From Rhina ancylostomus (lineage: Eukaryota), in NCBI GenBank assembly GCA_030265395.1, contig JARFYF010000094.1, forward strand, positions 38,795,841 through 38,859,840: a stretch of DNA of 64,000 bases. Reading direction: 5' to 3'. The number at the start of each line of letters is the position of its first letter. Position 1 is the stretch's first letter. The notes under the pieces were generated by a model. That model did no database searches and was not told the DNA's origin. It saw nothing but the letters and a program-made list of their open reading frames with translations. Positions 1 through 64,000 of this stretch are shown here, piece by piece. Position numbers and translations under genes: made by a program.

Positions 1-439
1 CAAGCATGGCTGAAGTAGAAAAATCAAGCTGTGCAGTTTTCTGGTATTGATTTCATCAGTCCGTATCATGTTTGTTATGGGTGACAATTTCTGCACTCAG
101 CCATTTGATTTATTTTAAGGCCACTATAACAATGACGCAAGATGAAAGGGGAACTAGCTACAAACACTGCAAAAGCTCTTTGATTTAATAATGCTAATAC
201 CGTTTCTTAATGAGCAACCTCTGCTGGAAACGTTTAATGATTGTGAGCTGGGAATTCAATCACGTAGTGCATGGCTTTTATGAGGAGTAAAATCTGTCAT
301 GTTTACTTTCTTGCAAGCATATGTATGAAACAATGTTGAATCATGTGATTTATTTGCTCGTTGGGCCTAGGCACAAATGACACTAAACTGTCAAGTCAAT
401 AAGCACACAACGCACAGTTAACATCACTGCTGCAACATT

Positions 440-1410
440 GGAACATTAATATATGGCTAGGAAACAGTGTAGGCCACGACTATAAAGGCAGAGAGTGACC
501 ATGTTGGTCAGCTCCTAAAAGGCATGACTGCTAGACTGGGGTCAGTGGCAGGTAGTGAGGAAATATATTACTGTTCCTTCATTACAGAATCCAGGAACTG
601 AATCCAGGAACTCCCTGCCCAGCAGCATTGTGAGTGTGCTTTTTTTGGAAGGACTGCAGCACCAAGAAGGTGAATTACCACCTGATCTTACTCCCTGTCA
701 CGCTCATCCATTCACGATCGCATTGATAGAAATGACCACTGCACAGTACATGTGGAGATGATGTTCCTTCTTCATACAAAGGGCACTCTCCTCTGTGATG
801 TGCAGTATCAAAATCATGCTAAATGAGATGGATTCAGAACTCATAACTGGACATCCATAAGGTGCTGACAATACACAATATATTCTCAAGGCTCAGCATG
901 TCCCTCACTCTAACATTAGCTTCAAGGAACAGCCTTGGTTTAATGAAATGTACCAAAGGGCATGCTGGGATCAGTATCAGGAATACTTAAAAATGAGATC
1001 CAAACACAGTGAAACAAGACTATATGCAACAATAGAGAGAGCTACATGGTCCTCTAATCAACAATCAGATCAATATGCTACTGAATAGTGCTGGACAACT
1101 AACCAGTTTAATAAGAGGGTAAAGTTGCTCGACCGTCCCCATCCTCAACAATTAGCATGTGAGTACTGAAGACAAGGCTGAAGCATTTGCAGCCATGCTC
1201 TGCCAGAAGTGCTGAGTGAATGATCCATCCCGACTTTCTCTCATGTTACTCACCCTCACAGAAGTCAGTTTTCAGCCAATTCAGTTCACTTCATGTGATA
1301 TTAAGAAATGGCTGGGAGCCCTTGGATACAGCAACCCTTGTGGGACCAGACATAATACAGGCTATGATACCAAAGACTTACATTTTAGAACTAGCAACTA
1401 GCTTGTACAG
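440..1410 (+). mobile_element. Degraded CR1/L2-group LINE fragment (region upstream of RT)
   Basis: Frameshifted translations QPIQFTSCDIKKWL and LDTATLVGPDIIQAMIPKTYILELA resemble the pre-RT motif LDxxKAxGPDxIPxxxLKxxxxELA. Confidence 0.7.
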
Positions 1411-2365
1411 AAACCTTAAGAATGCAAATCATGTTTCAGAAACTAGAAAACTGCCACAGAAAGCATCCAATACTTGTACGATAGTAGCAACATCCTGAAG
1501 AAATTAACCACTAACTTATCTCAGGGGGATAAAAGATCCTTTTAGATAATGTTGGGAAAGTTCTCCCAAATGCTTAAAATGTGTTCGGTCATGTGAGATT
1601 AAAAGGTGGCATTAAATGGAATGGTATATGCTAATTGACATCATTATCTGATGGGTCTGTGCTCTTCTGGTAGGCATTGAGTGCAGCTGTGCTGATACTC
1701 TCACCAATATGGTTACCCAGCACAATTCGGACCTCAAGTGTGCATATGTAGCACAGTGCCAGTTTGGTACTCTAAACAGTTCCTAAGATGGATGTTGCCT
1801 GGTTGAATTTCCACTTTCCAATATGATAAAAATGACTGCAGGAGGTTTGAAAATAAGTTGGTTCCTGATGCCTGAAAACACTTGTCATTACTGCAGATTC
1901 ACATCATTGCTTTCTGTTTTGCCCCATTTACAAGACACTTCTTCAAAAGTGAGATCACACTGATTGGGTCACGATTATCTTTCTTTTCTGCACTTTCTAT
2001 CAACAGTTACACAATCAGAAAATTGCATTTAATCCAGAGAAAAATTTGTTGCACATTAATACCCGTGTCATCAGTCTCAATGCATACAAACAGAATAGAG
2101 ATCCCGTCTTGGATTGTGCAAGAATCCCTATTCAACTGTTTCCAAGCAACGGAACCTTCAATGGGTTAATGATTGACGGCAGAGCAATGCGTGTGAATGG
2201 GACATACATTGAAATTCTGATTCTGTTTAACTTAACTCATTTCCTGCCACCCACTCCAGCAACTGCATCTATGCACAAGGGGAGGAAGGCACTGGGTTGT
2301 GTAGCTAACAACCCCAGATGGAAAAGTACAACCTCTTTACACCTTCCAAGATCCACCAGTAACCA

Positions 2366-2579
2366 AGACACAAGAGACTACAGATGCTGGAATCTAGAGC
2401 AACAACCAATTGGCTGGAAGAACTCAGCAGGTCAAGCAGTATCTGTAGGTGGGAAAGGAATTGTCGATGTTTCGACAGTCCTGATGCAGGGTATCAACAG
2501 AAAACACTGACAATTCCTTCCCCTCGCCACAGATGCTGCTTAATCTGCTGAGTTCTTCCAGTAAATTGTTTATTGATTA
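2366..2579 (-). mobile_element. Penelope-type fold-back short element with 11-bp TSD
   Basis: ACCAGTAACCA at 2355-2365 and 2580-2590. Inverted arms 2400-2473 and 2500-2575. Contains the GATGCTG...CTGCTGAGTTCTTCCAG repeat and a degenerate hammerhead motif. Confidence 0.75.
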
Positions 2580-2734
2580 ACCAGTAACCATTGACCATTA
2601 CATGCTAATACTAGAATGATTCAGGTTTGCTTATCCAGATTGAAACTCCCATAATGTACGAGATGAATCATTAAGCTGGCACTGTTCCACATTTGTATAG
2701 CAGGTGAATCATTTCAAATGGAGCAGGAAATTCT

Positions 2735-2935
2735 CCATGCCATCTTGGCATTTATTTCTCAACCAAAAACAATGGAACAAATCTGCTTGTGGGACTTTGC
2801 TGTTTGGCAATAGACTGTTGCGTTTCCGACAGGTTGAAGTGACCGGCAGAAATGCTTCTTTGGCTGTGGGTTTCTTTCGGCCACAATGAAATTATGAAAC
2901 GTGCTGCAAAATCTTTCTTATTCCTTTCTTTCTTT
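2735..2935 (+). mobile_element. 3' part of a Deu-domain (SacSINE1/AmnSINE-like) SINE
   Basis: TGCTTGTGGGACTTTGCTGT...TTGGCTGT...TGAAACGTGCTGCAAAATCTTTCTT resembles the tails of the copies at 15641-15790 and 37500-37820. Confidence 0.5.
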
Positions 2936-4178
2936 TACGAGACCAACCCCTGATAGCTGGAAGTCAGCACAGGCTGAAATGCAGCACGAGATAGCAATGC
3001 TTCATCATATACCCTCCAGAGTATGTGACAATGGTAACCGTTTCACCTGCTGACTGAGTGAGGTGTCTGACACGAGACATGGTGTTTCTTAAATCAGAAT
3101 GTGAAACTTTAATTGTATCAGATGTAAGCAAGTGTGCTTCAGTGGAAAAGAACTTACCTGCTTGATTGTGTCCAGTGCAAGACAACAGCAGGCCATCAGC
3201 AGGTTACTGTTTACAGGACCGCACTTCTTGCTTGCTTTTGCAGAAAACCGAGCACATTATACTGAACGTTCCTGCAGCTGTAATTTAGATTCTACAGCTG
3301 TAATGTAGTTACGACATAATTTGAACACCTTCTGGTATCTGATTCATTTAGGGATATATCAACTGTTGCCCTGTGAATAAATAAAGTCAGGTGCCTTCCT
3401 TTGGAATCGCTGCCCACAGGACTGACTCCCAAGGGTGAAGCCTAGAAATAGATTATCATGGATTTGCTAAAGGAAGTTACATCATGTTTGCAATCTGTAG
3501 GCAAAGGAAAGTATCAGAGCAATTATTTTTTAATCGTGCAAAAGCTGCTTATCAGTAGGGAGGATTGTAGGACTGAACCTTTGTGTTTTCATGGGAACAG
3601 GACTCCACCTGCACAGGATATAGGATCTTTTCATATTTTTATATATTATGGGACCCTGAGCTTGATCTTCATATAATGGAACTTACTTCTTCAACCTTCT
3701 CTGTATTTGAATACAGACAAGGGCAAACATGAGATCCATCTCAACACACACATTGAACACCACATTTTTCTTTATCCAATGTTTATATCATTTACTTTTT
3801 TAAATTTGAATTTGTATTCAACAAATCAGAGAATCATAGGAGCAATAATTAAATATAGACAATGTCATAGTTTTAAAAACCAAGAGGATGTATTATTCAC
3901 CCAAGTCATCATCACTTTCAAGAACTCCATGATCACAGTGGGATATTATGAGACCAATGGGTTTCCACTGTGAGTGTGTTTATATTAACCTTTCAGAAAA
4001 GACTTCAAACTGACTGATCACAGGCAATTCATAATCATTCGCAGTTCATCGTTTATTCTGCAAAACGGAAACAAAAAGTGGAAGCAACTTTGTATTTTAA
4101 TGCACAATTTTACTTAATTATTTATGATTGGTGTGTTGGTAAGGAGAGAGGGGGATGGGAGGAAGAATGGGGTATAGA

Positions 4179-4530
4179 GGTGGTGCAGAAGTTAAATTAG
4201 CAAACTAATGATCCTGAGACCTGGACTAAGAATTCAGAGATCAATTCCCACCAAAGGAAGTTAAATTCAGTTAAAAATCCAGAATTAAAATAAAAACTAG
4301 TCATTAATAATGATGAGAACTAAATTACTGGACTGTTGCAAAAAAAGACCATCTTGTTCACTAAGTTCTTTGAGGGGAAGAGATCTATTTCCTTATATGT
4401 GTCTCCAGAGTCACCAGTGTGGTTAATACTGAAGACTTATCAAGCCATTCAGTTCAAAGGCATTCAAGAAGAGCAATGTGTTTTGTTGGCCTTGCCGTTG
4501 ATGCTCAGATCTTGAAAACTGATCAAATGA
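4179..4530 (+). mobile_element. tRNA-derived SINE with LINE-type 3' tail
   Basis: A-box-like GGTGGTGCAGAAG head and body ...TACTGGACTGTTGCAAAAAAAGACC..., also seen at 46201-46530 and reversed at 10830-11080 and 15320-15640. Tail GGCCTTGCC..GATGCTCAGATC. Confidence 0.6.
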
Positions 4531-5789
4531 AAATAGATGCAGGAAACAAAAATATAGATTGTTTTCTTCCTGTTTTTCAGGTTTTATCCTACTAAAAAGA
4601 GATTTTCAAAAATATGTAATATATATATTGAAACAATATCTCTCTTAACCTCATCTAAAATACTAAGGCTAAATGTTTGCCAAAAGGAATTTTCTTCCTG
4701 GAGAGAGAAAAATCCCTCAGGACACAATTTCCATTTGAATGTATTGGACTGTCAATAAATGAAAATTGCAGTGATTAATTATTAAATTCATGAGTTATTG
4801 GGGTGACAAATCAGCTCTTTCTGCAGAAATCTGATCTAGGTCATTATTATGAAAATGTTAATATTTGAGAGTTGTGATTGTAAAATCAGAATAAACTAAT
4901 AGATTGCAGAGATGTCTCGGTTAAATGTTATAATCCAACAAACTGCCAATTTTTCTAATGTGACCCAGGGATTACCACGTGTACCATGTGTCACATTATT
5001 GACCAGCAAGCTCCTGTATCTGATGCTGCTCTCTTAGCATCGNNNNNNNNNNNNNNNNNNNNNNNNNNNNNNNNNNNNNNNNNNNNNNNNNNNNNNNNNN
5101 NNNNNNNNNNNNNNNNNNNNNNNNNNNNNNNNNNNNNNNNNNNNNNNNNNNNNNNNNNNNNNNNNNNNNNNNNNNNNNNNNNNNNNNNNNNNNNNNNNNN
5201 NNNNNNNNNNNNNNNNNNNNNNNNNNNNNNNNNNNNNNNNNNNNNNNNNNNNNNNNNNNNNNNNNNNNNNNNNNNNNNNNNNNNNNNNNNNNNNNNNNNN
5301 NNNNNNNNNNNNNNNNNNNNNNNNNNNNNNNNNNNNNNNNNNNNNNNNNNNNNNNAGCCAGGCTATACTACGCAAAAGCCGCTTATCAGTAGGGATAAAC
5401 TGTAGTTCTCAAACATGATGTGATTTCCTTTAGCAAGTTTCTTTTTACCAAGTTGTACTTGATAAATGCTTTGATATACACCTGTAGGAGAAGGCTGCTT
5501 AGTACAAAGTACTTCCTGAATTCCATAAGAGCACAGATTCCAAAGCAGCCTATTGTGGAGCAGGAAGCCACATTATCTGTATAAGCTTTTTGCTGGAACA
5601 ATGTAAATGTAACTTCACTGTCCCATTCATTCTCCAGGGCTCTGTAACATCCTTGGTTTTATATATACAACTGCATTGTCCATTCCTTTTAAGCAATGTT
5701 ACCTACTCCAACAACTTTTGACTCAACCAACTCATGGGAAAGAAATATCTCCAAACCTCTTGCTTTACTACCTTGTGATATTTTGATTT

Positions 5790-6470
5790 TCTTTTTATTC
5801 ATACACAGGGTGGAGAAGTTGCCGCCAACATTTAGTTTTCATCCCTAATTACAATAAATAAGGCAATGCTGAGTCACCTTCTTAAACTGCTATGATCTTT
5901 GTGGTGAGGTTCTCACAAAGTGCTATTAGTTAAGGCCTCCAGTATTGTGGCAATGAGGGAATAAGAGTATAGATCTAAGTCTGGATGTTGTGCAGATTGG
6001 AGCGGGACTTGCAAGTAATGTTGTTCGGTTGAGGTTATGGGCTTGGGAAATACTGTTGAAAAACTTAAGGCAAATTATGGCAGTCCATCCTTAGAAGGTA
6101 CGCTTCACTAAGCTGCAGCAATGTTTATTTTAGAATAATGTTTAGAATGCTAGTTATAGTGGGTAGGATATTGAATAAATGAGCAGCTTTGTCTTAGTGT
6201 GGTGTTTCTTGACCATTGGAAATGGACTCATCCTGGCCAGTGAAGAGTATTCTAATTTTGTACTGTAGATGGTGGAACGGCATTACGGTCACTCCAAACA
6301 GAATAGCCAACCTCTTATCTGTTTCTGTAGCCATAGTATTTATGTGGCTGCTCCAGTAAAGCTTTTAGTTAGTGGTAATTCTGAGGATGTTGATGGTGGG
6401 GGATTAGGTGGTGCTTGTGCAACTGGATATCAAGAGGAGGTAATTATATTCTCTCTTGTTGGGGTTTGAC
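5790..6470 (-). mobile_element. 3' portion of a CR1/L2-group LINE
   Basis: Reverse-complement 3' tail at ~5790-5900 followed by degraded RT-end sequence; similar to the 8940-9740 segment. Confidence 0.55.
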
Positions 6471-6689
6471 CAAATCTGTCACTACCTATTATATTAAATC
6501 TGTTAATTAGCTCAACAAATTAATTAACTGAAAGTGAATCAAACAAAGGAGTTGCATTCACAAGGCAAGGAGAAAAGCCACCATTCAACAATCAACCTAA
6601 AAGTGACCAGTCAGATTTTTGTATTTAAATAAACAGCAAGTTACCAAGCAGAAAGTATGACAAGTCGTACCAAATTGCTCAAATGTTTT

Positions 6690-7330
6690 TGCTGCAGCTT
6701 TCACTTTCAAGTACACCACTGTTCACTACTTCCTTACCAGTTAACAAATATTACGTTTTGCTGTTCTTCCCAACAAAATAAATGTCCTTGTTTTCCTGTG
6801 GAATACATCATTTGCCACTTCTTGTCCACTCGTTTGACCCAACTATAACATTTTGCAGATAGTTTGCATCCTCCAAACAAGTTTAGTATTCCATTTGGCT
6901 TTGTGTCACCAATAACTTGATTCTATAACACTCTGTCCTTACATCAAAGTCATGGATGTGGATTGTAAATATACTGATTCTTGTGTCAGCCCCCAACTGG
7001 AAGCATGCCAACCCAAAAATTACCCCTTTATTCCTGCTCTCTGGTTTCTGTCACTGTGTTATCCTTGCTAATAATATATTACTCCCAATCTTGTGAGCCT
7101 TATTTTAGGTGACAAAACTTTACGTGATACCTCAGCANNNNNNNNNNNAGCATTCAAATTATATCATATCCATTGGTTCCCTCTACTTGTTATTGATAAA
7201 GCAATTGAAGGTGGTTGGGTCCTGGACTGCCCAAGGGAATTCCTGCAGTGATGTCCTGAGGCAGAGGTGATTGACCTCCGATAATCACAACTGTCTTCTT
7301 TTAAGCTGGGAATGATTACAATCATTCTAC
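6690..7330 (-). mobile_element. Degraded CR1-group RT fragments
   Basis: Minus-strand remnants of the RT region including the xLDFxKAFDxV-like segment near 7120-7180, followed by a piece of a second LINE. Confidence 0.5.
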
Positions 7331-8346
7331 TAATCATATTTTGATTGCTGTACCATAATTGTTCATTTTATAGATAACATTTAGTGCAGGAAACAAGGTG
7401 CTATTAACTATTTTTTTCACTTTTAATGAAGGATTTAGTTTCTTCCATTTTGAAATTCTAGTAGGTAATATTTGGTTGTCTAACATTTAAAATAACCACT
7501 AGAATTTCAAAATGAAAGATATAATTGTCACCAGCAGTCATCTATGCTTGATGCTGCTTAATATATGGATGTGATGAGGGGAGAAACTTCAAAGAGTTTA
7601 AATGTCACCAGAGAGCCTCTGTGTTACAGCAAAGTGGAAGCACAAAGTAAACAAGTCCATTACACTTTCCATCTTATTTTCTTTCCATTGACTTCAGTAA
7701 TGACCATGCAATTTCCCTTTGCAGCTTTTTTCATGGACCATGCTGTGTTTCTGGTGCTATAATCCCTGCCAACATCAACATCTTCTGAAACACGAGAACC
7801 ACGGATTGAAGTTGTGGAAAGGGAACTCTTATTGTGGTATCCACTTGCTGAGCCTGACAGGTGTTACCAAAAGATGTCACATTTCAATTTCTTTTCTTCC
7901 AATCCTGGGAATGGATTCCCTATTTTCGGCCCCTCTCTCACACTAACTGATGGAGACAGGCTGCTTTCTGCTCTTATTCTGGATTACAGGTTCAGGTCTG
8001 GAGTTGATCCCAGCCCTTGCTTCATTCTCAAGATAATCATTGGGAGAAGCTCGCATGAATTTCACCGGTCCCATCAATGGCTGGAATTCCTTTTAGAGAA
8101 ACCCTAATTTTCAAGGAGAAACTCAATGATTCCAGACTGGGGGTACCCCAAACAAAAGGGAAAGAGAAACACACAAAATATAACATACAAACGATATAGT
8201 GTGGGAGATACTATGTCTCCCACACTATATCGTTTGTATGTTATATTTTGGGTCATTAACAAGAGTCCTCTGGGGAAAGAGAAGACAGCTGTGGGAAATC
8301 AATCTCTCCCTTTCCTTCAGAAATACTATTCAAGTCCTAACCAATA

Positions 8347-8671
8347 CAGTAAAGCTCTCATAATCCACAATTGGACCATTCACAAATCCTGATGGTTTGG
8401 CACCCAACCTGCTAGGTGATGTTAGCCATGCTCGCTTCCCACTCCCCAGGATCAAGTTCTGGTATTCCCTTCTCACTCACCATAGCCCCAATTCCCATGC
8501 TCCTTTTAAATTACTTTGTTCATTGGAAAATTTATCATAATACTGTGTAATATCTATAGTGAACTAAAAACTTGTTGCAGTGTTATTGGAAATAACATCC
8601 AATAGTCCAGAAAATTTGCCAGTCCAATGCCATAAAAGTTCCAAGTGTACTGGATTATTGGAGTTTTACTG
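8347..8671. mobile_element. Tc1/mariner (pogo/Tigger-like) MITE
   Basis: TIRs CAGTAAAGCTCTCATAATCCA (8347-8367) and TGGATTATTGGAGTTTTACTG (8651-8671), 18/21 match. Flanked by TA at 8345-8346 and 8672-8673. Confidence 0.85.
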
Positions 8672-8939
8672 TATCCACTTTGGCTGTAAAAGTTCTCTTC
8701 CATGGGGTAAAGTAGCTTGGCAATTCACTGAGGTAATCACGGAGTGGGACGAGTTTTACCCATGTAGTAGGTTTCCAATCTCAGCTAAAGACTGAGGAAG
8801 ACTCTGAACAGCACCCAATTATTTACCCACAATGGAGAAGAATTACCTAGAAAACCTACCAACTAGCTCACTTTTGATGGCCAACCTTATAATGGCTGGT
8901 CTGTCAAATCTGATACTTACATTCCTGTAAGTTTCTGTT

Positions 8940-10830
8940 TTTATTATTTATTCACGATATGTAGATGTTACTGGCAAGCCTGGGCTTCAGTGTCCAATCT
9001 AATTGGCCTTGAGAAGGTGAGTCATTTTCATCAGCTGCAATCTGTGATGTGAAGGTGCCCCCATGGTGTTGTTGGTTAGTTGCCCCAATGACAATGAAGG
9101 AGACTAATACATGGGGAGGTGAGGATGTTGTGTGACTTGGGAGAAGATGTTAGAGATTATGATGTCTGCATTTCATTGTGGGTTGAACCATCCATCCTTG
9201 GGAGGAACTCTCAAAGAAGTTCTGACAAGTTGCTGCAGAGCATCCCATAGTTGGTCTATGGGGTAGCCTCAGTGGTGAAGGGAGTGAATATTTAAATATT
9301 TTGCACACATCTTGGCCTCTCCTTTCATTGGGGATGGTGAGGTCCATGGATAACAATGTACATAGGGACTGCTTCTCTATGCCTTTAGTTGTTATCTAAT
9401 CCCTGCCATTCACGACTGGATGTGGCAGGACTGAAAAGCTTTGACCTGATCTGTTGGCTGTGGAATCACTTAGCTTTGTCAATGACATGCTGCTTCCATC
9501 ACTTAGCACACCATTGACAAAAGCTAAGCACAGCCATCTCTGTGCAGCTGCTCATCAGATTGGTACCTCATCTTTAGATACACCTGGTATGTCCTTCTAC
9601 ATTTCTCATTGAACCAGGGTAGCTCTCCTGCCTGACTGCAATGGTAAAGTGGGGATATGCCCTGAATGATTGTGGTGGAATTCAATTACACTGCTGCTAA
9701 AGCTGCCAAAACACTTGATAAGCATCAGTTTTCCGAATCTATGAGGTCCCCTCTCATTCTTCTGTAAAAGAGAAATGAAAAAAAAAGAAAAAAAAAGAAA
9801 CTTATAGAAACATTTAGAACATTGAAAGGACTGGTCAGAGTAGATGTGGCTAAGCTGTTTCCCTAGGTGGGTTAGTCCAGGACCAAAGGGCACAATCTTA
9901 TATTTAGAGGATACCGGTTTAAAGCAGAGTTGAAGAGAAATTTCTTTAGCCAGAGGGTAGTGAATTTATGGAACTCTTTGCCACATACAGCTGTGGAGGC
10001 CCAATCATTGGGGGTGTTTAAAGAGGAGATAGATAGATATCTAATTAGTCAATGTATCAAGGGATATGGCAATAAGGCCAGAAATTGGATCGAGAAAGGA
10101 ATAGTTTTTTTTTCTCTTTTTATTTCTTGTTTTTTCATTTTCTTTAACTCATGGAGCAGACTTGATGGGCCAAATGGCCTACTTCTGCTCCCTTGTCTTG
10201 TGATCTTATGAATCCAGAGCAGCTGTGAAGCTATCCCATTCAGCAGGGTGGTAGAATCACATAATGTGATGGTGTTTTCATTGTGAAGATGGGATTTTGT
10301 CTCCACACAGTTTCGTTGGCAGGTGTATCTGTAACAGGTTGATCGGTAAGAATAAGCTCCTCATGTTGGCTCTCTCATTACCTGTGTCCACATGGAGGAA
10401 CATTGATTCTTTAAGTGAGATGATGGGAAGTACTCATTAGCAGAAAGCTGTCTTGTTTGATGTCATGCAACTCCATAGGGTTCAGAACCAATGTTGTGGA
10501 CAGTTACAGCCACTCCCTCTTGACTGTGTACCACAGTGCCGGCAGCTCTACTGAACTTCCATGCTATGGGATAGAACATCCTCAGGGATTATGACAAAAC
10601 AGTTTGGGGTGTCAGCTGGAAATGATGATTCTGTAAGTTTGATTTTCTCTTGACTAGATTCAGGGGTAGCTCTCATTTTCTGGCATTTTTCCAGATGTTA
10701 GTTAGGAGGACTTTGCATTGTAAATAGGTTAAGTGCGTCTTTGCTAGTGATCATATTCAATGCTGAGGTCAGTATTGTGTGGTCTGTCCTGTTTTGTTCT
10801 CACTCTACCTTGTTGTAGTATATGAGGTCT
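8940..10830 (-). mobile_element. Fragmented old CR1/L2-group LINE interrupted by a CR1 insertion
   Basis: 3' tail at ~8945-9010 (reverse complement), with degraded ORF2 sequence continuing on both sides of 9800-10210. Confidence 0.55.
9800..10210 (+). mobile_element. CR1 LINE 3' end (5'-truncated)
   Basis: Encodes the typical CR1 C-terminus RNFFSQRVVNLWNSLP..AVEAQSLGVFKEEIDRYL, then tail GATGGGCCAAATGGCCTACTTCTGCTCC. Confidence 0.85.
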
Positions 10831-11080
10831 TTGGCCTTATCAGAGGGTAGTTACAAGCCAATCACATTGGCAATAGTCTGCAGTCACATCTAGGCCAGAC
10901 TGCGTAAGACTGGCAGATTTTCTTCCCTAAAGGGCATAGATAAGCCTGAAATGTTTTTACAACAATTTGTTAGTTTCATNNNNNNNNNNNNNNATGCACA
11001 GTCTTTAACCCAAATGTATTTAATTGACTGAATATAAAGGCCCCAGCTGACACAGGGGGATTGCATGTTTCATTGCATGA
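10830..11080 (-). mobile_element. SINE (same family as 4179-4530)
   Basis: GTCACATCTAGGCCAGACTG..GGCAGATTTTCTTCCCTAAAGG..TTTTTACAACAAT parallels 15450-15540. Confidence 0.55.
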
Positions 11081-12567
11081 TCCCCATCTCCATCATTTTA
11101 TTAACTAATAAAGTATGCAAAGACAAAGAAAAACCTGCAGAATTAATATTTTTAAATGCACCATGAGCTTTTATTCCTTTCTTTATTTTGATCATAGTGG
11201 CAATTAATAGTGGGCTTCACCTCCCAAGGTACGAGTCTCCTCCATTGTCACTGGAGCAGCATCCCGTACCTGCCCAGCCAACAGCACCATGGGGGCACCT
11301 TTACATCACAGACTCCGGTCAATCAAGAATAGGGCTCACCTTCTCTGGACTAATTTGAATGGACAATAAGGCCCACTAAGATTAATATTTGACTCCATGA
11401 AGTTCCAAAGCTATCCTGTAGGGCTGACTGCCCCAGCAATGATACTGACCCACCCTTGTAAATACTGCTGTCTCTACCATTATCTCAAGGAGAAAGAAAA
11501 TAAAAAAAGTACTAAAAATAAAACTGCAAGAATGCAAAACATATTTCGTTATGTCAGTGATGCTCTGTTTGACCTTCATAATAGTCATGGAGATGCCAGA
11601 CCGGATCGGAGGCTGGAGTCACGTCTCACTAGTCACAAGAATAATAGTGTTGGTAGCCATGTGTGGAAATGGAAAGGAAATGGAAGGACAGAAAGTAATT
11701 AGAAGGAGAAAATTTGGATGGCTTCCACATTCAAAGTGATAAATCTACTGTCATTCCCTTTTTCAGGCCATCAAAACAAGCAGGGATCCTCAATTTAAGC
11801 TTTAAGAAAACAGATTGAATATTCACCAGCAACTCCAACATTAACAGAGAGCATATCTTACATTTTCAGGCTGCTGCAGGGAAAAACATTTTTCCTCACT
11901 CATATAATATAGTTTAAAAAAAGCACCTGGAGGGTCAAATATATACATAAATGGCCCATTTTAAAGAGTTCGCTACTTATTACGTTGTGTTGCATTAGCG
12001 TTAGCTTGCTACCTACACAATTTTCTGCTCAAAGCCATCCAAAGAAACAATTATTCTATTAATTGAACCCGGCAGCATTAAAACACGGATTCTGACCCTC
12101 ATTTCTCCTTCCAGGCGGTGATTGACATTTGGTCAAAAGATGACATAAGAATTTCTGCACTGCAGTGCAAGAAACTAAGGCTGGTAATGCATAAACTGGG
12201 GCAGCTTATCAAACCAGTTACCTCTCTCCCCAGCGCCCTGTATCCCTCGGACACTTGCAGTTCTTACTTGGGAGTTTTAAAGCGCAGAGGGTGAGACTTC
12301 AGGCAGAACTCAGTATTGTAAGACGGGAGCTGTAACGTTCCGTTCCGCCACCACGTTCCCTGAAACTCAGTCCCCAACACTTCTTGGGGAAAATAACACT
12401 GGGGAAGGGGGGGGGGGAACCCTAACTACAACGGCTTCCCCAAGCCTCAACTCCCCCGTTGTTCTTACGACAACTACTTCTCACTCAGATACCTCTTTTG
12501 TATCCTCGACCAGCTTTGCAGATGGGCTTCTGCTTGCCTGTGTTCTTTGATAGGCAGCGGGCAACCA

Positions 12568-12609
12568 CCAATCAAGTGCTAGGAGTCAGCCGGCTGCTGT
12601 ATTATATAG
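12568..12609 (+). promoter_or_regulatory. Probable LRRN1 core promoter (CCAAT box plus TATA-like box)
   Basis: CCAAT at 12568-12572 and TATTATATAG at 12600-12609. They lie in a locally CpG/GC-enriched, repeat-poor region (~12.2-13.4 kb), about 360 bp before a strong splice donor. Confidence 0.6.
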
Positions 12610-12633
12610 TCCCAGGTGCTCGGTGACACAGGC

Positions 12634-12971
12634 AGTGGAGGGAGAGCCTGCCTTGGCTCGTTTGTGTCCTCTCAGCTGCGAGACAACTTGCGTGCTATTG
12701 CAGCCGGGGAATAATTTCTGCAGGCAACGATCACGCTGGAGATGAATTTGAATCTTCCAGTTTAACATTTCTTTCGCGCAGAAGCTGATGGAGGAAATTT
12801 TGCTGAAATCTTGAGAACCGGGAGAAAGTGCTGGGTGTTTGCAATTAACTAAATGAATCTTTCACAGTGACGGCACGTTAGCCCCTACCGAGTGTCCCAA
12901 TTCACCGTGCAAACAGTTTTTTTCACTCCATGTAGGACCTGCAGTTGGATGTAACACTTCAGTTTACTTGG
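12634..12971 (+). other. LRRN1: Probable non-coding exon 1 of LRRN1 (TSS approximate)
   Basis: Starts ~30 nt after the TATA-like box and ends at donor TGG|GTAAGG (GT at 12972-12973). Fits the known LRRN1 layout of a non-coding first exon, long intron and single coding exon. No transcript data. Confidence 0.55.
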
Positions 12972-15084
12972 GTAAGGCACCGCTTTTCTTTCTCTCTTAC
13001 GAGTGCTTTGTGTTAGACGTAATTCCTCGAGCAATTATTAATTTGACCACAGTTTTTATAGCTAGGTTGATTGTCTGTTAAACGGAGACATGCTCGCCCA
13101 CACCCGCCTCCTCTAATCTTTGATTTCCATTTAAATGAGGCTACATTGTGGAAGGGGCTTTCTTGCCTTTATTCACAAGGAGGAATCTAAAGAGACAATG
13201 GGCCTTTTAAAAGGGGAGTGAAAAGCCCAGCGTGGGCCCTGTGTTTCCAGGATCGGAGAGTCCACTGTCACCTTTAAAGCTGGCGGGGAGACTGGGCAGA
13301 GACCTTCAGCTTCGTTGCTCTGTGTCCCACCCTTGAAAGGCAGCCGCGGCAACCTCTTGCACCTCCAGCTCAGCACCAGACAAGGGGGGGGGAGGCTTCT
13401 CGGACAAAGGGCTGCTAACAAGTTGCGCGTGTGAATCTGGCCATTAACTAGCTGTCAGTGTGTGACAGGGGCCCCAGACCTGGCATCAAACCTATCAAAG
13501 GACTATTCACGTGGAGGGGCACAGTCCTCCACTCCCCTCCTTTTGACTTGGAAGGCATTCTTGGGGGAGGGGGGCATTGGTATCCAAACATTGCCGTGAT
13601 TTAAAAGGAGTCTGAGTGGCCAAATGGGGATAGTCTAAAGGTATGCAAACAAGCCTTGCAGCTGTTGTGGTACTCTGTATATAGACCATACTAACGTGGC
13701 TCTGCCTTCACTTTGTGCTCCCTTGCTCTTGTTCCTCTTGGCAGCTGTTCTTCTAGGGAAAGAATTTTTTTGGGAGGAGGGAATAAGGCACTACCCTGTG
13801 AAGCACTTTGCATCTTTGGGAGCTATCCTTAATCATCCACCTTCCCCCCACTATCCCAAGTTTTACTGCCCCCCTCTTTGGTTTGTGTTATTAAAACACT
13901 AATGCATTTTCCTTACCAGTTTTTTTTTCCTTCCAGGTTCTACCCCTTTAAGTGGAAATGTAAAACGGTAACAGTGGGTGGAAAAAAAAGCTGCCTGATT
14001 TTTATTCAAGTTTAAAAATAGTATTCAGCAATGAAATGCCTGCAACTTTTTTTCAGGGTGTTGGGTTTTTGAAAAGAACACAGTACATGAAACAGTATTA
14101 ACAGTTTGTTTTTGATTTCTGGGGAAACTGGGGTGTCTGCTTTACTAAAGCACAGTGCACTTTATTCTTGTACTAATTTTGGGACTTTCCAATTTTAAAC
14201 TAAACGTTTGTCTTCACAGATTGAAGGAGCTTGTGGAGTTATTTCCTTAATGTGTTTAGATTTGATTCAGCCAACTCCTGAGTCTCTTGCTTGGACGTGC
14301 TGTTAAGTGCCTTCATAGCGATGTCCTGGGTCATCTTATCAGCAGTGGCTACAATTATTCATAATGGCTTCCTAAAGGATTTAATAAATGTAACAATGGC
14401 CAATGGTTTTCTTTTTAGCCAACACGGGCCTTTTAATAATAACACATTTAAAAATTCATCCTAGTGTTTGTATGCTTGAGTTTTTCGCCTAATTAGTGAA
14501 ATTAATGTGGCTAATTAGTGCAATCTATTGTGTATTTTAACATCTGACTATAAATTGATGAAGAACTATGCAGAATATGTCTTCAGTTTTGCAGTGGAAG
14601 TGGGTACTTGCATGATCATACTCAAAAATCTTCCACTTTGAACTATATCAGTTCAATGCATTGCTGCAATTGTAAAAGCTTCTCTTCAGAAATATTTCCT
14701 ATTCCAGTTTTAAGATGTGCATTCATTTGCAATTAACATCACTTAATAATCTTTGAGTATCAAATCCTAATGGATTATAGATTTTTAATGCTTTATCAGT
14801 GCCTGACTATGCTTTGTAGTTAGAGGGTTAATTATAGCAAGTTGCTTCAAATAATAACTTTAGTGACAATATTGTGTTTCCCAGTATCAATGCACTTAAG
14901 AACCTGCATTTCAGATACCACCTTTCCCCCTTTTAACACTGCAGTGTGTAACTGCAAGACCACTGCCTTGTCTATGGAGCAAGTGCTGCAGCCAACTTTT
15001 CATTCACATGAGAAATAAGTTTTCAAATACTTGGGCCTGACAGCATAAAATCTAATCCCACGTCCAGTATGTTTTTCAGCTTTG

Positions 15085-15790
15085 GATCAGAGGATAGCAC
15101 TCTTACTGGTTTGTGGGCTCAAGTCCCACTTCACAGGCTTGAGTACAAATCTGGAATCTGCTCTGCCTGAGCTGCTGCTGTTTGGATGAGACAGAGACCA
15201 CATCTGCTGTCTTTGATGTATGTAAAAGATCCCAAAGCACTATTCTGGAAAAACAGATGAGTTATCCCTGGTGCCCTTGCCAATGTTTGCCTCTCAATCT
15301 CACTAACAAAATATCTGACTTTTATTCCTTCAGGGAACATGTACATTACTGGCAAGGCCAGCATTTATTGTTCTTGCCTATATGTTCCTTCAAATAAAAC
15401 TTATTTCACCACTTCAGAAGGCAGTTAAACATCAACTATCTTGGTGGGTCTGGAATCATATAGGCCAGACTGGGTAAGGATGGAAAATTTCCTTTACTGA
15501 AGAAATATTACTGAACCAAAGAGTCTTACAATAAACTGGTAATTCTATGGATTACTGATAAAACACTTTATTCTGGATTTATTTTGCTTGAATTTTGCAT
15601 TTTTTTTCCTGCTTTGTAGTGGACTTGAACTAGTATCTACTTGACTATTATCCTGTCACATGGTAAATTGCCATTTGTAGGTGCTTACTATGTGCAAATT
15701 GGCTGTCACAATAGTGACTGTGTTGTAAAAGTATTTCAGTGGCCACATGTCCTTTGTCCTAAGATCACTAAAAGCTGTAAAATGCAATAT
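15085..15790 (+). mobile_element. Deu-domain SINE split by a nested minus-strand SINE (~15320-15640)
   Basis: tRNA-like head (GGGCTCAAGTCCCAC) and body to ~15320. The tail (TTTGTAGGTGCTTACTATGTGCAAATTGGCTG) resumes at ~15641 after a reversed SINE starting TTTATTCC...GGCAAGGCCAGCATTTATTG. Confidence 0.6.
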
Positions 15791-18700
15791 GCACACACCT
15801 CAAACAATAATGGTACAATTGGTGACATTGTGACTCTTTGTTTAGTACATTGCATTTAATACAGCTTGTTCATTAATTTTGTACCTCCAAACTCCTTTCT
15901 AGGTTTGGCAAGTTGAGCATGAATATTAAAGTTTTGATGCATTACTGCCTGTTACTACAAAAGTTTTCTTTCCCTTTGTCAAAGGGGTGGGGTAATGGTG
16001 GAAACTAGCTCAGTGACACTGAAGTTCTTTTGTGGGCCTGTCACTTTCAGGCTGGTAGGTTAGTATTTTGAGGCACTGCACTGAGGAAACCACTTCGTTG
16101 ATCTTGACTTGCCATTTCTGTAACACTGTTATGGTGCTGAATAAATATTAATGAAGTTATCTGAATTGCTTCTGGCTGGCTTTCCGCATTAGTGCAGAGA
16201 AGTTGCAGCAGGGGGTAGTGAGTGCAAGTGACCTCTATTTTGTGAACAAGGCATATGCAGCTATTTCTACCTAGAATGAAGGCATATGATTAACACTATC
16301 ATCAGGCTCTCTGAGGGTGTTGACTTCTTGTTGTGAAGTACTATAGTGTGATAGCTGCCTGCTTTTACACAATAAAACACTGTGGTGCCAGATTAATCTT
16401 GCTTGATTCTCTTCTCATCAGCAATTCACCACAAATGAGCAGAAACTTTTTTGCAACAATGCATGAAATGTATTACTTCTGGAAATTGCAGAGTAAGCTC
16501 ATTTTCCTTCCATGTGTATGTATTAAATAGAATTTAACCTCATTCTGGGGTCATGTGCTGGAACAGAAGCTTGAGTGGATTAAATAATCACAAAGCAGGG
16601 TTTAGAGGAAGCCATTAAATTCAACATGGGTTGTCTAAGCTAAATGTTTCATAGTTCTCAACCTCCATGTCACTTGAACAATAGGCAATCACTTGTGTTA
16701 GCTTTAAACAGTCTATTTCTAAATGAAGAACTTTGAAACATTAGCACTAAATTTAATCTTTCACATTCTGAACATTAGTCAAACTTGTACAGTTTTGTAT
16801 GAACTACTCTATTTCTAAAGCTTGTAGAAATTGAATTAGTGATGTGGCCATTTAAGCCATGGCATCTACTATTTAAATGTCATTACTTTAATAAAAATAT
16901 TTGACAGTAACAGATGCAAAGAAAGTATATTTAAATGCACTTTTTGCAGGGGGTGGGGAGGAACTCCCTTTTGGTGCAGTGGGAAGCAGATTGACCTGTC
17001 AATGGAAGTTGCCATGGAAACATGACCAACTCCTCATTCTCTTCTTTCCCCCTGCCCCCACACAATTCTGCCTGAGTGAAGGAATGATGCCACTTTATTT
17101 AATTCTGCAAAGTGAGAATGACAAAGAATAACGTTAGTGAATATCCAGGTGCATGCCACTATTCAATGTGCTGCTTCTGATTGGGGTGATTCAACTAAAT
17201 TGAGGAGTAAATTCTACTCTTAAAGACAAACTGATAATCAAATCTTCAATCAAAAAAAGCAACAAAACTTCTTTAAATAGAGTAAAAGATCATAACAATA
17301 AGCTGAATGACAGCAGAGGAAGAGAAGACTTGAGGGGAAAATTGGCCTGTTTCTCCACCTTACCATCCTCCCTCCCTCTGCTTCATAATGGTGTTTTTTT
17401 TAACAACTTGAGTCCTGTTGTTATTAACAGATTTTAGATTTGGGATGTGTGCAGGTTACAGTATCAACTATTTGAGTTGTTTTCAGTACTGTTTGATCTA
17501 ATACTCAGTAACATGAATTTGTTAAACAATTTCCTGTTCTGTTGAATAATTGATTTAGTCTCTAAAGCATTGAATGGTTAGCATTCTCTTTTTTCCCCTT
17601 TTTTGTCTTTTGAATGCTTAGGGTTTGAATCGTCTTCACTTTGTTTTTGAAACCAACTTTTTAATTTGAAATGCTGTTTGAGTTCAATTCATTAATTGAC
17701 AGATTTTTAAATTGGCTGAAGAGGAGTGTCAGCACCGAGCATGACCTTAAAAGGCCTTGCAGTTTGGTTGTTTTACCAAGCATGTACACAGCTGGATGTC
17801 TCTTTGCTTATCCTTGAGGTGGATAGTGGTGGCATTTGTAGAGCTCCATAATGATGGAATGAAATGCAGACACAATACTTGATTAACCCAGACCAATGTT
17901 AAACTGAGTTCAGCTCAGCAATGGTCAGCAGAGGGTGGGGTTGTAAATACCCCAGAGGGGTACCCTTGCCTTAATAACTTGCCCATTTAATTGATTGGTT
18001 AGTACAGACTGGGAATAAAGATGCCCTTGTTTTGCCACTAATACTTGTGCATCTTCTTCAACTCAAACTTTAGTTGTACCTTGGCAACTAATTAACAATT
18101 CAAATGTAGGAATATGCAATCAGTCAGAAGGGCATATGGCTGTGACTGGGCTGACTTTGAATAATTTAGCAAATGTATCAATTAATGGGGAATTTGGGCG
18201 TGCTTCAGGAAAATCATATAGACAAAGTTTAACTTTGCAGCTTTCTTTTTCTTGCTGAGCCTCCATTTACTTGAAGGCAACAGATATTTCTGATCAGAAC
18301 TGGTCCATCTTTGAAGTGACTTGGTCATGCTGCTTTGTTGGTATAGACTAATGAACAACTGTTGCCACTTTCTTCCCTCTTTTTCTCTCTCTCTCATTTC
18401 TGCTGCACTGTGGCTTGGCAACAGAAGCTATCAGGAATTCCCTCTGGGTATTCCCATTTCCTGCCGTGTAGGCTGAGGAAAGTCCCGGCAAGGATAACAC
18501 TGGAGGCTAAAGAATTTCTCCATCAAAGGAGAGACTACCCCTATGGAGCAATGTACATGGTATGTATGTGCTTGCAATTTGCATTTGTAACAAATCTTTA
18601 CTTTGTGTAGTGCATTAACTCTGGTAATGTAACAGTTGAGTCCACAGAGTGTTAGAATTAATTTAACGTGGCTGGCACTCTGACAAAAAAAGACAGGTTG

Positions 18701-21700
18701 TCGGATTGTTTGTCAGTATCAAGAACCTGTTTCCATTGCTGTATGTTTCTCTGACTCCATACAAAATGGGTACATTGCTCACCACCACCTTTCCCAGCCA
18801 ACTGGCCACTGGGTGGAGCAAGAAAAGACTTGTACTATTGATGTCATTTGGAAATGTATGTTGCATGAAATTTCCTAAGAATGAGCTGCCTGTCACCTTG
18901 TCCCTTTTTCTGTAGTAAGATCCCACAGAGTCCCAGTGAATTGCCAGACTATATCTGGTGGTTGAGGTAGAGCTGGAAACTACCCTCTTGCACTATCTTA
19001 CTATTGAGATAGATCTTTTAATAGCTGCCTGAACAATTGGGGCTCTGGATGAATACAGCCCACACCTCCTTCCCTGACTTTTTTAAAAAAAAAACTAATG
19101 ACATTTTCCCATTTGTGCTGAGCTATAACATAAGCCTGGTTAATATGTTCCAGTCCTGCAGCTTAGTCTGAATCTACTACACTCTGACTCTAATTACATT
19201 GCCATCTTGTGCCAGGTTGTGCTCAGGTGTCTTTGGTAACAAATTCCATGTAAACAGAGACTGGATTATCTATTCTGGTTGTCACTGCTGATTATCAGCC
19301 ATCCCCCGGAGTTTGCATCACAAGAATCGTGTTGACATAATACCCAAAGGTAACCACTGCAGCTGCATAAACAGTGCTCTAGATATGTGTTGGAGGTCCA
19401 CTGAGATTTGACTAAGTAAATTAGGCCCCTGATATTCAGGCACCAGTGTAGGCCTGGTTACACTTGTGCCCTAGATAAAGGGTCCTACATCCTGTTATTT
19501 TTGGGAAGGGTTAAAGTTACAAGTACTCCCTCTTTAATGCACATAATAACTTCCCCATGTGTCAGTGTTGTGGAAGTTAGGGGCTTTTGTTTGCATTTGC
19601 TTTCTGCTTGGTTTGAAGCCCTGATTTCTTTCTTCCTNNNNNNNNNNNNNNNNNNNNNNNNNNNNNNNNNNNNNNNNNNNNNNNNNNNNNNNNNNNNNNN
19701 NNNNNNNNNNNNNNNNNNNNNNNNNNNNNNNNNNNNNNNNNNNNNATTTCAAACTTATGAGGCCACACTTTGGAATCTCTTCTTGCTGCATGGGTATTTA
19801 TTCCAATCCACTTCTAATTGGGGATTAATTTCTGAAGGAATAAAAATTCCTTCCCACAATGTTTGGCCTTGAACCAAGAGTAGCCAAGCTGATTTCTCTT
19901 GTCTACCCTTCTGTGTGTCACCCATTTGGGCAGCCACTTTCCTGCACTGATTAATCCTGTGGCAATGCTGACTGCAGCTATTCATTCTACTCCTGGACCA
20001 ATTGCTGGTGTTTCCTCGAATGTAAGGGGAGATTTTCATAAATCAGATCTACAGAGATTTGGTCACATGGTGGGGACTGCATCAGGGCTGTAATTTTTTC
20101 TTTGTCTGAGTTGTACGGATTTTCAAATCAACTGCATTAGAAACTGAATTTCATGATATTGTGCTAATTGGAGTTCCAACTCAAAATGAAATGCTCCACT
20201 GAGTTGACAAGCATTTGCAGGGGTCTTGTTTATTGCCCAAGTGTCATAGTCAAAGAGCAACAAAAAGTCCTCTTTATTTTGCCCTGTTTGGTTTAGAGCA
20301 GCAGTCATGCAAGATAAAATAACACAAAGCTGGCTGCAGTTGGTAAAACTGCACTTTCCTTATGTAAATTATTTGTTGTTCCCGATGGGGATGTTTAAAT
20401 TCAATCAGAAGTCTGAGCAATTATACCTCTCCAGCAAACTTAATCTAAATCTTTAAAATGGAACTTGGCTCTTATTTTTCTGGATCCTGTCTGTGTGCAA
20501 ATTCTGAACTTGTGCACCAATTAAGGTTTGAAGTTCTGACCAATGATTCCTAGTCAGTGCAAGGATTGTCTGATGGTTTAACATTGGGTATTCTTTTAAG
20601 AGGTTAATTTACCCCTGTAGGGTAACTTGCAGAAAACTATCTTTCTGCTGGTGATACTTTGGATCCATTGCCTGAAAAAATGACCTACCATTTACTGCTT
20701 TTGTTTCCTGCACTCACCAATGACCCTCATTGCACAACAACAATTTATAGATCATCGTTCCTTTTTTTGGCTGTTTATTGTAATGATCCAAAACAGATTT
20801 ACTTCCCCTTGGCAAACTAACTTCTTCCTTTATTCAACATAATAAGAGTAAATAATTAAAACAAAATCAATTAGTTTCTGCCTCATTTGCTACTCCTGTG
20901 AATACTAACACCTATTTTGTGCCCAGTTAATATTTGCCTGACAGAATTCATATTTACTTAAAGTTCAAGTTAAATATCATAATGACATTGGATTGAATGA
21001 CCACATTGACCTTGATGCACTTAATTTGTGCATGATGGGCAGAGCTACTAAAATAACAACTGCAGTGGTTTTGCAATTAGAGTAGTGGTCACCTGTACCC
21101 TAAATGGGAGGAATTTTTTTTGGGGGGGGAATGGGTGGTGGGTAGAAGTTTCAAAAATGTTGGATAATTTGTTATCAGTGATTAAATAACATGTCATAAT
21201 GCTATTTTGATTTACCCCCCCACCCCCCAAAAAACCAATTTAATTATCTAAAGGAGAATGGTTGGGAGTTCTGAAAGCCACTTGATGGTAGTTTAGATGT
21301 TTTAGTACTTGACTGTATTTGAACTTGCCTAAAGAAAATGTTCATTTTGAATGTCTGTCACATTTTGGATGTTCCTCTTAACTTTAGGAGAATCAAAGGT
21401 TGAGGTGACTATTTGCAAGCACTTCCACCAGCTACAATACCTNNNNNNNNNNACAAGTATATAGTAAAATTTACTCATCAAAGAAGATGAATGCTTTGTA
21501 TTTAACATCCTTAGCAGAAACCAAAAATGCCTAGAATTGTTGAATGTTTTGTGTATTTTCTTTCCACCTCCCTCACTTATTCATTATACTTCCAAGTCCT
21601 TAAGCTACATTTTTTTTGGAATGGTGTAGTTGCAATATTTGTCTGTCACCTTCAATTACTTGCCCCAGCATACAGCAGGAGAAGAGTAGGAATGAAGCAT

Positions 21701-22879
21701 CTTTTAATCCATTCAACTTGCTGCAGTGAAGCAGGTACAAATCAAAGGTACTTGTGTTTCAACAGTACATTTGAGTCTTGCCAATGTTAGGAAACACTTA
21801 TCTACTGTAGGTCAGCATGGAAAACTTAACAAAACATGCTGGATATGAGTATAGGATAGAAAATTACAGTTCTACCTCCATCCTTGCACCATTCCAATTC
21901 TTGGAGCATTAAGATTTTTATTTGAAATAGGCCATAATCAAATCGTAAAATGACTGTTCACTCTGCAAATATGGTACAGTTCATGTAAAAGATCACTCCT
22001 GCACATTTTGTTATAAAGCAGACTTTGTATCAAATTTGAGTCTCTCTTCTATATTTCTCAATTATGTTGCTTTCTCTTCCCCCCCCCCCCCCAAGTATTA
22101 AACTATTCATATGGGGGGGGGGGGAAGAAAGGAGTCATTTTCATTCAGAAGCAAGATACTTGCATGGTTTTTGGCTTGTAGGGAGAATATATTGAATGCC
22201 ATGGAATATACTGGAAGCAATAAATTATCCTGTACATTGGGAGGTGTTGAGAAAAATGGCAGTTTGCTCATTTTTATTAAAATACTTCTGAATGTGTTTT
22301 AAGCCAACCCATAGTGACTAGATAAAGTGGATTATGCAAACTGAACCATCAGAACAACATGGAGCACAAGTTGTTTTTGTGGGTGGATGCAGTATCAATT
22401 TAAAACTGATTTTTTTATTATTCATGGGGCAAAGATTTAACAAGTCTAGCACTCTATTGTCCCCTGCACTGAGTGTTTGCTGGGCTATTTCAGAGGGCAG
22501 TAAATCAACTACACTGGGAGCTCTGGAGTCACCTAGGCCAGGTGCAGGGACGGCAGCTTCTTTGAACCAGATGGGGATTCTATGATCATCATTATCAACA
22601 CTATCTTTTTTAAATTTCATATTCACTTACTTGAATTTGAACTCTGCACAGGCCAGGGTTGGGTTCAAACTTATCTCTATCATCAGTACCCTGTCATTCT
22701 GACTTTTAAACCCAGACTAGAAGAACTTCTACTCTTTTTCAATCATACTCCATCCACTCTCCTTGCCCACATACTTGGCCTGTTGATATACTCTGAGGAC
22801 TTAACTGTGGTCCTCTCATCCAAACCCTTGATAGATATTAGCCCCACACTGATTTCTGCAGTAGCCACAGCCTCCTAAT

Positions 22880-23350
22880 GACAAATAACTAGCTAACAAA
22901 TTTCAAACGGGCCAACCATTACCCCAATTCCTTGTATCCTAATCTTTGTGTGGTATCTTGTAAAAGGCCTTTTAATCTAAATGCATTATGTCATTCTGTT
23001 TCCACAATTTCTAACTGCTGGTTACTACCTCAATGAAACTCGAACAATCTGTCCAATGTGATTTTTACTTTCTAAAATCAAGACTCTGCTAATCCTATTA
23101 TCATTTTCTAATGCCCTGTTACCACTTACTTGGCATTGGATTCTAGTACTTAACCTGCCATTGGTGTTAGGATAAGTGGTCTGTAATTCTATTTTCTCTT
23201 GCTCCTTGAATAATGGAGTTACATTTGCTGCCTCCTAATCTGAGAATTATTCTATAATCATTAGATTTTGGAAAATGACAGCCATTGCATTCATTATCCA
23301 GTATACCACCTTTTAAGATCTTTGGAATGTGGCTCTAATAGGTCCTGGGG
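22880..23350 (-). mobile_element. Degraded CR1 RT fragment
   Basis: GTGTGGTATCTTGTAAAAGGCCTTTTAATCTAAATG (~22948-22983) reads on the minus strand like the LDFxKAFDKVPH motif. Confidence 0.6.
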
Positions 23351-24989
23351 GTTTGGGTTTTCAATCCCATAAACTTTTTGATTTAAATTTGGGCTGCCAC
23401 CCCCCCCCCCCCCCAATCCACAGGGAAGGTTGACTCACCACCCATTGTCCCACCTGTTTAAACCCAAAAATGGGCATTTGGGGGCAAGCTAGAGACTTTA
23501 AGATGATTTTAACAATCAACTTTGCATTTAAATCCAGACTGAAATTTACAGTGAGCAAATAGTAAATCTGTAGAACAGCCTTCACTTGAGGGGCATTCAA
23601 AACTGATGGGATTAATTACAATGAGCAAATTAAAATTTGATGTGCAAATGGAATGCTTAACTTTCCAGTAGTGTGGGCTTTCTTGACTCCAATGCAGGTT
23701 AATTTGCTGGGTGTTGATTGCTCTGGTTAGTCAACAACCTTACTGTTACTATATTCTGTGACAAACAGGATTGTGCACATCAAAATAGATAAATCTTAAT
23801 GGGGCAGATTTTGCACTACCCCAAATAGTGTTGTTCACTGCAGTGTGATTCTGGCACAGACTTCTACTGTAAGATCTGGCCATCTGCACATCAATGTGAC
23901 AACTAGTTTCTTCCTAGCACAGGCATCTATTTGGCACAATAGCTTGGAAAACTGGTGAGTGTCTGCACAAATGCCCCCAGGCTCTCCATCTGTCAGTGCT
24001 TTCAATGAAGCTGAAAGCTTGTGAATGTCAAAGCATCACAAAATACATAAATAACTTTAAAACTTTTCATACACAATGGAAAACAAGCCAATACATTTAA
24101 ACTACCTCATTTAAATCAAAGGTCGATTTTGCCATTTTCTGCTAACAACTGTTTCTTCCTCATGATCTGATTTGTGATGTGTTTAATCTGGCGCAAAACT
24201 ACAAGGCCAAATTCTCAGTCTGTAATTGAAGTTTGTGCTGCCTCCTTGAACTCTGGGCAATCTAACTACAGTGCTGAAATGACTGCAGACAGCAACTCCT
24301 GCTATACTGGTGCTTAAGCCTGTGCCAGTCCCTCTATAAACCTGCACATACCAAGGGTAACATGATTGCTATTACACGAGTAAGAGGAAGTCTTGGCAGT
24401 CGGGAATACAAATTTAGTTAATTAAATTTTAGTATCTGTGTAATAGCTACTGTGCAACCTTTGTTTCATTTAATGCCTTTTTGTTTGAAGGAAATTTGGT
24501 TTAATGGGCTATACTCCAAGGATACTAGACTAAAGATTTGATGCTCCACCACACACCACCCCCCACCCCCGCCACACCCTCCTGTTAGAGATTTACTTGG
24601 GAATTCCAATAACTATGAATGAGAATAGATTGGTACTAGATTTGGATGAAGGCCAACATAGCTTTGTTACTTTCATGGAATTTTCATGAGTGTCATGTGA
24701 CTTAGAGCTGTTCCACAGATGAGTTGACCAAGAGTCTGGTGCCTGGTCATAGACTTGTACTTTTCAATCCACCCCTATTCTGTCCTACTAAATGGTCTAG
24801 AGTGATTGACCAAGTCTTGAATATTAACCCTAGACCCTGCCGAGCATGAGAACAGAAAGGCTACTACCTCCTGCCATTCCTTGGCTAATAAATTTGTACT
24901 TCCCTTGGGTAAAGTTGCACTATGTACCAAAGGCACACAATGTAGTCTGGGTGNNNNNNNNNNTGTTGTTGTAATTATTTTTCTAATGG

Positions 24990-25180
24990 CTGCATATGGC
25001 ACAGACAGACCATTCTGCCCACTGGATCAATGTCAGCATTCCCATCCGTCTCTTTCTGCTGTAGCCCTGATAATTTAGACTAGCCAATTAACCTACCAGC
25101 ATGTCTTTGGGATGTGAGAGGAAATTGGAACACTTGGCAGAAACTCAGTCACAGGGAAAACATGTAAATTCCACATAGCC
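24990..25180 (-). mobile_element. V-SINE/HE1-like SINE fragment
   Basis: TAGCCAATTAACCTACCAGCATGTCTTTGGGATGTGAGAGGAAA...CACAGGGAAAACATGTAAATTCCACA is homologous to the 59260-59610 copy. Confidence 0.65.
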
Positions 25181-26479
25181 AATACCCATACCACTTTCCT
25201 TTTATGACTGTATGTCTAGTATCATGGATGTGGTAATAGCACAGCCATTGTTTAATTGCACACATCAAAACCCTACTGGTCACAGTCTACACTGATGTTG
25301 ACGGCTGACAAACCAGTCTCACCTGCTGTAACTTTGAATATTTTCTTGTCTGCGAGCACCACACAGAATGCAGTTTGCTGTTGATCTTTAATTACATGCA
25401 TGGAGCCTCTTTGCATGCTGAGTTTATTGTACAAAGCAATTGATCAGTTTTGTACATGTTCATAGCAATGCTGCAAAATGTAAATTTTCTGATCTTGAGT
25501 GACAGCTGAAACACCGATCATTAAAGCATGCATAAAGGAATTTCACAAGGCAAGGGTATCAAACTGTCAGAACTGTTTGAGTTACCAAGATCACTGTCAT
25601 TTTTATTTTGGTGAATAAAGCAGCTGAGGCTAAAAGATCACTATTGTTGTGAAAAAGATCAAAGGTGGAATTATGGGGCAGAACCATTTTGCACAAGACT
25701 GTCAATGGATAATAGTTGCCAACATAAAGATAAGGAGTGCTTGGTTGATATTATGTTGTGGTGGCAGCTATCCTCACAGTAAGCTACCACTAAGGGGAAC
25801 TGCAAGTCCTGTGGAAGGTTCAACCATTGCATAAACGTTTGCAGTTCAGCAAATCAGTACATCACAACCCATCGGGACATGCAGCAACTGTCAAAGCCAA
25901 TGCAGAAGTCAACCACACTTGTCTCTAGTTTATATTTGTTGCTTACTGCACTCGCTCATGGAAAGAAGTGAACATTTGCAACTCATGAATCAGCAGTCTG
26001 GTTGAATCAGCCCTTTCTGTAAATGTAAGTTAACAAATAGTTACTGTTGTCCTATTCTAACTTGGTGAGGGGAAATACCAGGATACTTCAGTATTGCACC
26101 TTTTTGACAGTGCAAATGTTTTTCTCCTTTTTTCAATCTTTTTTATTGGTTTCAAATCAATACAAATGGTATATGGCATCAAAGTTTGTACATATCTTAC
26201 AAAGAGATCTACTTATCACTCAAATACAAATGTTTTTCATTTTAAATGATACTTGAATCCTGGAGTCTTGAACACATAATGAAATCAAAGTTGCAAGGAA
26301 GCAAGATGTTTCATCTTTGTGTATAACAAGAATTTTTTGGTTCCAAAAATGGAAGCATCATAGAAAATGTACCCTTAATAATGCTGCAAGTAATCTAAGG
26401 TTTGCACAAAGTTTGTGATAAACTAACAACTGCAGGTATTTCCAATCTTGCACAGAGTTGGATGTAGTCACCAATATGA

Positions 26480-27060
26480 CGCTTTGTAGACCTTGTTCTT
26501 GAGGTCATCAAGGAAACTTCATAAATAATTATTAAAGAAAAACATGGTTCCCAGGAACAGTTGTTTAGTTGAACACAATGTGATTGCTTGGCATGCTAAA
26601 CTATGTCAAATCAACTAGAACTGATGTAGTTACCCAAGGGGCCTTGGGTTAACATTAGTGTTGATTTTGTAGATCTATGTTCTCGTGATCATTTGGTCGT
26701 CATTGTTGACAACTGCAGCAAATTCCCTTTTGGAAAAATTGTCAGCTCCATTTCTGTTAACACTACCTTTCTAAAGCTTGATCACATCTTTGCATCATCT
26801 GGTGTGCTGCATGTAATGAGAGCTGATAATGGACAGCTGGAAAGCAAAGCAGGAAGAACTTTAAACATTTTTATGGAGACAAAAAGTGACACCACTTTTC
26901 AGTGTCAGGAATACTGCCATATGTTTCTTCTTCCACATTGTGTGTGCGTATCTTCCAGAGAGAATGTGATCTGAATGATCAGTATTTAAGAGTGTGCCCA
27001 TGAATGCTAATTCAAATAAACATAAATTTGGATCACCACCATTGCAGCCAGTGGGTACAG
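26480..27060 (+). mobile_element. Gypsy/Ty3 LTR-retrotransposon integrase relic
   Basis: Frameshifted GHQG...KTWFPG...LPKGPWVNISVDF..DHLVVIVDNCSKFP..IVSS...KLDHIFASSG..VMRADNG, the integrase zinc-finger and rve core motifs. Confidence 0.75.
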
Positions 27061-27218
27061 ATCTTATGAAATATGATAACTCATGGGCAAGTAAATGACT
27101 CTAATACACAGACACCTGGCATTGCTGCTGGAGTTTCCATGACCATAACACTGCATGTGATGGTTTGTGAACATGAAATGCATTCTTCTTCAAAGTATTC
27201 AAAACACCTTTCACTGTC

Positions 27219-27272
27219 AGGGAGTCTGAAATGGATAATTGCAAAAAGGGAGTCTGAAATGGATAATTGCAA
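27219..27272. repeat. Perfect 26-bp tandem duplication
   Basis: AGGGAGTCTGAAATGGATAATTGCAA at 27219-27244 and 27247-27272. Confidence 0.95.
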
Positions 27273-28889
27273 GGCTGAAAAAGAAACTGAGCACCTTCCT
27301 TTGATGCTACAGCCAATGACCTTACAGCTGCTCTTTGATGGGTGCTACCCCTTCTGTGAACAGAAACCTTCCGCTCTGAGAAACTTAGCAACAATGTGGT
27401 GAAAACTGAGATTTGGATGGTTCATTTGATTAACATGGAGTGATGTAATTTTGTTCACTTCCTCTTTAAAGTAAGGGTATTCTTGCACTACAGCTCTGAG
27501 CTACCCAGTGTCTTAAATGTTGTAATGAAGAAAGTAGCCTTTGTATATCTTGAAGTGGTGAGTTTATCTAATTTATTCCCAGGTAGCAAAGGTTTACCCA
27601 ATGGTGCTAAGCACCCCACGAAAGTTCCCATTAAACTGCAGGTTGAACTTCAAAAGAAAAATCGTGACTTGAGTTGTACACATAATTTTGGGAAAGTAGT
27701 ACTTTATTGCAGTGATCTGCTGATTTACTCCATTGTTAAGTGTTTTCTCACAGGTGAGGTAAATTCAGGAGTTATTTAGCAGGCACCACTGCTAGTAGTC
27801 TTGGTTGGTCCCGATGCAGAATGTGGGTAGATTTCAAACAGGACTTACTCAGACATGCAAATCAGTTGTTATTCTGATCCAAATAGTCAGATTGTTGGAT
27901 CTGATAAGAGGCAGATTCATATGCTCTTATGGAGAGTCCAGATTGGGTATTTGTAACTGTTTAGTTGTTCTTTATCACTGCATTTGGGAATTGGGTGGGG
28001 TGGAAATGTATTGGTTTTAATTCCAGTTTTCAAACTATACATTAATTTAGACATTTGAAAAAATACATACTAAGCATTTAAGTGGCCATGTGTCTGAGGT
28101 GCTACAAGTATTGTCCAGTGCTGTAATGCTCAATGGGGATATAATTAAGTGAATAATAGTGAGAGTAAATAATAGTGATCTACTTGAGGAAGAAGATGAG
28201 TTAACATAAGGTTAGATGAAAATACAACGTTGTGGAGCTTGGTTCTAGAATGATGATCAATAATTCTGAAATAGCTTCTTACACTTTAGGGCAGTTCAGG
28301 TGTGATATCTATGCATTCTCTTAATTTGAATTTTTGTTTGTAGCTCAGCCTTTGTCAACCTTTCGAAGATCAGTTTCCTTTAAATGTGCAATCCATTGCA
28401 CACTATTAAAGTGAAATGCTAGGATGCAACCTCCTTTGTTAGTGTGCGAATCAATGTCAAATTTGCGGTAATTGGAAATGAAACTGATTTTATCATCTGA
28501 ATTCAATGCTTTTTTTAAAAATAAGAGCTGTGTTGATTTTTCTCTCTTAAGGCATTGAGATGGCTCTGGTTGTGATTGCTTTGGGTTTAAGGTTTCATCT
28601 CCAAAGCTGTCTGAACTGATAAAACCTCCCATCAGTGCTGCATTGAAGACTCCATTGAGCTTGTGTGCAAATTCCCTGGTGGAATATTAAACTGAGGTAT
28701 AGTCTGTTGGCTTGGGTGGTGGTTAGGTGGTCTGAACTAACTCTCCCAATACTTTGGGCTTATGTTCAACCTTAAACCTATAAGGAGTGTTGTATGTGAG
28801 AACTTGCTGAATTGAAAACGATCAGACCATGTTTGCATTATTACAGTGGGTTGTTTACAATGGGTCATTTCAGAAATGCCTCCTGGAAA

Positions 28890-28928
28890 AGAGGGTAACG
28901 CTGAGGGGGTGAGAGGGTAACGCTGAGG
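28890..28928. repeat. 17-bp direct repeat
   Basis: AGAGGGTAACGCTGAGG at 28890-28906 and 28912-28928. Confidence 0.9.
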
Positions 28929-29024
28929 ATGTTTGAACTGAAGAGTGCTTGAAATGCAATTTCTGGTACTTTGCAAAATATTGTACAGTGGACTTGACCA
29001 TTCAGTGGTTTGATCTCTATGAAT

Positions 29025-29385
29025 GGAAAGAACTAATGTTTAGTTTGCAGCTTTCACAACTTCTGACTACCCTATAGCACTTTACAACAAATTATGTAAT
29101 TTTGAAGTACAGTTAGTAATTTTGGAAACTCTGCAGAAAATTTGCACACATACAGCAATACAGTAACAACCAGATAATCTGCCTTTTGGGCCAGTATTTT
29201 GGTTAAAGCACTAGAGAGCATTCCTGTCCATGCTCATCAAAATAAGTGGCTAGGAAACTTGTCTGTCCTGAAAGATTGGACTTGGTTTAACATCTCATCA
29301 GAAAGGCAAAACCTCCTAACAGTGTGGCAGTCTGTCCAATATTGTACCAGTGTAGTGTGGACCCCGTGACCCTGTTTTAATGGTG
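29025..29385 (-). mobile_element. Deu-domain SINE
   Basis: Reversed tail (GCAGCTTTCACAACTTCTG..GCACTTTACAAC) and Deu-like GGTTTAACATCTCATCAGAAAGGCAAACCTCC. Confidence 0.6.
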
Positions 29386-29425
29386 ATTGTACTTCTATCG
29401 TCAGTAGACAAAGTTTCACATCATG

Positions 29426-29634
29426 AAATAAAAAATAGAAAATGCTGGGAACACTTAGCAGGTCGGTCAGCATCTGAAAAGGGAGACAGTTAATGTTTCA
29501 GGTTAAAGGTGAAATGTTTGACCTGAAATGTTAACTGCTTCTCTTTCCACAGCTGCTCCCTGACCTCCTGAGTTCCAGCATTTTCTGTTTTTGTTTCAGA
29601 TTTCCAGCATCTTTAGTTGTCATTTATTTATATC
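29426..29634 (+). mobile_element. Penelope-type fold-back short element with 9-bp TSD (in the inferred LRRN1 intron)
   Basis: CACATCATG at 29417-29425 and 29635-29643. Inverted arms ~29424-29507 and 29517-29598, then tail GATTTCCAGCATCT. Confidence 0.75.
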
Positions 29635-31799
29635 CACATCATGGGACAGATTTGATGATTGAATTGGTGCTTTGGATAACTTGCATTAAATTTGTAAATA
29701 GTGCTTGAAATGCTAAACTTCCTTAAGGACAAATAGCATGTACATTGACTTTGTGTTTAAATGTTCATTTCTGAACACGTTCAACTGTAATTGAGAGATT
29801 ATTAATTTTTAATCTTATTTGATGTTTAATAACTTTAATTTGGAAAGAAACTAGCTTCTGATGGGTACCTCAGTTGTTGTAACCTGCATCCATAACAGAA
29901 GCAGATGGTCCATGGGGATGTATCCACCTGAAACACAGCCTGGTGCACCTGGCACAAAGGCTAAAATCTGGATCCTGCTGAGCTGGTGAACAGATGGAGG
30001 ACTTGCGACTAACGATAAGGTGGTGATATGCCTACCTGCCTAGTGTACTGGAAGCCCATCTCGGTACTGCTCTCCATCACTGCATTGCGGAAGGGGCAAT
30101 ATGTGGCAAGAAAAAGGGTAGTCGTTAGAAGGGGCAGAGAATGAATTCCACAAATTTTACAATGCACTTCATAGAAAACTTGCCTTCGTAATTGATCTAG
30201 TGGTTTTTCTTGGAATTGTTAGTTTTTGAAATGCCTTGGGATAACACACTATGATTTTAATACCATATTTTCTATTGGTTTCTCTCAGTAGGTAGCCCAT
30301 TAATTTCTTCCTAATGAAATTATTCAAAGTTAGGAGAGATACTTGTCACAGCTTATTAACTCTTTTAAGTAAATAGTAGTAAAGAATACAATTCAGTTAT
30401 TAATCTTTAACCTGACTGCCTTGATTTATACCCCTGCAAGATTATTCAAATGTTCTTTCAGCCTCCTGAAATAGCTGACAGCCTGAATTAAAGCCATCTA
30501 CGTCACTGCATGGTCAAAGACTACAAACACTTTTTTATCCTTGTTTAAAATTTAACCTTGCTACTGCTGCTATCACTGTTGGAGATAAACAGTTCTAGAA
30601 ATACAAGGAGTAAAGGCGTTAGATTGTTGCTGAGTACGGTTGGGCCACTGACGCAGTTGTGTTGGTAACAAGCCATCTGCAGACCTGCTGAGGCACCTGA
30701 ACAAAACCAACACTCACTATTGCACTGTCATGGTCATTCCAAGTAAGAAAGCTTTTGATTTTTTTTAAACAGATTTTGGGTGAGGTGCACTGCATTGCCT
30801 GGAATGAGAGGAACAAATGATATTTTGTAATTCTGCTTTGTTTTCACCTTTTTTTTTCTGTTGCCAAAATGGAAGGATAGATCTTCTTATAGAGGGTGCT
30901 TGCAGTTTGGTTTCATAGAGTTATAGGTAGCACAATGAGTGCACTGCACAACTACACTCTGGATTCATTTTGGTGTTCCTCACAGAATGTCCTTGTCTCT
31001 GTCCTTGGTTGGATGTTTCAGCACAAGTGAGAATAAACCTTTATCCATATTGGGTGTTAAGTTTAATGTGACCCTCCCATTTCCTACCTCTCTTGACCTT
31101 TTTGAACAAGGGATACAGACTCAGTTTATTCATACTGAGGGAAACCCATTCCCTCTGGTCTCCAGGTAGAGTGGTTCCAGCTCCTTTTGCCAAGGAAATC
31201 AGCAGCGAGATGTACTACCTCTGTGCATGATACTGATAGTTCAACTGCTCAGGATTTTATCTGACCATTTGAAGGAAAAGTACCAACCTTTTGCTAATAG
31301 TAGTATCTCGTTGACTGAATCTGAAAGCTTGTAATTCTTTCNNNNNNNNNNNNNNNNNNNNNNNNNNNNNNNNNNNNNNNNNNNNNNNNNNNNNNNNNNN
31401 NNNNNNNNNNNNNNNNNNNNNNNNNNNNNNNNNNNNNNNNNNNNNNNNNNNNNNNNNNNNNNNNNNNNNNNNNNNNNNNNNNNNATCTATTATGAAAATA
31501 AGAGTTTACACTGGCAGCAAAAGTCTAAAGAGAACAGGTGTATGTGGTACATAAAGCAGATGTCCAGAATGGCCCTTCTTTTGAACTTTCAGCACCACTA
31601 ATTTAATCCACAACAGTAGTAGCAGCTGTTGCATGGTTTTAAATAACAATTAAAACTACTTTGAAAAGATGGAATTTTTTTGAATTAACTGACTGAGTTT
31701 GCTTTTTTTCCACTGAAGCTTCCTGATCTGGTTAGAATTTCTGCAAGTCCCATTTGCATTTCACAGCTGGTAGTACAGGTGCTGGTACTCCAATAGTGA

Positions 31800-33150
31800 G
31801 TTATGGTTTTGGAGTACTTTGTGACATCTGGCAAATGGTGTGTGACATGCTTGCATACTGGAAATGTGCAGAACAGGCAGCTAGTGACATCCACCCTTGA
31901 CCAAATTTTGTTTTTTGCACTGATTTTTGTGCTTGCCCTGACAACTTTCTCCCACTATCCCTGGTGCTAAGAGCACCCACAAAAAATTCTCCGCCAGGCC
32001 ATTCGGGTGTCATTTAAGTGGATCATCTNNNNNNNNNNNNNNNNNNNNNNNNNNNNNNNNNNNNNNNNNNNNNNNNNNNNNNNNNNNNNNNNNNNNNNNN
32101 NNNNNNNNNNNNNNNNNNNNNNNNNNNNNNNNNNNNNNNNNNNCCACCCCCCCCCCCCCCCCACACACACACACACACACAAATGCTGCTAGACTTGCTG
32201 AGTTCCTCCAGCAGATTCTTTGCTGTGCCAGATTCCAGCATCTGCAATCTCCTGTCTCCATTGAAAGAAGTCATTTCATTGAAGAGGAGTGTTAACCTTC
32301 CAGCAGTGAGTTGGTAAAATCTTCATTGGAATATGCAGGTGTAGCCAGTGGGTGACAAGCATGGAGTCTTCAGTGGCTGTATTATTGGGAATGAATGACA
32401 TTGTGGAGAATTTGGCTGTCCTTGTGGTGCAGCCAGCAGGAGAAGGTGTGGTCCCAGTCCCAAAACAGATTGTCCTTTCGGCAGGCCTTAGAGGTGGTCA
32501 GAGGCAGAGCTGCAGGGCTAGAACCACTTCTTCCCTTGCACGTGGCCCCAACCATAAACTGAACAACCACAGGCTCCACTCAAGCAGGCACAGCAACCCA
32601 AATGGCTGCGCACACAAGGCAGTGTCACTGAACTTCTATAGGAGAACCAAGTTCTGTGTACTAAAGGTCGTGTCAGGATTGCAGACCTCCCCATGGTACA
32701 AGAATCCTTCGGCACACACACTAGGCCTCCAAGGTGCCATTTCAGAATTTGGTGATTTGCATTAATTGGAAGAGATTGCCTGACAGAAGAGCATAGGTAA
32801 GCATTATGCAGAGTTGGAGGATCATATGCCTGCCATGGTTGCATAGCTGGCAGTGTGTGGAATGTAGCTTGGATTGCTGGCATTATTCCTTTAGTAGGAG
32901 TCCTGATGCAAGGTAAATTGTGTTGGGGGAGCTCAATCCAAGATATTGAGACCTGACTCCTAGGATACTCCTCCATTGTTGCCTCCTCCCACTGGCTGAT
33001 GTATGCCCTGGTAACATCTTGCCTCCTATGGATAGACATCTCACTGCTGTTCTCCTCCCACCACTGTGTGGTGGGCACTTTCTCAGTGCTGTGGTTGGCC
33101 ATCCTCTTTTACCATGTTTTCCAGCTTTGGAATTGTTTGCAGCAGCATTT
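31800..33150 (-). mobile_element. Possible highly degraded R2/NeSL-group (RLE) non-LTR relic
   Basis: Minus-strand peptides CLSIGGKMLP..QYLG, MQPWQ, ILVPWGGLQ and a downstream CLFC..HVTHH..ITH knuckle-like segment occur in the expected order, but are weak and frameshifted. Confidence 0.35.
32181..32260 (+). mobile_element. Penelope-type terminal repeat fragment (5' part lost in gap)
   Basis: ATGCTGCTAGACTTGCTGAGTTCCTCCAGCAG...GATTCCAGCATCTGCAATCTCCTGTCTC, same family as the 2366, 29426, 52682 and 60148 copies. Confidence 0.75.
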
Positions 33151-33729
33151 CCACCCTCAAAGCACCTGCGTGTGTGCGACACAGGCTTGTGCTTGAAGGT
33201 CACTGGCTGGGTCCAACCCACTTTAAGCTGTCCTGAAACTAAGCACTCTGGCTGTAGCTGGTATCTCTAATCCTCGTGTTGAGATCTGAGCAGGAGCTTT
33301 CCACGTGACTTCCAATGGACATTGCCTGGTTGCAGGTCCTGCNNNNNNNNNNNNNNNNNNNNNNNNNNNNNNNNNNNNNNNNNNNNNNNNNNNNNNNNNN
33401 NNNNNNNNNNNNNNNNNNNNNNNNNNNNNNNNNNNNNNNNNNTGCCTGGTTGCAGGTCCTGCACCCATCTTTCAATCCCCAGTGTCTGTCTGTTTCATTC
33501 AAGCTAAATCCACTGCAGATTGAAGATATTTTTGTATTGTTGAGGATTTGTGCTTTGAGCTTCCTATCTGTTTGGCCACCTGCAACACATCTACTTTTTT
33601 AAGTAAAAGTATTCCAAGCTCTTACTAGTCACTGACAAGTGAACCAGCACATTCCTTGGATGACCAGTCCTAACGATCAGTTCCTTTTCTATAGGAAGCA
33701 GTGACACCACAATTGTATATGTGTCATGA

Positions 33730-33965
33730 GTTTAATGTGGTAAAGTGTCCCAACATGGTAAAATATCCAGGTGCACTTCATTAGAACTTTATCAAACAAT
33801 ATTTACCACTGAGAATGGGGATGTTAGGGAGAGGACCTAGAGCTTGGACAAGGAAGGAAGAGTGAAGGAACATCTTTGAGTGAAGAGGTAGAGTGCAGAG
33901 GTTTGGGTTGTAGTTCTGTATGAAGCTGCCTAGAATGATGGGATGGAAACCAGAGATGTGCAAAT
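33730..33965 (-). mobile_element. Possible L2 LINE 3' fragment
   Basis: Purine-rich reversed tail (GAGCTTGGACAAGGAAGG...GAGGTAGAGTGCAGAGGTTTGGG) resembling L2 3' ends. Confidence 0.35.
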
Positions 33966-36900
33966 TAGTGCTTCCTTTAAGGTAGGCATGAGGGGTTTGG
34001 TGCACCTGTTACAATGATGTGGCTTGCCACAGTGCCACTGCATATTTCATTTTTGACCTGAGATATATTCATTTAAGTTGAGCTAACGTGGTGACGTGCA
34101 TAATTTCACAGGAAGCTTATTTAAAGCACACTCCCTGAGGAATATGCAATGAATCCAAATGAAGACCTTTTATAATTACTTCAGTAAAGTTGCTGAAGCA
34201 CTATAGGCTGAGTTACTCGACATTGGAATTCAGTGTGAATGTTTCCTATGGTAATAGAATCCTTGGGAAATCTTTTTTTACTTTCAGTGTCTTTTGTTGT
34301 ATGTGATCAAAATAGCCAATCTACATTTGAAAAATTGAGGGTCCCCATATTTGAAATTAGGACCTTTTTAATTTAACCAAGTCAAGAAAAATCTATTTGT
34401 GGCATAACCTTTTATGCACCTTTTTCTTTTCCCTTGGATCAGTTCATTTCTCCTGCAGTACTTCAGTATATGTCAATCTTAAACTAAGATTTGGCAGAAA
34501 AATGTTGTTAGATTCTGAAGCTCCAAAACTAAAGGAAAGGAAAAAAGTGTTCTGAAGATTGAAAGTATAGTTTGAAGGGAAGCCCAAAAGCAAAGAAACA
34601 ATTCTGTGAAGCCTGCCTATTATTAAAAGAAGTACTAAGCATCTAATTTGTAATTTGAAGAGTGTTGCAAAGAATTAATATGTTGGAATTCTGTTAAATG
34701 AGGCAGTGTAAACTACTGAGGTTTGAAGCACTTCTGTGCAAGGCTCAGTCATGTAGAAAATGTATCTGAACTTTGCAATCATACAACATGGTGTCTACAA
34801 TATTGCACTAAAGATTTTTTGCACATAACTTGCAGGCAAACCTGCTTGCCAGGATACCCAACATGTGAAGTGTCATACACAATGAACAAACACCTTGCAA
34901 TGATCATGCCATTGTAAGTTCCAAGTCATGAGTTGGTACATGTTTCACCAGACCTGTGCTGTTGGGTCATTTGTAGCTTCATGTCGACCTTCATCCAGCA
35001 TGTAGCAGTGGTACATAACAGATGGGATAACCAAACAAGCCTGTCTGGTACTTTATCTCAGTTAATAGTAAATCCATTTCATCATTAATCAGGTAGTGTT
35101 TAGACATTATGCTGCTCTCGTCTATCACTAACTACATTCTCTGCCGAAACAAATTATTATCCCAGTCAGTAATTTGTCATGAATCTTTTTAAAACTGTAA
35201 TATCTATTCAAAGTATTATTTTAATATTCGTAATATCACATCTTGCACCTGAATGGAACCAATTGCTAACTTTCATGTCTATACATCCTTCTACAGGGGC
35301 TGTGGTGCTTAATATCCACAGCTTCTCTTGGTCTTTTTGTGGTCTTGGCACCACACCTGCTTTGGGCTGGGAAATCTTCTTGCAAGTTCATTTTTGTATG
35401 GGTGAGGTATGGTGTGGGATTCTCCCACCTAGGGGACAGTTGGCACAAAAGTGCTTTGACCTGTCGGCACATTGAATACAACACAATATTTGTCCTATGT
35501 TGTTTTGATCCATGGTCATTGCAAAGGAGTTATCAGCAACTAACATTTGAAGTACAATCCTTGGCTGTTATTCATGATAGAGCTGTGGATACTTCATGGC
35601 AGGTGCCTCATCCCATCTAAAGGTGCTTTTCAACTAGTGACCATAGGAACAACTCTTGGCCATTTTGCCCCTCAATTTTCTTCCACCACTTTAATGAAGT
35701 CTGATCTAATTTAATTACCTCATATTCTTCAATAGTGCAGGGGTCACAAAGTCATGATAGTCTGTCTTGCCCCATCTCCCTACCCCTTTGCTCCTGTCAG
35801 AGCTACTGACACCAATTATTGCATCTTTACCTTTATCGCAACTGATTGGGATCAATCTCAGTATCTCTGAGCTTTTTTTGTGGCTAAGTGTGCTGAGGGC
35901 TTATTGGCAGACAGTCACGTATTTTCCTTCACACTGAAAATAGACACTGAAAACTGCCACTTTAACAGCAGATTATTGACTGTGATTCTGATTCTAATGG
36001 AGAGTGTACTTACAAGCAAGACTTTCTTTTTCAGAATTAATTGTTCAATTTTAAATCACTTTCGAAGAATGATATTCAAATTGCATACTTTCTCACTTAG
36101 AAGCTCTTGTTTTCGAACTCTCGAGGTCTAAAACGGTATAGTCATTGTTCCATGTTAATGAGAGTTGATAAGGATAAGGAGGTTCTCGCTGAGCATAAAC
36201 ATACACTTGTTGGGCTGAATGGTCTGTTCTGTGCAGCAAGGACTATATAATACAGGAAAAGAAACTTTGCCCAGCAACAGATGCAGCATAGATTAAAATT
36301 ATTCCAGGTCTGCAGTTTTTCTACCAAATTGTTCTGTGCTCAAGCAAGTTCAAATCCTTTTTCTTGGAAATGCTTTGAATCAAAACATTCTATCAGATAC
36401 CTTTTTAACACAAATATAGATTCATTGCAGATCAAAGGTAATAACTGTAATATCTTGACATTTATTTGTGACTTCAAGGCAATCCTGATGAATTTTAAAT
36501 AATTTAATGTTTCCCTGCACATCTAAACTGTGCAAAATTAAATAGCTTTCCATCTTTAGTATATTTAAGCAACTGGTATAAGGCAGAGCAAATCTCTTGT
36601 TTCTGGCCTATTTGACTTCTTTGAGCATTTTATGTGATCTCTAACGTTTTGACATTTTTATCCATCGTAAAGATAGATACTTCCCTTGATGACTTTTAGA
36701 TTTGATAATTGAGCTTTTGTGTCCAGCAGGTTAATATGAAGAAGGATCAGCAAGTGGTATTTAATGATGACACAAAAGTGTTTTTAAAAACTCCACTTTC
36801 CTATCTATTTGCTAGTCTTATTTTGCCTAAAGCTAAACTGTTTCTTTGGATTGGCTGAGCTGAATATTCTGTGCAAGTGCAAGCACCCCCCCCCCTTTCT

Positions 36901-37499
36901 TTTGCATATCATGTATACGTGAACTCTTTCTTTTAAAAAAAATCTGCAAACTTGATAAGACTTGGATGTAAGGAAAAATTGTTTGTATATATCTATATGT
37001 CAGGCACTTGCAGTAAAACTTTAATCTTTTAATGCCCTAAGAATAGGGAGGTGCCTTGACATTTTTCTTATCACTTCAACCTGTTAAATGAACCTTTACA
37101 CGCAGCTGCATGAGCAATGATTTATTTCAACAAAAGGTTCGCATATTGATGTGATGTGAAAGTGCTTATTGTTCCTGCTACAGTCTGGTAGAGAGAAATA
37201 AAATGGTTTGTTTTCAAATTGCTCCAGTGATTGAGAACATAATAGTGATGAGACCTACAATTAGTTAAACAGAAGGCCAGTGTTTACAGTAAGGAGTGAC
37301 ATGGTTGGGACCAACCACTAAAGCTCAGTTACAATGTTGTTGCACCCGGGGGGGCTTTTAGACTTTCTCTAAGGAAACATTCATGTCATTTGTTCCCTGA
37401 TGCTTAATGCAAATAAGCAGAACTCTCAGAGTGGCTAAGTTAATCACCCATTCCAAAACAAGATGAATTGCACAGTGAAATGTATAATGCTTGGATGTC

Positions 37500-37820
37500 G
37501 GCTGTAGCTCAATAGGTAGCATACTTGCACAAGTCAAGGTTGTGAATTCATTTCCCACTCACTAATTGGCATAAACTTCAAGGCATTCTACAGTGTGGTA
37601 CAGGGCTGCCTTTTGGAAGAATGTAAAAGATCCCAGAGCATCCTAGTGACATGCTGGATATTTATTTCCTCACTTGAGATTATCTTGCCATTATCACTGC
37701 TCTTTCAGGGAATTTTGGTGCAAATTTGTTATTTTATTTCTTGCATTCTTTAGTTGGCTACTGATGTGCATTGGGACATTCTGAAGTTATGAAAAGTGCT
37801 GTTTAAATACAAATCTTTTT
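37500..37820 (+). mobile_element. tRNA-headed Deu-domain SINE
   Basis: Head GGCTGTAGCTCAATAGGTAGCA...GTGAATTCATTTCCCAC; tail TTGGGACATTCTGAAGTTATGAAAAGTGCTGTTTAAATACAAATCTTT. Confidence 0.6.
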
Positions 37821-40009
37821 TTTCTGTTAGCTGCAATATGTAGTCAGTGCATTGGCTTAATTTTGAGATTTGTTTGGTGGAGAAACGGGAAAATATTCTC
37901 CTAACTAATTAAGCAACAAATATTTTCTGCTGGGTATGCAAAGTCAATGGACTACAAAGCAGCATGAAGGATCCCCACCCACTTGTGAGTTGAGAACATG
38001 TGTTTTTTGGCTTTTTGCTTTCCAACTATGTTCCAGCTTTAGACTCTTCATGATACCCAGTGGCAGAGCACAAAATTGTGGCAATTCCTTTGCACTTAAT
38101 GTCATCCAAACTCAGAATCTTTACTAGGTTAGACCTTCTACAGGAACAGTAACCTTAAATGGATGCAGAGGAATGATAATAAGGGACCAAGGTATTGAGT
38201 AATTTACATTTTTGAATTTAAGTTTATAATTGTTAATGTGCTTTTACTCTTTGAACATCTTTCTTTCTCATTTTTGTCTTTCTTTCTGCTCTTTTTGTCT
38301 CTTTTTTTCCTCTTTCTTTCAGGCCTAGGTGGTATGCTGCTGGCAGGAAATTCTGGGCTAGTGAGTAATTGCACCCATTGATCTTTACACTGCACCAGTG
38401 GACATTTGTCCTTGTAAAGAACTATTTAATACTAAGACCTCTGCTTGTTAAATACTATCTTGGTTCCAGACTAATTGGGTCAATAATAAATGAGAAGAAG
38501 GCACAACCTCATTCCAAACTTGCCTGCAAGAGATGTGGAACCACTTTCATTTTGTTACGAAGTGTGGCTTGCCCCATCCACAATTTGCATGTGAATAGCA
38601 TCATTATTATAATGGATTTCAAAGCAAGAATTAGGTCTGCATGGTTATGCAGACAGCTCAGTTTGAAATGCCCCAGGGCTGCACTAAAACAGGCAATAAT
38701 GCTGAACCATCTATAAAAGCATATCATTTAAAAAGGAAAATTAGCTCTAAATTGGAGAGGAAAAACACATCCAGAAGGCAGTGAAGTAATAGTCATCATT
38801 GGAGATTGTTGGATGACATGCTATTGAAGTGAAATCAGTGCGGAGTTGGGTTTATTGTTTTGTGGGGATGTGTGCAGTGCACTGCAGCTACTATTGACAA
38901 GGGGGAAATAAAATTATGCTGAATGTGTGCTGCTGAATGTGTAAGAAGCTGATCTCTAACTGGAATGGTATGTTATTCTGCTTCTAATTTCCCCGTGTGT
39001 AGTGGTGATGGATTTTGAGTTGGCCTAAATGGACTTTCAGTTTTATGGTGTGGTGTGTTATTTAAATAGTCACTATAGTTTTTGTTGTGCTCCATCTAAG
39101 TGGAGAGTTGGTTTTGGTACTTGATGGTTTTGGACCAGGCTTTTACTACGAAACATTAGGCTAGCAGTGGAAATTGGGCTGCAACTTGTGCAACTGTAAT
39201 ACAAAGTAAAATGTGTATCTCTTAGAGCAGAGATGCCCTGCTCCTCCAAATGCTGTACAATAACACTACCTTGTATTACTTGCCATTGTAAGACATGGTA
39301 CCGGGTGGGGTGTTACTGGTGTTCAAAGAGCTTGTCCTTGTTTCTTTGATATGAACTATACAAAACTCTGTCCATTCCCGTGTTAGTATCTTTTTTTAAA
39401 AAAAACTAATGATGTGATGTCTTTATTGCCAAACAACATTGCTGGGAGTGAGTTCAATCTGAAGTTGTATATAACCTTTCTTAAAAAAAATTGCATCTTG
39501 TATCTCACTCCAGCTTTTTCTGTCTTGCTTATTGTTCTTTGCTATCTATCTGTTTAGACATTAAATTTGCAATGTGCACTTCGTAGTTCAGGCTCTGTGC
39601 TGCTCATTGAAGATCCCTTACTTTGATTGAGGACACCTGCAGTTACTTATTCAATTGGCACAAGAACCAGATGATCTATTCAAGGTGGTGTGCTTTATAG
39701 ACAGTTGGGTGACAGTATCTTCAGTGGAAGTGCCTGCAAAGTCTATGTGGTAGTAGTGTTATTTCCAGTTGTTGCTGAATGCAGACTGTGGGCAATTATT
39801 TTGTAATGTAAATGAATACTAGCATTTTCTATTTGCACAAGCATGATTTGTAAATTCTTACAAGCAAGGGATAGAATTCTCTGATGCACATAGTTTCTTT
39901 ACATAAAATTGTCAGTTATGCAGTTGTGTAAGGCCATTAAAATTCTCTGCAGAATTCTAGCTGAACATTTTTAATTAAAAAAAGACTGCTGTTATTTCAA
40001 GGTTAAAGA

Positions 40010-40385
40010 ATGAGGATAATTAAATATTGAAAGAAATTTTTTAAACTGCCCTTGAAATGGATAGGCGGAGCTCGTGGATGATTTTGAGAGAATAAGTAAG
40101 AACAAGGCAAATGGGGGACATGGATTTAAGGTGAATAGCAAAAGAATCGGAGGTGATGTAAGAAACATTTAAGTTATACAGTAAGTGCGTTGCAATGACT
40201 GACAGGCTGGTGGAAGCAGATTTCATGGAAACCTTCAAGAGAATTGGCAAAATCCTTTCAAGGGAAAAGAATTACGGAAGTATGGACTCGTGTCAGGGAG
40301 TGGAACTAATTGGACAGCTTCCTCAAAAAGCCATCACTGACAAGATAGACTGAATGTTCCCATCATACCTTATGTAATTGTGATT
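40010..40385 (+). mobile_element. Old CR1 3' end
   Basis: Remnants of the CR1 C-terminus (GGTGGAAGCAGATTTCATGGAAACCTTCAAGAGAATTGG) and tail GATAGACTGAATG. Confidence 0.6.
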
Positions 40386-40564
40386 TAATTTTGGCAGATG
40401 TTGTTAATTTCACTAAATAATTGTGCTGAGGTATTGGTCTGCTATTTTGTAACCTTAACCTACAAATGTTATTTCACCACAATTTTCTTTGGTGGGGGTG
40501 AAAGCATCATTGGGATGTAGGGAATTTCAGAGTCAATTTCCACCAATATTCCCGCTATTAGAAA

Positions 40565-40830
40565 TAAAAACAAGATCATCTGGTTTGAGTGTTGACTTTA
40601 GGGTTAAATATTGACAAGACATCTGGAGTTCTCCTTTCAGTAGTGCTATCATTACTCTGCAATGACCATTTAAGTGGAAGGAGACCTTGTCTTCCTTCTC
40701 CAGGTTGGTATGTTCACCTGCACAACATTCCCTTTATTCTTTCTTGAAGGGCTAGATTGTGTTTGTGTTTCCTGCATGGTGTTAGAACCTATGACTTTCA
40801 AACTGTCGAGAGTACTACCACTCAGTCCAG
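40565..40830 (-). mobile_element. Deu-domain SINE fragment
   Basis: GGTTAAATATTGACAAGACATCTGG...AGAACCTATGACTTTC..GAGAGTACTACCACTCAG (reversed tRNA head). Confidence 0.5.
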
Positions 40831-41780
40831 GTATTGTGCCTGTAGAATAAAACTCTAATAATCTGGCATGTTTGGGACTTGGATGCTGAACTAGCAGATT
40901 TTCCAGATTATTGGATGTTATACCCAATACAACTTTAATTCATTTTATTTAAATATTGCATAGTATTTCCCAGTGAACCTGGCAAGTTTAAAAGGACCAT
41001 GGGGATTGGGCTCCTAGCATGTGGGAAGGGAGCACAGGGACTGGGGCCCTGATGTATTAATAGGAGTGCGGCAGACATCACCAAGTGAACCAGATGCTGA
41101 ACCATCAGGATTTCTGAAAGGTTGGATGGTGTATTTTAGAGTTTTGCTCTATTGGGAAATGGAGTGCCTGACTCATTGGCTCAATGGTAGCATTCTTGCC
41201 CATTTTTACACCAAGAGAAGCTTAAAAGGTTAAAACTGGTGTTACCTCAATTCACCGGAGTCTGTCCATAACATGATTCCAAATAACTTTGTCATTGTTA
41301 AGTAGTTGGAATCAGATTTCATGTTCTCACACTTGGGTGGGCAATGTTGTGAAGGTGGGGTAAGCTGTGGGGGTGGTGGGATTTGGAAATGAAGGTAGGT
41401 TTTAAAAAATTTTGTGCAATATTTAAACCAAGCACTGTCAGCAGCATTAGAGCCAAATAAACGGAGAGCAACATGTGTTTTGTAAATGATATAATTGTGT
41501 ATTGCTGAAGATTCCATTGATAATTATAAATATCAATAGCAATGTCATTCTGTTTTCTAATTATTTGAAGCCATGCCCCTGTTGTACAGAAATGAAAAGG
41601 AACATATTACCACTTCTACAATGTTGCCAAAGTATTTGAATGTTGCTGATTATGTGTTCAGAATGTGCATTTTTTAAAAATTCCATTAAGTGGAGTTAAG
41701 CTGTAGCATTTTTCTCTGTATTCTATGTTCCTATAAAATGCTGTAGTATGATTCTGTTTTCTTTTCATGTCATCTTGCAG

Positions 41781-44152
<2,372 letters not shown>

Positions 44153-44743
44153 CTGGAGGAATTTTGCTTCTAGTTAAGGGAGCACAAGACTTTTTTTTGC
44201 TTTTATCTGCAAAAGTGAAAGTTCAGAACCTTTTTTGTATTTTGACTTTGCTAACTTGTGGCAGAGCTGTGAGGACAGGTGGATATTTCAGACTTTTAGT
44301 ATAGCGTATCGCCTTTGTTGGACTTTTTTTTTAAAGAAGGCAGCTCCATTTATCTTGCTAAATGCCTCAGTTACTGTGCTTGATTATTCCTTTTTCTCTC
44401 TCCATTGCAGAACTCCCAAAAGTAAATCAATGATAGTCCAGGTACATGCTTTTAAAAGAACAACAAGCCTTTTGGAGGGTCACTCATTCACTAAAAGCTG
44501 TTTACCTTAATTATCAGTCACTGATGTATTTCCATGTTAGTTTTTTTTAGAATCTTGAAGCTGACATAGGGATTAGACCCTTTCATTCTTCTATTGAATG
44601 CTGTTAGCTAACTTAAATTGTATTGTTGTATCAACTATAATTTGCTCTTTTTTTGAAATTGAAAGCCCAAACACCTGTAAATTTTATTTGCCACCTTTGC
44701 TTGAATTAGTTTTACAACTTAGAAAAATGTGTGGTTAATATTT

Positions 44744-44765
44744 AATAAAACAGTAATAGAATAAA
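44744..44765 (+). terminator. Tandem AATAAA polyadenylation signals (candidate LRRN1 3' end)
   Basis: AATAAA at 44744-44749 and 44760-44765 in an AU-rich 3' UTR. A further AATAAA at 45469-45474 may be a distal site. Confidence 0.45.
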
Positions 44766-45689
44766 GTGCTTTAAAATGCTACATAAAAAGGTACATTTTA
44801 GGTGATTTTACTAAGGGACTTTAGCTGCCAGGTTTTTCTGAATGTCTCTAACTGCATTTAGTATCTATAGTTTAACATAATGAATTTTATTGTGAGAAGT
44901 AGATTGTGAAATGAGGACAAAACTACATTAAATCAGTTTTGATCTTGATTTTTATAGAGCTCTGAGTCTCTGATTAAAGTGTTATTCTCTGAGGTTATCC
45001 CTATCGTCTCTGCAGATTTCCTACACAGTGTGACATTTGACAAATTGAGGTGCTGATGCTAATTCCTTCCTGATTGCAGGGAAAAAAATTAAGCTGATCA
45101 TTAAAAGTGGGTCTGACACCCAGCAACTTCAATGAACCATTTCAGATAGAGGTTATTGTGAAATTGGGACTAGTGTCATGATTTTGATGAAGCATAATTT
45201 TCATAGTAGCAACCAAGGTTAAGTAATCTTCAATCTCTTTTAATGAACGTAAAATGGGAAAAGTAGATCTTAATATTTATAGCACTCCCCTTGAGTGAAG
45301 TCTAAAGGGTTGGCTACTGCTTGAACCCAATATGCTTTGGTGCTTTTTTTCTGTTCTATAGAGAATTAAGTAGAGTGTCTCCCAGTAGAAAAAGTATTAA
45401 CCCTCCTATGGCCTCAAATTTAGTTTACCATTTTGCTTCCTGAATCATCTCTCTGCCTAACTGAATGCAATAAACAAGACTATATTTTTGTCTGTAGCAA
45501 TAATCTTAAAACTTGTGCTGTGTTTTTGAAAGCAGCAACAGGGGTTCTGCAGGTTTACTATCATTAACATCTATGTTTCCAGTTTTGGCAAACAACAGGT
45601 TCCTACCTCACAACAAGCAGCTAAACTAAAGTTGCAGAAGATAGGATATTTCAATACTTGACCTTTTTATTCACATGCAGTTGAATGGC

Positions 45690-46090
45690 CACCAGCAATG
45701 GTGGTTCGAATGTTTTATAAATTGAGCCTGAAGTTTGTAAATCCACGGTTTGATCTTCCATCCTAAAAGTCTCCATTGAATTTGCGTCAGAGGCATGATC
45801 TGATGATGTGGTTGGTTTGTTTGATCCAGTTAACTGCATTCACAGACACAATTCTGTCTTAAATGGCCACGTCCTTCATCTTCCTTTTGGGTTCTGTTTA
45901 GAATTGCCTATGTCTTTCAAGGATCCCTGGGTTTCACTTGCCATTAGATCTTGAATCAGTTCCTTGTTTTCTATCCAGGCTTTGTTCCACTTGTTATCGC
46001 TGTTGAAATTGAGGAGAGGGTAGGATGACAAAAGATTCCTTGAAATCAGGCTGTGGGATGGGGCTGTAGTGAAGAACAATGGCTGTACCA
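45690..46090 (-). mobile_element. Possible Ingi/Vingi-type LINE C-terminal relic
   Basis: Minus-strand peptides LISRN..FNSDNKWNKAWIENKELIQD, a frameshifted CEC..QTNHIIRSC knuckle, and RKFNG. Confidence 0.45.
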
Positions 46091-46200
46091 AGCCACTGAA
46101 TCACTTCCTACAAATAAATAATGCATTGGAAATCTAGTTTGTGGCAATATTTTATGCTGTCCTCAAGGCTTTTTACAACTAATAGCTTCAATAAGAGTAC

Positions 46201-46530
46201 AGTGGCATAGTGGTTAGGTTGCTAGACTGGTATCCAGAGGCCTGGGCCATTGATTGAGAAACTAGTTCAAAATCTGTTGCCATAGTTAAAGAAGTTGAAT
46301 TCAAGCGATTTTTAAATCTTGAATACTAGCATCAGTAATGGTATTCATGAAGTTACTGGATTGTTGTAAAAACTAATCAAACTCATTAATGTCTTTTGGG
46401 GAAAGAAATCTGTCAGTTTTTTCCTATTTTGCCGAGTTGTGTCTCCGGACCCACAAACTTTTTACTGCTTCCTTGGGTAAGAGGCAATAATGCATGGATA
46501 ATAANNNNNNNNNNNNNCCACGTTCATAAA
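46201..46530 (+). mobile_element. tRNA-derived SINE (family of 4179-4530)
   Basis: A box GTGGCATAGTGGTTAG, B-box-like AGTTCAAAATC, body TACTGGATTGTTGTAAAAAC. Confidence 0.65.
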
Positions 46531-47762
46531 AGGAAGAAACTTCCCACAAAAACAGAGCCTCAGCTTTATTTCCTGAACATATCAGTACTATTTTAAAAGG
46601 TGCAAATTTCATATTTACAGAAGAATTAAAGGATTCCCAGGTCTGTAAAATGGTTTGAAACCAAGATATTGCTAATTGTGATTGGCACAGCATAACTGTC
46701 ATGAATATGTTAATTTTTGATTTAATAAACACTTGCTTTTTACAATATTCATAGGTAGCCATCACTCCTTTGTTCTGAGGGTACAATGGGTTCTCTATAG
46801 ACACTCCTCATTCTCAATATTGTTGAAGAGAGCGGCCAACAGGAATTTGGCTGGTGAAAGTAAAAGAAAACTGAGTGAAACCTTTCTATCAATTGGTTTG
46901 TGGGGTGGGGCTGACTTTATTATTATTCTGGTACTTCCAGCCTTGCTAAGATGTTGCAAAGTAGGACATTGCATTGCTTTGATCCTACAGCTTTGTTCTT
47001 GGAGCAGATTGATGATTTTTAAAGTTGATACCCTGATTTAAGCTCAACTGATTTTATTCCATTCTGAAAACTCAGTTTTGATGCAGAGGAATGAGGTGTT
47101 CATATTTGATTGTCATCTTTAAAACACTCCTTTCAGATTACTTGCCTTCTCCCTTAAATTTAAGTCTGACTATCTATTGTATTTAAAACTTGCCAGAAGG
47201 GATTGTGTCAAACCCAGGCACAGGAATTTTGTTTTGCTGGCAGAAAGTAGCACTGTATGGAAAATTCTGCTGGTTCTTTGCAGAAGAAACATTCAATGCA
47301 AGGTTGTTTTATTCACTGAAGGTAATCGACTAATTATACATAGTGTTTCTTTGACACTATACATCCTACTTGTCTCTTTGTCACATTGGCATTTGTAATT
47401 GGGTTTTGATCTGTGGGGTGGGTTTTTAATCTGTGCAACTATATTTAATTTCAAAGAAAATTTGGCACCTGATGAAGTATCTGTAAGCATTTTGGTGCAT
47501 GCAAAATTAATGCAAAATTGAGGTTTAAATGATGACAAGTATTGGTGTTTGCTGTCACTGCTTTTGTTAAATTACAGCAACTTGTATTGACCATGCATAC
47601 AATTAACTGCAGAGATTAGTGTCAGAGAGGCTCTACTAACCACAGGCTCCTCCATCAACATCTTTGCTGATGCATCTAACACAATCTTAAATGTTTTTTC
47701 ATAGTAAAAAATATGATCTGAAAAGCATTACGCTTTATTGAGTGAGGGAGATTTTAATAAGC

Positions 47763-48206
47763 TGTAGCGGCTAGCTACACTGAATAAAGACACGGGACAA
47801 TTGCTTGGAGTCCAAGAGTCGAATGATCGACTGGGGTGCGCTGCCCCTTTAATAAATACCGTTCCCGTGCTGACGTCACGCGCANNNNNNNNNNNNNNNN
47901 NNNNNNNNNNNNNNNNNNNNNNNNNNNNNNNNNNNNNNNNNNNNNNNNNNNNNNNNNNNNNNNNNNNNNNNNNNNNNNNNNNNNACACGAGACACTTGTT
48001 TGGAGTCCAAGAGTCGAATGAACGACTGGGGTGCGCTGCCCCTTTAATAAACACCGTTCCCATGCTGATGTCACGCACAGGTCATGTGACCTTCCCACAC
48101 ACAGGCTCCACTAGCCCACAAAGAAGGAGTGCCCCGCGCCATCTTGTGTCGGGGCCTCCGACGCTCGCGATCGTGGGAGCCGGTTCGTGAAAGGTAAGTC
48201 GCCACA
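47763..48206 (-). mobile_element. LTR element (TG...CA ends, 4-bp TSD) with a 100-N internal gap
   Basis: Starts TGTAGCG and ends CGCCACA (imperfect terminal inverted repeat). AAGC flanks at 47759-47762 and 48207-48210. CpG-rich. A 95-bp segment is present on both sides of the gap. Confidence 0.75.
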
Positions 48207-50947
48207 AAGCCATAATTCCTTTCTGCATTGTCATTCCTGCCATTTTGGTAAAAGTCACAGATTTTAAAATATTTTGACTTAGAAATTGATTTGCTCTCAT
48301 TTTGGGCATAACCAGATCCTAAATGGATTGGTAGGAGACGATGGCCGCTGCAACTTTCTTCTTGGAGCTACAGTTAATTGATGGCTGTTTCTGGAACAAC
48401 CATGCGTCATTAACCATGCAGTGAAAGGGACGCCCCTGTAAGGTTAGCCCCTCTGCTTGCCTCTATAGCCAGTCCAACCTCCCACCGAACACAAGCTTCC
48501 CCAGCTCCCAACTCTATTGCTCCAATCCCAGGCATCTGAATACAAATCACAGCACCCCTCTCATTTCCATGCAGTCCCCCTTGTCAACCTCTTTCCTGCC
48601 CACTCCACAACCTTAGCTCTGCTCACTTCACTTCATTGCAACTCCAGTCCATGAGGGCACCTCACTGCCCCCAACCACTCTCCACCAACATTGCCATTTG
48701 CTATGATACTGATACTCCCAGGCTATCACTGAGCACCAGACTCCCAGACAACAGATCATACAGTTTTTGACCTTGAAAATGTGCAATGCATTGCAGGTCA
48801 CACCAAAACAGCAGGAATCTCAGCCACTAGTTCACAAGCTAAATGGCTGGTTGCCCATTAAGTGACATTACCACAGTATTATGGGGTTCTCCAATAATGA
48901 GACCTCTATTTTGATAATGAATCCTCTGATGTATCCCACTCATGTTCCAAACTTTATTTTTCTTTCTCTAAAATAACAGTTTTACAATCCAGCATTTTAT
49001 TCCCTGCTTTTGCCAGCCATAGCTGGAGAAATCTTCAATCTAATTGTTGGTTCTGCTTGGTGAGTTCGCTGCTGTTGGATATGGAGATCTGTGATAGATG
49101 GCAAGCATCAGAATAGAGGAAATCATTTCAGTGTCGGCAATTGGCACAAAGGTTCACTACTGCTGATAAATCCTCCCATGGATGTTTGCAATGTAAGTAC
49201 CTATCTGTTTATAAGACTTTAAAATTGAATTCCTCAAAATTTTATGTTAGAAAAAAGTCTTCATGTAGGCACTGTATTTAGTACTTTAGACAATTCTGCA
49301 ATCCACAAAAAAATCACTAGGTTGACTAATTTTATATTTTAACTATCTCCTGAAGACAGCAACAATGAGGCATCAGAGCTGCGCGGCATCTGCAAGTGGA
49401 CCACTAGTTCTAGGCCTAAAGTGGCCCAGAGTTGTTAAGAGGGATGGGATAACAATGAAGTTGCAATTGCTAGTCCCATTCACTGTGCATGATAGGCAGA
49501 TGTTATGATCTTAACCAGAAGTGTCTGTGGAGAAGATTGCAACATGTGAAAATTATTATCATTATGGCAGAGTGTATATGCAAAATAGTGTACCAGTGGG
49601 GACATCTGAGTTCACACATGGATGAAGACTGGCTCCTTTTTAGACTGTCAGTTTAAAAATGAAGTTTAAAACGATCTGATGTTTAGATGCAGAACAGAGG
49701 TATGGTCCATATTGATGACATTGTTACAAGTGTAAATGGCATTACAATATTTGCCATCCTCTGGTGTTTCACAACTGGAAGTGTCTTATCCGAGGTGAAG
49801 ACTCTGAGAAATGGCAACAAATGTGTTAAATCATGCACAAAATGGATTTCATGCATGAAATGGGGTGCCTTGGCACCTGTCCTGAATTAAATATTTTCCT
49901 GTGGATTTCTAGCGTAAATACTAATGGGCAAAGTAATGCAATATCTGCACTTATTTTTCAATGTGCCCTTGTCTATTTCAAGACTGCCACATTCCTCCTG
50001 GCCACTTTTGTTTTCCTAGCATCATTGTAGAAAATTTGTGTTGACTTTGGCGAGGGATGTTACTTATTTATTTGTATCTCTAATCTGTCCATTTTTTTTT
50101 AGTTCAGTCTGGCATCAAGTTCCTGACTGTTCATTCCTCTGTGGGTGAGAGTATGGAAGGTCAGCTGGACCTGAGGAAACCCAAGCAGCTTCTTGTTATT
50201 GCTGGATCACAGGAATAGGAGGAACCATTGCAAAAGAGAACAGATTTACCTTTAAACACTGAAGTCTTGTTTTGAAAATGAGCTCTGAATTGACACCTCA
50301 CTCATCCTTCTGGCAATAATAAAATAAGTAAAGGTTTTGGTTGGCAGGGAGGGAGGAGTGCAGTGGAAGGTGAACAACAGGAGGTTGCTTCTCCTGCAGT
50401 TCTTCTACCTTGCCAGGGAGTACCACCCAGACCTGAAATTTGGACCCTGCCCATTATATTGTGTGCACCTCTTCAGCTCGCTTAAGTTGCCAGATCTTGG
50501 CCCAAATGTCTCACTAGTAGCGACAGGCATTGAGCTGATGCATGTTTGGTTGTAGTTTTTGGTGGGAGGAGTGCACAGAGAGCAGAAAAGGGCACTGTGA
50601 TGTATATTGGGTCCAGTGATTTGCTTTGAATCCTGGTTCCATAGATTTTATTTCAGGGAAGTTAAATTGAAAGAATTTTTACCACCATGGTAGTTTGGAG
50701 CTTTGCAAACCTAAAGGAATATTGGAATTATTTTCCTGTCTGCTGGAGTATTGGCTCATAATTACTTTGCATTGTCAATCAATGCTGGAATTTAAATTCA
50801 TGCAAAAACGCAGAGAGCTTGCACAGCAGCCAATGTCACTTCACCTTGAGTTCCTCTTAAAGTTGCAGCTAGGCTGTTGTGTTTAGTCTTTTTAGAAGAA
50901 TAAGCACTTTCTACAGAATTTTCTACTGCCAGTGCCTTTCACCTTAT

Positions 50948-51554
50948 TGTTGTGAGAGAGGTTCTTTTGGGATCTAAAAGGTATCTGGACACAGTCTTTG
51001 TACTTTAAAAGGAGGATTTTTATTTACAAAGACAGACACAGGAACAGGATGGAAAGGGACAAATGCACATTCGCACACTCTCAAGCGCGAGATCACAAAT
51101 GTGAAGGGAATCACAACAGGGTGAGGTGAGCGCGCGCGCACACACGTTACAAATGATCAGAGAATAAACAATACAATGTTTGAACACCCTGATATTATGG
51201 ACAAATATTGGCTCTTTGTTCTCAGGAGTCCTTAACTAACTGCCCTGAAGTAGCGCACAGCTCACCTCAACATCCTTGGAGACGGAAAGATGTAGAAAAC
51301 CAAACATGGAGCACTTTTATACTGCCGGGGGACTGGGTGGTCCAGCAAAGACAAAGGTGTTTAAATGAGCCAATGGTAGGTGTGCCTAGGAACAAAGGTG
51401 TTCGCAAAGACTTTGACAGTGGTGTCACTTTTGGCCATGTGCTCAATGGTGTCATCCCAGCCATGGTGTTCAGTGTTGTCATGGTCACATGACAGCAATG
51501 ACCTTTTCATGGTCACATGATAGCCATGACCTTTTACACTAATACACTGTAACA
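50948..51554 (-). mobile_element. Solo LTR
   Basis: TGTTGTG...TGTAACA ends. On the minus strand it has TATAAAA and an AATAAA-containing 3' part. Homologous in reverse to 54915-55533. Confidence 0.7.
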
Positions 51555-52681
51555 ACTTCTGTTAATTTCATGCCTGATACAATCTCTGCTCCAACCTCTC
51601 AGCCAACCTAGCCCATTTGTCATGTTACCCCAAAGCAGAGTTCCCATGTGGAACTCTTCACTTTCTCCGATACTGTTCCCCTATGAGTAGGTTCAATTGG
51701 TCTAGTCTCTGAGACAGAAAAGCCTGGGTTTGAGTTCTGTACCAATGATTTGGAATTATACCTGATTTTCTGGAGCAGCTGCAGTATTGTGGGGGGTGCC
51801 ATTTTAACTAAAGGACAGTTAAAGTTGCCTTGAATGGGTGCAAAAGATTCCATGGGCCTATTCTAAAGAGCAGACTTGTTATTCCAGGTATGCCAGCCAG
51901 CATTATCCCAGTCAGTATTCCTAATAAGGAATGGATATCTGATGGTGGTGATTACAATGGTTTGTTGACTGTAAAATGCATTACTCAGACCAACATAAAG
52001 GAAGATTGGGAAAGAGAATGAAGGAACATTTGATGTGAAGCATAGCATTCAGGTGGAAATGTGATGTTGAAACTACTTCACTCTGCACACAATAACCATA
52101 ATTATTACTTGACCCCGACTACAGTGACAACTGCAGAATAGCTGGCCAGATCAGCTTGGTGTATGTTCAGTGTTCTGGCTATCATTGCACATGTGACTCT
52201 CCTGGATGAACTTATGAAAATACATGGGGATCTTTCAATTCATCCAGATACCAATGTTGTTTCACCAATTGTCCTAAAACACAATACAGCAGAGAAAGTG
52301 GAGCTACTGCTATAATCTAACAAATGCATTAACCAAAAGTGGACACCCTAGAGCCCTATAAGAGGTAATGCATTAATGACAAAATAGTCTGTTCAAATCG
52401 TGCTGGTTGAGAGGCCAAATTCTTGCAATAAAGTTTTCCCATGTCTGCAAGCCAGTTCAAAACCATAATGGTGTGAGGATGGACACTGCCCATGCAGTGC
52501 AACATATGTTTAAGTTCAGCAGATATTCCCTTGTGTTTGAGCATTATTAAAGAGGCTTCTGTTAATAGAAATGTGATTGGAACCCTGTTTGTTTTCATCC
52601 TGTAGTCTGAAAATGGTTTGTGCTCTTCAATTAGTGCAATGGAACTTGTCTCTTCATGAACCCCACTGCCAAAAGCAGAGC

Positions 52682-52810
52682 AGAAGGGTCCTGACCAGAA
52701 ACATTGACTGCCTGCTTTTCTCTATGGATGCTGTCTGGCCTGCTGAGTTCCTCCAGCAGCATAGAGTTTTTCATCTAGATTCCAGCATCTGCAGTCCTGC
52801 TTCTCTCTTA
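52682..52810 (+). mobile_element. Penelope-type terminal repeat, truncated inside the hammerhead motif
   Basis: AGAAGGGTCCTGACCAGAAACATTGACTG...GATGCTGTCTGGCCTGCTGAGTTCCTCCAGC...GATTCCAGCATCTGCAG. Confidence 0.8.
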
Positions 52811-53049
52811 TTCTAAGGTAGAGTTGTTATATTCATAGCCATATCAAGAGTATGAAATGGTTTTACACCATAATTTTTTACACTTTGACAATCTTAAATT
52901 AATTTGAATGATGTTTTAAATTAGTTTTATTAGAACTTCTATCTGTTTGCCTTAGGTTTGTCCTGTTTAAATTGCAAATTTACTGGAAAAGTGAAAATGG
53001 CCTCTAAGAATTTTGGCACAATTTTGAACAATGCAATTTTAATAAGCCC

Positions 53050-54450
53050 TTCAAGGAAGATCATAGGAAATATATGAAAATTCTCATGGTCCCATCTCTA
53101 ATAAAGGACATAATATTACTTTCACAAGCCCCATTGCTTTCTTATTTAAAGTTGTATTGCACATCCTGATCAGTTGAGACACCAAAAACCACAATTCAAG
53201 TATGACAAAGACCTCATTAATCTTTTACAGTGGCATTTTGCTTCATTCAAATGTTCCAAAAGCAAAGAATAAAATGGAACATTCAGGCTTCTGTCAAGCA
53301 GATCAAGCCCTATCGAAACTCTATTCAACTCATTTAAACACCTGAGGGAAATAAGTAAGCAAAGAAGATAATTTGACCTCCGATTGTTCCCTAATTCTCC
53401 AAAGTGATCTATCAATAGTGCAGTATATCAACTCTAACACTATAGATACTTTATTCAACCAGTTACTCTCTCAGCTACCATTTCTAAGAGTTCCTGAACA
53501 GCTGAGACAATAAAGAGATTTGAGTGATTAGTCATTTGTGTATAATATGCTGAGAGTTTAGACAGGGTTGTTGAGGATAGCCATTCTCTCTGATAGTCAT
53601 CTCCAAAAACCATTTGTTTTAAACCTTGTGCAATAAAATATTATTGCATAATTAGCCAACTCTATCATTTACCATCTGATGGCCCATTTATGACTGTCAT
53701 AAAACATGGCTGTTCAACCTGTTCCATGTTTATTGCATTGTAAGTCCTTATGTTTTTAAAAGAAGTCATTGTTACAAAATATAATGAAATCGTAGGGTCT
53801 ATTATTGAACTGAAATCCAGGGGTCCGGATAAATAATCCACTGTGGCATTTATGTTTTCACTTACAGCCTGTAAGGAAAAGAAAGCTGAGTATAAATTAT
53901 TGCAACCCCTGACCAAATTCATGGCATGAAGTACTATGGCACACCATCAGAAACCGGATGATCGGGCCAGCTGGGGTGGGGTAAGGACAATATTCATGTC
54001 CCAAGGATGAATTAAGACAAAAACTGAGTTGCAAGATGCATTAGCACTCCCTGTAGATTAGAAACCTCACAGATGTGAAGCATCTGAAACCTGCTTGTAC
54101 AGCCAGACAGTTTGTAATGCAGGAACACAGACCATGATGTACAAGTGTTTAGAAGGGCACTTGGAGAGCTTTGCCTATAACTTGCATGATGTAAGCAAGG
54201 TAAAGGCCTAACAACCATTTTGTCTGCATCATTTTCCTTATCATCCATTTCCACAGAGGCATCCATTTATTCACTGTTCTATGAATCAGCGTGCCTTATT
54301 ATGTAGGAGAGCGGTAACAAATCACCATTGACCTCAGAATGCTACATTACTTCTCCATGGCCTATTTGGTTGGTATCAGTGGGTCAAAAGTTGTGAATTA
54401 AAATCCTGTCTTCCAGCAAAATCCTATCTCCATGCAGTTTTAAGGGAATT
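53050..54450 (-). mobile_element. Possible highly degraded L1/Tx1 ORF2 relic
   Basis: Minus-strand peptides ..QDFNS.. (EN GDFN-like), NNLYS..VDYL and IGLDLLDRSLNVPFYSLLLEHL (LDxEKAFDRVxWxFL-like) in the expected order. Confidence 0.35.
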
Positions 54451-54914
54451 TGACGTTTTAAATTGTGTCCAGATTGGTTTAAAAATAAAATTAGAACCAA
54501 CAAGTGCATCATGAAGGAGATGCCTTGAGTGCCTCCAAATACTATTGGATGCTTTTACAGAAAAGTAGCTTAATGTATTGTTCAGGTCCTCATAAAGTAT
54601 ACAGTGTTGAGGAGGATTGCTCTTTTGAGCTTAAAAGGGGGTGGGGAACCACCTTGAAGCAAAAGGGGAGCTCAGGGTCATATTGGTATATGTCCTTTTT
54701 TTTTCTCTTCTCCATCTCTTTCAAAGACAGTAACTCTCACAATTGCAATTGTCGATGTCCCATATGCCCAGGAACCCTTACAGTGATTGGCAATTCTGGA
54801 ACAGTAGCTTTTCAGTAAAAGACTCCAAAAAATGCCACTCCCTATTGAACAAAACCCTTGTCTCTCTATGTTCACCAACCTAACATACGCAGATGTTCAA
54901 AAAGGATTTATTTC

Positions 54915-55533
54915 TGATAGCTATGTGGAATGTGAAAGGTCATGGCTGTCATGTGACACCACTGTCAATCAGGGTCTAGCCCCACCCAGCCATTAGCAGC
55001 ACACTTCTGACCGTTGGTCCCTGTGCACACCTCTCATACCTGGCCACGACCCATTGGACTTCTTGAATTACCTGAACTAGCTCCACCCAGCTCTCTAGCA
55101 CAATAAAGGATGCCACGTGTGTGGCCCTTCCTCTTTTGATTGCTGCCGGGGTCGAAACCACATTGATGGACCACTGGTAAGAGTGTGCGCATGCACAGGG
55201 GTTTAGGAGCGTTTTTAAGTAGATTCCCAGTAGTGTAGAGCCGTTGCTTGTCCCGGAGGCAGGGAGGGGTTCAGGCACCATATTACATTTTTCCCTGACC
55301 ATTTGTAATGAGCTTACTGTGTGTGTGTTTGTGTGTGTTTGCGTGTGTGTACTTCACCCCCATTGTGACTCCCTTCACATTCTGTGATAACCCTAGTGCG
55401 TTCATGTGAGTGTGCATCCGTTCCCGTCATCCTGTTCCTGTGTTTGTCTTTGTAAATAAATTCTTTTTAAAATCCAAAGACTGTATCCGGATTCCTCTGC
55501 TTTTGAGACCCGAAAGAATCTTTTCCCACAACA
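54915..55533 (+). mobile_element. Solo LTR (same family as 50948-51554)
   Basis: TG start, shared AAAGGTCATGGCTGTCATGTGAC, 3' part CATCCTGTTCCTGTGTTTGTCTTTGTAAATAAA...CCCACAACA. No TGG primer-binding site follows. Confidence 0.7.
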
Positions 55534-56148
55534 TATTATAATCTGATTCATGATCTTTTGCAATATATCCCCAACATGGCCAAGAAGCCACCTTGTAGGA
55601 CTCCTTTATTTCCGACATGGCAGTAATTCCAGTCTTCTTGGCTTACAGTCCAAGAAACACTGATTTGCTGTGTCCAGCTGGTTCTGTCTCTGTCTGACTG
55701 ATGGGTGTCCAGAGCAATTTAAACCTGGCCTGCAGCCATTAATATAGTCTGTGTGTATGTTGGGTACCTCCAAGAGCTGAGGTAAGTCATATGGTATAAC
55801 TGCTGTGTTGTTTTCCCCAAATACTGGGCAGTTAGTTATCATTTGGTGCCTTGAATAAGTGATGTGGTTGTAAAGCCTCACCTCATCCTGAATGCTTTGT
55901 TGCTTCATTGCTATGAAGAAATCTACAGATACAGCAACTGATGACAAAAGTAGTGACCCAGCATGAATGGCCAATGGAATTCTCTGAGGTAGAGTGCACA
56001 GGAAAAGGATAGTATGACAATAGCAGGTATTGAACACTGGGCATGACCAGGAGCCCTCAAAGTATGAATAGACTGAACGGTTTCTATATCTGAGCAGAGT
56101 GGAGATGTTCTTTGAGCCAATAATATTGCTGAAGTTTCAGCAGAGGAC

Positions 56149-56502
56149 ATGGAACAGAGGAATTTGGTGGTGCATAAAAAGAGGGAAGCAATATTGCTGC
56201 TGGTGGTAGATTTAGCGACATTCACAACACTTGTGAGTTTACTGAACCGCGACCTACAACGGAAGTGTTGTACAAAGATGTATTTGACACTAAGAAAACA
56301 TTTTATTGTGATACCACCAGAAATCTATGAAAGATATAAATTTGTCACATGCATCTGGGGACTGGAGAAGACAGTTGGTGAGTTCATTGTCCGATTAAAG
56401 AAGTTAGCAATGAAGTGCAACTTTCAGACCTTGGTGGATTGGATGTTGCAAGGGCGGTAGGTGTATGGACTCACCTATGGACAGATTCAAATGAAGTATT
56501 TG
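56149..56502 (+). mobile_element. Gypsy (Mag/K02A2.6-like) gag relic
   Basis: KREAILL..LATFTTLVSLL..LRKHF..PEIYERYKF..TVGEFIVRLKKLAMKCNF..MLQGR*VYGL matches the retrotransposon gag pattern. Confidence 0.75.
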
Positions 56503-57021
56503 NNNNNNNNNNNNNNNNNNNNNNNNNNNNNNNNNNNNNNNNNNNNNNNNNNNNNNNNNNNNNNNNNNNNNNNNNNNNNNNNNNNNNNNNNNNNNNNNNN
56601 NNNNNNNNNNNNNNNNNNNNNNNNNNNNNNNNNNNNNNNNNNNNNNNNNNNNNNNNNNNNNNNNNNNNNNNNNNNNNNNNNNNNNNNNNNNNNNNNNNNN
56701 NNNNNNNNNNNNNNNNNNNNNNNNNNNNNNNNNNNNNNNNNNNNNNNNNNNNNNNNNNNNNNNNNNNNNNNNNNNNNNNNNNNNNNNNNNNNNNNNNNNN
56801 NNNNNNNNNNNNNNNNNNNNNNNNNNNNNNNNNNNNNNNNNNNNNNNNNNNNNNNNNNNNNNNNNNNNNNNNNNNNNNNNNNNNNNNNNNNNNNNNNNNN
56901 NNNNNNNNNNNNNNNNNNNNNNNNNNNNNNNNNNNNNNNNNNNNNNNNNNNNNNNNNNNNNNNNNNNNNNNNNNNNNNNNNNNNNNNNNNNNNNNNNNNN
57001 NNNNNNNNNNNNNNNNNNNNN

Positions 57022-59193
57022 TGATGACATACCAAATCTCCTCAAACTCCTAATGAAGTAGAGCCGCTGGCATGCCTGCTTCATGATTGCATCAATGTGT
57101 TGGGCCCAAGATAGATCCTCTGAGATGTTGACACTCAGGAACTTGAAGCTGCTCCCCTTTCCACCACTGACCCCCTCAATGAGGACTGGTGCATGTTCCT
57201 CCAACTTCCCCCTTCCTGAAGTCCACAATCAATTATTTGGTCCTGCTGATGTGAGTGTGAGGTTGTTGTTGCAAGACCACTCAACCAGCCGATCTGTCTC
57301 CCTCCTGTACACCTCCTTGTCTCCATCTAAGATTCTGCCAACAACAGTGGTGTCTTCGGCAAATTTATAGATGGCATTCGAACTGTGACTAGTCACCCAG
57401 TCATGAATGTAGAGAGAGCAGAGCAGTGGGCTAAGCACACCTCCTTGAGGTGCACCTGTGTTGATTGTCAACAAGGAGGAGATGTTACTACCAATTTGCA
57501 CTGATTGTGGTCTCCCGATAAGGAAATCAAGGATCCAGTTGCAGAAGGAGGTACAGAGGGCCAGGTTTTGAAGCTCGTTGATTAGTGCTGAGGGGATAAT
57601 GGTGTTGAATGCTGAGCTGTAACCGATAAACAGCAGCCTGACGTATTTATTGCTGTTGTCTCTGTGCTCCAAAGTCGAGTGCAGAGCCAGTGAGATTGTG
57701 TCTGCTGTCGACTTGTTGTGGTGGTAGGCGAATTGCAGTGGGTCCAGTTCTTTGCTCAGGCAGGAGTTAATTCTAGCCATGACCAACTTCTCAAAGTACT
57801 TCATCACAGTAGATGTGAGTGCTTCCGGATGATAGTCATTGAGGCAGCTCACCCTGCTCTTCTTGGGCACCGGTATGATTGATGTCCTTTTGAAGCAGGT
57901 GGGAACCTCTGACTGCAGCAGTGAGAGGTTGAAGATGCCTTTGAACACTCCAACCAGTTAGTTGGTACAGATTTTCAGTGCCATACCAGATACACCATCG
58001 GGGCCTGACACCTTGCGAGGGTTCACCCTCTTGAAGGATGTTCTAATGTCAGCCTCTGAGTCAGAGATCACAGGGTCATCAGATGCTGGGGGGATTTGCA
58101 CAGGTGTAGTGTTATTCTCCCTTTCCAAGCGTGCATAAAAGGCATTAAGCTCATCAGGGAGTGAAGCATCACTGCCATTTATGCTGTTAGGTTCCTCCTT
58201 ATGGGAAGTAATGGCATACAAACACTGCCACTGCTGTCACGCGTCTGATTGTGTCTTTTACTTCACATGGAATTGTCTTTTCACTTTCACGATAACCTTC
58301 TGTAGGTTACACCTGAACTTTTTGTAGGGTTCCAGATCACCGGTCTTGAACGCCATAGATCTAGCCCTCAGCAACTCCTGGTTCATCCAGGGCTCCTGGT
58401 TTGGGAAAACTCAGTATCTACTGGATGACCCACACTCACCCACACAGGTCTTGATGAAATCAATGACGGCCATTGGATATTCATTCAGATCTGAAGATGA
58501 ATTCCTGAATATGGTCCAGTCCACCAATTCAAAGCAGTTCTGTAAACGGTCCTTTGCATCCCTTGACCATACCTTTGCTGTCTTCACCCCTGGTGCCGTG
58601 GTCCTCAGTCTCTGCCTATATGTCGGGAGTAGAAATACAGCCAGGTGCTCGGACTTGCCAAAGTGCGGGTGTGGGATGGCACATGAAGCGTTCTTGATGG
58701 CGGTGTAACAGTGATCGAATGTGTTGGCTCGTCTGGTTCTGCAGGTGAGATGTTGGTGGGAGTTCATCAGAGACTTCTTCAGGATAGCCTGGTTGAAGTT
58801 CCCTGTGATGACCGGAAAGGCACCAGGGTGCACTGTCTCGTGACTATTGATCACGGTGCACAGCTCCTCCAGTGCCAGTTTGACATTTGCCAGGGGTGGT
58901 ACACCGCTACCAGGGTAACGGCATAGACCTCCCTCAGCAGATAAAATGGACAACACTTGACCGCCACATGTTCCAGGTCGGGGAAGCAGGACCGAGAGAG
59001 AACTGCCACGTCTGTGCACCTCGATGAGTTAATTGTGAAGCAAACACCGCCGCCTCTGCCTTTAGCTGATGCTGCTGTCTGGTCCATGCGATGAACGGTG
59101 AAGCCCTTGGGGTGGAGCGCTGTGTCCAGAGTGCTGGGAGTGAGCCAGGTCTCTGTGAAGCAGAGTACACAACAATCCTTGATGTCTCTCTGA
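57022..59193 (-). mobile_element. Rex1/Babar-type LINE ORF2 (APE endonuclease + RT), 5'-truncated and disrupted
   Basis: [87 protein letters not shown] (YADD-box mutated) and QRLYFIRSLRRF, spread over several frames with stops. Confidence 0.9.
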
Positions 59194-59259
59194 TGTTCAA
59201 GGGAAATATAGGATTGTCAGCAGTATGGCAATGACAGTTAATTTTATATATTTCCTGCA

Positions 59260-59610
59260 ACATAGAAGCAGACTGTTCAGCCCATCCAGACTATGCAGTC
59301 TATCAGACCATCTCCATCGGTCCCATTCCCCCACTTACTTTCCCACAACATCTTCCCTCTCATGTTGCCTATCAACTCCATGCTGATTCTCCTCACACCC
59401 ACCACTACCAGGGTTCATTCACAATAGCCAGTTAATGTATCAGCACATCTTCGCGATGTTGGGGGGGGGGGAGGGGAGGAGCCAGAGCATCAAGAAGAAA
59501 CTCACGGGAAGAGGGAGCAAATTGCACATAGACTGCACCAGAGGTCGGGATTGAACCTGGGTCGCTGGAGCTGTGAGCCTGCAGCACTACCTGCTGCACC
59601 ATTGTGCTGC
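59260..59610 (-). mobile_element. HE1/V-SINE-like tRNA-derived SINE
   Basis: Minus-strand A box TGGTGCAGCAGG (59590-59601), B box GGTTCAATCCC (59547-59557), V-domain-like core and CR1-type tail (GATGGGCTGAACAG). Confidence 0.8.
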
Positions 59611-60029
59611 ACTTAGCAATAGGAGCCAGCTTTGATCTGGATCCGGGTGGGTAAACAAGATGCAAAGAATCCTACAGTTATTACATTGGTGGCATTTCCT
59701 TCTTCATCTACAGCATTGGTTCCAGTGAGTTCAGCTGAAACTTTGGAAAAGGCTTGGGTCACCTGTCACCACCACTGGGGGAAGAGGCATCGAAAGGACA
59801 CTCCTCAGGCTGGAGCACTGCCAGCATACTGGCTGCCCTGAGGGTTACTGGAACACCTGCTGCAGTGGCCCTGGGCCTCAGCCTCAGCAACATGGTGATT
59901 ACAAGGCTCTGGTCAAGATAAGTGGTCTTTTACGACAAGTGATAATCGACACAGGAGCAGATCTCCCATTAATTGTTACAGCACTTACAAGCAGATGTTT
60001 ATTCCAATTCCACTGATCAACCACGGTAT

Positions 60030-60129
60030 CATAAAAACAAATTGCTAGAGGTAGTCAGCGGGTCAAGCAACACCCGTGGAGGCAAAGGGATGGCTAACGT
60101 TTTGGGTCGGACCCTGCATTAGGACCTGA
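60030..60129 (-). mobile_element. Older Penelope-type terminal repeat with a mutated hammerhead core
   Basis: Minus strand reads GTC-CTAATGCA-GGGT-CCG-ACCC-AAAAC-GTT followed by the family repeat. Confidence 0.7.
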
Positions 60130-60147
60130 TCCCATTTTATTCTTTCC

Positions 60148-60346
60148 TCATGAAAAACACAGTGATGCTGGAGGAACTCAGCAGGCCAGGCAGCATCTGT
60201 GGAGAAAAGCAGGCGGTCAACGTTTCGGGGTCGGGACCCTTCTTCAGGACTGAAGGTAGGAAAAGGGGAAGCCCAATGTATAGGAGGGAAAAGCAGAGCA
60301 GTGACAGGTGGATAAAAGAGGGGAGGCGGGGTGGGCACAAGGTGGT
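60148..60346 (-). mobile_element. Penelope-type terminal repeat containing a hammerhead motif
   Basis: GATGCTGGAGGAACTCAGCAGGCCAGGCAGCATCTG on + strand plus the hammerhead-like motif and a purine-rich flank. Confidence 0.8.
60214..60252 (-). ncRNA. Minimal type I hammerhead ribozyme-like motif
   Basis: Minus strand: CAGUC-CUGAAGA-A-GGGU CCCG ACCC-C-GAAAC-GUU-GACCG. Has the CUGANGA and GAAA core boxes, helix II, palindromic ACGU helix III, an NUH triplet (GUU) and helix I (4/5 pairs). Confidence 0.6.
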
Positions 60347-60814
60347 TGTGGAATCCAAGGCTAGAAGGGCTGTTGGTGGTGGTGAACACACAGGGACATG
60401 GAGTCCTTGCAGGAGACAATCATCCATGATCTGATTGACAGGCATGAAGGTCCTACACTTGCTTCTATTTATTATGTCCTTGCCAAGGAAGGAAATATTA
60501 CTCTCTGCTGCTCCAACGTCCCAGGAAACATGATAAGAATTAAATTATATTGTAACTAAAGAACTTTCCACCCTCTGTGGTGTCACCTACTTCCTATAAG
60601 ATCCAGGAATGGAAACCATCTGGTCTCAGGAAGTTGTCATCCTTAAGTATCATTATTTTCTTCACTGCAGTTCCTTATGGTGGAATCGCAGTTTTTAATT
60701 CAGTGTTTGTTTCTTTGGAATTTCCAGAATGCTCTTCTCTTCTTGGGAACAAGTACTGATGTGCAAAGTAATTATTCAACACATACTCATATCTTTATTA
60801 GCACTTCCATTGGA

Positions 60815-61680
60815 AGAAAAGAAATGGATGTACACCTGGGCCACTTGCCCTTCAAGGTTGCTGCCACATTCACTAAGATCATGTCCGATCTTTTACCTCG
60901 TGCCACTTTCCTGCACTAACTCCATGTATCTCGATTTCCTTAACATCCCAAAATCTACATGCATTCGGGAACTGAGCCTCCGCAGCCTCTGGGGAAGAGA
61001 ATCCCAAAAATATATCACCCACTCAATGAAGAAATTTCGTCTCATCTCAGTCATGAATGGGTGATCCTTTTATTCTGAGTCTGTGACCCCTGGTTCATGA
61101 AATCCCAGGCCTGGGAACATCAACCTCACATCTACCCAGTCAAGCCCTGAAAAGACTTTGTAAGTTTCGATTAGATAAATTCTCATTGTTATAAATACAG
61201 AACAATAGAGAAAATATAGGTGCTTCATGAATCTTTCTCCACAGGAAAAACCAACAATCCCATTAGTCAGTCCAGTGAACATTTGCTATACGCTCACTAT
61301 TGCAAGTATTTCCTTCCTGAGGTTCGGAGACCAGATCTGTACATGATATTCCAGGTGCAGTCTCACCAGGGCCCCATAGAATTGCAGAAAGATTTGCTTA
61401 CTCTAGTATTCAAATCTACCTGCAGGAAAGGCCAACACAAATTTGCCTTCCTAATTGCTAAGTGTACGTGCATGTTCACTTTCAGTACAAGGGCCCCCAT
61501 GTCCCACTGAACACCGACAAGTATCAGACTCTTACCATTTTAGAAATGTTCTGCATTTCTATCGTTTTTGACTAAAGTCTGTGACCTTACACTTTCCCAT
61601 CTGTCACGTCCTTGCCCATTCACTTAGCCTGTCTATATCCCCTGAAATCTCCATGCATTCTTCTCACACTCCACCCTGGC
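60815..61680 (-). mobile_element. CR1 LINE 3' portion
   Basis: Minus-strand peptide RIYLIETYKVFSGLDWVD..MFP and the RRNFF..V..W.SLP region; CR1 tail at ~60830-60890. Confidence 0.8.
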
Positions 61681-61944
61681 ACCTTATCGTCATTATCGAT
61701 TTTCACAGGGTCTCATTGCTCCCGACCCTTCTTTTCAAATGTAATTATAACAATTTTTCATATTAATTATGAAATCTCTTGCAAGCTTTCTTTCACAATC
61801 CCTTTTTGTAGATCTTATCATCCATTCTGTCACTTTTTATGTATCATTGTACCTCCCCGTCAATAGCATTATCTCTATGTTCCGCCGATGTAATAATTTC
61901 CTTACCTCTTTTAGTCGCTGATGGCTGTGTTTTCTTTCACAGAG

Positions 61945-62296
61945 TCAGAGCAGCTTATGGCACGGGAGAGGCTGTTCTGTCCACGTTGCCCAGAAAAGGG
62001 TTGATTTAGGAGATACAGCACAGATATCATGGGCCAAAGGGCCTGTTCTGTGTTCGATAGAGACCTACCTTTCAGCTCTCAGCCATTAGCCTTGTGAGTT
62101 ACAGGTCTTTTGTAGCTTAGCTAAATACCTTTCAACATCCACCATCATTTTAGACTCTGCCTTCCAGACTCCTAACCCTGAGAAACCTATCCACAACTCC
62201 CTCTTAATCCTTCTGTCAGCCCTTCTAGTTTAAATCCAAGCCTCCTGGTGTTCAATTCCCTATCTAGTTGAGGCATCTTCTAATTTTGTACACCTT
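61945..62296 (-). mobile_element. Degraded CR1 3' fragment(s)
   Basis: CTTCCAGACTCCTAACCCTGAG...TAATTTTGTACACC, the reverse of the CR1 C-terminal region, plus tail-like pieces. Confidence 0.5.
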
Positions 62297-62411
62297 GGTC
62301 TCTTTCATTTGNNNNNNNNNNNNNNNNNNNNNNNNNNNNNNNNNNNNNNNNNNNNNNNNNNNNNNNNNNNNNNNNNNNNNNNNNNNNNNNNNNNNNNNNN
62401 NNNNNNNNNNN

Positions 62412-63030
62412 TAAAGAAATTTGGTTTGTTCCCTTTGACACTCACCATCTTTTATCGATGCACCATAGAAAGCATGCTATCTGGATGCATCATGGCTTAG
62501 TACAGCAACTGCTCTGCCCAGGACCACAAAAAACTGCAGAGAGTTGTGGACACAGCCCAGCGCATCACAGACACCAGCCTCCCCTCCTTGGACTCTGTCT
62601 TTACCTCTTCTTGTCTTGGTGAAGCAGCCAGCATAGTTAAAGACTACACCCACCCAGGTCATTCGATCTTCTCTCCTCTTCCGTCAGGTATAAGATACAG
62701 GAGCCTGAGGGCACGTACCGCCAGACTTAAGGACAGCTTCTACCCCACTGTGATAAGACTATTGATATAAGACCTTGTATGATGAGATGAACTCTGACCT
62801 CGAAATCTACCTTGTTGTGACCTTGCAACTTATTGCACTCCACTTTCTCTGCAGCTGTGACACTTTACTCTGTATTGTTATTGTTCTTACCTGTACTACA
62901 TTAATGCACCCTGCACTAACTCAATGTAGCTGCACTGTGCAATGAACTGACCTGTACGATTGGTATGCAAGACAAGTTTTTCACTGTACCTCAGTACAAG
63001 TGACAATAATAAACCAATACTGATACCAAG
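62412..63030 (+). mobile_element. Rex1/Babar-type LINE 3' end (DUF1891-like C-terminus + 3' UTR)
   Basis: LTIFYRCTIESMLSGCI..*..KLQRVVDTAQRI..LPSL..IVKDYTHPGHSIFSPLPSGIRYRSLRART.RLKDSFYP.VIRLL, ending in tail GTACAAGTGACAATAATAAACC. Confidence 0.88.
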
Positions 63031-63349
63031 AATTAGATCATCCCAATATTAGATCTCTTCATTCAGGTTTCATTGCTCTATATGACCCCTGGCAAGCAGT
63101 CATCGCCAAAGTGATTCCTAATATTTCTAATGTTGTTCTGCAGCTAAGAGGAGCACTGAATGGTGTGTCTCAACAGCTTCTCCCTAGTTATCCTTTCTCT
63201 GCCTTGCCCTGGATCTGAGGGATGTCACTGATGAGGCAGGTGTCATTGTTGGCAATGCATAACCAGCATCTGCAGATGCAAAAGACGCCCAATTTATTTG
63301 TGAGCCTCAGCAATAATGTCAGAGGTTATGGGGCTTTTGGAGTTTATAT

Positions 63350-63660
63350 TAGAATTGGTATTGAGTTCAATAACTTTGTTTATGCTTTCCCTATTTACAC
63401 CTCCTCTAAGAATAACTTTATGGTCTTTCCTTCCACTATCTCTGCTTTGTCTTTGTGTCTCTTCTGCCTTCCACCACTCAGAGATTTGCCTTCTATTATC
63501 TCATCCTGTTCTCATATCCCCTTATAACCAGCCACCTGCACCCCCCCCGTCCCACCCACACTGACCTCCTCTTTCTCTGCATGAACCTGTTCATCTCTAA
63601 CTTTTCTCAATTCTGATCATTGTCAGTATTTTCTAATTTTATTCCAGTTTATCAGCATGA
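63350..63660 (+). mobile_element. Possible Penelope ORF end and pseudo-LTR relic
   Basis: IGIEFNNF resembles the GxNIEFxNF end of Penelope ORFs as I recall it. It is followed by a pyrimidine-rich stretch and CTCTAACTTTTCTCAATTCTGAT, which stops at a CTGAT-type core start. Confidence 0.4.
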
Positions 63661-64000
63661 TTTTACTTTGGTATTATATTTGAATCTATTGACTTAATAT
63701 TTCTCAAGCTGAAATGCGGCAGTGCTCATTTTCAGTAGATTTTAATGGTTCTGTTGTGTCTTTTCAATGCCCCAGGGTAGAAACAGAAGTAATGGCAGGA
63801 ATCTGTGTCTCATAAATATCTTTATAATGGGCTATTTTCCAAATTGTGCCACCTCAAACTCTTTCGCCAGTCACTGTCATATCCAATGTTCTTGAAATTG
63901 ATTTTGGGAACATTTTGTTTTATTCTCCTTTGAAAAGGTTAACAGCATAACGAGGAGAAATGCAAGTTAACCATTCTTCCTGTTGAAATAAATCCCTTGA

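Follow-up and report, generated by a model that had tools for sequence, protein, structure and literature searches.

A minimal hammerhead motif, likely inactive, in the truncated pLTR end of a Penelope-like element of likely Neptune type

Penelope-like elements (PLEs) carry minimal hammerhead ribozymes, for which the closest described set is the 56-row alignment of Cervera and De la Pena (PMC4209133): the presence of a base between positions 9 and 10.1 is a conserved trait, and the consensus is CUGANGA-H with an NUH triplet and a helix I that can be as short as 2-3 bp. These published motifs are silent as monomers and weak as dimers. Neptune EN+ PLEs – as far as the available text of Craig et al. 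2021 (PMC8557442) and of PMC3846280 describes them – combine RT, a CX2-5CxxC linker and GIY-YIG at the C terminus with heavy 5' truncation, an inverted truncated copy at the 5' end, an optional 30-40-base tail and a hammerhead in the pLTR; excerpts of PMC11167929 and PMC8557442 treat the optional tail as a known PLE trait. For the Anolis Poseidon element PAc, the accessible part of Frangieh et al. 2024 (PMC11167929) reports a hammerhead that cut only with protein, core mutants that still allowed insertion in vitro, and a lack of reads ending at the cut site. Non-LTR retrozymes are set out, in the portion of 10.64898/2026.07.22.740005 available to us, as non-coding, pLTR-related elements with a type I hammerhead in each unit of a tandem repeat. 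The passages of PMC8557442 and PMC11167929 cited here leave open the question whether transposition requires the Penelope hammerheads.

The window – the whole stretch of DNA that was analysed, 64,000 nucleotides long – holds a motif of the first kind near one end. Read on the minus strand, positions 60252-60214 are CAGUC CUGAAGA A GGGU-CCCG-ACCC C GAAAC GUU GACCG, letter for letter as an earlier note on this DNA had quoted them. The features to which we refer are these:

60150..60346, minus strand: 5'-truncated, tail-less pLTR end of a PLE of likely Neptune type, lineage A, 197 bp (alignment to the lineage-A majority)
60276..60282, minus strand: TATA-like box 31 bases upstream of the A at 60251, with a T-to-C change in the window copy (motif position; putative promoter)
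60248..60254, minus strand: putative initiator-like or splice-acceptor-like 5' edge of helix I, the A at 60251 being the predicted first RNA base (5'-end cluster; G excess one base upstream)
60242..60255, minus strand: predicted rival hairpin in which an upstream CUUCA pairs with UGAAG of the core (minimum-free-energy and centroid folds)
60214..60252, minus strand: minimal type I hammerhead motif (sequence; descriptor; layout of the metazoan PLE consensus, PMC4209133 Fig. S3)
60241..60247, minus strand: core box C3-A9 (CUGAAGA), C3 at 60247 (every position in the majority state across 33 lineage-A copies whose selection took no account of the ribozyme)
60240, minus strand: family-wide extra A between A9 and G10.1 (A in 88/95 sampled copies; published hallmark, PMC4209133)
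60227..60239, minus strand: helix II with an extra C in its 3' strand (extra base absent from 27/29 nearest loci; fold prediction)
60219..60226, minus strand: core box G12-A15.1, palindrome ACGU and U17 (G12 at 60226; ACGU at 60223-60220; both CpG sites intact)
60164..60197, minus strand: conserved downstream hairpin of the pLTR end (fold prediction; a 35-base stretch covering it is recurrent)
60043..60125, minus strand: neighbouring copy of the CUGAUG-C-A lineage (G5A, G12A, damaged helix I)

On the sequence features tested, and apart from an uncertain register in helix II, the window motif belongs with the minimal type I hammerheads of PLEs: it has the CUGANGA and GAAA boxes with NUH, the extra base between 9 and 10.1, a loopless palindromic helix III and a location in a pLTR. 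The cut of this copy is predicted between 60219 and 60218, after GUU. With the motifs of PMC4209133 it shares the type I layout, CUGANGA plus an extra base, the lack of loop 3, the palindromic 15.2-16.2, NUH and a 3-bp helix I, and its lineage shares G10.1-C11.1, bearing out the earlier proposal of a Penelope pLTR hammerhead whose palindromic helix III needs a second copy. In both sets most copies are solo remnants of truncated elements and partners lie on opposite strands, and the Crassostrea row of Fig. S3 has a layout nearly identical to that of the window copy. However, the 56 rows include no cartilaginous fish, none has C at 9 or A at 4 as the sister lineages described below do, and the window copy adds an extra C in helix II.

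The earlier description needs amendment in three respects. A single extra nucleotide had been counted, and this is the family-wide A at 60240; the copy carries a second one, a fourth C in the run 60230-60227 before G12. Of the 29 other loci that match best, 27 lack the extra C (L010 shares the run of four C, and L023 carries another 1-base insertion), and the G10.1-C11.1 closure, which is present in lineage A, requires in the window copy either a bulge or a 3-bp helix II. Helix I, described as short, is present as 3 bp, followed by an A-C mismatch before one further pair. The claim that this is the best-preserved copy is correct within the window but does not extend to the genome, where the motif pattern without indels has 1,541 exact matches.

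Our preferred reading, to which we assign a probability of roughly 0.86, is that the motif is a minimal type I hammerhead inside the 5'-truncated pLTR of a protein-coding PLE, likely Neptune, and that this copy is likely an inactive fossil. The 197-bp copy spans -99 to +97 from C3 and differs by 5 mismatches and 1 gap, or ~3%, from a lineage-A majority built from 4 long copies. Neither a PLE reading frame within the 64-kb window nor a target-site duplication for the 197-bp copy was found. At other loci, 12 of the 20 regions retrieved around nuclease matches have a same-strand pLTR that follows the nuclease frame at a distance of ~200 bases, and a pLTR lies downstream of RT in 16 of 30 RT loci. 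A single frame with RT and, at its C-terminal end, GIY-YIG is legible, as motifs, in the broken copies L088, L316, L322 and L020: RT motifs, a C-x2-C-x2-C linker and a GIY-YIG-type segment in L088, and a DKG motif in L322/L316. The Cys linker appears in the translations of L088 and L096, in the forms C-x2-C-x2-C or C-x4-C-x2-C; motif names follow in part the available text of PMC8557442. Atlas look-alikes of these frames, at 0.96-0.97, carried GIY-YIG on 13-55% of members and, more weakly, RT on 11-19%. Pfam gave a GIY-YIG match under the cut-off (E=0.12) in one of five frames and nothing for P0001, and the PLE frames had no match in PDB.

Because longer copies run upstream into the GIY-YIG/RT frame, the short copies are best read as 5'-truncated ends of a protein-coding element, and the stand-alone non-autonomous family proposed by the earlier note is not supported. 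Linkage to the frame, together with two groups of 3' ends – a signature of the PLE tail – likewise identifies the 197-bp copy as the truncated, tail-less pLTR end of an endonuclease-positive PLE. These 3' ends come from 73 copies selected by a 35-mer downstream of the motif; they fall near +98 and near +130 from C3, which gives an optional tail of ~30 bases that the window copy does not have. The element thus shares with Neptune EN+ PLEs the domains, truncation, inverted copies, tail and pLTR hammerhead listed above from the available text; different here are the absence of a recovered full-length or partial-tandem copy and a clade assignment made by linker motif, not by a tree. The assignment to Neptune is likely on this motif, which is shared with Nematis. 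Among the 20 + 30 + 30 fetched loci there was no intact reading frame and no full-length copy with two hammerheads, assembly gaps cutting most long copies, and three rounds of upstream walking never reached the 5' pLTR. At about 850-1620 of L355 a lineage-D pLTR lies upstream of a PLE frame start, with a gap over the ribozyme; it is the best, if gapped, candidate for a partial tandem.

The family is abundant, and four contig sets of related DNA contain it as well. Sampling of 707,878 bases yielded 157 fragments, or roughly 4-5 hundred thousand when scaled to 2.2 Gb, and a 35-base stretch over the downstream hairpin has 3,871 exact matches genome-wide. Within the window a profile built from the copies finds 8 fragments at 6 sites, in agreement with the earlier count of at least six; the two copies said to read CT(G/A)ATG-C-A-GGGT lie at 2478-2562 (plus strand) and at 60125-60043 (minus strand). 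Fold-back pairs – a 5' truncation with an adjacent inverted copy – make up 35 of 275 copies. Head-to-head fold-back pairs of the same pLTR end are seen in the window at 2411-2564 (lineage D) and 29441-29580 (old lineage E), and a second lineage-A copy, truncated inside the core and with a tail, at 52682-52774 (plus strand).

Folding predictions bear on the activity of the window copy. The rival hairpin has a pair probability of 0.64-0.81 in lineage A and below 0.1 in lineages C and D, and is predicted to hide the core strand in read-through RNA of lineage A. For the G10.1-C11.1 pair the probability is 0.04-0.08 in the window copy; two intact siblings, likewise folded from -4, give 0.68-0.86. 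Helix I is predicted in no lineage-A monomer. Nearest-neighbour folding favours neither the active monomer nor the active dimer, intact copies included: double-hammerhead energies are -5 to -14 versus cofold minima of -27 to -41 kcal/mol, and no folding signal over shuffles was detected (z 0.1-1.1). Thermodynamic support for the active fold is therefore nil, the test being a weak one since core contacts are left out of such models. Pairing of the window copy with the neighbour at 60125-60043, as two ribozymes, was also considered and is predicted to be dead, that copy having G5A, G12A and helix I damage. The window copy is likely inactive: cutting is unlikely in view of its extra C, of the rival hairpin that is predicted, and of the absence of a functional partner close by, although the extra C can be drawn as a bulge in helix II, which would allow some residual activity. 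In lineage A the bases upstream (60255-60242, minus strand) are the reverse complement of the core box, and the fold-back junctions of L255, L264 and L278 fall there.

Selective conservation of the core was looked for among inserted copies and is not seen: in the 33 lineage-A copies that span the motif, core positions are changed in 22/330 cells and flanking positions in 79/1,220 (p=0.90), and selection on inserted copies is rejected. The flank set retained one CpG site, which adds 11 changes (the result is the same without it), and the other 40 of the 73 copies, truncated or gapped within the motif, were left out. CpG sites are changed in 51/132 cells of the 33 siblings, of which only 1/33 is fully intact. 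Inserted copies decay neutrally.

Source lineages show a different pattern. Lineages were compared in 95 gap-free copies, from 100 spanning the motif among 198 matches, grouped by downstream sequence alone. Both decay products of the palindrome CpG occur in every one of the five groups, from which it follows that all five source lineages kept this CpG. Group E has U-A at 2.1-1.1 in 19/37 copies and C-G in 0/37, and has T at 11.1 with G12 kept in 26/37, giving G-U or A-U at 10.1-11.1; exact lineage-E matches have T at 11.1 in 67/68 and A at 10.1 in 14. Across the 95 copies changes are associated at 2.1-1.1 (p=0.024) and 10.1-11.1 (p=0.007), with one lineage event behind each pair. The covariation that the earlier note had suggested looking for is weak: 14 hand-picked rows hold 2 double-change pairs against 2.1 in shuffles, and their score was reached by 20 of 500 shuffles. 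These patterns hint at some constraint that kept structure in the source lineages. That two lineages spread with an altered core (U4A in one; A9C, or else an added C, in the other) argues against strict selection for catalysis.

Several explanations other than a truncated pLTR end must be weighed. A merely fortuitous resemblance within ordinary intergenic sequence has two points in its favour – a scan of the window against Rfam, the check recommended by the earlier note, gave 23 matches at E up to 10, none of them to a hammerhead family, and the folding signal over shuffles is absent – but it would have to account for the fixed position of the motif within a PLE pLTR, for the 1,541 exact matches genome-wide against none for a reversed control, and for the descriptor search. 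The strict descriptor (core boxes, an optional extra base, helix II of at least 3 bp, palindromic 15.2-16.2, NUH and a 3-bp helix I), which, like the search that had been suggested, allows a 1-nt core insertion, picks out 60252-60214 and nothing else in the window; 400 dinucleotide shuffles contain 4 sites, about 1% of shuffles thus giving any match. Chance is rejected as next to impossible. More serious is the idea that the short copies are a stand-alone non-autonomous element, a retrozyme or SINE-like, with its own hammerhead and borrowed Penelope protein. Many copies are indeed short and start at the 5' edge of the ribozyme, the fetched loci yielded no intact frame, and the accessible portion of 10.64898/2026.07.22.740005 reports pLTR-derived retrozymes in vertebrates, one chondrichthyan included; L142, moreover, has a short tandem of core units. 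Yet from +49 to -222, and onward into the reading frame, the 5' ends make up an unbroken ladder, the 197-bp copy begins at -99, within the pLTR, and lineages A, C and D each include copies with nuclease sequence upstream. The type I hammerhead, the relation to pLTRs and the non-coding nature are shared with retrozymes, but the tandem array that defines them in that same portion, with a hammerhead in each unit, is absent: the window copy consists of one truncated end, in continuity with copies that code, beside a broken neighbour of another lineage. We consider a stand-alone element very unlikely.

The third explanation takes the window copy to be an active, or host-recruited, ribozyme that cuts a minus-strand host transcript. 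In its favour, neither the two boxes nor the two CpG sites are damaged, the copy diverges by only ~3% from the lineage majority, and domesticated vertebrate hammerheads exist according to the available text of PMC3088659. Low divergence, however, extends across the entire 197 bp, as expected of a young insertion; the extra C reduces the predicted key pair to the 0.04-0.08 given above; the sole nearby same-strand partner has G5A and G12A; siblings decay neutrally; and minimal motifs are silent as monomers in vitro (PMC4209133). An active copy is thus highly improbable, and the truncated, likely inactive pLTR end is retained. The tandem in L142, at about 1465-1640, consists of several ~35-base units with one hammerhead core each, joined at helix I strands and with an inverted arm upstream; it is possible that it arose by template jumping or represents the seed of a retrozyme-like array.

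A separate question concerns the cores of the sister lineages. The earlier note had proposed a family-specific variant core, CUGANG-N-A. As to the window copy this is not upheld, its extra A being that of the published CUGANGA-H consensus and not specific to the family; the CUGAUG-C-A form, on the other hand, is heritable and high-copy, but marks sister lineages. Position 9 is C in 21/95 sampled copies and in 12/12 of group D, and the full CUGAUG-C-A pattern has 80 exact matches (control 0). Position 4 is A (U4A, CAGA for CUGA) in 14/95, of which 9 fall in the 15-member group C, and the full CAGA pattern has 187 exact matches (control 0). Copies of the C-at-9 and U4A lineages with nuclease sequence upstream are found at L164, L166 and L226. 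Loci L211-L240 tie the CAGA lineage to a downstream haplotype of its own, with nuclease sequence upstream in L226.

If CUGAUG-C-A were a working hammerhead, its bulge would be shifted to lie between G8 and A9. The abundance and heritability of the C variant agree with this, as do the A beside G10.1, retained in 88/95 copies across lineages, and the helix II, palindrome and GUC kept in the C-at-9 lineage. The 56 published metazoan rows, however, vary beside G10.1 and never at A9 (PMC4209133, a set chosen by core descriptor); a single origin may account for all C copies; and the U4A lineage has also spread, in a motif for which the available part of PMC9901934 reports low activity of single changes, so that spread does not imply activity. 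A working shifted bulge is accordingly a minority possibility, and CUGAUG-C-A is probably a weakened or dead core carrying a damaging A9C. No description of CUGANG-C-A or CAGA Penelope lineages was found in the literature searched, although Lunse et al. (PMC5785218) and Hammann et al. 2012 (PMC3334697) could contain them; the accessible parts of PMC3907566, PMC11014351 and PMC6155905 hold nothing on either variant.

The 5' ends of copies speak to the RNA start. They are informative in 44 of the 73 copies (29 were dropped for gaps) and fall at -5..+3 in 10/44, with P=0.012 after scanning all 9-base windows. Ends no more than 2 bases from the cut site number 2/44 (P=0.56), and a cleavage footprint in the copy 5' ends is rejected. 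TATA or TTTAT is present in -36..-22 in 88 of 133 copies with pLTR-like upstream sequence, with a peak at -31/-29. A G directly precedes the A at -4 in 12/21 copies with foreign upstream sequence and no templated C (background 0.26, P=0.002; some of these loci were chosen by pattern). Of 2,444 genome-wide matches, the first 100 have, as the base before that A, G in 41, A in 28 and T in 31. Untemplated G has been linked to cap copying in L1 (available text of PMC9341517), and a rotifer pLTR offers a precedent for TATA with an initiator-like element (available text of PMC3846280). From these features we infer that element RNA starts at the A four bases before C3. Two rivals are live. One is a splice acceptor at the 5' edge of helix I in place of a promoter, as in the TATA-less Penelope of D. 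virilis, which has an intron ending at helix I (PMC4209133); no upstream exon common to the truncated copies was seen. The other attributes the 5'-edge signal to fold-back remnants: in 7 of those 12 copies the G follows a T, as it would in a reverse complement of the bases that lie upstream within the element itself, so that such remnants can mimic an extra G.

If the RNA does start at that A, source elements would carry the ribozyme at the extreme 5' end of their RNA, cutting after GUU – weakly, as a dimer through ACGU, and probably helped by the element's protein. Given such a start, the ribozyme would trim or process the end of the capped transcript, and would not be required for each insertion. 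The template of the window copy would have been uncut or re-joined, since the copy spans the cut site. Similarities to PAc, as described in the accessible part of PMC11167929, are two copying start points that yield the tail, the absence of any trace of ends at the cut site, and spread apparently possible without a working core. PAc differs in belonging to another clade without a Cys linker, in having a frame that starts inside the ribozyme (the frame start was not found here) and in that protein-assisted cleavage, shown there, is only presumed here.

The pair of amplified core variants and the promoter/cap signature may be new. A combined proposal – that RNA starts are capped at the first helix I base under a TATA/initiator promoter, and that two or more lineages reached tens of thousands of copies while carrying cores (CAGA; G8-C-A) absent from the published set, as either new working cores or a dispensable passenger ribozyme – is put forward tentatively, and we think it somewhat unlikely. 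Were either reading of the cores true, the lineages would be a natural test set for what Penelope hammerheads do: U4A and C-at-9 lineages beside core- and CpG-keeping ones are matched natural variants for a cleavage assay, and amplification of sister lineages with altered catalytic letters hints that cutting may not be needed for jumping. If confirmed, the 5'-end cluster, the TATA spacing and the extra G would establish where the RNA of a vertebrate Neptune element begins. The window copy itself is minor, one among the several hundred thousand fragments estimated above, and the family is modestly important.

The window has further features. A 723-codon open frame at 41981-44149 (plus strand) with leucine-rich repeats, Ig and FN3 lies 16 kb from the hammerhead copy, which is downstream on the other strand; we take it to resemble an LRRN-type single-exon gene. 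A LINE reverse-transcriptase fragment at 57232-57957 (minus strand; Pfam RVT_1, E=2e-19) is unrelated to the PLE frame. The near-perfect 40-bp inverted repeat at 8170-8253, with sub-threshold Rfam miRNA matches only, is probably a MITE remnant, and a 95-bp direct repeat flanking a 100-N gap at 47790-48079 is likely an assembly overlap. Finally, a stretch at about 59400-59600 (minus strand) recurs beside loci L005, L006 and L030 and is presumably a tRNA-derived SINE.
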